NCBI RefSeq assembly: GCF_028641065.1
Contig: NC_073404.1
Coordinates: 22,692,001-22,756,000, forward strand
Reading direction: 5' to 3'
DNA length: 64,000 nt
Source: Leucoraja erinacea
Lineage: Eukaryota
How positions within the stretch are numbered: position 1 is the first letter of the stretch; each line of letters opens with the position of its first letter. Below are positions 1 to 64,000 of this stretch, one piece after another. Position numbers and translations under genes: made by a program. The notes beneath the pieces are model-generated. The model was not told where the DNA came from. It saw only the letters and a list, made by a program, of their open reading frames with translations, and made no database searches.

Positions 1-479
1 TTGAATTTACCTTACTTGCTATCTTTTTTTTCCCTGTAAATCTAGGTAGCTGTGCCTCACGGTCACCCCGACTGGCACAGTAAATTGCAGCTCACAACCT
101 CGCCGTTTTCTATGTTTTTAACGGGTGGGAAAATGCGTTTTTTCCCATCCACTAACATGTACCGAACCCTCGAGTGTCCTCCACTTGAGAATTTTGGTCA
201 CGTGGGTGCGGATATACGCTCCAGTGACCTTTAGTGAAATCACCCTATACTGCATAAAATACAAACATCCTGTCGACCTGGTTAACAAAAATCGGGTTTG
301 ATAATATTGTCAGTGCATTGTATTTTTCAACTCTATAGACTAGAGTTTTGCATTTTTCCCAGTTTTTAAGAAGGCTGCATTACCGAAATTGTTTGAAAGT
401 GATTGATATTGAATGGTGGGGGCCCCACTACACGATGAAATGTGAGGCGATGACGTTGCCCTTTTAATTAACCATTTGA

Positions 480-701
480 GACCGGGCGCTAGTCTCTGGG
501 GGAAGTCTTCCATTAATTGCAGACTGCAGCGCTTTGCACCAAAGATCCTGCTCTGCTATAGGATCTTTGCTTTGCACCGGTCGCTCTGCTGGAGCGGCGA
601 TCCTCGGACCGCCGGAGGAGGCAATCGCAGCACATTTGGATCCTGCAATTGGAGGTGAATGTCAGGCGGGCGGCGTGACGCAGCGCATCCCGGGGGTAAG
701 T
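480..701 (+). promoter_or_regulatory. PSPH: Probable PSPH CpG-rich promoter and non-coding first exon (donor GG|GTAAGT at 696)
   Basis: Local CpG enrichment and a strong donor; the first coding exon has its own acceptor, so an upstream exon is required. Confidence 0.55.
540..569. mobile_element. 30-bp TIR-only element CAAAGATCCT...AGGATCTTTG with 8-bp TSD ctttgcac
   Basis: TSD at 532-539 and 570-577; 10-bp terminal inverted repeats. Confidence 0.8.
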
Positions 702-732
702 GGCGTTGAAGAGGCCCGACACGTAGCGCTCA

Positions 733-940
733 GTTACACAGAAAAGCTGGAGAAACTCAGCGGGTGCAGCAGCATCTATGGAGCGAAGGAAATAGGCAAC
801 GTTTCGGGCCGAAACCCTTGGTTTCGGCCCGAAACGTTGCCTATTTCCTTCGCTCCATAGATGCTGCTGCACCCGCTGAGTTTCTCCAGCTTTTCTGTGT
901 AACCTTCGATTCTCCAGCATCTGCAGTTCCCTCTTAAACA
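733..940 (+). mobile_element. Penelope-derived short element with an inverted 5' copy (84-bp-arm palindrome), TSD acgtagcgctcagt
   Basis: 733-816 is the reverse complement of 820-903; TSD at 721-734 and 941-954. Confidence 0.8.
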
Positions 941-2446
941 ACGTAGCGCTCAGTGCCGGCTGAATGAAATCAGGATGTAAACTGATACAATGTATTCCCC
1001 TCCCCGGGTACTGGCTCCGGGCGGCACCACCGCCACGACTGGCGGCTGCCCGCAGCCCTAGGTCTAATGCATGTCTGGCTGCCCCGTGTCCTTGTTTGCA
1101 CCGAGTGACTGACTGTTTCTAAAACCCCTTGAGTTTCTCCAACACTTGTGTCTACCTTCGAGTTTCCAGCATCTGCAGTTCCTTCTGAAACATTGTAGCG
1201 AGTTCCCCAACTCCCTACCCCAGGGGAACGGAGGTGCTCAAATCTCACCCTTCCGACCCAATGATTATTGCTTCCGACTGCTCCATTGATGCATTTCGTT
1301 GTCTCTGTACTGTACACTGACAATGACAATTAAAATTGAATCTGAATCTGAATCTGAATCTGAACCGGCTCCCACCTAGGAAGTGATCTCATTTTAAAAT
1401 CACTTTGAGACTCAAGAATCAAGATCCTGTTTAATGATCACATATCCCGAAAATGGAACAATGAAATTCTTTACTTGTAGCACGCAACAGGTTTGTAAAC
1501 ATATTGAATATTGATAATGTATAAAAACAAAAATAATAATAATACACACAATACTACAGAGACCATCGCGTAAAAGAAGGGGCCCTTCGGCCCAAATGTC
1601 TGTGCCGAACATGATGCCAAGACCATAACTTATCTAGCAATTTTCAGGGACCCGGACTATAGGTTCCACAGTCGATCTGCCATTTTTCACAATTCCTTCT
1701 CTCCAGCGATGCTGCATCACCCGCTGAGTTACTCCAGCATTTTGTGTCTACCTTCGATTTAAACCAGCATCTGCAGTTCTTTCTTCCCCATGAATTATCT
1801 ACCTGCACCGTGCACATAACCCATATTCCTCCATTCCTTGCATATCCACATGCCTATCCAAAAGTGTTTTAAATACCATTAACGTATCTGCTTCAACCAC
1901 CAACCCGTTCCAGGCACTGATCACCTTTTCCATAAAACAAACTTGCCCTGCACATCTCTTTTAAACTTTGTCCCTCTCACCTTAAAGCTATGCCCTCTAG
2001 CGTTTGTTTTTCCTAACTGTCCACCTTATCTATACGTTTCATAATTTGATATACTTCAATCAGGTTCCCCCACAATCTTCATCATACCAGGGAAACCAAT
2101 CCAAGTCTGTTCTGCCTCTCCCTGAAGCTAATACCCCCCTAATCCAGGCATAATTCTTGTAAACCTCCTCTGTCCCCTTTCCAAAATGTCCACATTCTTC
2201 CTGTAATGGGGTGACTGAACTGGACACAATACTCCAAATACTAGTGGAAAAAACTCCAAAGTCCTTAGTGCAACCAAGGTCAATCCATAGACGTTCATAA
2301 TTCATTGTTTTAATGGTACTTTATTTGTCACATGTGCAGTGAAATTTATTTTTGTATACAGTTCAGTACAAGTACTGCTATGAGCATCTCAGACACAGTG
2401 TATACCAGTAATAAACTGAGACAGTGTACAGACTAGTATAGTAAGA

Positions 2447-2755
2447 CCTGAGTGATCTCCTGGACAAGTGTCGATCGCCTAGATTGGGGTCGGAGAGGAA
2501 TTTCCCGGATTTTTTTCCCGAATTGGACCTGGGTTTTTATCCGGTTTTTTGCCTCCCCCAGGAGATCACGAGGTTCTTGGGGTGGAGAGGGGTGATAGCG
2601 GTATAAAGGGAGGGTAGTGTCTTGTGTTCTGTGTCTTGTGTCTACTGTTTGTGGGTAAGTGTGTCTGTTTAGTGTTCAGCCATGAGCGAATGGCGGTGCG
2701 GGCTCGATGGACCTGGTGGTCTGCTCTCGCACCTACTTTCTATGTTTCTATGTTT
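2447..2755 (+). mobile_element. SINE-like element with an LF-SINE-like central domain and CR1-type 3' tail (ttctatgt)n
   Basis: ggggtcggagaggaatttccc...ttttttgcctccc core and a CR1 3' terminus; the family label comes from recalled similarity. Confidence 0.45.
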
Positions 2756-3506
2756 TTACAGAGTCACCAGTTTTTGTCATCATTTTCAAGTCCTAGTTGT
2801 TGTGAGTGCAGGGTTCTTGACCTGACCATGAAGGCCTGTTTGAGGTTTGTGTTGTGTAGTGTTCAACAGCCCAATGGTTGTTGGAAATAAGCTATTTTTG
2901 AACCTGGTGATCATGGTTTTCAGATTCCTATTCCTGCCTCCTCTCCAGCCCTACAAAAGGAGACTTGTTACAATCAAGCACTTTGATCTTCCCTGAATGT
3001 GGTCTTTTTGTGGCTACTTCCTCAATTGCCAAGGCCCAAAGCTCTTGAATAATTCTTCAACTCTCTGCCTTCTTTAAGAAACTCTGCTAAATTCTCCTTT
3101 GCTTATAGACATCCGTTTTCTTTGATGTTTCTGGGTGATGGGGGGAGTGAGTGTGTTACTTAAATACTTAAATATTCATGGCACTGTATGAAGTAAATTA
3201 GACAAACTAACCAAAGATTACCGAATGTTGATGAATGTTGTCAGCTTCACAGAGTGTGCTGAATCTTGGTGACTGCTGGTGGCATTCCTTCTTAGATAAA
3301 GCGCCGATGCCACCCTGGATGTGACAGCTTTGATCACATCCATAGCCACATTCTGCCTCATGTCATGGGCAGCAAACAACCAAGTCTAGGAGACACTGGT
3401 TGACTAGAGATATTGAAGCTCTGGTCACAAAAAAGAAGAAGACATACGTCAGGTTTAAGCAGCTGTGATCAAACAAATCCCTTGACGAATATAAGATGTG
3501 TCAGAG

Positions 3507-3617
3507 CAGTGGCGGACTGGCCAGGGTGTCAGCTTGCCCGATGGCAAGTGGGCCCCTGATGAAGTGGGCCCCCTTTGTCTCATGGCAACCAATATTTTTG
3601 GACCCAGTCCGCCACTG
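3507..3617. mobile_element. hAT-type MITE, TIR CAGTGGCGGACTGG, 8-bp TSD tgtcagag
   Basis: 14-bp TIRs; TSD at 3499-3506 and 3618-3625. Confidence 0.85.
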
Positions 3618-4029
3618 TGTCAGAGTACACTGAAGTTGGAAATCAGGGAGGGGGGGGGGGGCAAAGAGAAGATAGGAGATGGATTGAATTGAATACTTAA
3701 TTGTCATATGGGCACCTCCCCCCATTCCACGCTGGGTCGTCCCTCACAGTGCCCCCCCATCCCCCCAGGCAGGCCCCCATTGTCTATTATTCTACCACCT
3801 CGCCTCCCTCCCGGCGGCCAGATTCAGATTCCCTCCCAGGGTTCTCTGGACCCCATCCAGAGAACCCTGGTCGATGGAGCCCGCGGCCAGTCACTGAGTC
3901 GATGGCTGTGGCTGGGGTCAGCTCCACGGAGGCAGCACTAGTGGAGAGGTCGATGCAGCGATTGTCGACTGACGGAGGAGGAGAGACACGTGCAGGACGC
4001 CACTGCCATGGGAACAATAAAGGACCCGG

Positions 4030-4227
4030 CGTGGGGGACTATGTATAAACACTGCTGTAATTTCTACACGGTGAAACCAAAATGTATAAAAATGGCCTAT
4101 ATTAAAATCTGCCAATGTGCACTTTAACCACATGTGATATTTTCTATTACAAATCTCAAATGATGGAGTACAGAGGCAAATAAATAAATGATGGATCTTT
4201 GTCCCAAACATTATGGAGGGCACTGTA
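4030..4227. mobile_element. Tc1/mariner terminal fragment (...ggagggcactg|TA)
   Basis: Near-identical to 39190-39387; CAGTG terminus next to TA. Confidence 0.75.
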
Positions 4228-4586
4228 ATAAAAAAAACTTTCAGTATTTAATAGACTGAATTTGGATGTGATTCAATGGAGAATGGAATGGAAAGTGGGG
4301 CAGCTTATCCTTATTAAAACAAAGGTTACGGGGAGTAAGCAAGAGAGTGGGGTTGAGAGGGAAAAATAGATCATCCATGATCGAATGGTGGAGCAGACAC
4401 GATGGGCCGAATGGCTTAATGCTGCCCCTATGTCTTAAGGTCTTATGGACATGGGTTTCTTTGTTGAATGTTCAGTAGTAAGTATATGTGCGGGTATGGG
4501 ACAATTATCTTCCAATTCACTTTGCCTTTCCCATTGTATGCTCTGCAATAATTTAATTTTGTTTCCAGAGGAACACTAGTACCAAA

Positions 4587-4726
4587 ATGGCTACAGCCGT
4601 TGAGACAAAAGCTATCTTGCGGTGTGCTGATGCAGTTTGCTTTGATGTAGACAGCACAGTAATAAAAGAAGAAGGAATTGACGAGTTGGCAAAGTTTTGT
4701 GGAGTCGGGGATGCTGTGGCAGAAAT
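4587..4726 (+). CDS. PSPH: PSPH coding exon 1 (MATAVETKAILRCADAVCFDVDSTVIKEEGIDELAKFCGVGDAVAEM)
   Basis: Acceptor ttccag ends at 4568, ATG at 4587, donor gtaagt at 4727. Confidence 0.95.
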
Positions 4727-7700
4727 GTAAGTATTCGTGGCCTGTTGTCTCAATAATGAGATATTGTTTTAAGACTCCTTCACCACTTTTTTTATATTTA
4801 ACCCGAGAATTGAACCCAAGCTCTCCACATGAGTGGACAAGTGACCTCTCCGCGTGCATTATTACTATTCAGAAGGGGTAGACAGTCAGAACCTTTTTCC
4901 CAGGGTGGAAATGTCCAACACTAGAGGGCACAGCTATAAGGTGAGAGGGGAAAGGTTTAATGGAGATGTGTGGGGCAAGTTTTTTAGACTGAGAACACAT
5001 TGCCTGGGGTGGTGGTGGAGGCAGATATGATAGTGGCATTAAAGGGTTTTTTAGATAGACACATGGAAGTGCAGGGAATAGAACTATATGGGTCATATGC
5101 AGGCAGAGGTGTTTAGTTTAACTTGTATTCATGTTTGGCACGGGCATTGTGGGCCAATGGGCCTGATCCTATGCTGTCCTGTTCTATGTTCTTATTCTAT
5201 ATTTTGAAAGGAATTAACATTTGAGATGCTCTATAGGAATGGACCATATCATTAAATACTAACCTCTATGATGGTGAAGACTGCAGGAAGAGAAATGTGG
5301 AATTATATAACATACAAATCCATTGAGACCGCTTGCCTTTAAAGAACCTTTTGTTAGTCTTACTCCTTTGTTGCTACCCTGATGGCCTGCAAATTCTTTT
5401 TCATTTTCAGATATATACTTTTCACTAAGTTGCTATTCAGTGAGCTTCCATCGTGCTTTTTTCCCCAGTAAATTGTGCATCATTATAATTTGCTGTGCCT
5501 TGAAAGTTACTCTTAATTTCACATTTCTGTTCCCGCGGCCTGTTATTTTATGTACTAACATGTTAATGATTAAAAGACGCCTTGTGGAATTTGATCCGGC
5601 AGCAATGGAATGAACAATGATATCTCAGTACCTTTGTTCTTCTAAGAAGTAACGGTTGCAGTTTTGAGGGAAAGCTTGGCAGTATATCATTTAGATGGTG
5701 CACACTGTCGCTAGTGGTGTGGGAAGGAGCACAAATGGTTTCACACAAAGGGTGATGGAGGTACGGAACGAGCTGCCCGAGGAGGTACAGTATATGAGGC
5801 TGGGACTATCCCAATGTTTGAGAAACAGTTAGACAGGGACATGGATAGGACAGGTTTGGAGGGATATGGACCAAGCGCACGCAGGTGGAACTAGTGTAGC
5901 TGGGACATGTTGGCTGGTGTGGGCAAGTTGGGCCGAAGGGCCTGTTTCCATTCTGACTATGAGAGAGACACAAGTAACTGGAAACTTGGGTAGAACGCAA
6001 AGTGCTGGAGAAACTAAGCGGGTCAGGTAACATCTCTGGAGGACATGGATAGATGATGTTTCAGATCAGTATTCTTCATCGGAGAGAGTGTTTTGGAGAG
6101 TAAGGTTGGAATTATATGCAGATTAAATTACCTGACTTGGAGCGCATCAGGTTTGAATGTCGTTGGAGCTATACTCAGCTCAGTAAGTGGAGAGTATTTT
6201 TTGCAGGTGGTGGAATAGCTTTGTGAAACAAATTTAAACACAGAATACACAGCTGACCTGTGATTATGGTTCCAGTATTTGTTTGACTGCTCCAGTTAAA
6301 TTCCCAGTTAAATATTGATGGCACTCAATCCAACAATGGTCATGTCACTAAAGGTGAAGAGGGAGGTGGTTTACACCTCCACTTTACCTTTGTGGCACTG
6401 ATATTGTTTGGCATTTATCATTCTAAACCAGAACGTTGTCTAGAACTTGCAGCATGAGGCTATCAACTCTCTTATAGTCTGAGGTCCTATGAGTAAAGTT
6501 ACATATTGTAGATATCTTCCATCTCACTTCGATATTTTACATTTTAATATATTTGTCATGATTCGAGGGAGGCCATCAGGCCCATTGAGTCTGTGCTGCC
6601 TGTCACAGCCATCCCGTCAATCCTGTTCTTGCTCTTATTTCCCTCTACTTTCTCTCTCTCTCACATTGCCACCCTGATTCTCCTAATCCTCAACGATAGT
6701 CGCTAATTCATCACTCATTGCATCCTTGGGATGTGGGAGGGAACCAGAACACTGAGCCAAGCCCAGAAGATCACAGGGGAAACATACAGAGCATCGGCAG
6801 TCCGGATCAAACCCAGGTCGCTGGGGCTGCGAGGCAGCAGAACTACCTGCTGCACAAATGTCCCATCTTAGTAATGTAAGGGAGGTCAAAGAAGCAGCAA
6901 AGCTCCATAAACGATGTCCTGGAATGAGATGTTTGTCTTCCCAGCTGTCTTTCTTTTTGCGAGAAGATTCTAGCCAGTGGCATTCTTTCTCCATGATTTT
7001 GTTCTTCAATTTTATTGGAGATATTTGATACTATCCTCAGACAAATGCTGCTCTGAGAATTCATTCTTCTGCCGTGTCTGGATAATAATATATATAATAT
7101 ATTTATATTATAGTATATGGACACATTAATCTGTTTTGTAGTAAATGCCTACTATGTTCTGCGTGCTGAAGCAAAGTAAGAATTTCATTGTCCTATCAGG
7201 GACACATGACAATAAACTCACTTGAACTTGAAAAGTTCTGATCAGATCTGAAGTTGTGGTCCTGATGGCAAGTAGATTTTTGGTTGGAGTGCCCCTTGAT
7301 ATCACAGTCACTGGCTGATCCAGGACGGTCTCCTCACAGTGTGAGTATCGACCAGATTTGATTTGTCTTTTTCCGTGGACTAAATTCTGCACTTTGCCAA
7401 GTAGATATTGCGACTGTTTGGACTCTGGCGCACAAAGAGATCTGAACTTCTAAATTTAGAAAAGAAGAACTGCAGATGCTGGTTAATGCACAAAAGAATC
7501 CAAAGTGCTGGAGTAACTCAGCGGGCCAGGCAACACCTTTGGACAACATGGATAGGGTCGAAGAAGGGTCTCGATCTGAAATGTCACTTATCCATGTTCC
7601 CCAGAGATGCTGCCTGACCTGCTGAGTAAGTCTGCACTTTGTTCCCAACTACTTCTTAGGTGCATGTTGTAAGGTCAATCTTTTAGTGTTTAGATACAGA

Positions 7701-10700
7701 CAACGTACGGGCACCTTGGCATGATGTCTGGGAGTTCCTCTGCATTCCCATGCAGATTGCATTGAACCAAAGTACTACTCTCAACTTGATGCTGATTGTA
7801 AGGTAACAGAACTTGATGCCATAAGGTTATAGATTCTATAACCTTGTGAACCAACCGATTGTGAACCATCGGAGCTGACTACTGATCATATTCTAATATA
7901 GAGTATGATGAGTAGTCGGCTCCGATGGTTCACTATGAATACTTCTCCTCACTTCCTATTGAACATGGTACCATCCTGTGATGTAGTGGTTGTTTGCATC
8001 ATCTACACTTGGTGCAAATATTAATTTTCTCTGGTTAACTGAACTATTCTTTAAATTTACCACAGGACACGGAATGCAATGGGTGGAAATATCTCATTTA
8101 AGACGGCTTTAACGGAGCGCCTAGCTATAATCCAACCTTCACGAGATCAAGTGAATAGACTTATAAATGATCAACCCCCTTGCTTAACTGAGGGCATAAT
8201 GTAAGTTATTTATTTTTAAATGTATAAAAACCGACAAACAGTAATACTGTTTGCAAGGATGTCCTACAAATGCAAAATAAATAATTATTATAATAGAAAA
8301 AAAAGTGAATTTATCTAATTTATCCATCCTATTTCTCCTTTTCTAAAGCCATATGTCATGTATAGATCTTGAATAGTGGGCCTTTCCTCAATATTAATAT
8401 TCATGTGTGTGTGTGTGAATAATGAAAAGTTTCAGGGTCTTTTAAATTAATTTCTAATTAATAATTGTCAGGAACCAGAAAGTTAAAGCTATTTAAAAAG
8501 ACTTGAGATTCAGCAATCTGTCCCAACATTAGTTGTGCTTTAACCAATCTGCCTGTAGTAGGGCTGGGATTGAATTTAGTCATATGGATAGCAATTCACA
8601 CAATCAAGTATGAGAAGGTTGGATAATTTTGTGCTCAAAGATTGCAGAGAAATTGTCCAAAAAGGCTGGAGCAGAGGAGACGAGCATTGATTTTTGCTTA
8701 ACAATGTTGTGTCGAGATTGTGTTGTACATTTTGCAGATCGCATGAAACATAATGATTCCTTAAAAACGTATTTTTAAAACAGGGACCTGATTGATCGAC
8801 TTCAACAGCGGAACGTGCAAGTCTTCCTGATCTCTGGTGGATTCCATTCCATTGTGGAACACATAGCAGCAAGGATCAATATTCCCCTGAGCAATGTCTA
8901 TGCAAACAAGCTGAAATTTCATCTCAATGGTGAGATTTTTATTACTGATAAATAACTTTCGACCAGAAACCTTTACATTGTAGGACTCAAACAAAGGAAA
9001 TTAACTGCTAATAGTTTCCAGAATGTCTTGCCACATTTATAGGTGAAGGGTATAGGAATAGTTTTGTTTAGAGATACAGCATGGAAACAGGCCCCGTGGC
9101 CCACTGTGTTCACACTGACCTTCGATCATCTGTTCACACTGGTCCTGTGTTATCCCACTTTCGCATCCACTCCCCACACACCAAGGACAATTTACAGAGG
9201 TCAATTAACCTACAAACCCATATGATTTCTTTGAAATGTGGGAAGAAACCGGAGCACTCGGAGGATACCAACGCAGTTACAGGCAGAACATGCAAACTCC
9301 ACAGTTTTTGAGATCAGTGATGAACCCAGGTCTCAGGTGACAGGAGACAGATACTCTAAATTGGGTGGCACAGTGGTGCAGCTGGTAGAACTGATGCCTC
9401 ACAGGAGAAGGAAATATGTTGAGGATATTGAGAATTGAGTCAGAGTCATAGTGATACAGTTTGGAAACAGGCCCATCGGCCCAACTTGCCCACACTGGCC
9501 AACAATGTCCCAGCTACACTAGTCCCACTTGCATGCGCTTGGTCCATATCCCTCCAATCCTATCCATGTACTTGTCTAACTGTTTCCTAAACAATGGGAT
9601 AGTCTCATCCTCTGGCAGCTTGTTCCATACACCCACAACCACTTGTGTGAAAAAGTTACCCCACGGATTCCTATTAAATTATTTCACCGAGAACCTATAT
9701 CCTCTGGTCCTCGATTCCCCATCTCTGGGCATCTACCCGATCTATTCCTCTCAAGAGTTTGTACACCTAAATAATAACCCCCTCATCCTCCTGCTTTCCA
9801 TGTAATAGAGACCCAGCCTACTCAATCCCTCCTTATAGTTCACACCCTCTAGTCCTGGCAACATCCTCGTAAATCTTTTCAAGCTTGACAATATCTTTCC
9901 CATAACATGGTGCCCAGAACTGAACACAATATTCTAAATGCGGTCTCACCAACGTCTTATACAACTGCAACGTGACCTCCCAACTTCTATACTCAATACT
10001 CTGAGTGATGAAGGCCAAAGTGCCCAAAGCCTTTTTGACTACCCTATCTACCTGCGACACGACCTTCAAGACACCTGTACTAGATCCCTCTGCTCAACAA
10101 CACTACCCAGAGGCTTACCGTTTACTGTGTAGGTCCTGCTCTTGTTCGACATCCCAAAATGCAACACCTCACACTTCTCTGTATTAAATTCCATCAACCA
10201 TTCCTCCGCCCACCTAACCAAATTATCCGGTCCTGCTGCAATCTTTCACAACTTTAAGTCTTTATCCACGTATATTTTGATTTTTAAAATTTGTAAATTA
10301 TCTGCCTTGTAATGTAATATTTGTCTTTATCGTGCCTGTCTGGTGCTTCTTTCTTTGTCTGGCTGCTTTGTTTCACTTGCAGACCAGGAGTGTTCCAGAT
10401 TTAATCTGCAGCCTGTGCCCATTGGGACAGTTCACCCTTGGGTCAGGGAGAGGAGAAAGTAGCCAAAGGTTCAGAAAGGTCCAGCCCAAAAAAAATCACC
10501 CACCATTTCCTCCACAGCTGCTGCCTGACTTACTGAGTCTAGATGGTAAACCAGACAGCTTTGAGCAAAGTAGTGAGGCATCCCACAAGTGGATGAGGTG
10601 TTAAGGCTCATAATAGTCACATAGATATTGTTAGTTGGCAGTTGTATTGGCACAAGAAGCAAGACATAGAAACATAGAAATTAGGTGCAGGAGTAGGCCA

Positions 10701-13700
10701 TTCGGCCCTTCGAGCCTGCATCGCCATTCAATATGATCATGGCTGATCATCCAACTCAGTATCCCGTACCTGCCTTCTCTCCATACCCTCTGGTCCCCTT
10801 AGCCACAAGGGCCACATCTAACTCCCTCTTAAATATAGCCAATGAACTGGCCTTGACTACCCTCTGCGGCAGAGAGTTCCAGAGATTCACCACTCTCTGT
10901 GTGAAAAAAGTTCTTCTCATCTCGGTTTTAAAGGATTTCCCCCTTATCCTTAAGCTGTGACCCCTTGTCCTGGACAATCTTTGTTTGAGATAGAAGTGGC
11001 AAATCTACTTTACATTTTACTTCATAATTTTCACCACATTGGTATTGACTGTTTGAAATGGTTTAAAACACTAAGAATTAAATTATTTAGATGAATCATT
11101 CATTTATCACACAGCAGAGTGATCTGCAGTGAAAATGAAAGTAGGTTATTAGAATTGATTATTAAAGTTACACAGGAATCTTATTCCTTGGTATCTGATT
11201 TGCCATTTATTATCAACTTTCTTCTCTTTCCTCACACTGCATTACTTGAATGATAAAGAGGACAAATGTGCTGAAACTGAATGATCTGTGGTTAGAGGTA
11301 TCTGTGGGAGGTAGGTAATTGACCCAAAATGCTCTCCTCGTCCTTTCTCCATTAAGTATGTCACCTCCATTTTTCATGTGCAGCTTGTTGTACATTGTTT
11401 TGCTGGAATCCTGGAAGTACATTGTTTATGGAATGTTAAAACTTTTGTAATTTATACTTCATCATAAAGAGAATTTAATTGATACAATCTGAAGAACAAT
11501 CTGGCACCTTATGCGGTTACAACATGGAAACTGACCCTTCAGACCACTGAGTCCACGCTGAACATCCATCACCTGTGCACTAGCTCTATGTTTTCCCACT
11601 TTCACATCATACGGTCATGTGATAGGAGCAGAATTAGGCCATTCGGCCCATCAAGTCTACTCTGCCATTCAATGATGGCTGATTTATATCTCCCTCCTAA
11701 CTACATTCTCCCCATAACACCTGACACCCGTACTAGTCATGAATCTATCTAACTCAACCTTAAAAAATATCCACTGACAGCCTCCACAGCCTTCTGTGGC
11801 AAAGAATCCCACAGATTCACCACCCACTGACTAAAGAAATACCTCTTAATCTCCTTTCTAAAAGAACGTCCTTTAATTCTGAGGCTACGACCTCTAGTCC
11901 GAGACTCTCCCACTAGTGGAAACATCCTCTCCACATCCACTCAATCCAGGCCTTTCACTATTCGATATGTTTCAATGAGGTCCTCCCTCATTCTTCTAAA
12001 CTGCAGCGAGTACAGGCCCAGTGTTGTCAAATGCTCATCATATGTTAACCCAGTCATTCCTGGGAACCTACACACTTGGGGCAATTTACAGAAGCTAACC
12101 AACCTACAAACGTGCATGTCTTTGGAATGTGGGAGGAAACTGAAGCACCAGGACTTGATGACATTGGATTTGGATTTCAGCATTTACTATCTTTTGCATC
12201 TGGGTGAGCTGCCCTGGGCCTAGCACCGTGATTCAATCACAAAGAAAGCTCACCAATGCCTCTTATTTCCTCAAACGTTTTGAGGAGATTCAGCAAGTTG
12301 ATGAATACTCTTCATCAAACCTCTACAGGTGTGTGGAGGTGAGCATGCTGACTGGTTGTATCATGGCCTGGTTCAGTAGTGGTGGACATTGCCTGTACTG
12401 TGATATCATGATACTGACATCCCCACTGAATAGGAAGAGCTGCTTCAAAAAGGCAGCTAATATCATCAGACCCACCCCTGGTCCTCTCTTCTCGCTGCTA
12501 CCATTGGGACGAAGCCTGGGAACCACTAACACCAGATTCTTCCCATCAACCATCAGCTTCTTGGACCACCCTCCACAACCCTACCTCATCACTGAACCAC
12601 AATGGACTTTGCTTTACTGTAGTTGCTCTACTACTACTTCTTTTTATTTTGAATTTCATGGTCTGGTTTACTTAGAATAACTGAAACATTTGTTGTATAT
12701 TTTTTGTTGTTATGGTATCTAATGAGGCTGTAAAGCTGCAGCCAGGAAACATAGAAAAATAGGTGCAGGAGTAAGCCATTTGGCCCTTCGAGCCAGCACT
12801 GCCATTCAATATGATCATGGCTGATCATCAATGCAGACTTCCATTGTTTTGGTTCACATCCAGTGTAAATGACAAACAAACACACTTGAAACTCTTGGTT
12901 GCCCCCAAGTGAACCATATGCTGACTTTACCCTGGGCATGAAGAGCTGGTAGAGTTGTAAAATGAAATGAAATAATCCAATTTCCTGGGTTAATCGGAAA
13001 GCTTGTGCCTGGGGGGGATTTAGTAGATGTTGTGGAGATGTTCAGTGTTGCTATGGGTGGTGTGATTGGGAACTGGGGGTTGTCATATGAATGGAACATG
13101 GTTTGCGAACTTTGTGTCCTCATTTTTCCCCCCGCTCTCCTCCAAATTATATTATAGAGGAAAACACTCTGTTGCAGGCAAATTATTATGGGGATCTAAC
13201 AGTTGTGTTGTTTTCCAGGTGATTACGCTGGTTTTGATGAAACACAACCAACAGCAGAATCTGGTGGGAAAGGCCGGGTCATAGGTCTTCTGAAAAAAGA
13301 AAGAGGATTTAAGAAGGTCGTTATGATTGGGGATGGCGCCACAGACTTGGAGGCATGCCCGCCTGCAGTACGTATAGACACCAAAAGTTTGTAATTTCAA
13401 AAGATTAACAAGTATAAATTCACATTTTTTATTATATACTAGATTAAGTGGGAACCGTTGGGTCCCTGTCACACGAGAGGCCAGCTCCCCCAACACAACC
13501 CGTTCCCCCTATGCAATATTCCACCACTCACCCATAGCCCCCACGGGAGGCTATGGCAATATTCTACCACTCACCCGTTCCCCCAATGCAACCTGTTCCC
13601 CCAACGCAATATTCCACCACTCACCCATAGCCCCCAACTGCGCAGGGGCAGCACATTTTCCCTTAACCCCAGCACTCCCTCCCCCTCCCTATTTTTAAAC

Positions 13701-14338
13701 TTTAAAAAATTGACTTTTCACTTTAAAAAATCCAATTGCACTTGCTGCCAGGACTCGGTGCCCTGGGATTTGCAACATTGTAACGGGAAGGGCCAGCAAG
13801 TGCAATTGGATTTTTTACAGTGAAAAGTTAAGTCGGCGGTTTATGTAAATTAGATCTCTTTGTCACGTCACAGCTGCTAGCTGCCACTGCAACTTGAACT
13901 GATTTTTCTCAAATTGGATTTTGTAAAGTTCAAAATGTGAATAACTTGTAAAATATACCTGAACGAAACTTGATGCACCACACCACAGGACAATGGAAAA
14001 TTGTAGCGCTATCTTGTACCGTTTTTACGTAATTCAGGGCATGACTCACTCACACACAGACAAGCACGCAAACAGGCAGATTCACAAACGAACAAGATGA
14101 GAGGTTTAATAATATAGAAATATATATATATATATAGATATCATCATACTAAAATCGCCTCAATCAGCATTATGTCTTTAATTTAGATTCCTTTAAATGT
14201 GCACAAAAAACTTTTGGTTTCCTGTCCTAGGATGCATTTATCGGATTTGGTGGGAATATTATCCGACAACAAATAAAGGAGAAAGCCAAATGGTTCGTCA
14301 CAAGCTGTCAAGAAATTACTGCAGAACTGGAACAGTAA
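4587..14338 (+). CDS. PSPH: Phosphoserine phosphatase, join(4587-4726,8066-8200,8784-8929,13219-13367,14231-14338), 225 aa
   Basis: HAD motif I CFDVDST, LISGGF, GGKG and IGDGATD are present; all introns are GT-AG; exons sum to 678 nt with an open frame ending ...AELEQ*. Confidence 0.97.
8066..8200 (+). CDS. PSPH: PSPH coding exon 2 (TRNAMGGNISFKTALTERLAIIQPSRDQV...)
   Basis: cacag acceptor, gtaagt donor, phase consistent. Confidence 0.95.
8784..8929 (+). CDS. PSPH: PSPH coding exon 3 (DLIDRLQQRNVQVFLISGGFHSIVEH...)
   Basis: aacag acceptor, gtgaga donor. Confidence 0.95.
9430..10250 (-). mobile_element. Degenerate CR1 LINE 3' fragment
   Basis: ORF 9833-10069 [21 protein letters not shown] is the CR1 ORF2 C-terminal motif. 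Confidence 0.85.
10665..10975 (-). mobile_element. Young 5'-truncated CR1 copy
   Basis: Near-identical to 62518-62830; (gaaacata)n tail; RTRGHSLRIRG...VVNLWNSLP. Confidence 0.9.
11610..12070 (-). mobile_element. CR1 3' fragment nested in a tRNA SINE
   Basis: ORFs 11749-11940 and 11941-12183 carry CR1 ORF2 C-terminal motifs. Confidence 0.75.
13219..13367 (+). CDS. PSPH: PSPH coding exon 4 (DYAGFDETQPTAESGGKG...IGDGATDLEACPPA)
   Basis: ttccag acceptor, gtacgt donor; lies within ORF 13203-13394. Confidence 0.96.
13439..14138 (-). mobile_element. Non-autonomous Helitron-like element in the last PSPH intron
   Basis: On the - strand it starts A|TCTATA... and ends with a GC hairpin plus CTAG|T; internal tandem repeats at 13490-13640; no TSD. 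Confidence 0.6.
14231..14338 (+). CDS. PSPH: PSPH last coding exon (DAFIGFGGNIIRQQIKEKAKWFV...*)
   Basis: cctag acceptor, TAA at 14336-14338, AATAAA at 14349. Confidence 0.95.
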   Translation, partial: DAFIGFGGNIIRQQIKEKAKWFVTSCQEITAELEQ

Positions 14339-17300
14339 CTATATTTTAAATAAAAGACAACGTACTTTATTAAAATATATATATATAAGGAAAACTTCTT
14401 GAGTGCATTATAATAAATTAAATCTAATAAATTGTTCCTTTCCCCATTTTATTTCTGGCTCGCTCTCTATGTGAAAAGGTGATGCAACTCTAGAGTAGTG
14501 CGGTTGTGGTGCCATTGTCACAAGGCAGACTTTGTATCCTGCACCAACCACCCACGATGGGCTGTAGAACTGTATGGTGATCAGACTCAAAACACAAATC
14601 TATGATGATTGTGCTTTGGGAACCACTCTCGTCCATATTGCATATCTAGGCTAAGCAGTGTATAACTTTTCCCGGTCTGCAGTTAGTGTCACCTGCAAGA
14701 GAACATTGGTTGACTGGGAGCATAATGTTCTTTCTAAGTATGTTTGGAAACACAGTAAACACTTTTATTTTCCTCTCCTTTCTCTTTTACAATGAATGCT
14801 CTGCTGAAATTGTACATGGATCCTATAAGGATGTTCCTTTTTGGATCTTTCTAATTGACTAGCATAATGTTCAGTGAATATTTGGAAAAAAAGGCATTTT
14901 TCTGAAAGTAATATTTAATAATATTGAAAAGTAATATTGTTGTTTGATTTGTTTCCAAATTAAACACATTTTTAATTTGCAAGGCTAATGCCGGAATGCT
15001 GCTTTTTTCACTACATTTTGTTTTATTCACGTTGAATTATTACAAGTGGATTAATTGTCCTGTGATTTATTTTTGTCAAGTATAACCAAATAGACATGAA
15101 CCTAAATAGGGTTGAATTTTGGCCAAGAAGGGAAGTGGGCAAAATCTTCAAATTTATGACAGACCAATATTCTGCATTTTATTGAAGATAGACACATAGT
15201 GCTGGAGTAACCCAGTAGGTCAGGCAGCATTTCTGGAGAAAAGGAATAGGTGATGTTTCAAGTCGAGACCCTTCTTCAGGCTTGAGTCTTTCAGTTTATC
15301 TTCTGAATTTCACCACTCGTTTGCAGTGACATTCATGCAAAGTAGTTTACTCCAGGGCTTGCAACACAATTGTTAACCAATATACAATGCAGAGAAACAG
15401 GCTTTACTGATTTGCCTGCCAATCACTATATAACCTTTATAAAAAAACAAGTCTGTGCGAGTTTTCAGTTCACATTAGCAGTCCTACAGATGGAATGTGG
15501 AATCAGGACCTTATTTTGCCACGGTGAATTTTCACTTTTGACTTTCTCTGTATCCTAGCAGCTATTCTTGCCTCCTGCCAGAAAGTTATCACAAATGAAA
15601 AGGGATGAAGCTATTGAGCCTCTCTAGTTCTTTATTCAACAGAGTTCTCACTATAATTGAACTATAATTGCCTCAAGACTGATTTCAGCATACTTTCATT
15701 CACTTCTAACCAGACGTCAGTGCACTTCCCCAATGAATTAAACTTCCCATTCATTGTGTTATTTATTCTATTCTTGAGACATATCAGATTGATATCCTAT
15801 ATCTGTCTCTATTTTCACTTAGATGGAGCCTTGTTCTTTGCCTAACAAACTTCAAGGGCTTCAGATGAATATAATCTAGAGTTTGCATCTTCTCCATATG
15901 AAACATTTTGATCAGTGGTTTGTCATTACAAAAACACCAATTCTCACTCTGAGGGGTTGGGGAAAAAATTGTGTGACTTCTATGATAATTCCTTGCTGTT
16001 TCTTTAGCTCATATGCTGGGACCACGTGTAAAGATCTGATATTAAGGCAAGGCAAGCCTACAGAAATCTTGGCATCAGCACACAGTATTAAACAAAAGTA
16101 ATGTATTTTTAAAATAATTTTGGCAGTTTAACACTTGCATTGCTTCTTGACAGATGCCTCTGAGACAGCATTTGAAAACTGTTATTATAGGGAGCCCGTG
16201 TCTTTAACAATGTTCGTAAAGCAAAACATGTCTGAGGCAAACCAGTGTATACTGAGTAGATGGATATCTGCAATTCTGGAGAGTTGTTCTGTCAAAAGAT
16301 TATAAAGGGATTCTTCGTTAATGAGCAGGATCTTTCTTTACTGTTTATTTATCTGTAATAAGTATAGGACAGTGAGCAAGATTGAAGCATTTATGGAATT
16401 CTTTCTTTGTGGGAGATGACTAATATTCTCTTTCTGTTGACTCGAACACTGTCAAATTTTATTTCCTACCTTAAATGGACAAGTTTACAATGTGGAGGCA
16501 ACTCCAAGATCTTGAACTCGTCCAAAGTAGTCAAACACTGAAAACTATATTTAAAGAAGAGGATTAGATGCCAAGAAAATCGTAGGGCAAGATTTTTTTC
16601 CCCCCAAAGGCTTAGGAAACTACTGTTGTATGACAAAACAACTCATCAATCAGACTAACATTTTTGATTGAGCCCTATATTTTTACATGCCTTTGTTACA
16701 GAATCATCTAATTTCCTTAAAAGAATTAGCTTCAGCAATAATTCTTGAAAGCAAATTCAACACACAATATTTATGTTCACGGTGCACCCTTTACATCCAC
16801 AAGGACTACCACAAAAGTATAATTACTTTTGTAGTGTTTTAATTGTTATAAAACAATTATATACCGTAAATAATGTTCACATTTGTTTGCCTTGAGATTT
16901 TACACATCCATTGCACCTTAATTTGACATGTGAAAATTTGTGGTATCATTCTCTCAGTACCACAGTACAGGTAGCTTCTGATACTGTTGAGCCAAGTTGG
17001 CATGTAAAGGGTTTTGCTGGTGCAGAAATGAAAACAGGAAAAAATGCTGGAAGCACACACATCTGAATGAACTGCAGTGCATTATTGCTTTGAAAGCTAT
17101 GTCTGCTAATGTTTAAGCTATGGATAAGGAGCTGTACAGGAATGTTAGCATTTGCAAGGTAAACACTATATGCTGGAGTAAATCAGCAGGACAGGCAGCA
17201 TCTCTGGAGAGAAGGAATGGGTGAAGTTTCGGGCCGAGACCCTTCTTCAGTGAGTTACTCTGGCAATTTGTGTCTACCTTCGATTTAAACCAGCATCTGC

Positions 17301-20300
17301 AGTTCTTTCCTACACGTTAGTATTTGCAAGTTGCTTACCGAGATCCTGGAGTCCCCACCTTACAGCACAGTGAGAGTGTCATCAGCACTTGGATTGGAGT
17401 GGTACCCGTTGGGGAATTAGGAAGGGGCAAACATTGCCTGCCCTGTAAACATTTACTTCCCTTATAAGAATGAAACAATTCTGTTAAGAAACATTCAGAA
17501 TTTGAGAGGTTGCCTGTTCTTGCTCTTTTTATCCTATTTGATATCTATTAAGCAAGAATATGGTAACTTGCATTCCAAAAATTCCAAAAGAAATGAATTG
17601 GATTGTAAATCCCTGCAAGCTGCAGTAAATATTATTCTGCTTGTAAAGCTTCTATCATTTATCCTCAAGTAGTTGAAACTATGTAAGGGCTTGATTCAGC
17701 AAAATGTTACAGCCTTATCTGACCATTAATTTACAGTCTAATCATGTTTCTTTGTTTAAAATTCCTCTCTGCTGCACACTCAATGTAAATCTCAATTGGT
17801 TTTGCGTCTAAATGTCTCTTCTGCTAGCTCACAGTCTATTTTTCCTTACTGTGATTGATAGAATAACAGCATGGGTGACAGTGTGGAAAGCTACAAGCTG
17901 AGCTCCTATGGAAAATTGATATTCAAGTGAATAGCTAAAACAAATTTAACAGGGTGAGATACACAATCTCTTAGTGTGGACCATGTTTGGCATATTGGTC
18001 AACAAATGATGTACAACATGAAGGCTGTCACTGATGTTAGTTGTATCACCGTTAAGGTTAAATTAGTAGCAGTTCACATCTTGTTCGTTCTGAACGTGGT
18101 CATGCCACATTTCTAATTGTTTCCCTGCATTTACAAAACTTGCACACATTTTCTTTCTGTAAAACATACTTTAGATGATCTCTCACAGTGGTTTTGGAAT
18201 ATTTGTAAATACATGTTTTATTCACTGGATGTATTCAAGAGAGATAAAGCTCTTATGGCTAACGGAATCAAGGGATAGGGAGAAAGGAACAGGGTACCGA
18301 TGCTGGATGATCCGCTATGATCGTATTGAATGGCGGTGCGGGCTCGAAGGGGCCTACACCTGCACCTATTTTTCTGTTTCTATTTGTTCATATCGTACAA
18401 GCGACCTTGGCATACAGGTCCTCTGCACAACACTCTTTTGTTGTCTCCATCCTGTGCAGGATGCACCCAGAACACTAACACATGGTGTTGAGACAAGATT
18501 TTCTATATTTAAACAAAAACCTCCAGCTTGAAGTCGGCAATACCTTATGTAGATTAAGCACTTTTTCCTTTGAATTGCCCAAATGGTGCATAAATGAGCC
18601 AATAAGCAACCAAATAATATAGTGCCACCAGAAAGGCTTTTTATGGCAAGAGAATCTGAGAGGTTAGGCTGAGGGGGAGGTGTTTAAAAGATGGTCTTTG
18701 TTTGCTGAGAGGGATATGGACATGAATTCTTCTTGGTAAAATTTTGCCCCAGATGACCTGACTACTGATAATGGAACCAGTTCAAACAGCGTTGATAGGT
18801 AAGGAAAGGTACCTCAAAAGTGGAGTAAGATGTTCAACTGGTATTAAAAAAACGGAAACAAAAATAAATGAGAGGATAGTAGTGAAGGGGGATACAACTG
18901 AGCCCTGCACCAATGCCTCCGATGAACAATCCCAATATTTCTGCAAATTCAAACTTTCTTCAAATTCAATTCCCTTTTGAAGTTTGTCAGAAGGAACTGC
19001 GGATGCTGGTTTAAACCTAAGATAGACACAAAAAGCTGGAGTAACTCAGGGGGCCAGACAGCATCTCCAGAGAAAATAGGTGACGTTTCTGGTTGAGACC
19101 CTTTTCTCCAAAGATGCTCAGACCCACTGAGTTACTCCAGCTTTTTGTGTCTATCTTCTCTTGAAATTATTGGTTATCTATTTCTCACTGTAAATAGTTC
19201 CTATTATTCCATCCAAACTTTCTATTTTAAATTAAATGAAATATTTTCTGGCCCTTTGCAGTGGTTCAGCTACCAGTTGCCCCAGTTGATGTTGGATTGA
19301 CACTCCTGATGTCTTTTTCCATTCTGCTTGTTTTTGCACGAATTAAGAGCCCAGTAACCTGTTAATAATTTCTTGTAGCCTCAGGAGATAGTTGGTATTG
19401 TGCTGATTAAAGGGTCTTCATTTTTAGAAGATTGATGATCAGTGTAGCAAAGGAACTGGCCCTTTGGCCCACAACATAAATATCCTGTAAAGATCCACTT
19501 TAATAGCTTGATTGTTATTATAATCCAATCTCACCATTTGGTAATATTAAACTTTGTGAAAATCTACCGTTGCACACGCATTGCAGCACTTAAAACGAGT
19601 TATTTAAAATAACTAACACAATGCATATGGACTTCATACGATCACGTGATAGGAGCAGAATTAGGCCATTCGGCCCATCAAGTCTACTCTGCCATTCAAT
19701 CATGGCTGATCTATCTCTCCTTCCTAACCCCATTCTCCTGCCTTTTCCCCATAAGCTCTGACACCTGTATTAATCAAACAGACTTATCAGACTACACCCA
19801 CAACATTTGCTGCATACTTTATTGGTTCATCTACCAATAATGTCATTCTTAAGAATACTGGAATTGAGCTAATTTCCACATGCATTGGAACCTGCAGATT
19901 CAGGCCCACTGAAAGCATTGAATTATTTAAGCCTAATTTAATCACTTTCCATGTCGAATAGTCAGGTTGCATTGCCTACTATCTTTCAATTTGTAGCCTT
20001 TTGATAAACAAACATTTTATTCTTAGATGACAATGGTAACTTACAAATTCATCCAATTCACCGAGCCAAGTGATATATTTGCAACATATCTATTATAGAT
20101 AAATAAGCATTAGGAAGAGAGATAGATGGACATTAGCAGCATCAGATGCAGGGTTATGGGGAAATTTATGCACAAGTTTGGAATTGGAACAGCTCCAATG
20201 AGCCATGAGATTTCATTTTATTCTCCCCACGTTTCCATCAACTCCCCCCCCCCCCCCCCCCCCCCACCAACCAATTCTACTACTCGCCTGTAGACCACTG

Positions 20301-21419
20301 TACCTTACTGTGGCCAATTAATCTACCAAACTGCCCATCTTTGGGATATAGGAGGAAATTGGAGCACAAGGGAAAAACTAGTGCCGACAAAGGGAGAACG
20401 TACAAACTCCACATAGGCAGCTCCAGCATTGGAGGCCAGCATTGAACCCAGGAATGCTGGAGCTGTGAAGCAGCAACTGCACGAGCTGCACCACTCCATG
20501 TTTTTTTTAATATTACAAAATCTGCAGGCAATGTAAACACAAATGTTGTAAATCAAGTTTATTACAGCCTTCAGAGTACCAGATGTTGTAGCCTGACTGT
20601 GGATTAAGGTTTTAGAAACTCACTTCTTTCATTAATTAGATCTACTTAATTATTGTAAACACTAGATACTATATATAATGGTGCCATTTTAAAAATAACC
20701 ACACAACAAAACCAATTAAAAAAAAAATGATATTGTAAGCTTAAATTTTGTACAGTGATTAAACATGCACCACCTACAGCAGTAGAAAGCAACCCAAAAA
20801 TAATCTACTGTATCGTTTTATGTTGAACTTACAGCAGATGTACTATCCATTCTTCACAAAAATTATTTTGATTTAAAAAGTAATTCCCTAAGTAACAGTA
20901 TTAAAAGTTGTGATATCGTGAGCATCTTATTAAAGTGGGATCATCAATATTTTGGGGTGAGAACTCTGATTGCTCGTTTTTCCAAGAATCAGGCAGGTAA
21001 TTGCCCTGGGGTTTGCACAATGGCACACAAAGCTGAAATAATACCTGAAAGTTACACCCTTTCAAGGATCATTCTACTGAATGGAGCAGATAAAATAAAC
21101 AAAAACACACCAACATTATTGAAACTTTCCGAAGGCAGAGAGGAGTGTAGTTAAAGTGAAATAAGACAATAAAATAAAACATAAGCATTCAGGATTTTAA
21201 ACGCCTAACTTTGTAATTTTAGTGCTTCAGAAATAAAATATTGCTATTGGTAACAGTTTGCGTCAGAAATATTTCTGCAAATTTGATAAAAGGTCCAGAA
21301 GTTAAAACACTTTAAATCATGACAAGTTCAGTCATGTCGGTAACCTGTATTTTGTTTCCTCATATATTAAGACAAGACACAATTTATTAACTTTCTTGAA
21401 AGATGTTCCCAGTTAAACT

Positions 21420-21484
21420 CTACTGAAGTGGTGAAATTTTTAGTGGGATCATAATCCTGGAATCCATCCGCTGGATGAGTGGCA
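21420..21484 (-). CDS. NIPSNAP2: NIPSNAP2 exon 10 (canonical last coding exon)
   Basis: [21 protein letters not shown] after a ctacag acceptor. Confidence 0.95.
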
Positions 21485-24400
21485 CTGTAGAGACAAAAAC
21501 ACACATGTAACTCATGCATATATTCAAAATCATGCAATTTCCTTGATACATTGGAATATCAAAATGCAAACATTACAATGTGACAATTGTTTTATTAATC
21601 ATTTAAAAAAAATGTCAGATTTAAATATTTTTAATTTATATTCAGAAAGGAAACATTCAACAGATAATGCAAAAATGTGGAAATGCAAACATTTTCCTCA
21701 AAGTATCAACTACATTAATTCAAAACCACCCAATACTAACATTGCACACACAGTTTTGTTCAGCATTTTTATTTTATACTATTATGCTTCATTTAGCATT
21801 GTGAATATAGAAAATGTATTTGCTAATAAAAGTATGCACTTGGAGACTTATGCCCAATGACTCGTTAAGAGAATTAGGTCACTAGAGCACGAGAGACAAA
21901 ATTCCACTTTGCTGCTGACTCTATAACATTTGATTCGTGTATTCTTGCAATTACTCTCGCCAAATGTTTACTGTGCTGATTAGTCACAATCATGAGAAGT
22001 AGTCATGTCGGTAACCTGTATTTTTTTCCCTCACATATTAAGAACTAATGAACCGCAAAATATATCAACAAAATTTAAGATGTACTTTCTTCTGATATTA
22101 ATTTCACACACAAAGCAAGTCAGGTAAAACAGCTATGAAAGAACGGTGCAAAGTGAAAATGTATTCCATCTGTTATTACAGATAGCCTTGACATTTCCGC
22201 AAAGCACAAAGTGTAACAGAGATAATTAAAAAACTCAGTAATGCAAAGACTTGTTTATTTTTTTCACAAGAAATCCATGGGGTTTATTTTCCTGAATTTC
22301 TGTTCCGAACAGGGCCAACAAACAGAAGGCCAATATTGGTAATATGTTGCAATTTTATCAGGAAACAATAAGCAACAAAGAGCAATTGATAAATTTTTAG
22401 AGTATGTAGGGAAAGAAAGTGATGATGTATACAAGGGTAAATATTTAGCGATGGCATGATAGAATGAGAGAACGTTTAATGAAACACACAGGACCCTAAG
22501 AGGAAGGTTATGTTAAACCTTTATAAAGTACTCATTAAGCCAGAACTGGAGTACTGCATCCAAATTTGGCTGTTACACCTTAAGAATAATGTGTGTGAAA
22601 TGATTTCGTAGAATTCAGTTACAAGGTTAGACAGAGTAGTTCTGGTTGTTTAGAAGGGTTTAGAGATACAACATGGAAACACGTCCTTTGTCCAACTTCT
22701 GGACCTTTTATTGTCCACGCCGACCACTGATCACCCGTTCACACGTTATCCCACTTTTTCATCCATTCTCTACACTTGGGGCATGTTATAACAGTTAATT
22801 TATCTACAAATCTGCATATGGTTGGGATGTGGGATGAAACCAACAAGGTCACAGGAAGAACCTCTGTGCAATCTCTGCACAGGCTTCATCCGAATGTACC
22901 CGGGTCTCTGGTGCTATTGATCAATGCAGCTCTTCTTCAAGTTTAAAGAATTTTCAGAACACTAATTATGTACAGAAAAATACCTGTGTAATATACACAT
23001 TCATCCCAGCCAGGTTTTTGCCATGCTGAATTTCGTGTTTCATCTCTTGACTGCAAGTCTTTGTAAGCTTTATAAAGCACAAGGCAGAACAAAATAAAGT
23101 TAGTTTTATATTCCTTATTTATTATCTTTAATATAAATAACCCATCAAAATCATGTTATAATCCTACTATAACATTATGTATTATTTACTTATTATAAGT
23201 TGTCATTTTCACGTGGTCAATAATATTATTTTCTTTTAAAACACATCTCTTAGTAAACTTAAGTGCATTTGCAATTCTAACTGCTACCACAGATAACCAC
23301 AGTATAATGAGAAACCACATTATATATACTGATAAATCATTTTTAAGTATATGGGTGGTCACGGAAGCTTTTGGTACAATGGTTTTCATTAGTCAGGGTA
23401 TTGGGTATAGAAGTTGGAATGTTACAGTTATACAAGACGTTGGCGAGGAAACACACAGAGTACTGTATTCAGTTTTGACCACCCTGCTGTAAGAAGGATG
23501 TCATTAAACTGGAAAGAGTGCATAGAAGATTTATGAGGATGTTGCCAGGACTTGAGGGGCTGATCTTATAAGGAGAGGGTGGGCAGGCTAGGAGTGCCAG
23601 AAGCTGAGGAGTGTTCTTATAGAGGTATATCAAATCATGAGGGGAATGGATAAGGCTACAGTGTACAATGTCTTTGACCCAGAGTACTGGAATCAAAAAC
23701 AAAAGGACATATTGTTTAAAGTGAGAGGGGAAAGATTTGATACGAAACTGAGTGGTAACTTTTTCAGAGAGAAACCAGGAACTGCATATGCTGGTGTACA
23801 TAAAAGGACACAGAGTGCTGAAGCAACTCTGCAGGTCAGGCAGCATTCCTGGGAAACATGGTCAGGTAATGTTTTGGGTCTGGCAATTTTCAATCAGAGG
23901 GTGGTGAGTATATGGACCAAGCTGCTAGAAGAGGTAGTTGAGGCAGATGCTATAACAGCACATAGAAGACACTTGACAGGTACATGGATAAGAAAGGTTG
24001 AGGAATGTGCATCTGGCTTAGATGGGATATCTTGGTCGGCATGCATGAGTTGTGCAAAAGTGCCTGTTTCTGTGCTGTATGACTTTAGGAGACTTTAGAA
24101 TGTTTTGCTAATTAATCCAGTCGTGATTAACATTGCTATCTGTTCAGTAACTTGTACTGTTTACAGAGGCAGGAAAATGAAGTATTTCATTATAACGGAT
24201 TACGTTGTTTCAGAACATAGAATTGAAACTGAAATTACTGTGAAGAGCTGTCATTTGAGTCATGTTGCCTGCCTCCCTTTTCTCTATTGAACATCATTTG
24301 TGAAGACATTAGCTTCATGCTTGTAGTTTTGGAAATACAGTGGTCTCTGATTCCTTGCACAAGTAGGAATTTATCACGTGGGAAGCAACAATTTGTAGAG

Positions 24401-27400
24401 GAGGTTCACAGCAGTTAATTCCTTTATCCTTTTACCACAGATGTGTCCATTGAAAGCTTCATTAATCCTAAATAATATTAGTATATTGCCATCTAGTTAA
24501 CTTACAATGGAATTCTTTCATATTGTTGCTGTGAGCTGAACACCGTTTTTTTTTAAAGCACATGCTGGCCAAATGCAGCAGCAGTACTTAATCTTTTGTT
24601 TCATTTTAAATTTAGGAGCAATTTGTTGAATCAATAAAGCAAGGAGTGGTATAGAGACAAAGGTACTAAAAAATTGATGAGTTACAGGAAATCAACAAAG
24701 AATGACAAACATTATTTATTATGCATGCCATTTTCCATCTTTATAGCTCAAATGACTTTGCCTCTGACAATAGTTCATCAGCTTCTGAAACATTCATGCA
24801 TGCCAGTTACTTAATAATCATCCCCATGAATTCCTGGTTGGCCTCCATCATTCCACTCTGCATGTTATTCAAAACTGATGTTTAGTTTGGAGATACAACA
24901 CGGAGTCTGCACCACCCAGTGATCCCCGTACATTAACACAAGCCTACACACACTAGGGACAATTTACACTTATTCCAAGTATACAAACCCAAGCCAATTA
25001 ACCTACAAACCTGTACGTCTTTGGAGTGTGAGAGGAAACTGAAGATCTCTGAGAAAACCCACGCGGTCACGGGAAGAACGTAGAAACTCCAGACAGACAG
25101 CACACATAGTCGGGATCGAACTCGGGTCTTCAGCGTTGCAAGCTCTGCAAGGCAGCAACGCTACTGCTGCACTACCGTGATGCCTGTGCCCTGATTACCA
25201 CCATGCCCGACTGACGAATCGCCTATGCCTGCTAATCTACACTGGCATGAAGCAATGATTTAATTTAAAAATTCTCATCATTTTCCAATCTCTCCACAAA
25301 TGAATCCCTCTTTATGTCAAATTTCCTCTATCCCTGCAACCATTAGGTTGCTACACTAACCTAATTCTCATCTTGTATCGTACAAATTTAACTGCTCGGA
25401 GGGACCAGACTGTCCCCAACTCTGCTGCAGCTGGCGGGGACGTTTGCCGGGTGGTCGCTGGGGTGGTGGGGGGGGGGGGGGGGGGGGGGAGGGTGCCAGT
25501 GCAGCGTGGTCAGTGACTCTGGGTAGGGGGTGGGACCAGACTGCCCCAACTCTGCTGCAGCTGACGGGGACGTTGCCGGGTTTTCGTCCCAGTGTGTCCC
25601 GCTGCCCGGAGCCGCGGCCAACCCAAAGCCCGTCACAGTGCAGCCGCACAGGGGAAGACGGAGCGGAGGGCGGCCGTGGCCGGATAGCGCTGACCCAGAG
25701 GGGGAGAGCGGGGGCTGTCCCGATGAATGCACTCCTTCGGCCGCTTACACCTTGGTGCTCGGGTTCAGAGCAAAGATACTAGAGCATTTGGTTCAGAGTG
25801 CTCAGCCACCCTCCACAATTATTTACAGCGCAAAAATTTGACCATTTCGGCGGTTTTTAACAGGTAAGAAAGTACGCATTTCGTGTGTTAACAGTGTATG
25901 CCGGAGACTGCCATGTCCTCTGGAAGAATCGAGCTGCTCCCCCTTTGACCCGATGACCTTACATATTTTCTCAGGGTTCGTCTTAGAAAAATTTCAGTAT
26001 TGTGCACATAATTCATTGTGGCACAGTACTGAAATTTTTCTATCATCTTGAAATTTGTTGCTGTTGTTAAAGATTGTACGTGAACATATATTGTTACTTT
26101 TCTTGGTGAGGATCATGAAATTGCAACATCAAAAATTAGTTGCATTCTGGCAGCAATTCTATTGAGAATATTTTATAAACAAAATTAGGATTTAGAGCAT
26201 ATAACATATTGTTCAATTAAAACAGAATTTCCAACTGCTGGAGGTCTAAATTGAAAACTGTAACAGTAACACTGATAAAAGTGAATATTGATAACGAGAA
26301 AGGGAAGCGAAGGAAGTAACTTGAAGAGTCATAGAAAATGGTGCATTAACATATTAAAAGAGAAAAAAAAAGCAAGCAATGGAAAAACAAAGACAGATAA
26401 AATCTTATCAAAATGTTCAAGAGCCTTCAGGTTTACCACCAAGATGAACCCTGAGAAAATGTGTTCATTGAGACCATTACACAATTAAATTGCAGCATGG
26501 AATTAGGTCAGTATGAACAGATTAGGCATGATGTTTGAACACATGCTTTAATGAATACAAAACAGACTGTGTGGGAGGAATCAAAACAGCTGGCAAAGAA
26601 TTGCTATTTTAGTTCCGAGGTTGTACATCATCCAAAATATTTTCGCCTAGTCCCGCACATTGCCAGTACTATTCCAAACACTATTCTAAAGACATTATAG
26701 CATTTATTCTGATTATTATAGCATTTCCTATTTCATTTGAAAGGTACTTTGTAACTCCAGTCATTGGTAAATACATTTTACCAACTAAATCTCAATGCTG
26801 TAATCATTCAGTTTTATATTTTCGAAGCAAAACTTTAGAATTTTATTTTTTCCTTCTTTATTAAGATTATGTTCAATAAGCATTAGGACCCATAATTGAC
26901 CAGAAAAAGTGCACAGAAATATGAATGCATAACATTATTTACCCCATAGATGATGCACTGTATATAGTTCACCAATTTGTGAGAAGAAGCCACCAACTGC
27001 TTCATTGTTCTCCTGTCGAAACCGAATGGCTCGAGCCCTATGAAAAATTAAATGAATCAGAAATTAATAATTAAAAATAGAGATATTTCAAATTTGATGC
27101 AATTATATTAGAACTGTGAATGATTCTGTTACAATTTTGTTGAAAATGACCTCTGAAAGTTGAAGTTTGATTCTCAAAATAATAATTATGCTCCGTCTTC
27201 CTGACATTTCAATGGTGGAGAGTGATTATACATATCTCAATTTGTTCAACATGCAGTTTTCATTATCTAGTTTACTTTTGCACAAATTAAAGTTTGATTC
27301 CTTGACACTAATAAGACTTTACACAAACACTTACAGTGCTTTAAATTCTGAATGGAGACTGAAAAATTCAATGACTTTTCATTCAACCAAAATCCTCAAA

Positions 27401-30400
27401 CATAAAAGCAGCTGCAACATTAAATAAGTAAACAGTTAAAACAGGATTTTGTCAAGTTTGAAGCATTCTTCAGTATAGATCGACATGTACATTACAATCT
27501 GCTCAAATAGAACAGCAACTATATGCATGCTAAAATGTGAAAACCCCGTGCTTCACGAGCGTTAGTGATTGGACAGCTAACTATTAGATCAAAGCTTTGC
27601 AGACCTGCCAATTCTGGATGGAAATACTTTTTTTTTTACAATCCCATCCAATATGGCAGAACTCATTCACACTGCTAAATAGATAAACATTTCTCCCTTA
27701 TCTCAAAGCGCTCACCATTATAGTTGCTAGTCCTCAGAGAATTTAATCCACTCCACTTCATTTAAAGAAACTACTGAGTGCCCTGCATCCATTGAAGGGC
27801 ATGGAACTAACATTATAGCGATAATATGGAAGACGAATGGTCCAGAAATAGCCATAACAGCAACAGTTTGGTCATCTATTCATCAAAATAGGTATTTCTC
27901 AGGTACATCAAATTCACAACAAACAGGACAAATTTGATCTGATATTTGCCACCCTTTTACTCTACACTCAAAGTGATGGAAAAAAATGTTGTTCATGCTA
28001 TCAAACACAAACCCACCATCTGCTATGCTCCAGGACCATTTAGCTTTTGAACACTTTATAGTCAGTTTAAATATGGACAAAAATCTCAAACGGGTTAGCA
28101 GAGAGTGATTGGCATTGACATTAGGAAATTATTCCACAGCATGATAAAAAAGAGATCTCGTAAAATCAAAGTCATTGGGAGTTGAGGGTAAATGTTCCAC
28201 TCACTGGAGTCATTACTACTGTAAAGAAATATGGCTTTTGTATATTGGAAGTCAATTATTTCACCTTCAAAGTAATAACGTTAGAGTTCCTCAAGGTTGT
28301 TCTCTCACCCCAAATAACAACAGTGATCATTTCAATGAATCATCCAGTTAAGACCAGGTGGGTCAATTATTACTGACTGCAATCTTCAATTGTAATTGCA
28401 GCTCCTTAGAGAGTGACTGCATGAAGCAAGACCAAAACAACATTCAGGCACCAGCTGGGATGTGCCAAGTTACATTCACACTAAACAAGCTTCTACCTAA
28501 ACGCAGTGTTTAAGTACCTTCTACACATGAGCAACAGTCAAAGACACTCAACATCACATTTGAGGGCAATTTGAAATAGACGGAAAAGAACATATCCTCA
28601 AGCCACAAATGAAGAAAACACAAATTAAATGAATACAAACAATTACAATTTGTTTATAGGAGAATTGGTACACATTGGTCAATTTAAACAATCATGAAGG
28701 AATTTACATTTAATCTTGTGCCTTCTGATTAAACGGGGAAAACCTTCCTAATTCTACTATCTTCTTAGGCCCCTTCTGTCATGGCTGACCATGGGTGTCT
28801 CCAGAGTACTATTCCCTATATAGAGGACACCTGTGCGTGACTTTGTTTAACGTGGGGAGACTGGTGCACAGCCACCCCCCACGGTCCTCGACTGATCTGG
28901 GTCAGGATCCAGTGGCATGGAGTCCAAGACGACCGGAGCCCCTTTTCCGATGCAGCCGTCATCAACCTTCCCAACCGTTATGACACTCCACTAAGGTCAG
29001 CCATCACCCCCGCCTGTTCAACCGTTGAGGTCTTGTTTGGATTGCTCTTTGTCAGAGACCTCCCCCTCGACCGTACCGCCATGAGTGGCCCTACCAGGAG
29101 CATAGCTCCAGACGGCATCGCTCTTAGGATCTCAAGTCCACACAAGCTTCTCCACCACAAGATGACAATCCATGGAGAATTCTACTATAAACTGCATAAA
29201 TTAGATTACATCCAGTTTTTCCAATCAAAATATTTTATTTTGTAGTTTCCTGCTTAAGTCTAATTTATGTTTGTCCAACTCATTAGTCTACTTTTGTCCT
29301 CTTGAAAATTACTAAATGTTGTATTATCTGAAAACTCATCGTGTTCTGCACATGCATGCCCAAGAAATTAATCTTCAAAAACTAAAGTGGTTCTAAAGTC
29401 AACACTTGGGGAAAATATGTATAGATCGTTTATGTATTCATTCAAGGGCTACTACGTAAGCTGAGCCAGTGTTCAATTAGTTTACATTGGTCTGGGGAAA
29501 ACAATATTGTCCATCACCACCATTCTTCTGTTCATTGACGTTTTTGTATCCAGATGCGTTAATGTGCCTGTAAAAGCTGCAACAAGTAAGAATTTAATTG
29601 TTCTGTTCCTGGTGTATAATGACAATTAAACACTCTCAACTCTTGACTGCCACTATTCCTTTAAGCCGACAGATTTCAAAATCTATTAACAAATCTAAAC
29701 GTTGCTCTCTCTCCGAGTCCGCATACGGAATATAATTTGTACTTCTTTCACAAGCCCTCCCCATTACTCAAAGAACTTATATACAATTTTCTTTTAACAA
29801 ACAGAACCCGACTTTCATTTACTAATCTACATTTCTACAAATGTTCATAAGGTCATAAGGAAAAGGAGTAGAATTAGGCCATTTGGCCCATCAAGTCTAC
29901 TTAGCCATTCAATCATGGCTGATCTATCGCTCCCTCCTAACCCCATTCTCCTACCTTCTCCCCATAACCTCTGACACACGTTGGTGTCAACGGTATTAAC
30001 CAAAAGACAAAATTAAACAAGTTTCTTTATGGCCGTTGCGGGCAAGATTGTGGCGGACTATCCTGGAGTGCTGTTGTTGATATGACAAAGGTACAGCCAC
30101 GGAGCTGTTACACACAAAACTACCAGGGTTTGGCAATGTATTTCCATCAAGATGGAGTGGGCCTTAAAGGGAAACTGGCAGGTGATGTTCTTATGCTCAT
30201 GGTGCGCTTGTTGTTGTGAATGTATGTTGTGGATTAACGAGCTGGCAAAGAAACATATTTCTACCGTCATCTATCTTGCCATTATTTTACTTAACCATCT
30301 TTCAATTATCTTTGAATGGGTGCTGCATTTTAAATTCTCAATATTATCGGAGTGTCAAAGCAAGAGATGATATTGTTGAAAATGGCTGATCAGGTGAAAA

Positions 30401-33400
30401 GAATTGAATCATTAATTGAATGATCAGAGTAATTTCTCCCATAGCAACCAGGCCAGTGGAAACAAAAGTAAAATAATACATTTCTGAAGGACATGATGGA
30501 TTCCTTATTGTCTCCAGCCAATAACAAAGCGGATCTATTTAACTTATTGGTGATATGTACTGAAAAATAAATGGTTCTAAAGATAATTTTGTCTAATAAA
30601 ATTAGATAAAAGTGAAAAATGTTGCCAATTCTTACTTAATAATTTATGGGGTATGCACATGCAATGGAGTTCTCTAATAAAAGTCATATTATTAGAATGT
30701 TTCTACGAACATACCACCTGAGATACAGATGCCAATCCAAACTATAATTTGCATTGTGATCTTGCTACATTAGATGGATTAAGTAGAAAACATTTGAGAG
30801 TGTATTTTCTTTTATGCTGTACCTGTAAACATACTTTGCTGTACACTCATTCAATGAGCAAAAACATTTAAATTTACAGTTTACATTTATAAAACAATTA
30901 TAAATTCCATTCAAGCTAGTTAAACATATAATGGAGAAGGGATTAGAGAATAATGCTGATGCAGAAAAGAAGCCAAACTCAAAAGTAAAGTTTAAACACT
31001 ATTGTGAACCACAAAAAATGGCATATTGTTGTACTATGGGAAGCAGTTGCTTCCATATTTATTAAAATATTTTTTATTTTGCACGCTGATCATTATCGCA
31101 CCACAATAATCTGGAAGATTTACGGGGATATTACCAGGACTCGAGGGCCTGAGCTATAGGGAGAATTTATTCCTTGGCGGGCAGGAAGATGGGGATCATA
31201 ATGAGGTGTATAAGATCATGATGGGGATAGATAGGGTAGATGCACAGAGTCTTTTACCAAGAGTAGAGGAATCAAGTACTGGAGGACATAGGTTTAAAGT
31301 GAAAGGGGAAAGATTTAATTGGTACCTGAGGGGCAACTTTTTCCACAAAGAGGGGGTGAGTATGTGGAACAAGCTGCCAGAGGAGGTTTGACAGGTACAT
31401 GGATAGGAAAGATTTAGAGGGATATGGGCCGAGCAAGGTGGCTGGGACTAGTGTAGATGGGGCATCTTGGTCTGCGTGAAATTGGGCCGAAAGACCTGTT
31501 TCCATGCTGAATTTCCAGTGCAGGCGAATAACATCAACAATTAATAAACATTTGGTGATGGATGGCAAGTTTAATATTCAGCATTTTTATCCAATGAGCC
31601 TTAAAATAAGCAATGGGGACAATAGAATGTCTAAAATCAATGCAAAGAAAGAAAGGAAAAAATGGAGTCGAATCAGAGGAGGAATTTGGGAGGTGGGTGA
31701 AAGATAGAATGTTGAAAAAGGGTGCAGAAAATAATTATCTGCAAGTGTAGAAAGACAGAAGGAAAAAAGTGGTCCAAAAGCCCTTTCACTTGCCACATGA
31801 TCACAACATAGTAAAAGGTTGAAAGACTAACACTTTTCAATGTTGATAAATCCATTATTACATCTCATATTATTTAAGTATTCTATACCTACTCCATCAA
31901 ACTAATTTACTGAGGAGGAGTGTGTTGCCAAGAACAAATTAGTATCTGCATGAATGAAATTATAGTTTCAACTGTTCCCTTTCTGATTTAGAATTACCCC
32001 AACATTTGTCAGTGTGTTTAATTTCTATGTATTATGCAAAGACCGTAATTGCTTAACATTTATAGCTCATTCAAGCTGTCAGTATTATGAGTCTAATAAT
32101 AAAGCAGTATAATTAATTATCTTTTCCTCTTTACCTGATACTTAGAATTTGAACATAATTAATAACTTGCCCAAATTTGCCATCATTTATCCAGCCATTA
32201 TCTCGACACTTTCAAAAATATGGAAATTGGCAAAACTAGAAAATAGATACTCCAGAATTAAGTTCTTTAAAAAGTTTTAAGTTCTTAACAATTCAAATTA
32301 CCTAATTACTCTTAGCTACCTATGTGGATCTCAATAACTTTACATAGTCACTTCAAAAATAGCTTTGTACTTCAGTAGCATGAGAGAGCTAAAGAATGTT
32401 TCACATAATAGTGGCTGACTCAACCCTCCAGTCTGAAGAAGAGTCTCGACCCGAAAAGTCGGCGTTTCATTTTCTCCAAAGATGCTGCTTGACCTGCTGA
32501 GTTACTCCAGCATTTTGTGTCTTTCATCAGTGTAAATCAGCATCTGCAGTTCCTTCCTACTTAAATAATGCTTTAACTAATTAAAATCTCAAACTGTACA
32601 GAGGAAAAAGCAAAAATAGGAAAATCAGAGAAGGAAACTAGTCAGTCCCTGAAACCTGCACTGGTGCTATAACAAAATCTCTTCAAGGATACATGTAATT
32701 CTCTATCAGGTTATTAATTGAACTAAGCCATCCAAGTAATACCACAGGAGAAGTGTAAGAAATAGTACTGTTTACAATGTGGTAGCTATTACGAGTGAAT
32801 TAAACATGGAACCAGAGAGAACAGCCTTTTGTCAAAGAACAATTGAGGTTTCAGACAGAATACATTTGTTGTAATGGATGAGGATGGGTACTGTTTCACG
32901 ACTCATCACATAGAATCTCATTTGTTAGTTTTCCCACTGTGGTCTTTATAGTGTGGATAGGATGAAAAGTATCCTGAAATGTTTAGGTGGTAGTGAGCAT
33001 GGAATTGGAGAAAATTCGTAAATCTTAAAGGTAAATGCAAGGATAGATATTTAGCAGATGGAAAGTTGCAGGAATTGACCACGGACTCTTTCAGAATGCA
33101 GGCAAAATGTCTGAGGACTCTAGTAACAATGCACATGCAAAAACACTTGTTAATAATATCAGCTATTTTGAAAAGTAAAATATATTAGAATATCCAACAA
33201 TGACTCCAAATTAAAGGATCACAATTACTGTTTTTTCAATCCATTATTGCCAAATAACTTCACAATGCAAATTTCAGGGTAAATTGTACATGAGCAGTAG
33301 TATGCCACTCACCAGTTATTACCCCATTCAATCATTGTTCCTGGCTGGAAAAATCATACCAATATTAAAACAATATTAAAATTCCATTTACAAATATAAT

Positions 33401-36400
33401 GCAACAGGACCTCAGTATTTTAGTGATTTTTTTTAAAGACTATACAAGTTTAAGGTGACGAATTTATGTAAACTAAGGTATAATACAAGCTACATCTACT
33501 AAAATGTAAAGTGAAGCACAGATGATCCAATTAAGATATTTTCCTCATATTGTTAACTCATTTAGTCTTGACATCATAATTTCAAGGCAAAAAACGGGCT
33601 GATGGCTTGTACAATTGTGTACAGGTTGCATAAAGCAAGGATAATATAGTGGGGAGGTACACTTCCATTCAGTACCAAAGAATATCACAATGGAACACCT
33701 GACAGGCAAGTTTAGGTAGCCTAAGAATTGTGACAAATTTCTTTGTATGAAATTTCATATGCTCATAAGGCTTGCCTTGTGCTCAAAATAGCACATGACA
33801 ACTTTGTGATTTGGCACTGCAGGAGTGCAGAAAGAGACCAATAGGCCTGTTGTGCCTTACATCAGGCTCAATTATGTGTCTATACTGCTTTCCCAATAGG
33901 CTTGTATTTTCTTCAAATACGTTCAGAAAATCAAATATCATTGGTAAAACTGATATCATCACCTGCTCCAATAAACAGAGCAGAATTAGGCTGGAGTGCA
34001 ATCATTTAAAAAAAAAACAGAATAAAGTGTAATCTTGAAGAAAAAAAAACAGAATTAAGTGCACACTTGAAGCAGAGTGGGGAATGATCCAAGAAATAAA
34101 ACATTAAAAGTGGCAAACAGTTTGCTGCAGTTGGTAGGTTTCGGGTTGCTGGTCATTTAATAGCTGTTATTGGGAATCAATAAAATCTGAAAAACTTGTA
34201 TTTCAAGTGTATTCAAGGGTTTATTTATCAGCATGCATCAAATTATTCTTTAATGCTTTGCATGTTCTATGACAATCAACTAAAGCAGGAATATTTTTCA
34301 GTTTTGGTCAATTATAATATTCTTCAATGATTCAGAGGGTTCTATTGCAATTATAACTATAGAAAACACATGTTCCTTACCCTGAGCTGGTACGATCTGA
34401 GCTCGTAAATATTGGGCCCTGACCTGGGCATAGGCTCATTCCAGAAACTGAATTCTAAAAGCAACTGGTTTTTCCGAGAAAGTAGCATTTTTCCCCTTTC
34501 CTTCCTAAACTCCATGAACTCCTGCAAAATAAAGTCTTAAATTTCACTAGTAGCAAAGTTGAAAGTTCACACATAGCTTAAATCACAACATAGGAAAAAA
34601 TGAGTATCTGTTGGGAGTATAGTCATGTCTGTGATACCAGGCCTGGCTCTGAGGCATAGCATGGTAGGGTGTGACACTAGGCCTGACTTTGAGGCACAGT
34701 CGAGTAGAATATGGCACCAGGCCTAGCTCCGAGGTACAGTCGGGTAGGGTGTGGCATCAGGCCTGGCTCTGAAGCACAATAGAGTAAGATGTGGTACTAG
34801 GCCTGGCTCTGAGCGATAGTGGAGTATGGTATGGCTTCAAATCTGGCTCTGATGCACAAACAGTTCAAGTGAAATCATATAGGGCTATAGTGATAGGAGA
34901 CTCATTAGTTAGGGAAACATACAAACATCTGGCAGCAAACGGGACCCCACAATGGTGTGTGCCCTTCCTGGTGCCATGGTCATGGATGTTTCGGAGTGGT
35001 TGCAGTACATTCTCAAGAGGAATGATGAACAGCCAGAAGTGGTTGCGCACGTTGGCACAAATAACATAACTAGGAAAAGGGATGTGGTACTACATAGTGA
35101 ATATAGGTAGTTAGGCAAAAAGGTTAAAAAGCAGAACGTCAAGGGTAGTGATTTTCGGATTTCTCCCAGTGCCGTATGCTAGTGAGGATAGGAGTAAGCA
35201 GATGGGACAGATTAATGCGTGGCTGAGGAGTTGGTGCAACGGGCACTGTTTCAGTTCTTTGGATCATTGGGATCTCTTCTCTGAACCTTTGCCTTCTGCA
35301 CCAATACCCTCAATCGGGGTATCGAGTATAGAAGTTGGCATGTAATCTACAGTTGTAGAAGATATATGTGAGGCTTCAATTTTAGTATTGTGTTCAATTT
35401 TGGTCCCCCGCTATAGGAAAGATGCCAATAAGCAGAAAAGAGTTCCGAGAATCTTTGGAGGACGTTGTCAGGATTAGAGGCCCTGAGCTGTAGGGGAACG
35501 TTGGACAGGTTAGGACTTCATTCCTAGGAATACATGAGGCTCAGAATCATGTCACTACATTGTGAACAATATCAATTCAAGTTGTTACTGTGTACTAAAG
35601 CACTCTACTACATCTGAAATTGTCATTGTTGAAATCACAATCTCTAATGGGCAAGGGAAATAGATTGAAGTCAACACTAATCAGTGTCCCGAATAAACTA
35701 TCATTTTTTTTTACAGAAATCAGGCTAATTTGTTTTGACTTAAGTATGTTCTGCAAATGGAAGAAATCTAACAATGAACAAAAACAAGAGCTGGGTTTTC
35801 TGATGTTTCTTCCTGGAACAACATATTGGATTATATGCTAAGTTTTCCACTTTAAAAAAGGATGAAACATTGTTACACGAAAAAAAAAGTTCTAAAACCT
35901 TTCTCCCAAATCTATTCTATAAGTCTATTCTGGTAAATTTAAGATAGAAAAATAGATACTGCTAGAAATACTCATCATGTCATGCAGCATCAATGGAAAG
36001 AGAAACAGTTATTGTTTTAGATCAAAGATCCTTTCTCAAAAACTGGTTCTCTCTCACATACTCTGAATGTTTCCAGTATTTTCAGTTTTATGCAGTTTTT
36101 TAAATTTTCTTCTGGTAAATAGAGCAGATGTTTAAATACATAATGTTGCAAGTTTTACAATATATAGTGGTTTTTCTTTACTGTGTTATAAACAAATATT
36201 TTCAACCCCTACCTTATTTTGTCTCAGTTTATTCATCACTTCTGTAAGCGTAGGGTAGCCTCCACTGTACTTCCAGAGGTGGACTGAAAGAGACAAATCG
36301 GATAAGAGAATAGTATTTCAAATTTGACATTCTCTGTATCATGAACATTGTAGCTAATGAAAATGCTGGATGGACAAAATGTTTTTTTTGTAGATATTGC

Positions 36401-39400
36401 CAACAAAGCAAAGTTTTTATCTGACTATCATTTCTGGCTAGAGCACAACTGAATTAAAGTTAATAATTAGGTGGACCAATACCACCTGTAAGAAAGAGTC
36501 TAAGATTAAGTTAATTTTAAGCGATTAAAAATAATTTGCTGATTGTATCTATAAATGGTATATATAGACATAATCAGGCACAAAATTGGTTTTATAAATC
36601 ACAGATTTATTGCAACCCACAAAACACAAGTTGGCATAAAGATTTTAAGACTAGTGATATGCTTCTGTAATAAGTAACACTTAAGGGAAAATAAAGCATT
36701 CAAAATCAATACTACACTTTATACAGATAAAGTAAATGCTCTTGTCATGTTTATGTTTAATTAGATGTAAAAATTGGAAAATAAATAAACCAGTTTTGTC
36801 ATCACAAAATGAGATCCACAAAAAAAAAATCATATTCCTAATATATGATTGATGCCACATAAAACATTCTTACCAGCTTGATCTTGCTCTCCGTACCACG
36901 TGTTCCACGTCCCAACAAGTTCACATGGATAGTTCTCATCTTTGTGAATTTGTGGTAGTATATCTATGCTGCAAAGAACAAAGAATTTCAAACATTTTGC
37001 ATCCTCTGCAATTTTCTAATATTTTTGTATTTCTGGGTCATAGATCTGGCGTCTAAACTATTGATATGTGCTTCAGAATTTTACATAACACAAAATAGGT
37101 AAAAGAAAAAGTTGAACATACATAAGTCTTTAAGCAGTACATCAGCAGATCTGTTTAATCACGTGCACATATCAAACACACCTACAATCCCTAATTCTAA
37201 TCCATTGTCCCAATTTAATTCTCAACACCTGAACAAAATCTATTTTCTACATTTCTATTTAAACACAAATGTACCAAAATAGTAATTGCATGCAAGTTTG
37301 CTATTGCTTGAAAAGTAACTTTTTATTGGTTGCATGACTGAAGGTTGGGGAATATTTTTGTAGATATATTTTAGGTAACTAATAATCACTGTAACATATT
37401 TAAAAATGCTGCCTCAAAGTTTTTATTTTGAGGCAGCATTTTCTCAATTTGCTGAGATTTTTATTTTATTTTATTTTCACTATTTTCTCTCTCAACTTTC
37501 TTCATTTACTCGTTTTCTTTCTTCACACACTATATATTTCACATCTTTCTATCCTTTACTATCTAACTTCTTTTTCTTATTCTCATCTTTTTTCAATGTA
37601 ACAAAAAAAAAAGAAGTTGTACATAAAATGTATTATGAAAATATATATTAGGCACTTTGGTGCCATATGACTGTGCTTACTTCTAATAAAATAAAATATA
37701 AAAAAAAGTTTTTATTTCGTTTTCAATTGTATTAGGGAATTACACATGGAATCTGGCACTTTTACATTCTGTTCGAAACATTTATATGATGTTGGTATTT
37801 ATTTCACAGAATATTGACCAACTATCCAGAGTGCTGAAACTCTAATGGCATGGCAGTATACATTTCCAATTGCCACTAGAGGTTGGCATTTTTAATAGCT
37901 GCAAGTGATGCTACGCAAAATGACATTATATTAAATTAAGTTTAACAGGCAATGATATGCCTGTTAGTTATTATTTTTATTTTTTATGGTGCGATTTGAT
38001 GGGCTTTTTACGATTCAACAAATCAAGGGATGGGCTGAAGAAAAATAAACTGACTTCAAAAAGGATAGAGTGAAATAAAAAGAACAAGGAAATGTTAAAA
38101 AGAGTAAGAAATAAAACAATTTGTAAATACATTTAACATTTCCACATTCATAATGCAGCAGATGTCTGGTCACTAATTTTTAATGTGGTGAAACAGTATT
38201 ATATCATTAAAACTATATTTTGGAGAAGAATATAGGGTCATAGAGTTATACAGCGTGGAAACAGTTCCTTTGGGTCAACTTGCCCGCACCAGCCAACATA
38301 TCCCAGCTACACTCGTCCCACCTACCTGAGTTTGGTCCATATCCCTCCAAACCTGTCCTATCCATGTACTTAAACGTCATTAACTGTTTCTTAAACGTCA
38401 GGATAGTCCCAGCCTCAACTACCTCCTCGGACAGCTTGTACACCCACCACCCTTTGTGTGAAAATGTTACCCCCTCAGATTTCTATTAAATCTTTTCCCC
38501 TTCACCTTAAACCTATGAACTCTGGTCCTCAATTCACCTGGACAAGATACTCTGTACAACAACCCGATCTATTCCTCTCATGACTTTATACACCTCAGAT
38601 CACCCCTCATCCTCCTGAGCTCGAAGGAATAGAGTCCCAGCCTGCTCAACCTCTCCTTATAGCTCAGATCCTCCAGTCCTGGCAACATCCTACTTGGGAT
38701 CTGTTAAATTTATTGACACAAAGGTGCATGTGATACTACAAAAGATATTTTCAAATGATAAACATAAGCTTTTTCTATATTTTTGGGTTTTGTATTAGAA
38801 GATGTTGCAGTAGCTCAGCGGGTCAGGCAGCATCACTGGCGAACACAAGTAGGCAACGTTTCAGGTCGGGACTCTTTTTTGGACAGTGCTCCCTTTCTTC
38901 TTAATGATGTTCCAAACAGTTGATTTTGGTAAGCCTAAGGTTTGGCTGATGTCTCTAACAGTTTTATTCTTGTTTCTCACTCATAATGACATTTGACTTT
39001 CATTGGCACAACTTTGATCCTCATGTTGATAAACAGCAATAAAAGTTTCCAAAGGTGATGGAAAGACTGGAGGAAAGACTAGGTGCTGAGAGCTCTCTTA
39101 TACCTGCATTAAGGAGACAATTAAACACACCTGAGCAATTACAAATGCCTGTGACGCCATGTGTCCCAAACATTGTGGTGCCCTGAAATGGGGGGGACTA
39201 TGTATAAACACTGCTGTAATTTATACATGGTGAAACTAAAATGTATAAAAAATGGCCTTTAATAAAATCTGACAATGTGGATTTTAACCACGTGTGATTT
39301 TTTTCTATTACAAATCCAAAATTGTGGAGTACAGAGGCAAATAAATAAATGACGGATCTTTGTCCCAAACATTATGGAGGACACTGTAGAAGAACAGTAA

Positions 39401-42400
39401 AATGAGAAATAGAAGCACTCCAGATAATCAAATTATGATTCTTTAACCAACAAAAACAGAAAAGATTGGACATTTTCTTAATCTTACCAAAGTTGGTTGT
39501 AAGCCTCCAGGGATTCTGGTTTTACACTGTGAACTGGAAAGAAAATATTTTAAATTATTTTAAATTATTCTTGAAATATAATAAATACACCCCTCAGCAG
39601 ATTAGAAAACACTTTGAATACTTACATTGAATTTTGTATAGGCTGCTTGTTTCCTTTTTAGCTAGCAAATTTGAATGAGCATCCTTACGTGGATCCACCT
39701 TTCTGACAAACAGTGATTTAAACCAGCTATCCTCCCTGTTGTTGAATGATGTAGCAGACAATGCCCTGCACAAAAACATGAATAATTACATTCCATGCTT
39801 TCTCCACCCAGAACAGTATGCCTTGCATGACTAAATACATCACCACTTATTCATAATCCTTTGGCACATCTTTGAACATGTTACTTTGTTCAATCGGTAT
39901 TCAATATTCTTGTTCTCTATTGCTGACCCAAATGCAGTGAAAACTTGCTCAATTAAGTATGGTCAACTCTTTCCTTCCCTAGCCTCTGTACTGTGGTTTC
40001 AGTCAAGGTGATTTTCACCTCAATCTCACCTCATCTTGCGCTTTATCACATGTTGGCTGCCATTCTATTCTCTGTGATTAACACACCCATATCCATGGTC
40101 ACCTACTTGGCTTTGCCATACCCTATGACTTCAGTACTTCTGTCACCTAAACATCACAGCCATTTCTGATGTATCTTCCCCACAAACCCTTTCCAATTTG
40201 TTTCTCAGCCTGCTCCTAAAGCCATACCACTCCCAATTGATTTGAAGTACACGTTTTAAAAATCTCAGCTGTTATGCCTTTGGTCCTCCATTCCCCCACA
40301 TCATATCTGAACAGATAACCAGAACTTTGTATTCCTTTTTTAATGCCCGAGGGCCCATTGTAATTATATTTTTTTCTCCCCTGATGCAGTCTTCATGTCC
40401 GGTCTCTTAAGTCCTAGAGTTGCAAATCAGGTTGGATATGCAAGACAACTAGTTTTGCAACTCAATGTCAGGTTTGATGAATCCCATAAAGTACCGTTAC
40501 GTTTTGACCTCAACTGCTCACTTCTTTGTTCAACAATGAATACACCAGAAGTGTGGCTTTTTTGCTGGCTTGCAAATTAGCTTCTTAAATTGCTCTTCCA
40601 TTCTGCTATTTGCAATCCTCCAATTCTGCACTTTCCTTTTTTCCCTTCACCCAAACAAATGGTGCATCTCAATCACCTAGTCAATCCATGTTCTAACAAC
40701 TCACATCTTTCTCTAGCCTTGTTCTAATCTTCCATCATGTCCATACAAAGACCTCATGTCATAAGATTCCCCTTCTTCGCCCTATGTTTACCAAATTGCT
40801 ACCCATCCAGTTTCTTTGCCCGAGCTTCATGTTAGTTAATAATGTTAGTAATGCTCTCCCATCAGGTGCTGTTCCCCCTCCCTCACTCCTTAACATATAG
40901 TCGTCATCCCTCCGTATAGAAAACACAATTTCAGTTCTTTCCAAATACAATCCATCTTCTCCACTGGAGAAAGTTTTCACATTGTCATTGCTGCAATACA
41001 GTTCCCATCAAAACCAGCCGTGACATCATAGGATTGCAAAAAATATTCATTTGTGTATGCTGACAGTGTGTTTTACCCATCTACCAATACCCTTGACCTA
41101 TTCAATGTCTCCAGTCATCAGTATATTTGCCGGACATTAAACACCATACTAGCACGCTTCCTTCAACTAATATAAAGCCCAAAGCCACGCATTCCTCCAG
41201 CAATTTTCTTAAAATAAACCTCAATGTCTAGGAACGTGGAGTAATATCTAATTTGTGCTTCAGAGCAGATATCCGTCATAAAAGTGAATATTTTAATTTC
41301 TGTAATACCATCCAATTCCACCGCTGCCTCTGCTCATCCTGTCATGTCTTTGACTATTGATTTGACTATTCCAAAGCATTCCTGGTCAGCTCTTTTCATT
41401 AAATCCTTGTCAAGGTTCTGTTCTTAAGACGCTGACACATACTTTCCATTTGCCCATCACTTTGTGCTTGATGAGTTACATTAATTCCCAAATCAGTTTT
41501 AAAATTCTCATCCACATTTTCAAATCTCTCTGTGGCCTCCACTCCCTGTTTTTTTCTTGTCCTATAATCTTTAGATATCGGTAATTCTTTCATTGGTAAC
41601 ACTTTCTTATTTGATCCTCTAAGACCCTATGCAATCTCCCAACCCTAAATCTACCAGTTTTATTTTTAAATCTCTTTCATTCTTTACAATCATTCCACCA
41701 GGGTTTTAGACATCTATCCCAATGTGTGGCTATATTTAAATGTGTTTTGTTAATGCTCCTGTGCTGAACAAAAGATACGGTTTTATGTGACAATGTCCTG
41801 GAAAGGTGGGAACGAAGGAAATAGGTAGGGAACTGAAATCAATGTAAAATAAGTGATTAAAATTCAGAAAAAAACAAATGCAGGCTAGGATACGTGGCAT
41901 TTGATGTGGTCATGTGTAAAGCTGTGTTATACAGGACACAAGAAGAATTTAAGGGGTACGAGTAGATGAACAATTTAATCAAATAGAACACCAGGAAAGA
42001 TAACTTGCACAAGGTACTGGTCTAAAAGCATGTCAATAAAAGACATGAAAGATTCACAGGATTATTTTGACGAACAGGAGGGAGGTCGGCCTAGATCTAA
42101 GTCAATAAATATCCTTTAATTCAGTGAAAATGGTCACCTGGTCAATTACCATAATGTTATTACTTCTGTGCATTTCTGAAATCATAACAGTGATTGTACC
42201 TCTAGGATCTTTGGTCAGCACTGTAAGCGCTTTGTGACATCAAAACCATGAAAAGGGGCGTGTAAATGCATATCTTTAAGATTCAACACCGAAAATAGAC
42301 AATATACGACTTAAAGGTTATCTGAGATTTAATGTTTACAATTTTCCTATTGTCTAATCCATCAAACATCTTCACTGCAGATGTAAAACACCGTTTAAAT

Positions 42401-42960
42401 AATTTCCTTGCTGATCAGAAACACACTGAAATGTTTCAACTGAAGGACTGGCATAATGATTGAATAGATGGAAGAACATAAACTTAGCGCACATTTGTGC
42501 AATTATAACGGATGCAACTACTGCAGATAATGACCTTGGCGAAATAAAATCCTCAAATGTGAGTCTCGTAAAAGAAACTTGGAAATAAGGCTTCAAACCA
42601 GTCAATTGTAGATGGTTTGGTTCGTTGTTTTAAACTGCTTGTTAATTTAACGTTCTTTTAGCCGATAACCTGTTGATGGACGGCATTTTATTCTGAACAA
42701 AGAAGCAGCACAGCGGCGCACCTGTCAGTTGACAGAAGGGAAAGGGCCTGCCGACAAACTTTACCTCAGTTTGCGCGCTCCGGCAACGCTCAGCCACAGG
42801 CGGCAAAACAACGGCGGCTGTCAGCCTTTTCGTGCACTGACCTGGTCATGGTTAACGTGGTGATGCCAGCATCGAGAGGAAGGGCGCAGTGTTCGCTTCT
42901 AACCCGGGCTGTCGCCCTCCTGGCACCGGTTGCAAGGCTCAGCATAACTCTGGCCGCCAT
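21420..42960 (-). CDS. NIPSNAP2: NipSnap homolog 2 (GBAS), complement join(42960-42842,39765-39626,39533-39488,36968-36874,36283-36213,34521-34381,33344-33313,27037-26943,23067-22984,21484-21420), 295 aa
   Basis: [61 protein letters not shown] and [11 protein letters not shown]; all junctions GT-AG and in frame (888 nt); neighbours PSPH and MRPS17 as in other vertebrates. Confidence 0.96.
22984..23067 (-). CDS. NIPSNAP2: NIPSNAP2 exon 9
   Basis: [28 protein letters not shown]. Confidence 0.95.
23350..24090 (+). mobile_element. Degenerate CR1 3' fragment interrupted by a Penelope-derived short element (~23765-23885)
   Basis: CR1 ORF2 and 3'UTR-like sequence. Confidence 0.7.
24880..25180 (-). 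mobile_element. tRNA-derived SINE (HE1-like)
   Basis: On the - strand: B-box gttcgatcc, body shared with 43320 and 44070, (ctaaa) tail. Confidence 0.75.
25771..25790. mobile_element. 20-bp CAAAGATACTAGAGC...TTTG element with 8-bp TSD gttcagag
   Basis: TSD at 25763-25770 and 25791-25798; left end matches the family at 53443. Confidence 0.7.
26943..27037 (-). CDS. NIPSNAP2: NIPSNAP2 exon 8
   Basis: [31 protein letters not shown]. Confidence 0.95.
28761..29177 (-). mobile_element. Non-autonomous RTE-type retroelement (5'UTR plus 3' end), 11-bp TSD aattctactat
   Basis: TSD at 28750-28760 and 29178-29188; aag tail; RTE-like 5'UTR. Confidence 0.7.
31110..31510 (+). mobile_element. CR1 3' fragment
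   Basis: ORF 31206-31391 [11 protein letters not shown]...WNKLPEEV. Confidence 0.8.
33313..33344 (-). CDS. NIPSNAP2: NIPSNAP2 exon 7
   Basis: [11 protein letters not shown], 32 nt, ccag/gtgagt flanks. Confidence 0.93.
34381..34521 (-). CDS. NIPSNAP2: NIPSNAP2 exon 6
   Basis: [47 protein letters not shown]. Confidence 0.95.
34633..34860 (+). repeat. 40-bp tandem repeat, ~5.7 diverged units
   Basis: Units start at 34633, 34673, 34713, 34753, 34793 and 34833 (core aggcctggctctgag). Confidence 0.85.
34865..35545 (+). mobile_element. Degenerate CR1 LINE: ORF1 SGNH-esterase fragment joined to an ORF2 fragment
   Basis: [14 protein letters not shown] and HVGTNNI motifs across frameshifts. Confidence 0.75.
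36213..36283 (-). CDS. NIPSNAP2: NIPSNAP2 exon 5
   Basis: [23 protein letters not shown]. Confidence 0.95.
36874..36968 (-). CDS. NIPSNAP2: NIPSNAP2 exon 4
   Basis: [31 protein letters not shown]. Confidence 0.95.
37429..37707 (+). mobile_element. 5'-truncated poly(A)-tailed retroelement (L1/Tx1-like 3'UTR), TSD aaagtttttattt
   Basis: AATAAA followed by an A tail; TSD at 37416-37428 and 37705-37717. Confidence 0.6.
38240..38690 (-). mobile_element. CR1 3' fragment
   Basis: Same family as 9430-9870 and 5740-5960. Confidence 0.8.
39040..39387. mobile_element. Tc1/mariner terminal fragment (same family as 4030-4227)
   Basis: Shares ~200 bp; ends ...acactg|TA. Confidence 0.75.
39488..39533 (-). 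CDS. NIPSNAP2: NIPSNAP2 exon 3
   Basis: [15 protein letters not shown], 46 nt, AG/GT flanks. Confidence 0.93.
39626..39765 (-). CDS. NIPSNAP2: NIPSNAP2 exon 2
   Basis: [46 protein letters not shown]. Confidence 0.95.
42842..42960 (-). CDS. NIPSNAP2: NIPSNAP2 exon 1 ([15 protein letters not shown]..., probable mitochondrial targeting peptide)
   Basis: caagATGGCG start context, donor AG|GTCAGT, phase 2 matches exon 2. Confidence 0.85.
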
Positions 42961-43040
42961 CTTGCTGTGGAGGTGACATTCACCCCCGCAACGGCAGCGT
43001 GTGCGCATGCGCCTCCAGGCGTGTGGGGGCAGGGCGCGGA
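42953..43040 (-). promoter_or_regulatory. NIPSNAP2: NIPSNAP2 CpG promoter with NRF1-type palindrome TGCGCATGCGC (43002-43012) and YY1-type CAAGATGGCGGC over the ATG
   Basis: Direct motif matches within a CpG-rich segment. Confidence 0.7.
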
Positions 43041-43319
43041 AGGGGGTTAGCCGGGAGTAACCCTGACCCAGCGACCTGAGATAAACTGAAGAATGTAGGA
43101 AGGAACTGCAAATGCTGGAGTTTTATTGTCATATGTCTCAGATAGAACAATGAAATTCGTACTTGCTGCAGCACAACAGAATATATAAACATAGTACACT
43201 GTAAACAATATGATAAACAGAAGTTCAGGGCGTGTATATGTATATATACATATTTACACACCCATATATATATATATATATACACATACACACACACACA
43301 CATGAAAACAAACAAGTTG

Positions 43320-43605
43320 AGTTGTTGCCTTATGGTGCCAGGGACCTGGGTTCGATCCCGACTACAGTTGCTTGCTTGTCTATACAGAGTTTGTACGTTT
43401 TCCCTGTGACCTGCATGGGTTTTCCCCTGGATCTCCGGTTTCCTCCCACACTCGTACAGGTTAGTAAGTTAATTGGCTTGGTAAAATTGAAATTGTCCCA
43501 TAGTGTGTGTAGGATAGTGTTAATGCGCGGGGATCGTTGTTTGGCGTACACTCAGTGGACCGAATGGCCTGTTTCTGCGCTGTATCTCTAAAATTAAAAC
43601 TAAAT
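43320..43605 (+). mobile_element. tRNA-derived SINE (HE1-like) with CR1-type tail
   Basis: B-box ggttcgatcc; 3' cctgtttctgcgctgtatctctaaa. Confidence 0.8.
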
Positions 43606-44069
43606 AATAGTGCAAAAAGACAAAATGTTGAAGGTAGCAGGTCAGGCAGCATCTTTGGAGAGAAGGAATGGCTGACATTTTGGGTCAAGACCCTTTTCAA
43701 ACTGGGAGTCAGGTGAGAGGGAGTCTGAGATATGGAAGGGTAAGGTGTAAAAATGACAGATCAATGCAGACATTAATCAAGGAAATGGAGATTGGTTCAA
43801 TGTTGCCTGAGGGGAAGCTGACAACAAGGCATACAAACAGTAAAATTAATCAAGAGGACAGTGAAACTAGTTAGAGAACTAGGGTCGGGGTGGGATGGAG
43901 AGAGAATGAAAGCAAGAGGCCGCTGGGTTGCAATCTGGGAGCACAGGACAAACACTGAAATTGAATCCTTCTCTGCAAGGGAAGGTTTTTGGGTTTGTGT
44001 AAATATGAAATAATTTTTAAAGAGCGTTTTGATTAATTTGGATAAATGTTAAGTTGCTGATATTAGGGC

Positions 44070-44375
44070 TTTAGTTTAGTTTAGTTCAGTGATACAATGA
44101 ACCAGGCCCTTCGGCCCACTGATCAGTGATCCCCACACATTAACACTATCCTACACACACTAGGGACAATTTTACATATACACCAATCCAATTGACCTAC
44201 ATACCTGTTTGTCTTTGGAGTGCAGGAGGAAATTGAAGATCTCGAAGAAAAACCACATGGTCACGGGGAGAACGTACAAACTCTGTACACACAGCACCCG
44301 TAGGTCAGGATCGAACCTGGGACTCTGTGCTGCAAGCGCCAAGGCAACAACTCTACCGCTGCGCCTCCATGGCCG
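44070..44375 (-). mobile_element. tRNA-derived SINE (HE1-like)
   Basis: Reverse-orientation homologue of 43320-43605; (tttag)n tail. Confidence 0.8.
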
Positions 44376-45333
44376 CCCGATTGTTTGATTTATGTGTGTG
44401 TGTATGGAAAAATTACAATGGTAATCAGCTAGATAGTATCAGAAAGCTGCTCCATTTCTTAGTGATTTTTCTATGCCTTTCTTATTCACTAAGAAAGCAA
44501 GCTGAAAATCTTTTGCACTTAACAAAAGTGTGCATGGTCTTAGTAGAATGATGAATGGTGGTGTTCTTTCTTCATTGCAAGAAGGAATTTGTAATTTTTT
44601 AATTGTGATGCAAGACTGCAGAATAAACTGAAAAACCTTATAAATGTGTAAATAGTATTCTGTGGATACTGGAATCAGAAACAAAGAGATGCTGCAAGTA
44701 CTCCACCCGTCAAGCAGCAACCATGGAATGAGAAACCAATTAAAATTGGGGGTCGACAAACTTTCCTCAAAATTGTACGGGTCATAGAACTGAAATGTTA
44801 ACTGTTCTTTCTTTTCAAAGGTGCTGCTTATCTGGCTAAGTTCTTCCAGTACCTGTTTTTGTTTCAAATTGTACCATGGATCTTGTGACCAGAGTGCATC
44901 TCTGAATTTTAACTTTTTAATTTCTCTTCTTCTTTTGAAGATAAGGTTTTTTTTGGAATATGATTCCATGCAATAGCTACTACTATTACCCTGCTTCATG
45001 TCCTAAAATCAATAGCCGTTTCAACTGTGAGAAGCCTTTGTATTTCTCCGATTTACCTTGAAGCAAAGAAAAAAGGTTTTACAAAAATGCTACATGATGG
45101 CAACAACAGAATTTTGTGGAAATAACTATTTCGTAAATTTCAAATGGATACTAATTCTAACGATATTTATTAAACAATATCATGATATAGAACTTAAGGC
45201 CCAAAGATTGAGAAGGCCGATTTTCAAAATAATTACCTTTCTAACTTGACAGTGTTATCGCTGAGTTCAATCGATCCACCTGGAGGAAAAATGCAACCAA
45301 GCCATTTCAATCAATTTCATAACAAAATGCATT

Positions 45334-45474
45334 CTTCTTCTTCTTGCGTATGGCGTGCACGGCCTAAAGTTGTAGGACAACTTGTTCTATTTGATCTTAT
45401 TTGATTGTGCACGCTGGCTTGATTGCATTCGTCGAAAAAAGGCGGACCACGTGAAGGTTGCAATCTTCCATCCC
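45334..45474 (-). mobile_element. 141-bp short retroelement with an HDV-like ribozyme head and (AAG)n tail, 13-bp TSD aacaaaatgcatt
   Basis: TSD at 45321-45333 and 45475-45487; nested double-pseudoknot pairing at 45474-45421. Confidence 0.8.
45421..45474 (-). ncRNA. Minimal HDV-like self-cleaving ribozyme fold (this copy is partly mutated)
   Basis: P1 GGGAUGG/CCGCCUU, P2 GAUUGCA/UGCAAUC, P3 ACC/GGU, L3 UUCACGU, UUCG mini-P4, J4/2 CGAA. Confidence 0.7.
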
Positions 45475-46179
45475 AACAAAATGCATTAATGCCCAAGAAG
45501 AGCACAAACAGGAAAAAATTACTTTCAAAAGTTGTTCATGTTATTACCTATACACAGTAACTCTTCCTTTGTACAATGTAATACCGTGTTAATGAAGCAT
45601 TCTCGAATGGAATGGTTTTTTTCTGGGATTTTAATTATATCCATAACCTTTGAAAGGTGTAGGAAAGAACTGCAGATGTTGGTTTAAAGTGAAGGTAGAC
45701 ACAAAATGCTGGAGTAACTCAGCGGAACAGGCTGCCTGTCCCGCTGAGTTACTCCAGCATTTTGTGTCTACCTCAGAAAGGTACTCCCTATAGACTATGT
45801 GAAAGAGTGAAACACAAGTGGTTGCCAAACATCCGAACACAGATTAAAGCAGAGCCCAATTTCTTTAGCATCCATGTTACTTGCTGCAATGTTGTTACAT
45901 ACAAACTTCTCACAGGCAGCACCACTGTGTCACTCCTTGTCACTCTTATGTTTAGTGTATTGAATGTGAAAATATACAAATAAATGAGGACTTCAGATAT
46001 TGAGAATTATATGCATTTTATTTTATTCTGGTATTAGAATATCCAATTGAAAGAGTGTATACAAGCTGGGAGAAAAAAAAAGTTATCACATCTTAAAACT
46101 ACATTGTCTGATTTATTGAACATAATAACATGAATTTTCATTATAATAACCAGTTCAGATTAACTAATTTTTATTCTGC

Positions 46180-47398
46180 TCAATTTGTCGAGGCTTTATG
46201 TTCAGAATTACTCTGTGAGGCATTGACCTCTAAGTTCTTGAATTGATCATTCAGAGATCCCATATCTGAATCAAAGTCCGTGAGGGATTCGAACATTCTG
46301 CTCCCACAGCAACGCTTTTTAGTTATAGGATCGATAATATTTCCAACTTTGAATACAATTTCAGCCAGTTCATGTTTCACATGTTTGGTTCTTCGTTCAG
46401 GTAAAGCCTTCAGAAGCACAATATCACCCACTGTGCACTGTTCTTCAGCATCATGAGCAAAATAGGTCTTCCTCTTGTTATAAAACTGGAGGGGGGGAAT
46501 GAACAGTTTAAAAAACTTACAATTTAAAAAGAAGTGCACTTAATTTATATTTAACAATATTGAAAAAATTGAAATGAGAATATGCAAAACAATTAAAAAA
46601 TATATTTTTTACAATTAAAACTATGTGTATGATAAAAGGAGTAGAAGTAACGAATAGCCCCATATTAGGGAAATGAAGATTTTAGTGATATGTAGGTTAC
46701 ATAGACATAGACATAGAAATTAGGTGCAGGAGTAGGCCATTCGGCCCTTCGAGCCTGCACCGCCATTCAATATGATCATGACTGATCATCCAACTCAGTA
46801 TCCCGTACCTGCCTTCTCTCCATACCCCCTGATCCCCTTAGCCACATCTAACTCCCTCTTAAATATAGCCAATGAACTGGCCTCAACTACCCTCTGTGGC
46901 AGAGAGTTCCAGAGATTCACCACTCTCTGTGTGAAAAAAGGTTCTTCTCATTTCTGTATATCATGTCTACAGATTTGGATCAATGGTCATAGAACACACA
47001 AACCCAATATCGTTGGAAATATTAACAAGTTAAAGGAACAAAAGTTCTGACCGAACCTATCAAAGGCTTATACACAGATTTAAAAAATACTAGAAATAAA
47101 TTGTGACATTCAAATCCCCAATCACATTATTCACTGGTATTAAGAGTGATTAAGAGTTATGAAAGTTAAAAAAAAAGATTTTGCATACAAATAACAGCTT
47201 TCAAATTGAACAAATGGTATTTTTCTGTCTTTAACCTGCAAAATATTTTACACATTTCAAACCAGACTATTTTACCTTTAACAGATATGAATTCAGGACA
47301 AGCCTAGTTACTCTGACTTTAGCTGTCTTCTGCATTTTTGTTCCAATCACTTTTCCTATAATCCACTTGGCGTGGACAGAGGCTGTTCTTGTAGACAT
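46180..47398 (-). CDS. MRPS17: Mitochondrial ribosomal protein S17, complement join(47398-47276,46485-46180), 142 aa
   Basis: [41 protein letters not shown]|[48 protein letters not shown]; GT-AG intron, phase 0. Confidence 0.96.
46700..46950 (-). mobile_element. Young 5'-truncated CR1 copy in the MRPS17 intron
   Basis: Near-identical to the copies at 10665 and 62518. Confidence 0.88.
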
Positions 47399-50234
47399 CT
47401 TGTAAATTACCTGCATTAAAGTGATTGAGTGTAAGTAACACAAAATAGCTCCAAAATGTCTGAAAATAACTTACATTGATGTTGAAAATTTAACATGATC
47501 AGATAATTCCAAAACCTACCACCTAAACAAAATAAATGTATTCAATGTCATGTGAGCAAAAACAGCCAATTTATATACAGGTTTTACAACAATGGTGCCA
47601 GGATAATGATCAAATTATCATCTTTTCATCAATTATGCAAATCAGTGGGACAATAATTGACCCCACCGCATATAATTGACCCCAAATGAGGGATAAACTA
47701 TTCTGCCACATTAAGTATTATTATTATGTGTATCAAGGGTTCATATTAGTTCAGCAGCATTAAATGTAACCCCCTCCCCAAAAAAGTGGTTACAAATCTT
47801 AAAAATATTATTTTCATGTTCTCTCACAAAAAAATCAGTTTGATACATTTTGCCCAAAACTCCAGTAATGCAACGCAGTCACCTGTTCTACACTGAAAGA
47901 ACTGGTTTGTGCAAAAGTCACAAATGCATCCTGAATTTATTACTTTCTGACATGAGTTTGAGATTGAGCTATGCTTAATGACCAAAGGACATTTGAGGCA
48001 ACTGTCCAGATTAAATAGCTTTTTTCTCTGCTGATAAAGATTTGTATTTTGTCATAGAGTACGTTATTTATAGGATTTATGCATTGTGTTTTATTAACTA
48101 AATAGTTAATTCTTAAATTCACATGGGCCTAGTTTATGGTCATGTGGCCAAATGGAGCAACAACAAAACTTGGAAATAGAACTTAGTAAAATATTGAATT
48201 ACTCATGTTAAAAATTGTAGTCTGTCAAATTAGCAAGAGAACATGTCAATTATTTAAAAATTATTAGCAAAAATTTGATTTGAATAACATTATGGACAAA
48301 TTGTTAGGTTTAGCAAAGCTGGGTTAGAGAGTGGGAGGTTATTTGGCTACCTTGTACAGACATTATCAGTTACTGATCATTCTGCTCTTTTTCTATATGA
48401 TACTGTTGATGATTATACTGTTGATGATTACAATAGATATGCAGGATTGGGTGGTTTACCCACCTTTAAACCGCAGTGCCACCCAAAATGTTTGAAAGTA
48501 TCTGACTGAAACAGTACAGAGTGCAGTTATTTTCCAATAGCTTTCTTGGTTAATTACGATAATACAAACATTTAAGACACCAGTTAATTGCATTGCTCTC
48601 TTAAAAAAAAATTACTTTGAAACAATGCACCCTAGTTCTTTAAATACTGACCAGAGGAAATGGCCTTTCAACATCTGTACATCAAGTCTGAAGGGTCCCA
48701 ACCCAAAACTTTACCTATCCGTGTTCTCCAGAGATGCTGCCGGATCTGCTGAGTTACACCAGCACCTTATGTCCTTTTTTCTATTCATCAACACCTTTCA
48801 CCATCAGATAAATTTGAAATTAAACTAACTATGTTAATTTCTCCATTTTAAATGAAAGTTTGATAGATTTCTGGATATTAAGGGAATCAAGGAATATGAG
48901 AATGGCAAAGGAAAATTAAATTGTGGTAGAATAATTGTTCATGTTTGGGGAGTTCTTTGAAAAAGTAGAACATCGCATGTATAAAAGGGAATTGATGGTT
49001 GTACTACGTTTTGATTTACAAAATTCATTTTGATAAGCTGCCTGAATCTTTGCAATTCTATTATAAAAAGGGCAGTGGAAGCAGTCTATGCTTTTTTAAA
49101 TGATATGCAAGGAGGTGAAAGGCAATCTTGGGTAGACAGTAATGATAAGTGGTTACAATCAAAACAGCCATAGTCTTGTTAATTAATGGCCTTAATTACC
49201 TGCCACTGATTCATTTGTTTGTTTGTAAAACATGACCTTGATGAATAGCTGTGTAACGGCAAAATGACCTTCCCCTGCTCCCAATTACATTCTTCTGATG
49301 CAATGAGCATAGACCATTCTATTCATAAACCAATATTCCCCAAGAAAGATCTTATAGAAGTGTACAAAATCTTGAGAGGAATAGATCGGGTAGAGGCACA
49401 GAGTAGGGGAATTGAGGACCAGAGGACATAGGTTCAAGGTGATGGGGAAAAGATTTAATAGGAATCTGAGGGGTAACTTTTTTCATACAAAGGGTGATGG
49501 GTATATGGAATTAGCTGCCAGATGAGGTAGTTGAGGATGGGACTATCTCTACTCTGTGCATCTACCCGATCTATTCCTCTCCAGATTTTGTACACCTCTA
49601 TAAGATCACTCTTTATCCTCCTGCACTTCAAGGAATAGTCCCAGCTTGCACTACTTCTCCCCTTAGCTCATGCCTTCAAGTCCTGGGAATGTGTGTGTGT
49701 GTGTGTATATGTGTGCACTGAACTTTTTTTTCCTCTCTCGCTTATTGTATTGTTTACAGTGTACTATGTTTGCATATTCTGATGTGCTGCTGCAAATAAG
49801 AATTTAATTGTTCTATCTGGGACACATATCTCAATAAAACACTTCACTTTTGACATCCTCGTAAATAGGTATAGTAAAATGCATACATACATGTTTTCAT
49901 TTATGTAAAAGTATGGGTTAAAAATAATGAGTTTGGCCCTTGCTAATCTCTTCCTTTCAGTGTTGTTTGGGACAGGTCAACCACGGTGTGCACCGCCTTT
50001 CAGCCCCCCCCGCCCCGGTGCTCCTGAAATCCGCGACTCCGAGGGAGCGCTGAGGCAGCGGACCCGTTTCAAGTGCATGCGCGGTAGCCCGTTGCTCCCA
50101 CCTTGGCGGCGGAGCACAAGAAAACTCCCCGGGTCACACGATGGTTCCAGAATGTCGCATTTACCTGGGGATCAAGGCCTCGGGTGCTTCAAATAATCCG
50201 TTGAACCCGGCAACTCGCTCACTCACTCACTCAC

Positions 50235-50430
50235 CCACCCATTCGGCCTCAATCCGCGTGTTCCTACTCGACTTGGATCGAGGAGCGGCGTAACTCGAGC
50301 ATGCGCAGTGGGCGCTCCCGCCTGGTTGCCCCGCAGTGAGGCGTCGGGAACCACCGCCTCTGCTGGCCGTCTGTGAAATTACAGCTCCGGCCCAATAAGC
50401 GAGTTCGGTATTCCGACTGCGCATGCCTAG
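50235..50430 (-). promoter_or_regulatory. MRPS17: Probable MRPS17 promoter and non-coding first exon (donor GG|GTGAGT at 50234), with NRF1-like GCATGCGCA motifs at 50299 and 50418
   Basis: CpG island ~49980-50430 and a strong donor; the coding exon has its own acceptor at 47411. Confidence 0.65.
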
Positions 50431-50487
50431 GTCAAAGGTCATTATGCATAAATAGCCCTGGAGAGCAGTGAACCTTCATTTCTTCTA

Positions 50488-50946
50488 AGAAATCTTCTAA
50501 GATCTGTCAGCAGATCTATATCGGTGAGACCAAGCGGAGGTTGGGCGATCGTTTCGCCGAACACCTCCGCTCGGTCCGCAATAACCTAGCTGACCTCCCG
50601 GTGGCTCAGCACTTCAACTCCCCCTCCCACTCCGCCTCTGACCTCTCTGTCCTGGGTCTCCTCCATGGCCACAGCGAGCAGCACCGGAAATTGGAGGAAA
50701 TATTCCGTTTGGGTAGTCTTATGAACATCGTCTCCCAATTTGTTGTCCTTGCTGTCTTCTTCCTCCCTTGCTGGCTCCCCTGCTGACTCCTCCCACTCTC
50801 CAGCCTTCCGGCCCCCTCCTACAGCCTTGTCCCCCCAAAGATGCCCCACCCCTGATCAGTCTGAAGAAGGGTTTCGGCCCGAAACGTTGCCTCCTTCGCT
50901 CCATAGATGCTGCTGCACCCGCTGAGTTTCTCCAGCTTTTCTGTGT
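50488..50946 (+). mobile_element. Penelope-like element 3' fragment (GIY-YIG endonuclease) plus a pLTR with a hammerhead motif, TSD-like aaccttcatttcttcta
   Basis: IYIGETKRRLGDRFAEHLRSV...VAQHFNSPSH; direct repeat at 50471-50487 and 50947-50963. Confidence 0.85.
50855..50895 (+). ncRNA. Minimal type-I hammerhead ribozyme motif of a Penelope pLTR
   Basis: CUGAAGA-A-GGGU(UUCG)GCCC-GAAACGUU with a palindromic ACGU stem III. Confidence 0.6.
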
Positions 50947-53442
50947 AACCTTCATTTCTTCTATTTTTTTCAGCTTTGATTCTTCTAGGTAAGAAAATGC
51001 TGCTTTCAAACTATGAAATAGTTGTATTTATTGTTCCTTTGTTGCCGCTTCTTCTCCGTGCTGGCTGTGACAGACGACACCAGCGGCCCCAGGCCTACAG
51101 CCAGTTACAGAAAGAAGCGCCAACCCCAGCCCAACTCCCGCCGGGCCAACCAACAGGCCCGGACCGACAACACCAGCGGCCACAAGCCCACAGCCAGTGC
51201 GGAGAAGAAGCGCCAATTCCAGCCCAGCCCCCCCGACGGGCCAGGGACTGGCAGCGGCCGACAGCCCTGGTGCCGGCGAAAACCGAGCACCAGCCATACA
51301 CACAGTGCTGCAGCAACTTGGCCTCCTTAGTTTGAAAGCAGTATTTTCTTACCTAGAAGAATCAAAGCTGGAAAAAAAGAAATTAAGGTCCACTGCTTCA
51401 CTACACTGCTTTCCAGGGCTGTTTATGCATAGTGACCTTTAACCTGGGTTTGTGCAGTCGGAATACCGAACTCGCTTATTACACTCTACACGCAGCCTCC
51501 TGTACTCTACAATATTTGGGGTTAGTCTGTTTAGTTTCATTTTTTGTCACGTGCACCGAAGTACAGTGAAAAGCTTTTGTTGGGTGCTAACCAGCCAGCA
51601 GAAAGACAATACATGATTACAATCGAGCCATTCACTGTGTAAGGGAATAACGTTTAGTGCAGGATAAAAAATATAATCTATTGTCAGTATATCATTATGT
51701 ATCATATTATATTAATGTATTATGTTGATCATGTATTATCTTTCCACTGACTAGTTAACACGTAACAAAAGGTTTACACTGTACCTTGGTACATGTGCGA
51801 TACGATACAATAGAACTTTATTTAGAAGGTTACACAGATTCACATCCCTGGGATGCAGACCATGAGGCCCTGGGTTTTTATCAGCCTTCAGTCGCATTAG
51901 TCTACCCAACACCATTTCCTGCCTAATGTGAATTTCTTTCAGTTCCTCCGTCACCCTAGATCCTCTGGCCACGAGTACTTCAGGGAGATTTTTTGTGTCT
52001 TCCTTTGTGAAGACGGATCCAAAGTACCTGTTCAACTATCAGACTTGATGGCTGAATGGCATTATTCTGCTCTTAGAACCTATGTCACAAAGTGCTGGAG
52101 TAACTCAGTGAGTCAGGCAGCATCTCTGGAGAACATGGATAGGTGATGTTTCAATCTGAAACAGGGTCCCGACCCGAAACATCACTTCTTCATGTTAACC
52201 AGAGATGCTACCTGACCTGCTGAGTTACTCCAACACTCTGTGGTCTTTTTCGTTTTACAATAGATCTTCTGGAACAGCACATAGAGTATTGCCATGTTCT
52301 GGCACCATCTAGCAACTTCCAAGCCTTTGAAAGGTCTATTCTTGGCCCATGGAGATATACATTTTCTCATGTTCTCACTTTTAGGCCTGGTGTCCTGGTG
52401 GCACTGGATCAATGAAGTGGGAGTCAGTCTCGTCCAGCGCAATGCTATCGGCTCCTTTCAATGCTGTTTTATGCCACTGGCTGCGCTTGATCCACTGGCT
52501 CATCTGGCTAAATTTAAATTGGAGACGAAAGATGGGGTTGATTTTGGAGAAGGAAATACAAGCAAAGATCTGACAGAAGATAGACACAAAGTGCTGGAGT
52601 AACTCAGTGGGTCAGACAGCATCTCTTGAGAAAAAGGACGGATGACATTTCGGGTCAGGACCCTTCTTCAAACACTGACATTGATCTGACAGTGTGGGTA
52701 CAATCTGAAAGAGCATGGAGAACGGATGAATGAATAGCAAGGGGCTGTCTGAAGCATGGGAGACTGGGAGAAGGAGAATAGTTATTTAAAATTAACAAAA
52801 CAGGAAAAGCATCAACTAGAAATGAGAATTCAAAAATTTTACATATTTCAATGAAATTGTTGAACATATTAAATGTGAAAGGCTACAAAATGTCCAGTGA
52901 AAGATGAAATGTTATTAATTGAGCCTATATTATGCTTTTTTTTTAAAGCAAATGTTGAAGCAGGATGCAGAATTAAGGTGGCAGGCAAATGGGGAAAAAA
53001 AACAGACTAGCATAATACATTACAACCATATTTTTATGGCTTTTTGAGCTTTCTGTAGAGCTATGAGGGTGGAAGATATAACATGTTTCTGTGGGTTAGT
53101 GAATAATATTTCATTCAATAATATTGCCTTTCGCGGGGGTGTGTTAAGGAGATGTGTTTTGGTACAGAAATGTTGCGGTGGGTATGTTTCCAGTTTGTGT
53201 GAATGCATTTGGGTGGGTTTTGAATGGAGTTCTTTGTTTTTTAAGGGGGGGGGGGGGAGGGGGGGGATTGCTGGGAGCTGTTATGTGGAGGGGAAAGTTC
53301 GTTTGAATGGGAGGGGAAAGGTTGTTTGAATGGGAGGGGAATGGGGAAAGTTTGTTTGAGTGGGAGGGGAAAGGGAGAAGTTTGCGTGGAGGGGGGCGGA
53401 GTTTTTGCGCGGTGCCGCGTCTGATGAAGGGAGGGTTTGTGC

Positions 53443-53467
53443 CAAAGATACTCCTCTAGTATCTTTG
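53443..53467. mobile_element. 25-bp TIR-only element CAAAGATACT...AGTATCTTTG, 8-bp TSD gtttgtgc
   Basis: TSD at 53435-53442 and 53468-53475. Confidence 0.85.
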
Positions 53468-53583
53468 GTTTGTGCGAAGTTTTGCTGCGAGTTGCTTCAT
53501 CCTCACTGGAGGGCGCGCTCCGCCATTCGGTGTTCCGTTGTGCAGCGGTGGCTCTCCCTCCCCTTTACCCAGCTAGCAGTGTC

Positions 53584-53614
53584 CAAAGATTATAGAGCTC
53601 CTCTATAATCTTTG
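53584..53614. mobile_element. 31-bp TIR-only element CAAAGATTATAGAG-ctc-CTCTATAATCTTTG, 8-bp TSD gcagtgtc
   Basis: TSD at 53576-53583 and 53615-53622; perfect 14-bp arms. Confidence 0.87.
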
Positions 53615-55636
53615 GCAGTGTCCGCTTCCCGGCTGTTTTAACCGACGTATGTCCCTGTTAGTGGGGTTGCTGTGCAGTTCATCGTCGCCTTAAGGCCGGT
53701 GCTGGTGGCGTATCGTGCGGACTCGCTGCAACTCCAGTCCGGGGCTCAACTTTGGCTGGGCCTCCATCGACGGTGAGTCCTCTGAACACAACACAAACTA
53801 TACTTAAATCAACGAAACAACCATTAATCAATATCTGCGGATTACTTGGGAAAGTTACTGTTAGTTTCCGTGTGAAAGCACTGCATTACAACAGTTAGGC
53901 CTCCAGAACGTTGAATCCTTTTAGAGGAATGTTGTTATTTTTAATGTTTATTTTGTTATCGCCAATGTTAATTCCACTCGTGGAAATGTATCTCCAATTA
54001 GAGAATCAGTCTGAAAAAGGGTCTCGACCCGAAACGTCACTCATTCTCTCGAGAAATGCTGCCGGACCCGCTGAGTTACTCCAGTTTTTTCTGTCTATTT
54101 TTAATGATTAGAAAGGTGATCGGTGCATATTTTCCACCATTAACGTTTTAGTCTCATTGCTTCTTTGGTTTGTGTTGCCAAATAAATTACCGAGTAAGAG
54201 GCAGCTAACCCTTCAAACTTGAAGTAAATCCACTTTAAAGACAAATAATGTCTGCTCTAGTTTACCTTCGCACCAGTCCATACATTACAAGTAATCAATG
54301 AAGGCCTTGTTTATCTGCACACAGGACGCTGGCAAAAAAACCCATTTCAAAGAGAAAGTACTGTAATACCACGGTTTTTCCACAGTCACACCACAGTACA
54401 TAATTGAATGATGACTATTAAGTTCATTTTAATTTAATTGATCCACAATAAAAAATCATAAAATCACCCATTTAAATATATCTAGTTCTCAATTGACTAA
54501 TTTAATGTTATCTGTGAATGCAGGTGTGTATTCTATGCTCTTGAAAGGTCTTCTAGTCTTTGTTACTCTTTATTGATATCACCCCAGATGTTATCCTTTT
54601 AAATATCTTTGTCCCCACCCCTTGTAAATCTTTCAAATTTTGAAGTAATATGTTGGATTTGCTTGACTCTTTTTCTTAGCCAATTCGAAAACTGATTTCT
54701 AGAGTCACTCACTATTCAAACTTATGACAAGGCAATTATGTTTGCTATTCTGAGTCAGTTGTATCTTCGACTATTGATTGCCACATTAAATACTGTATTT
54801 TGACTACAGTCCTCTGACAACACAGTTTAGTTTGATGCGGGATTTGTGTTTTACTGCTTTTCATAATATAATTCAACATTTCCTGCCTTTTAAATCAGTC
54901 TTATGAAGCCAAAAAGAATGACTTGATTTCAAAGGCTGCTTGACTTGTTGTGTGCCTCAAACATGGAACACAATTCATTCTTAGACCCCCAAGAATCTTT
55001 CAACTTTGTTCTTGGACATGAAAATCATGAGGTTTCCCACATCAGCTTGATCGCTTTGATATTTGCCAGCTTGTGCTTTTGGAGCTTATTTTGTTTAAAA
55101 CCCCAAAGCAATTACATAATATTCTAGACCATTGTTCTAATGCTTTATCAATATTGTTCATGAGTCGAAATGGGTTTTGGGATTAGCATTTAATTTTAAG
55201 GAAAAATATGAACAGAATAATTACGTTTTCAAATTGCTGCGTTCCATGTTGGGTTTTCCATTTGAGCAGGATTGTTTCTGACCATCTTTCACCCCATCTC
55301 TTCTTGACTTGAGCATTATTTGTTTTCCAAGTGTTTCACCTCGGGTTTCTGGAGTGGAACCGTTTCCATTCAATTGAATTGAATTGAATTGAATACCTTT
55401 ATTGTCATTTCAATGTTTATTGTTAATTCAATACCTAATTACATGATACTTTGTTTTAAGCAATGAAATGGAGGGACCCTACTCCATTCATTGGGTTGTG
55501 GAAAGCATCATGTGATGAGATTTGAATTCACTTTATTAACAGGAATCTGGAATCGTCCATTGAATCTGGACAGGGACTTTGAATGAACAGATAATTTGCA
55601 AAGAGTTAACTTGGATAATTTTCATAATTGTTCTAT

Positions 55637-55678
55637 TAACAAACTATCGCATAACAAACTATCGCATAACAAACTATC
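55637..55678 (+). repeat. 15-bp tandem repeat (taacaaactatcgca) x2.8
   Basis: Read directly from the sequence. Confidence 0.85.
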
Positions 55679-56959
55679 CCTCAAACCCTGTTTTGCGGCG
55701 ACCAGGAACTAACTTCTCAGACCTGTGCATGGAGCTTTTGAAATTATTTAGTGTCTGTTACAAACTAACTGAATATTTATCTTTAAAACGTAACAATTTA
55801 AGTTTGTGGGATGCAACCCCTGCCCACATAGTTGTAAGTCACGATGGGTTTTTATTGGACAAAAATCTTGCATGCTTGATTCAAGATTTTGTGTATCTAT
55901 CTATTCCCATCAGTTCCCCATTCCATCCTGTTAATGTGTGAGCAAGGTTGGGTAGGATTTCAGGATTATACCTTTCTTGTGCAATTGGACAGAACCAACA
56001 GAATGAACAGCTAAGTAGTGCATTACTATTGTTGTAAAACAATGGATTTATCAATAATTTGGCGGGGGCATAATTATGTAACGTCTCAGTGGCCAGTTGC
56101 ATATGTTTCATATCCCTAAATTAACTTGGCCAAATCAAGTCTAGCAACTCTGAAGAATAAAGTCTAGAGCTCTGAAGTAAAATTTCTGATGAAAAGCTCC
56201 TTTGTAGTCTTATGGGTCCATTGCATGGTAATCAGAAAAACACACAATTATTCTGTTCATTCAATGAAGGGAAAAGTGTAATCTCGTGCAGAGTATTGTT
56301 AATCCATGATATATACGTTTAAAGGTCTTTCCAAAGACGTCATGATTAGATTAGATTAGATTCCTTTATTGTCATTCAGACCTTTCGGTCTGAACGAAAT
56401 TTCGTTGCCTGCAGTCATACATATAATAATAAATAACAAAACATACAATAAACACAAATGAACATCCACCACAGTGAGTTCACCAAGCACCTCCTCACTG
56501 TGATGGAGGCAAAAGTCTTAGTCTCTGTCTCTTCCCTCCTTGTACTCCCTCTGCTCTGAGGCGGATCCAGGCCGAAGATGCCGCCCTCCAGTCCAGCGGA
56601 CCTCCGAAGTGATGTCGCCGCTGTCTCTGCTCCGATTCGGGCCACTGCCGAAAGCTGGAACACCACCTCAGCGAGTCGGGCCACCACCGCCTCAGCTCAG
56701 CTAGCTACATATGAATTGAAAGAGACTTGTCAGTTATGTTTCAAAGCACAGATTTGGTATGCTACCCCATCTTTAAATAATTCAGCAAAAGATTTTCTCA
56801 TCCACATGGATTAGTCGATGGAGTATGATTTTTCACCCAGAAAGCGTCATCTCCAACATTGCAGCTGTCTTGCATTAAATTGTATTCAGATCCTGGTCTG
56901 GGATTTGAGTCTTCATCCTATTAAACTGAGCTGTTGTTTGGAATTCTTTCTGTATTCTT

Positions 56960-57350
56960 AAGGGCTTGTCCCACCATGGCGACCTAATTTGCGGGTTTGG
57001 AAGAGTTTGCGCTCGCCACAAACTCGCAGCATGGTCGACACATGATCCTAGGAGGTCACTGTAACTCTCCTTCACGCTCGAGAGATGTTCCGGCATTACC
57101 CGCGGCCTCAGTTTGACCGAGGAAAATTTTTCATCGTGCTGAAAAAATTTCCGCGAGTAAAAATTAGTCGGCATGGTTCTTTCGAACTTGTAGTGCAGTG
57201 ATAGTGGGGTCGCCATGTAATTATAGGTAGTCGAGGTAGCCGTGGGCAATCTCCTTTGTTGACTGGGCATTTTAATTGGATCATTGGAGGAAAAAAAATG
57301 TTAGCACCGACCGGTAATGTTAAATGCCCACTAAACTTTTTAAAAAGTTG
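56960..57350. mobile_element. Probable PIF/Harbinger-type DNA transposon fragment (TTA|AGGGCTTGTCCCAC end)
   Basis: CpG-retaining insert beginning after TTA; the partner TIR was not found. Confidence 0.4.
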
Positions 57351-57370
57351 TTTGGCTTCTTGAAAGTGTC

Positions 57371-57405
<35 letters not shown>

Positions 57406-58928
57406 CCTTCTGTGTGCATGTGTGTTTCCAGTTGATCCATTATATTTCATTTAATGCAATCCATCAAACGGGTTTAATGCACTTCCGATGTTTTAATTTT
57501 AGAGTTTTAATGCACTTCCCACGTTTTTAAATGTTAACAAATAACAAAACAAATGTTGGAAAAGAATTGTGGAATGGAAATCCAGACAGGCAATTTTGTT
57601 TGAATTGAAATAAGTAAGGGATGAAACGTCAGCACAGTGAGGAGTAATCCACCACTCAGATAAACCACCTGCTTCTTTACCGAACCTAATGAACACAAAT
57701 GGTCTCCGCTTGCATGATATTTGAGATGGGAGCTATGTTATAGTATTATAATATATTACTGAAATAGAATATTTTTAAATAAAAGGAGATTTAATCATAC
57801 TGAAACTCTCCAATATAATACCATAGTCATCAGAAGCCAACTAGTAATATTCCAGTTGCAGCCAAGAAGTCAACATTTGCCATAATCTCCTGCTCTTGTT
57901 CCCTCTACTCTTTCTGGAACAGGCATAACCAGAGTGACATCCTTCAAACATTACCCTCTCCTATTGGTAGACCAGTTAAGAATCCAAACTACCATAGCAC
58001 TGCAGATCCCAGAAACATTACTCTTATGGATCAGCCTACCTTAAGGGACTTTGTCAAATGCCTTAGTAAAGGCTATGCAGACAATATCCACTGCCCTACC
58101 CTCATCAATCAACTTTGTTACCTCCTCAAAAAAAAACTCGTCAGATTTGTATGACATGGCCTGCTGGGGACAAAGACATGCTGACAGTCCTTAATCATCC
58201 CAATATCTAAACGGGACTAAAATCTATCCTTAAGAATCCTCTCCAACAGCTTAGAAGGAAGGAACAGCAGATGCTAGTTTACAAAAAAGAACGCAAAGTA
58301 CTGGTGTAATTCCGTGGGTCAGACAACATATCTGGAGCACATTGGATATGTGACATTTTTGGTTGGGACTATTTTTCAGACTGAAGTTCATACTCCGGCT
58401 TCCTACCACATTCCGAAGATGTTTGTAGATTCATTGACTTCAGTAAGTTACTCCTAGTGTGTAGGACATAGAGCGAATGTGCAGATAATTGATGGTCAGC
58501 GTGGACTCAATGGGCCTAAGGGCCTGTTTCCATGCTAGATCTCTAACTTCTGCCTCTGGTCATTTTGGGCATAATTTTTTACTGGGGAAAATCCAGTCGT
58601 TTGATCGCCCAATCTTTAATATGTTCATGCAAGGAAATAACTGATATTCAACAAAATATAGGTATGTTTGTAGAGTAGAAATTTGGCATTCTACAACTTA
58701 TTTGAAAACTGGGTAAGGGATATCAATGAAGGAGGGAAAACAGGAGGGTTGCTTGTGTACATCCTGGAGTTTATGGAGACCATGTGAAGAGAGGCCGCTG
58801 TATATAAATAGACAGATATATGACTTCTTATAAATTGTCTCAATGGTTCACATGCCATTAATATTGCTTTCTCTTGCTAGGTTTAAAAATATCCTTGAAG
58901 GAATATCATCAAAGGATTTGGAAGCAAA

Positions 58929-59018
58929 ATGTCGATAATGGGGTTAAAGAAAAAACAACCTAAAACCTTTAAAGTTAAGGTTATTACCATGGATGCAGAA
59001 ATGGAATTCAGTTGTGAG
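58929..59018 (+). CDS. Merlin/NF2-like (nf2b-type) first coding exon [30 protein letters not shown]
   Basis: KQPKTF and TMDAEMEF merlin N-terminal FERM signature; donor gtaaga. Confidence 0.9.
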
Positions 59019-61744
59019 GTAAGAAAGAGTATTTAGATATTTTTTTGACATTTAGTGTCCTTGGATTGTTCCAAGTTTTAGATGTAAGTGCTGTTATCTA
59101 GGCAAATTCAACCACTGAATAGTGTAAAGTAATATACAGTGGGAAATCAGATGTTGGATCTACTACTCTGTTGCAGGCAGTTGTAATTGTATGTAGTTGA
59201 ATGTGAGTCACTTGATTTAAGTTGTGAAAAGGTTCTATTTTTTTTTTTTTTCAAATATCGCAAATGAATCTTATGTTTAATGAGATTGTCGAACTCTTGT
59301 TCATTAATTAATCTGAAATATGGCATTTCTGAAATGTTACACTCTTCAATATTGAAGTATAACCCAGAGATAATGCTCACAACCCTGGAGTGGTGCTTGA
59401 ACCAATAGCCATCTCATTGAGATGAGATGTTGCCAAGTGCAGTTGCAAGAGTTTGGTCAAATGGTCTCCTGAGGAGCATAACTGGTCTTCAGATTTACAA
59501 AAAAAAAATTAATATAATAGACAATAGTTGCAGGAGTAGGCCATTTGCCCCTTCGAGCCAGCCCCGCCATTCAATGTGATCATGGCCTCCCCAATCGACC
59601 CCGCCAGCTCCGCCATTCCCCAATCTGATCATGGCTGATCATCCCTGTCAAAATGCACTGGATGGTTCCTTAGCTTGAATTGTCATTGTAATAATGAATT
59701 GTAAAATTGAATGCTCTCATTTTGAAGATTAAATACGTTTTTTCATTCACTTGTGTTAGGTTAGTTAAATTGGTTCCTGCCTTCTCCCCATATCCCCTGA
59801 CTCTGCTATTTTTTAAGAGCCCTATCTAGCTCTCTCTTGAAAGCATCCAGAGACCAAATAAGATTTATGGTTGTGCAGTAATAATGAAATATCTGTCAAA
59901 ATGCACTGGATGGTTCCTTAGCTTGAATTGTCATTGTAATAATGAATTGTAAAAGTCTCTCCCTGCACTGACCCAATCGTCTCTCCGTTTTGAAGAGCCT
60001 CCAACAGGAATACGGGGACTCTTGCCGACTTTTCAGTTCAGCGCTGCTGTGTTAGCTGTTAGTTAAATTGGATCCAATAGGTCTGTGGACGGGCGGCACC
60101 GGGAGCCCGCGGCTCCCTGGAGGGAGATCAGGGGAAAAAGTTGCGGGGTATTTTAGCTCCTTCTGGAATTTTGCGATGTCACGCCGGGGGCTCTTCACCC
60201 GGTGTAGACCACCGTGGCTTTAATCCGCGGTACAATTCGCCAGCCGGGGGCTTTGACTTGACTCTATGAATGTGCAGTGGAGAGATAGTTTATTTGGCCT
60301 TCCATCACAGCGATGTGATGGATGTTTATGTAAATTATGTTGTGTCTTGGGTCTATGTGTTTGTAATGTATGGCTGCAGAAACGGCATTTCGTTTGGACC
60401 TCAAGGGGTCCAAATGACAATTAAATGTATCTTGTATCTTGTATGTGACAGTAAAGTACCAATGAACCATTAAACTCTTGCCAGCCTAAAAATATCCTCA
60501 AGTTCTTTGAGAATACTTCTCATCCTAGTTTAAGTTTTGTTTTGGGCACTTCAATAACAAAAGGTATCATCATTTATTTACGAACGTGTCCTTTTCTAAT
60601 AAAATCAATTTGGCTGCTGCATTATGAGCCTTAACATATTCAATACTTTTTTATGTTCCCCTATCATTCCTGAAGGCTGCATGATTCATGCTGGTGTATT
60701 GTTCATATATTTGCAATGTTTAATAATATTTTCCTATGATGAGTGCCAAGCTATTTCAATGCTGGGATTGTTTATATTGGCCAAGACTAGTTTTGGTCTT
60801 ACTGATCATCCAAACATTTTTTCCAGCAGAGTTGATAAATACGAGTTGCTATTGGATAGTGTACCCTTGATTTGGTGTAACACGGGTTAGTAATGAAGAT
60901 CGCCAGCATATTGGGCATCAGAGTAGCCCTTTTTAGAGATAGCATTGCTCACCCCAGTTAGGGAAAGGACAGGAGAAGATGTTTCCAATGTTGCTCTCCT
61001 AACAATAATTAACTGGCCAGCAGACTATGGATGGCAGTTGGCCCCTTTCAGTGGTTGAAACAAGACATTAAACCAAATTGTTGTATGTGGAACTTATGTA
61101 TGTGAAGAACAGCCCTCGTAGCCAGCATGCTGTAGGATCGGTACTGCTGCTCTTGGTGAGATATAATATGCTGATGAAGAAACACTGGGCTACACCTTTT
61201 TCTGGAAAGACAAATCTGAAAATGAAGATGTGCCACCTACGCAACATTCCTTTAATAGCTTCCCAAGTTACTTGTCGGTGTCAACAGATGTGTCATGAAG
61301 CGTCGTTTCCTCATCACCTATTCCTGACACGTTAGCATCGTCAGTCCCTCTGTTCCTACCCTGACCAGCAGTGATGATGACAAGGAGGCATTTTGTGAGA
61401 ACCTTCACTTTCTGGTGAAGTCAACTCCTGTAAGCAATAAGCCCATATTACTTGGCGATTTCAGTGCTAGTGTTGGGAGTGATTGTAAGATGTGAGGAGT
61501 TTGCATGAGCTTGGAAAGGCAAACAGCAACAGGCCTCTCCTGTTGACTGTGTGTGTGTGTGGAGAATGATCCTGCCATCAACATCTGGGAACTTGAATCC
61601 CTTGTTCACCTGAGCTATTGTGGGTGCTTTAGCCATTTTATCTTTTCATAATGTCACCCAAAACTATATTGTCCAGGCCAAGAAATGCATGAACTATTAA
61701 TATTGAAGAGCAAATTGAGATATGTGTTTTATTTTGTATTGCAG

Positions 61745-61870
61745 GTGAAGTGGAAAGGAAAAGACCTTTTTGACTTGGTGTGTCGAACAATTGGATTACG
61801 GGAAACCTGGTTCTTTGGACTGCAATTCATTGTAAAAGATACATTTGCATGGTTAAAACCGGAGAAGAGG
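61745..61870 (+). CDS. Merlin/NF2-like second coding exon [42 protein letters not shown]; the gene continues beyond the window
   Basis: Merlin-specific [24 protein letters not shown], 126 nt, gcag/gtttgt flanks. Confidence 0.93.
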
Positions 61871-62517
61871 GTTTGTATCAAGTTTTTATTTGGTTTAAAA
61901 TGAATATTATTTCCAGAAATCAAGAACATTTAGAAATATTATTACATTGAAATGTCTAAAACTGAGGTATCAAGAGCATTGATTGCAATTTTTAAACTTT
62001 TGAATATGTAGATGACTAGATGCTTAAAAATTAATAGTATATTAAAACTTTCATTTTAAAATGGCTGCATTTTGACAAACCTTAGGAAAATTAACTGTAA
62101 GTAGTTATGAATTATAATTTCTAAATATTTGAAATTGTAGTTTATAAATATTTATTACCCAAGTAATAGATTTGAATAGACCAGTTATTTTTATTGAACC
62201 ATGTTTAATACTGGCCAAATAAACACCAGCCGTCAGGTTCTGCAAGCCAGGAGACGATGTAGCTTGAATATTGGTTGCCTTTGCGTCATAAATTGACGAA
62301 CAATTGATAGAGGTAAAATAATTGTGGAAATACAATGAAAACAGAAATGTGTGAAGGATTATTCAGGAGCAGGCAGCATCTATTGAGTATACGGATGTGG
62401 TTAAGTTTGAGTAGTCCAATGATTGCTCCAAACATTTCCATGCTGCTAATGATATATTTTATAGGTCTTCAAAATATCTTTGAAGCGATGTTTTACAAAC
62501 AAACTTAGTAAATAAAG

Positions 62518-64000
62518 TCATAGAAACATAGAAAATAGGTGCAGGAGTAGGCCATTCGGCCCTTCGAACCTGCACCGCCATTCAATATGATCATGGCTGA
62601 TCATCCAACTCGGTATCCTGTACCTGCCTTCTCTCCATACCCCCTGATCCCTTTAGCCACAAGGGCCACATCTAACTCCCTCTTAAATATAGCCAATGAA
62701 CTGGCCTCAACTACCTTATGTGGCAGAGAATTCCAGAGATTCACCACTCTCTGTGTGAAAAATGTTTTCCTCATCTCGGTCCTAAAAGATTTCCCCCTTA
62801 TCCTTAAACTGTGACCCCTTGTTCTGGACTTCCCCAACATCGGGAACAATCTTCCTGCGTCTAGCCAGTCCAACCCCTTAAGAATTTTGTAAGTTTCTAT
62901 AAGATCCCCCCTCAATCTTCTAAATTCTAGCGAGTACAAGCCAAGTCTATCCAGTCTTTCTTCATATGAAAGTCCTGACATCCCAGGAATCAGTCTGGTG
63001 AACCTTCTCTGTACTCCCTCTATGGCAAGAATGTGTTTCCTCAGATTAGGAGACCAAAACTGTACGCAATACTCCAGGTGTGGTCTCACCAAGACCCTGT
63101 ACAACTGCAGTAGAATCTCCCTGCTCCTATACTCAAATCCTTTTGCTATGAATGCTAACATACCATTCGCTTTCTTCACTGCCTGCTGCACCTGCATGCC
63201 TACTTTCAATGACTGGTGTACCATGACACCCAGGTCTCGTTGCATCTCCCCCTTTCCAAATTGGCCACCATTCAGATAATAGTCTACTTTCCTGTTTTTG
63301 CCACCAAAGTGGATAACCTCACATTTATCCACATTATACTGCATCTGCCATGCATTTGCCCACTCACCCAGCCTATCCAAGTCACCTTGCAGCCTCCTAG
63401 CATCCTCCTCACAGCTAACACTGCCCCCCAGCTTCGTGTAATCCGCAAACTTGGAGATGTTGCATTCAATTCCCTCGTCCAAATCATTAATATATATTGT
63501 AAATAGCTGGGGTCCCAGCACTGAGCCTTGCGGTACCCCACTAGTCACTGCCTGCCATTGTGAAAAGGACGCGTTTACTCCTACTCTTTGCTTCCTGTCT
63601 GCCAGCCAGTTCTCTATCCACATCAATACTGAACCCCCAATACCGTGTGCTTTAAGTTTGTCTACTAATCTCTTATGTGGGACCTTGTCGAAAGCCTTCT
63701 GAAAGTCCAGATATAACACATCCACTGGTTCTCCCTTATCCACTCTACTAGTTACATCATCGAGAAATTCTATAAGATTCATCAGACATGATTTTCCTTT
63801 CATAAATCCATGCTGACTTTGTCCAATGATTTCACCACTTTCCAAATGTGCTGCTATCCCATCTTTAATAACTGATTCTGGCAGTTTCCCCACTACCGAT
63901 GTTAGACTAACTGGTCTGAAATTCCCCGTTTTCTCTCTCCCTCTTAAAAAGTGGGGTTACATTAGCTCCCCTCCAATCCTCAGGAACTATTCCAGAATCT
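62518..64000 (-). mobile_element. Young CR1 LINE (ORF2 RT domain 62601-63893, 3'UTR, (gaaacata)n tail) in an NF2-like intron; runs off the window
   Basis: YLDFQKAFDKVPH, GVPQGSVLGP, FADY and [15 protein letters not shown] in a 430-aa open frame. Confidence 0.95.

Follow-up and report, generated by a model that had tools for sequence, protein, structure and literature searches.

A candidate P-type transposon excision scar in the first exon of skate PSPH

Introduction

How did a 30-nt palindrome, framed by two identical 8-bp words, come to lie at the 5′ end of the skate PSPH gene? Transposons that leave part of their own ends behind offer one answer. In the fly, P transposase makes cuts staggered by 17 nt, produces 8-bp target-site duplications and prefers promoters (PMC7776569), and its excision leaves 17-nt 3′ tails of terminal repeat on the donor DNA (PMC2895639, PMC5466332). 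Joining of these tails gives a duplication, two stubs in a row and the second duplication, with microhomology, blunt or insertion junctions (PMC2895639 Table 1; PMC5466332 Tables 1–2). hAT and MULE excision, by comparison, hairpins the flank and releases the complete element end (PMC5499845), so that direct footprints of these elements lack element-end sequence. The mechanism is already known from flies, and active P-like elements are already known in zebrafish (PMC10983969); the P-type staggered cut itself has been characterised for the fly enzyme, and the available text on zebrafish THAP9 gives no cut position (PMC10983969).

Here we analyse a 64-kb stretch of skate DNA (the window), in which the structure at 532–577 (copy F1) is accompanied by three related copies, F2 to F4. 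The feature is real, and its parent was most likely a P-like family, either uncatalogued or not yet linked to these ends, that targeted the CpG-island gene starts of the skate.

Results

Structure of the element and its relatives

F1 consists of an exact 8-bp direct repeat, CTTTGCAC, enclosing a 30-nt palindrome at 540–569, CAAAGATCCTGCTCTGCTATAGGATCTTTG, which contains a perfect 10-nt inverted repeat (Table 1). In this respect the original prediction, a 30-bp element made of terminal repeats and nothing else inside an 8-bp target-site duplication, holds. When the whole window was scanned for exact 8-mer repeats enclosing 12–60 nt with an inverted repeat of at least 10 nt, three cases emerged, at 532, 53435 and 53576, all beginning with CAAAGAT and with arms of 10 (F1), 10 (F3) and 14 nt (F4). 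When the window was simulated 200 times with a local order-3 Markov model, arms of at least 10 nt never arose, and arms of at least 8 nt arose once. As a control, a degenerate form of the palindrome was sought in viral contigs, where it occurs at no fewer than 120 loci; among the 81 distinct ones listed, none has a flanking duplication of 7/8 or better, the best reaching 6/8. Chance is thereby ruled out as the source of the 532–577 structure, and three of the four copies are established as non-chance, the exception being F2 when judged by its inverted repeat.

Table 1. Features of the PSPH locus and of related copies in the window
Feature	Position	Strand	Evidence
Left copy of the 8-bp target-site duplication, CTTTGCAC	532–539	.	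Sequence itself, repeat scan
Left terminal-repeat stub, 10 nt	540–549	+	Repeat scan, end comparison
Right terminal-repeat stub: 17 nt (553–569) plus a 3-nt insertion, or at least 20 nt (550–569)	550–569	-	End comparison, contig depth spike, X3 contig match from 550
Right copy of the 8-bp target-site duplication	570–577	.	Sequence itself, repeat scan
PSPH first exon (5′ leader) containing the scar; 499 reflects the end of a contig and not a mapped start; GT donor at 696	499–695	+	X15 contig joined to window 4569, PSPH identity
F2: GTTCAGAG duplication around 20 nt (14 + 2 + 4, the outer figures being the left and right stubs); in a CpG island flanked by NIPSNAP2 exons	25763–25798	.	Repeat scan, simulations, end comparison
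F3: GTTTGTGC duplication around 25 nt (10 + 17, 2-nt microhomology)	53435–53475	.	Repeat scan, end comparison
F4: GCAGTGTC duplication around 31 nt (14 + 17, blunt join)	53576–53622	.	Repeat scan, end comparison
Possible one-sided stub: 15-nt end related to the F1 and F3 ends, then GTCAGCAC	42199–42221	-	End comparison

The three similar scars that had been proposed elsewhere in the window do exist: their inserts measure 20, 25 and 31 nt, share related ends, lie each within a separate 8-bp duplication and differ at their junctions. The right ends of the copies are three related 17-mers, identical at 13–15 of 17 positions and all ending in AG. The inverted repeat of F2 measures just 4 nt, a length reached in 92 of 200 simulations, so the case for F2 rests on its first 14 nt, which equal the end of F3. 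A diverged relative of the high-copy repeat at 24–249 starts right at the F2 scar (25798–25929).

Comparison of the four copies changes how the F1 palindrome is parsed. The 10-nt "loop", first taken to be a spacer, is not one; since all four copies decompose into stubs, it is the inner part of the right-hand end. The 30-mer is thus asymmetric, a 10-nt left stub followed by a right stub of 17–20 nt, both from one terminal repeat, and it decomposes as 10 + 3 + 17 nt, or as 10 + 20 nt if the terminal repeat is longer. All four two-sided copies in the window measure 20–31 nt with arms of at most 17–20 nt, and none is longer. The strict 17-nt overhang first proposed suits F2, F3 and F4, whose arms do not exceed 17 nt, whereas F1 conforms only if a 3-nt insertion is allowed and otherwise has an arm of at least 20 nt, so that F1 may imply a deeper cut. 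Because the terminal repeat was derived from the scars themselves, the figure of 17 nt is partly circular and should be taken as suggestive; the last two bases of the long F3 arm are the microhomology itself, and the F4 arm could be longer.

Every copy starts with CAAAGAT, and hence with the predicted CA, a feature that is not specific to P elements. A search for distant partners of the CAAAGAT ends in the window gave none that combined a related end with a duplication of at least 7/8; three looser long-range pairings have unrelated partner ends. The possible one-sided stub at 42199–42221 lies outside CpG islands, about 460 bp from what we take to be the first exon of NIPSNAP2 (near 42677–42973). 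Its GTCAGCAC fits GT....AC, and no left stub, partner end or second copy of GTCAGCAC was found nearby.

CpG islands and target sequence

All four copies lie in CpG islands (GC at least 0.5, CpG observed/expected at least 0.6), a category that covers 4.3% of window positions; this bears out the expected preference for promoter regions, with the qualifications that F3 and F4 share one island, leaving three independent islands, and that the test was made after the fact. Around the copies, CpG observed/expected is 0.79–1.00 and GC 0.51–0.55. Downstream of the island that holds F3 and F4 come a splice donor at 53773 and a FERM-domain gene. Of the four genes whose 5′ ends lie within the window, two carry such scars there. 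The exons of the FERM-domain gene, which to us resembles NF2/merlin, occupy 58940–61872, with F3 and F4 at its likely 5′ end; Pfam places a NIPSNAP exon at 22946–23155.

The duplications also resemble the fly P target core, although in part: at the outer positions 11 of 16 match where 4.0 are expected (p = 0.00015), at the inner four positions 5 of 16 match (p = 0.42), and the outer flanks of the 14-bp motif match in none of four. A preference for GT....AC is also found in some hAT elements, and for this reason the outer-core match does not separate P from those hAT elements.

This ambiguity bears on a rival account, that the copies are extreme internal deletions of a hAT or another element with 8-bp duplications, brought about by abortive sister-chromatid gap repair or end-to-end slippage; they would then be transposon relics without a P-type cut. 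Such duplications are typical of hAT (PMC5499845), the target signal amounts to GT....AC, and the F1 right arm may exceed 17 nt. Other 8-bp families have moreover been active here, as an intact 111-bp element at 3499–3625 attests. The lengths of the copies speak against this account, since abortive repair should, we reason, spread lengths widely, yet all four two-sided copies fall within 20–31 nt. Direct hAT cleavage would leave the flank without end sequence (PMC5499845), whereas the skate copies retain two intact duplications around an insert of shared end sequence. We regard internal deletion as unlikely, though it is the strongest of the alternatives.

The 111-bp element itself has a perfect 14-bp inverted repeat starting with CAG and an 8-bp duplication, is the sole copy of these ends in the window and is, by its resemblance, presumably a hAT-like MITE. 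Two further mobile elements were seen: one at 50394–51480 with 77-nt inverted ends (90%) and a nested element with 50-nt inverted ends, beside the 5′ end of MRPS17, and an uninterrupted LINE reverse-transcriptase frame of 451 residues at 62601–63956 (minus strand).

Repeat family and orthologous site

Contigs from four sequencing runs were aligned to positions 1–730: one DNA run and one run guessed to be RNA from organism A, and two runs from organism B. At position 551 the contig depths summed to 7500, 3014 and 8207 against 16.7, 19.3 and 26.3 in the adjacent unique flank, ratios of 449, 156 and 312, which shows that in both organisms the 30-mer is part of a repeat family. We rejected a reading of contig depth as copy number, since it reports repeat-family membership and nothing more; contig breakpoints at 540 and 567 were likewise taken to show nothing biological beyond the repetition of the 30-mer. 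Variants shorter by one base at 551 or 554 reach 25–35 times flank depth. One contig (X3) has a match that starts at 550, a weak hint that the F1-type end is at least 20 nt long.

A second locus was recovered in an X15 contig of depth about 3.9, which spans exactly 537–569, in agreement with the binned depths, and is flanked by a different perfect 8-bp duplication, ATCACCAC; among the differences listed for this contig, none separates its 30-mer from that of the window. The 8-bp duplication is thus seen in 4/4 window copies and at one further locus. These data leave a local replication or repair accident (tandem duplication with template switching), or chance without any transposon, extremely improbable. 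The 8-mer of 550–557, GCTCTGCT, does recur at 583–590, as a locally templated insertion would give, but the same ends are shared by four unrelated sites, the second locus has a different flank, depth spikes over the 30-mer and the simulations gave 0/200. The recurrence, which lies 13 nt past the element, is itself probably chance, given the different flank of the second locus.

The same contigs raise the alternative that the 30-mer is a mobile, repeat-only micro-element moved by a transposase in trans, its copies being insertions and not scars. An identical unit stands at the second locus within its own duplication, unrelated flanks are attached to the stretch at 536 in five X1 contigs, depth over 540–550 is at most 0.74–0.79 of that at 551, and the multi-copy shorter variants would also suit an amplified mini-element. 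The four window copies, on the other side, represent four junctions and three end variants; a test for the homogeneity expected of a MITE family found four different units in the window, yet the F1 unit recurs at the second locus. Identical junctions also recur in fly repair, where one was recovered in 14 isolates (PMC2895639). The terminal repeat is not enough for fly P, which also depends on internal transposase-binding sites (PMC7776569), and P-derived MITEs retain 114–198 bp of their ends (PMC1562414). Given this heterogeneity and the internal sites on which P-type mobility depends, and with depth being no copy number, a mobile 30-bp unit seems unlikely to us.

The orthologous site is filled in 4/4 runs, from two organisms that are very close (7 differences in 322 flank bases): the B contigs 246–567 and 540–730 overlap, the X1 contig 405–567 reaches into the site and the X15 contig that covers 499–695 bridges it. 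No contig joint skipping the 38 bp was found in these four runs of two close organisms. Protein searches with translated extensions for an outgroup PSPH leader returned P0003 alone, one weak 33% match, or nothing; among the 15 of 23 cluster members listed, the Rhinoraja PSPH extension is unrelated to the skate first exon.

Position within PSPH

The coding exon at 4587 belongs to phosphoserine phosphatase. Over 46 residues it is identical to PSPH of Leucoraja erinacea and differs at 3 positions from that of Amblyraja radiata, which assigns the window to little skate or a very close relative; the top named matches include rays (91–93%) and sharks (85–87%). The X15 contig covers 499–695 with one difference and then joins window position 4569, just before the PSPH start codon; that this contig is RNA is a guess, none of the 24 runs listed with this stretch being recorded as RNA. 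The original placement in the PSPH promoter is accordingly half right: the site is in the promoter CpG island, but inside the first exon (5′ leader) and not upstream of PSPH.

Joined to 4569, window positions 480–695 are open and in frame with the PSPH coding sequence, and four predicted proteins start at the last three bases of the scar (TTG) and run in frame into PSPH, as would be expected if spliced transcripts include the filled site. The TTG start called by the gene finder is probably a prediction artefact, but may instead mark a non-AUG extension of PSPH. The scar contributes no ATG to the leader. Alone, the 30-mer is predicted to form an 11-pair hairpin (−12.9 kcal/mol, z = −4.75 against shuffles), as any palindrome would, and the whole leader (499–694) folds no better than shuffles (z = −0.1). 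An Rfam search of positions 1–1300 gave no match for the element.

Two repeats neighbour this exon. A very high-copy repeat at 24–249 (summed depth up to about 8e5) lies just upstream of the PSPH island, and a perfect 84-nt palindrome of repeated sequence lies at 733–903 in PSPH intron 1, with 15 sub-threshold Rfam matches to microRNA families.

Search for the parent element

No transposase was detected by Pfam in 282 peptides of the window (281 open frames of at least 62 aa and the PSPH exon), where the matches were NIPSNAP, Ribosomal_S17 (twice), FERM_N and RVT_1. The exact 20-nt end has 0 matches in viral, metagenome and prokaryote genome contigs. The 17-nt F3/F4 end has at least 120 loci in metagenomes, and among the 80 with full flanks none combines a paired left end with a duplication; matches of this end and of the palindrome in these collections are best read as chance. 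A full-length parent was found neither in the 64-kb window nor in the viral, metagenome and prokaryote collections. The idea of a family of CAAAGAT-ended scars thus survives in part: the repeat family, the second locus with its own duplication and the fly-like anatomy support it, and the longer parent did not turn up in the window or the collections.

Literature searches with the end sequences returned unrelated papers only. In literature that covers few subscription journals we found no description of this family or of natural vertebrate P-type scars; Repbase and Dfam, outside this scope, may hold the parent. Sharks and skates go unmentioned in PMC10824691, the accessible part of the little skate genome paper (PMC10115646) gives no DNA-transposon detail, and that of PMC1592238 contains nothing on footprints.

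Discussion

Whatever its class, the structure at 532–577 is very probably the non-mobile relic of a transposon. Beyond that, we think it probable, from the geometry of the copies, that these are healed donor sites of a P-type transposon with long staggered cuts. As we read their junctions, the four skate copies match the classes seen in fly P donor repair. The putative assignment to the P superfamily draws on scar geometry; the window peptides contained no transposase, and no long element turned up in the window or the collections.

We envision the following sequence of events. A CAAAGAT-ended element would have landed in the open chromatin of the CpG island at the start of PSPH, creating the 8-bp duplication; for this step the argument is strong. 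Excision by its transposase would have followed, the terminal repeats being cut internally with a long stagger, so that both flanks retained a single-stranded 3′ tail of some 17–22 nt of repeat. The junctions suggest that such tails were then joined through short microhomology, bluntly or with a small templated insertion; the product would be a duplication, a left stub, a right stub and the second duplication, and the PSPH site would have grown by 38 bp. In this way three CpG islands within 64 kb appear to have been scarred by at least three end variants (13–15 of 17 nt identical). The healed F1 scar would be inert as a mobile element while adding a predicted hairpin to the PSPH leader.

The identical 30-mer at two loci is compatible with P-type excision because identical junctions recur in P donor repair. 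In the fly table the junction recovered in 14 isolates has short microhomology, and insertion junctions were recovered at most 3 times (PMC2895639); the recurrence of F1 therefore leans, we reason, towards a microhomology join from a 20–22-nt tail. This suggests a wider scenario, which we consider possible but doubtful: a recent P/THAP9-type burst in the skate may have been directed at CpG-island promoters genome-wide, its legacy being thousands of 20–31-nt scars now fixed in promoters and 5′ leaders, with subfamily cut depths of 17 nt (F3/F4 ends) and 20–22 nt (F1 end). The F1 tail, ending in AG, would then pair with the CT that F3 also used, regenerating an identical 30-mer at many loci. Were this so, the skate genome would hold a natural in vivo record of vertebrate P-type transposase cut sites, composed of scars that repeat annotation misses entirely.

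On P-type excision in general, natural scars in a cartilaginous fish would allow the cut depth of vertebrate P-like transposases, their target preference and germline end joining to be read from genome sequence alone. If the window is typical, they are also an unannotated source through which skate promoters and 5′ leaders have acquired 28–39-bp insertions and small hairpins.

Among known systems, the donor products of the Drosophila melanogaster P element come closest, with 8-bp duplications on both sides and two stubs of at most 17 nt whose join shows microhomology, is blunt or holds a small insertion (PMC2895639, PMC5466332); CA-starting ends, promoter preference and a GT....AC target core are shared as well (PMC7776569). 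The skate end sequence nevertheless differs past the first two bases, the F1 arm may reach at least 20 nt and the fly 14-bp motif lacks its outer flanks in the skate. The skate scars, moreover, are natural, apparently fixed and vertebrate, and their family is known from scars alone, whereas the fly products come from laboratory assays. Zebrafish Pdre2/THAP9 offers a vertebrate P-like counterpart with 8-bp duplications, in which Pdre2 is excised by the active THAP9 transposase; Pdre2 differs in having 13-bp terminal repeats and subterminal repeats, and its excision in cells is described as leaving flanking deletions, not fused stubs (PMC10983969). The P-derived MITEs of Anopheles gambiae and BuT5 are likewise non-coding, bounded by terminal repeats and flanked by 8-bp duplications, but they are hundreds of bases long and keep 114–198 bp of parent ends, in contrast to the heterogeneous 20–31-nt skate units (PMC1562414, PMC3698922). 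Finally, hAT (8-bp) and MULE (8–10-bp) duplications resemble those of the skate, while their footprints hold flank sequence from opened hairpins where the skate copies hold element-end sequence (PMC5499845).

What the first reader, a model, noticed from the sequence alone, without database searches (positions are those of the whole stretch)
53435..53622. Two independent TIR-only footprints 100 bp apart in the NF2-like promoter: a promoter-targeting P-like transposon system
Seen: gtttgtgc|CAAAGATACT-cctct-AGTATCTTTG|gtttgtgc and gcagtgtc|CAAAGATTATAGAG-ctc-CTCTATAATCTTTG|gcagtgtc. With 540 and 25771 this makes four events with four different perfect 8-bp TSDs and three TIR variants (CAAAGAT-CCTATAG, -ACTAGAG, -TATAGAG), all 31 bp or shorter and all in GC/CpG-rich DNA, three in promoters. 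Known: P elements make 8-bp TSDs, target promoters and leave TIR stubs of up to ~17 nt per side after excision; in mammals the family survives as domesticated THAP9. Inference: P-superfamily elements repeatedly visited and left housekeeping promoters in this lineage, adding palindromic ~30-40-bp scars to 5' regulatory DNA. I know of no description of this in chondrichthyans, but cannot search.
Basis: partly seen in the sequence, partly recalled or inferred. Interest (0 to 1): 0.82.

Follow-up and report, generated by a model that had tools for sequence, protein, structure and literature searches.

The report
Transposon excision scars in skate promoter
Two tiny palindromes at the start of a skate's merlin-like gene are most likely scars left when fruit-fly-type (P-element-like) jumping genes landed there and cut themselves out again; one scar is now part of the gene's transcribed leader.

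Summary
The window holds three perfect CAAAGAT...ATCTTTG palindromes of 30, 25 and 31 bp, each between a different perfect 8-bp direct repeat (3 seen, 0.03 expected; 0 in 100 random controls). It also holds a fourth, lopsided insert at 25771 and a one-sided relic at 42199-42213.

Every retained end piece is 17 nt or shorter, the junctions all differ, and three end variants occur. This fits P-element-type excision, which cuts 17 nt inside each end and is repaired by end joining. It fits hAT remnants or one amplified micro-MITE less well.

All four flanked stubs lie in CpG-island-like DNA, which is 8.4% of the window. Reads show stub 1 in three coded organisms. Stub 2 is in two of them; the third lacks 67 bp around it. 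RNA reads run through stub 2, so it sits in non-coding exon 1 of the merlin/NF2-like gene.

Not shown here: the parent element and its transposase, since the window has no THAP or P-transposase sequence.

Only the NF2-like site has promoter evidence. The 25771 site is inside the NIPSNAP-like gene.

The scan noted the same palindromes on other pieces of this genome, and one follow-up reached the same reading.

The parts
53435..53442 (.). left copy of the 8-bp target-site duplication GTTTGTGC of stub 1
53443..53467 (.). stub 1, 25 bp. It reads as a left end of 8-10 nt (CAAAGATACT) joined to a right end of 15-17 nt (reverse complement CAAAGATACTAGAGG(AG)). It sits at the weakly covered 5' edge of the transcribed region.
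   Evidence: present in contigs of organisms A and C (records 6 and 22)
53468..53475 (.). right copy of the TSD GTTTGTGC
53576..53583 (.). left copy of the 8-bp TSD GCAGTGTC of stub 2
53584..53614 (.). stub 2, 31 bp. It reads as 14 nt of one end plus 17 nt of the other (CAAAGATTATAGAG + CTCCTCTATAATCTTTG). It is transcribed within non-coding exon 1, and as RNA it folds into a -25.2 kcal/mol hairpin.
   Evidence: (I6); (contigs of A and B, RNA reads on both sides, excess depth confined to these 31 bp)
53615..53622 (.). right copy of the TSD GCAGTGTC
532..577 (.). same family: 30-bp stub at 540-569 between CTTTGCAC repeats. It reads as a 10-nt left end, 3 extra nt and a 17-nt right end (reverse complement CAAAGATCCTATAGCAG). 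It lies in a CpG-island-like segment upstream of the PSPH-like gene.
25763..25798 (.). same family: 20-bp insert at 25771-25790 between GTTCAGAG repeats. It reads as a 14-nt left end (CAAAGATACTAGAG), 2 nt, and a 4-nt right end (TTTG). It lies in an intragenic CpG-island-like segment.
42199..42213 (-). one-sided relic: 15 nt of an end (CAAAGATCCTAGAGG on the minus strand) with no matching TSD. It is not in CpG-island-like DNA.
53530..53772 (+). transcribed non-coding first exon of the merlin/NF2-like gene. The 5' limit is not mapped; weak reads begin at about 53390. A GTGAGT donor lies at 53773-53778.
   Evidence: RNA depth 8-17 up to about 53772, then falling; allele-specific reads at 53530, 53567, 53574, 53717; donor; ATG exon near 58.9-59.0 kb, FERM_N exon near 61.7-61.9 kb

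Best explanation
The two palindromes are donor-site scars of two separate visits by cut-and-paste transposons of one family, whose ends begin CAAAGAT. Each element inserted into open, CpG-rich DNA at the start of the merlin/NF2-like gene and duplicated 8 bp of target. It later excised by a P-element-type cut: exactly at the 3' end and about 17 nt inside the element on the other strand. That left up to 17 nt of each inverted end attached to the flanking DNA. End joining then trimmed and ligated these tails, giving 8-10+15-17 nt (stub 1) and 14+17 nt (stub 2) between intact target duplications. Shown here: the anatomy, its non-randomness, the independence of the events, the CpG-island location, presence in several organisms, and transcription through stub 2. 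Inferred: that the parent was a P-superfamily element, the 17-nt stagger, and repair by end joining.
For: The anatomy is far beyond chance: 3 seen against 0.03 expected, the unbiased scan finds only these, and 100 Markov controls give 0. Four flanked events carry four different perfect 8-bp TSDs and three end variants, and a one-sided relic carries a related end. All nine measurable end pieces are 17 nt or less; in three stubs one side can be read as exactly 17 nt (my reading). The junctions all differ, which fits independent repair events. Excess read depth is confined to the 31 bp of stub 2: the bin ratios are 5.3, 5.4 and 7.5 against 5.2 expected. In run X2, 11 contigs diverge right after 53614, so the element boundary is exact and the sequence is repeated elsewhere in the genome. 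All four flanked stubs lie in CpG-island-like segments, which make up 8.4% of the window. Published P-element properties match: an 8-bp TSD, an unusual 17-nt staggered cut, and insertion at promoters and origins (PMC7776569, passages; PMC10983969, passages). In flies, imprecise P excision from a 5'UTR left inserts of 13, 36 and 38 bp made of inverted-repeat pieces that form stem-loops (PMC6086398, passages). Here the net inserts (stub plus one TSD copy) are 28, 33, 38 and 39 bp. Earlier unverified notes of this scan report THAP-bearing P-like transposons and many similar palindromes in the same genome.
Against: No parent element or transposase was seen. The window has no THAP or P-transposase sequence. 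The CAAAG terminus and 8-bp TSD also fit hAT. The four TSDs cannot separate the two superfamilies: they match the fly P target core GTCCGGAC at 3-5 of 8 positions (my comparison with the motif in PMC2577343). The 540 stub can also be read as 10+20 nt, which would exceed 17. The sample is only four or five events. High depth over stub 2 would also fit an amplified micro-element. No precise empty site and no occupied site was found: organism C lacks 67 bp, not 39.
Confidence: 0.68

Rival explanations
1. The palindromes are micro-MITEs. On this view, 25-34-bp elements made only of two inverted ends were themselves mobilised and inserted as such, each making its own 8-bp TSD. No excision happened at these sites.
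For: The TSDs are perfect. Read depth over stub 2 is hundreds of times the local baseline in three organisms, as expected for an amplified family.
Against: The four stubs in the window have four different internal structures and three end variants, and the 25771 copy keeps only 4 nt of one end. That is not what copying of one master element gives. In flies the P transposase binds internal sites outside the terminal repeats (PMC7776569, figure legend passage), so a 25-31-bp element would lack them. That requirement is untested for this family. The summed depth is not a copy number, by the tool's own warning, and differently joined scars aligned at 88% likeness would produce it too.
Confidence: 0.15
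2. The stubs are remnants of a hAT element, or of another superfamily with 8-bp TSDs, that lost its interior by internal deletion or abortive gap repair. They are not the product of a staggered cut.
For: T at position 2 of the TSD occurs in 3 of 4 and A at position 7 in 2 of 4 (output). A separate 8-bp-TSD family is present in the window as a MITE.
Against: hAT excision forms hairpins on the flanking DNA and removes the whole element end (PMC1131882, discussion passage). Its footprints therefore should not keep 10-17 nt of the end. Random internal deletion would not keep all nine end pieces at 17 nt or less. The other 8-bp-TSD family in the window survives as an ordinary 111-bp MITE, not as a stub.
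Confidence: 0.12
3. The structures are chance palindromes or assembly and sequencing artefacts.
For: None found.
Against: 0.03 were expected and 3 were seen. Controls gave 0 in 100. Independent short-read contigs of three coded organisms, and RNA reads, carry them.
Confidence: 0.01

Closest known systems
Drosophila P-element excision footprints (imprecise excision repaired by end joining)
   Same: Both have an 8-bp TSD kept on both sides, pieces of both inverted ends of 17 nt or less joined head to head, a location in a promoter or 5'UTR, and a hairpin-forming residue. The net insert sizes of 28-39 bp here compare with 13, 36 and 38 bp in fly ATPsynC revertants (PMC6086398). The 17-nt stagger and promoter preference are described in PMC7776569.
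   Different: These are natural scars present in several organisms of a cartilaginous fish, not laboratory alleles. The end sequence (CAAAGAT...) is unrelated to the zebrafish Pdre2 end printed in PMC10983969. The transposase was not identified here.
Zebrafish Pdre2 / THAP9 P-like elements
   Same: It is a vertebrate P-superfamily element with short inverted ends (13 bp) and 8-bp TSDs, and its transposase is excision-competent (PMC10983969, abstract and passages).
   Different: The end sequence differs. The passages I read describe no natural scars. That paper's supplementary tables of excision products were not available to me.
hAT elements and their MITEs
   Same: Both have an 8-bp TSD and a short inverted end beginning CA. 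One such MITE lies at 3507-3617 in this window.
   Different: hAT excision removes the whole end through a flank hairpin (PMC1131882 passage). hAT MITEs are usually around 100 bp or more, not 20-31 bp.
Tc1/mariner excision footprints
   Same: A staggered cut inside the element leaves end nucleotides at the donor site.
   Different: Only 2-3 nt remain per side, with a TA duplication (recalled). Here 4-17 nt remain per side, with 8-bp TSDs.

Membership tests
P-superfamily excision footprint | 8-bp target-site duplication kept on both sides | tested here: met
   Four of four flanked stubs have perfect 8-bp repeats. Nothing new appears at repeat lengths 7 or 9.
P-superfamily excision footprint | Retained pieces of both inverted ends, each no longer than the 17-nt stagger, with variable junctions | tested here: met
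   The end pieces are 8-10/15-17, 14/17, 10/17 (+3 nt; alternative reading 10/20), 14/4 (+2 nt), and 15 for the one-sided relic. The sample is small.
P-superfamily excision footprint | Parent elements with the same ends encode a THAP domain plus a P-type transposase | not testable with these tools
   The window has no such sequence, and no tool reaches the rest of this genome. Earlier notes report P-like THAP elements in the genome, but none links them to CAAAGAT.
P-superfamily excision footprint | Insertion preference for promoters and open chromatin | tested here: met
   Four of four flanked stubs lie in CpG-island-like segments covering 8.4% of the window. RNA evidence for a first exon exists only at the NF2-like site.
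P-superfamily excision footprint | GC-rich palindromic target motif (fly core GTCCGGAC) | tested here: inconclusive
   Matches are 3-5 of 8 positions in each of four TSDs (my comparison with the motif quoted in PMC2577343). The number is too small, and hAT targets look similar.
hAT element remnant | 8-bp TSD and a CA-initial short inverted end | tested here: met
   This feature does not separate hAT from P.
hAT element remnant | Excision through flank hairpins, so the footprint keeps no element end | tested here: not met
   All stubs keep 4-17 nt of element ends. The mechanism is taken from PMC1131882.
MITE / micro-MITE | Copies uniform in length and internal sequence | tested here: not met
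   The four stubs in the window have four lengths (20, 25, 30, 31 bp), four junctions and three end variants. Genome-wide uniformity was not testable.
MITE / micro-MITE | High copy number | tested here: inconclusive
   Summed contig depth over stub 2 is several hundred times the local baseline. The tool warns that this is not a copy number, and independent scars would give the same result.

The most novel reading that the evidence does not exclude
A P-like transposon family of skates cuts with a fly-like stagger of about 17 nt. It has repeatedly entered and left CpG-island promoters, leaving on the order of a thousand or more hairpin-forming scars. Some of these sit in transcribed 5' leaders, and some differ between closely related skates. 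Together they would be a datable, genome-wide record of germline excision by a vertebrate P-type transposase, and a source of regulatory hairpins.
Probability: 0.45. Interest if true: 0.7.

Novelty: new member of a known kind. Interest (0 to 1): 0.55.

Why it matters
If the P-type reading holds, these scars show from natural sequence alone that a vertebrate P-like transposase was active in the germline and cuts with the long stagger so far established for the fruit-fly enzyme. They also show that the family favoured gene starts. Scars of 25-31 bp are too short for ordinary repeat annotation, so this class of transposon history goes uncounted. One scar here adds a stable hairpin (-25 kcal/mol) to the leader of a merlin-like gene. 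In flies, similar residues in a 5'UTR lowered expression (PMC6086398).

Tried and rejected
Transposase in the window: Pfam on 44 ORFs of 90 aa or more gave only RVT_1 and Ribosomal_S17. Pfam on 108 stop-to-stop ORFs of 40 aa or more from 53.6 to 64 kb gave RVT_1, FERM_N and a weak bCoV_NS7B hit. A C2CH pattern scan gave two non-THAP hits. ORFs of 40 aa or more in 35.5-42.7 kb, next to the one-sided relic, were listed but not scanned.

Longer elements with the same ends: none lie within 3 kb with CAAAG/CTTTG ends and a perfect TSD. A general scan for 8-bp TSDs plus inverted ends up to 8 kb found only stub 2, a CAGTGG-type MITE and four weak pairs.

Decayed copies: a relaxed scan gave 16 hits against 12.8 expected. 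Only the three known ones have a TSD.

Orthologous sites through proteins: the ORF at 53360-53605 found no relative. The two remaining protein searches were not spent.

Earlier notes: the by-sequence look-up was blank. The words 'CAAAGAT THAP' matched no note holding both.

TSD motif: it cannot separate P from hAT with four sites.

Papers: no description of P-type scars, or of this family, in cartilaginous fish turned up. That library lacks most subscription journals. Figure S7 and Table S2 of PMC1131882 (hAT ends and targets), the excision tables of PMC10983969, and S3 Fig of PMC6086398 may bear on the comparison.

I built no joined spliced gene model. Exons were looked at one by one.
Full report
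What is there. Stub 1 (53443-53467, 25 bp) lies between two copies of GTTTGTGC. Stub 2 (53584-53614, 31 bp) lies between two copies of GCAGTGTC. The pattern CAAAGAT-N(0-30)-ATCTTTG occurs three times in the 64-kb window (540, 53443, 53584) against 0.03 expected; 0 of 100 shuffles reached three.

A scan that knows nothing of the motif gives the same answer. It looked for any palindrome with arms of 7 or more, 12-60 bp long, between perfect 8-bp direct repeats, and it returns exactly these three. It returns 0 in 100 first-order Markov controls. Repeat lengths 7 and 9 give nothing new, and lengths 6 and 10 only re-find the same sites shifted by one base.

A mismatch search adds a one-sided relic, CCTCTAGGATCTTTG at 42199-42213, with no direct-repeat partner. 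A relaxed search for decayed copies finds none beyond chance: 16 against 12.8 expected, and only the three known ones have a TSD.

Anatomy. I read each stub against the ends of the others. The family end is CAAAGAT, then two variable bases, then TAGAG or TATAG, then G or C.
- Stub 1 is 8-10 nt of the left end plus 15-17 nt of the right end.
- Stub 2 is 14 + 17 nt.
- The 540 stub is 10 nt, 3 extra nt and 17 nt. It can also be read as 10 + 20.
- The 25771 insert is 14 nt, 2 nt and 4 nt.
- The relic at 42213 keeps 15 nt.

So all nine measurable end pieces are 17 nt or shorter under the preferred reading. No two junctions are alike, and three end variants occur. The two stubs of the finding have different TSDs and different end variants, so they are independent events.

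Reads. One call laid 52500-54700 on contigs of three coded organisms and on raw RNA reads.
- Organism B (run X2) matches the window without differences in three of its longer listed pieces (records 9, 14 and 16) and is probably the window's source.
- Organism A (X1) differs at about 0.5-1% of positions and organism C (X7) at about 2%. These are my estimates from table 8.
- Stub 1 with both TSD copies is inside contigs of A (record 6) and C (record 22).
- Stub 2 is in contigs of A and B, which break inside the palindrome.
- In C, one contig passes directly from 53560 to 53628 with no letters between. It therefore lacks 67 bp, including stub 2 and both TSD copies, with TC|CC microhomology at the edges. 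This is not a precise empty site. It may be a later deletion of the palindrome or another repair outcome, and I cannot tell which.

Summed depth rises several hundred-fold in the two bins that hold stub 2. The ratio between the two bins is 5.3, 5.4 and 7.5 in the three runs. That fits excess confined to the 31 bp of the stub, which split 26:5 between the bins (a ratio of 5.2). In X2, 11 contigs diverge right after 53614. So the boundary of the repeated sequence is exactly the stub end, and the sequence is repeated in the genome. The tool warns that summed depth is not a copy number, so 'about a thousand or more copies' is only a rough reading.

Setting. Pfam finds a FERM_N domain in one ORF downstream. 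By eye it is the ORF at 61652-61900, whose sequence I recognise from memory as merlin-like. An ATG exon with a merlin-like start lies near 58.9-59.0 kb.

RNA reads of run X24 cover 53536-53757 at depth 8-17. The depth falls where a GTGAGT donor lies (53773), and weak reads begin near 53390. Reads carrying local variants at 53530, 53567 and 53574 on one side of stub 2 and at 53717 on the other show that transcripts run through it. Stub 2 is therefore inside a non-coding first exon, and stub 1 is at its weakly covered 5' edge. The splice to the ATG exon was not observed, because the laid stretch ended at 54700.

As RNA, stub 2 folds at -25.2 kcal/mol and stub 1 at -15.2 kcal/mol.

CpG-island-like segments make up 8.4% of the window, and all four flanked stubs lie in them; the one-sided relic does not. 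By simple arithmetic, 0.084 cubed (counting the two neighbours as one locus) is about 6 in 10,000.

'Promoter' is shown only at this one site. PSPH-like exons lie on the plus strand from 4.6 kb, so the 540 island is a plausible but untested promoter. Two other CpG-island-like segments that may be promoters (42.6-43.2 kb and 49.9-51.5 kb) carry no flanked stub.

Mechanism. The best reading is P-element-type excision scars. Published work gives P elements 8-bp TSDs, an unusually long 17-nt staggered cut at each end, and a preference for promoters and replication origins (PMC7776569, passages; PMC10983969, passages). The stagger leaves up to 17 nt of each inverted end on the donor DNA, and end joining then gives head-to-head end pieces between intact TSDs.

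In flies, imprecise excision of a P element from the ATPsynC 5'UTR left inserts of 13, 36, 38 and 75 bp. These were made of inverted-repeat pieces that form stem-loops, and the amount left behind tracked the severity of the phenotype (PMC6086398, passages). The net inserts here are 28, 33, 38 and 39 bp.

hAT is the main rival for the superfamily. It shares the 8-bp TSD and a CA-initial end. However, hAT excision makes hairpins on the flanks and removes the entire end (PMC1131882, passage). The other 8-bp-TSD family in this window survives as a normal 111-bp MITE. A self-mobile micro-MITE is the main rival for the history. The four different structures speak against it, but the high depth over stub 2 does not.

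What is missing. No parent element or transposase could be examined. The window has none, and no tool reads the rest of this genome. A protein search with an ORF spanning stub 1 found nothing.

Earlier notes of this scan, unverified by me, name the genome as little skate. They report THAP-bearing P-like transposons in it, and many CAAAGAT palindromes with 8-bp TSDs on other pieces, several described as 17+17 nt. One follow-up reached the same reading. No note holds both 'CAAAGAT' and 'THAP'. The four TSDs match the fly P target core at 3-5 of 8 positions, which decides nothing.

Novelty. P-type scars are a known laboratory phenomenon in flies, and P-like elements are known in zebrafish. My searches found no description of such scars, or of this family, in cartilaginous fish or as natural genomic fossils in vertebrates. 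The library lacks most subscription journals, and supplements were closed.

I file this as a new member of a known kind. Confidence in the P-type scar reading is 0.68. This instance adds three things to the scan's earlier notes: read-level presence in several organisms, a variant lacking one scar, and transcription through a scar.

Noticed in passing
window 733-903: A perfect 84+84-nt inverted repeat with a 3-nt loop, built from an abundant SINE-like sequence. It lies 165 bp from the 540 stub in the same CpG-island-like segment. It could be a fold-back insertion or an assembly effect.
   Followed up: no
window 3507-3617: A 111-bp MITE with perfect 14-bp inverted ends (CAGTGGCGGACTGG) and an 8-bp TSD (TGTCAGAG). 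This is a second 8-bp-TSD family, hAT-like by recall, that persists at ordinary MITE size.
   Followed up: partly
window 53561-53627: In coded organism C (run X7), one contig lacks these 67 bp, which include stub 2 and both TSD copies. TC|CC microhomology lies at the edges (record 22).
   Followed up: partly
window 52574-52720 and 53980-54127: Two extremely high-depth repeat segments flank the merlin-like gene start. Many contigs join them, some on opposite strands (tables 2 and 5).
   Followed up: no
window 53260-53400: G-rich tandem units of about 30 bp (GGGAGGGGAAAG..TTGTTTGAATG) lie just upstream of stub 1, after a run of G.
   Followed up: no
window 50451-51423: A candidate 973-bp element with a palindromic 8-bp TSD (TATGCATA) and 12 of 14 matching inverted ends, inside a CpG-island-like segment. 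It may be chance.
   Followed up: no
window 4.6-13.3 kb (+), 26.9-36.9 kb (-), 46183-46539 (-), 53.5-61.9 kb (+): The gene order read from exon motifs is PSPH-like, NIPSNAP-like, MRPS17-like, then merlin/NF2-like. The last two are head to head.
   Followed up: partly
window 53530: Five bases present in the window are absent from contigs of organisms A and C and from 2 of 3 RNA reads (table 4).
   Followed up: no
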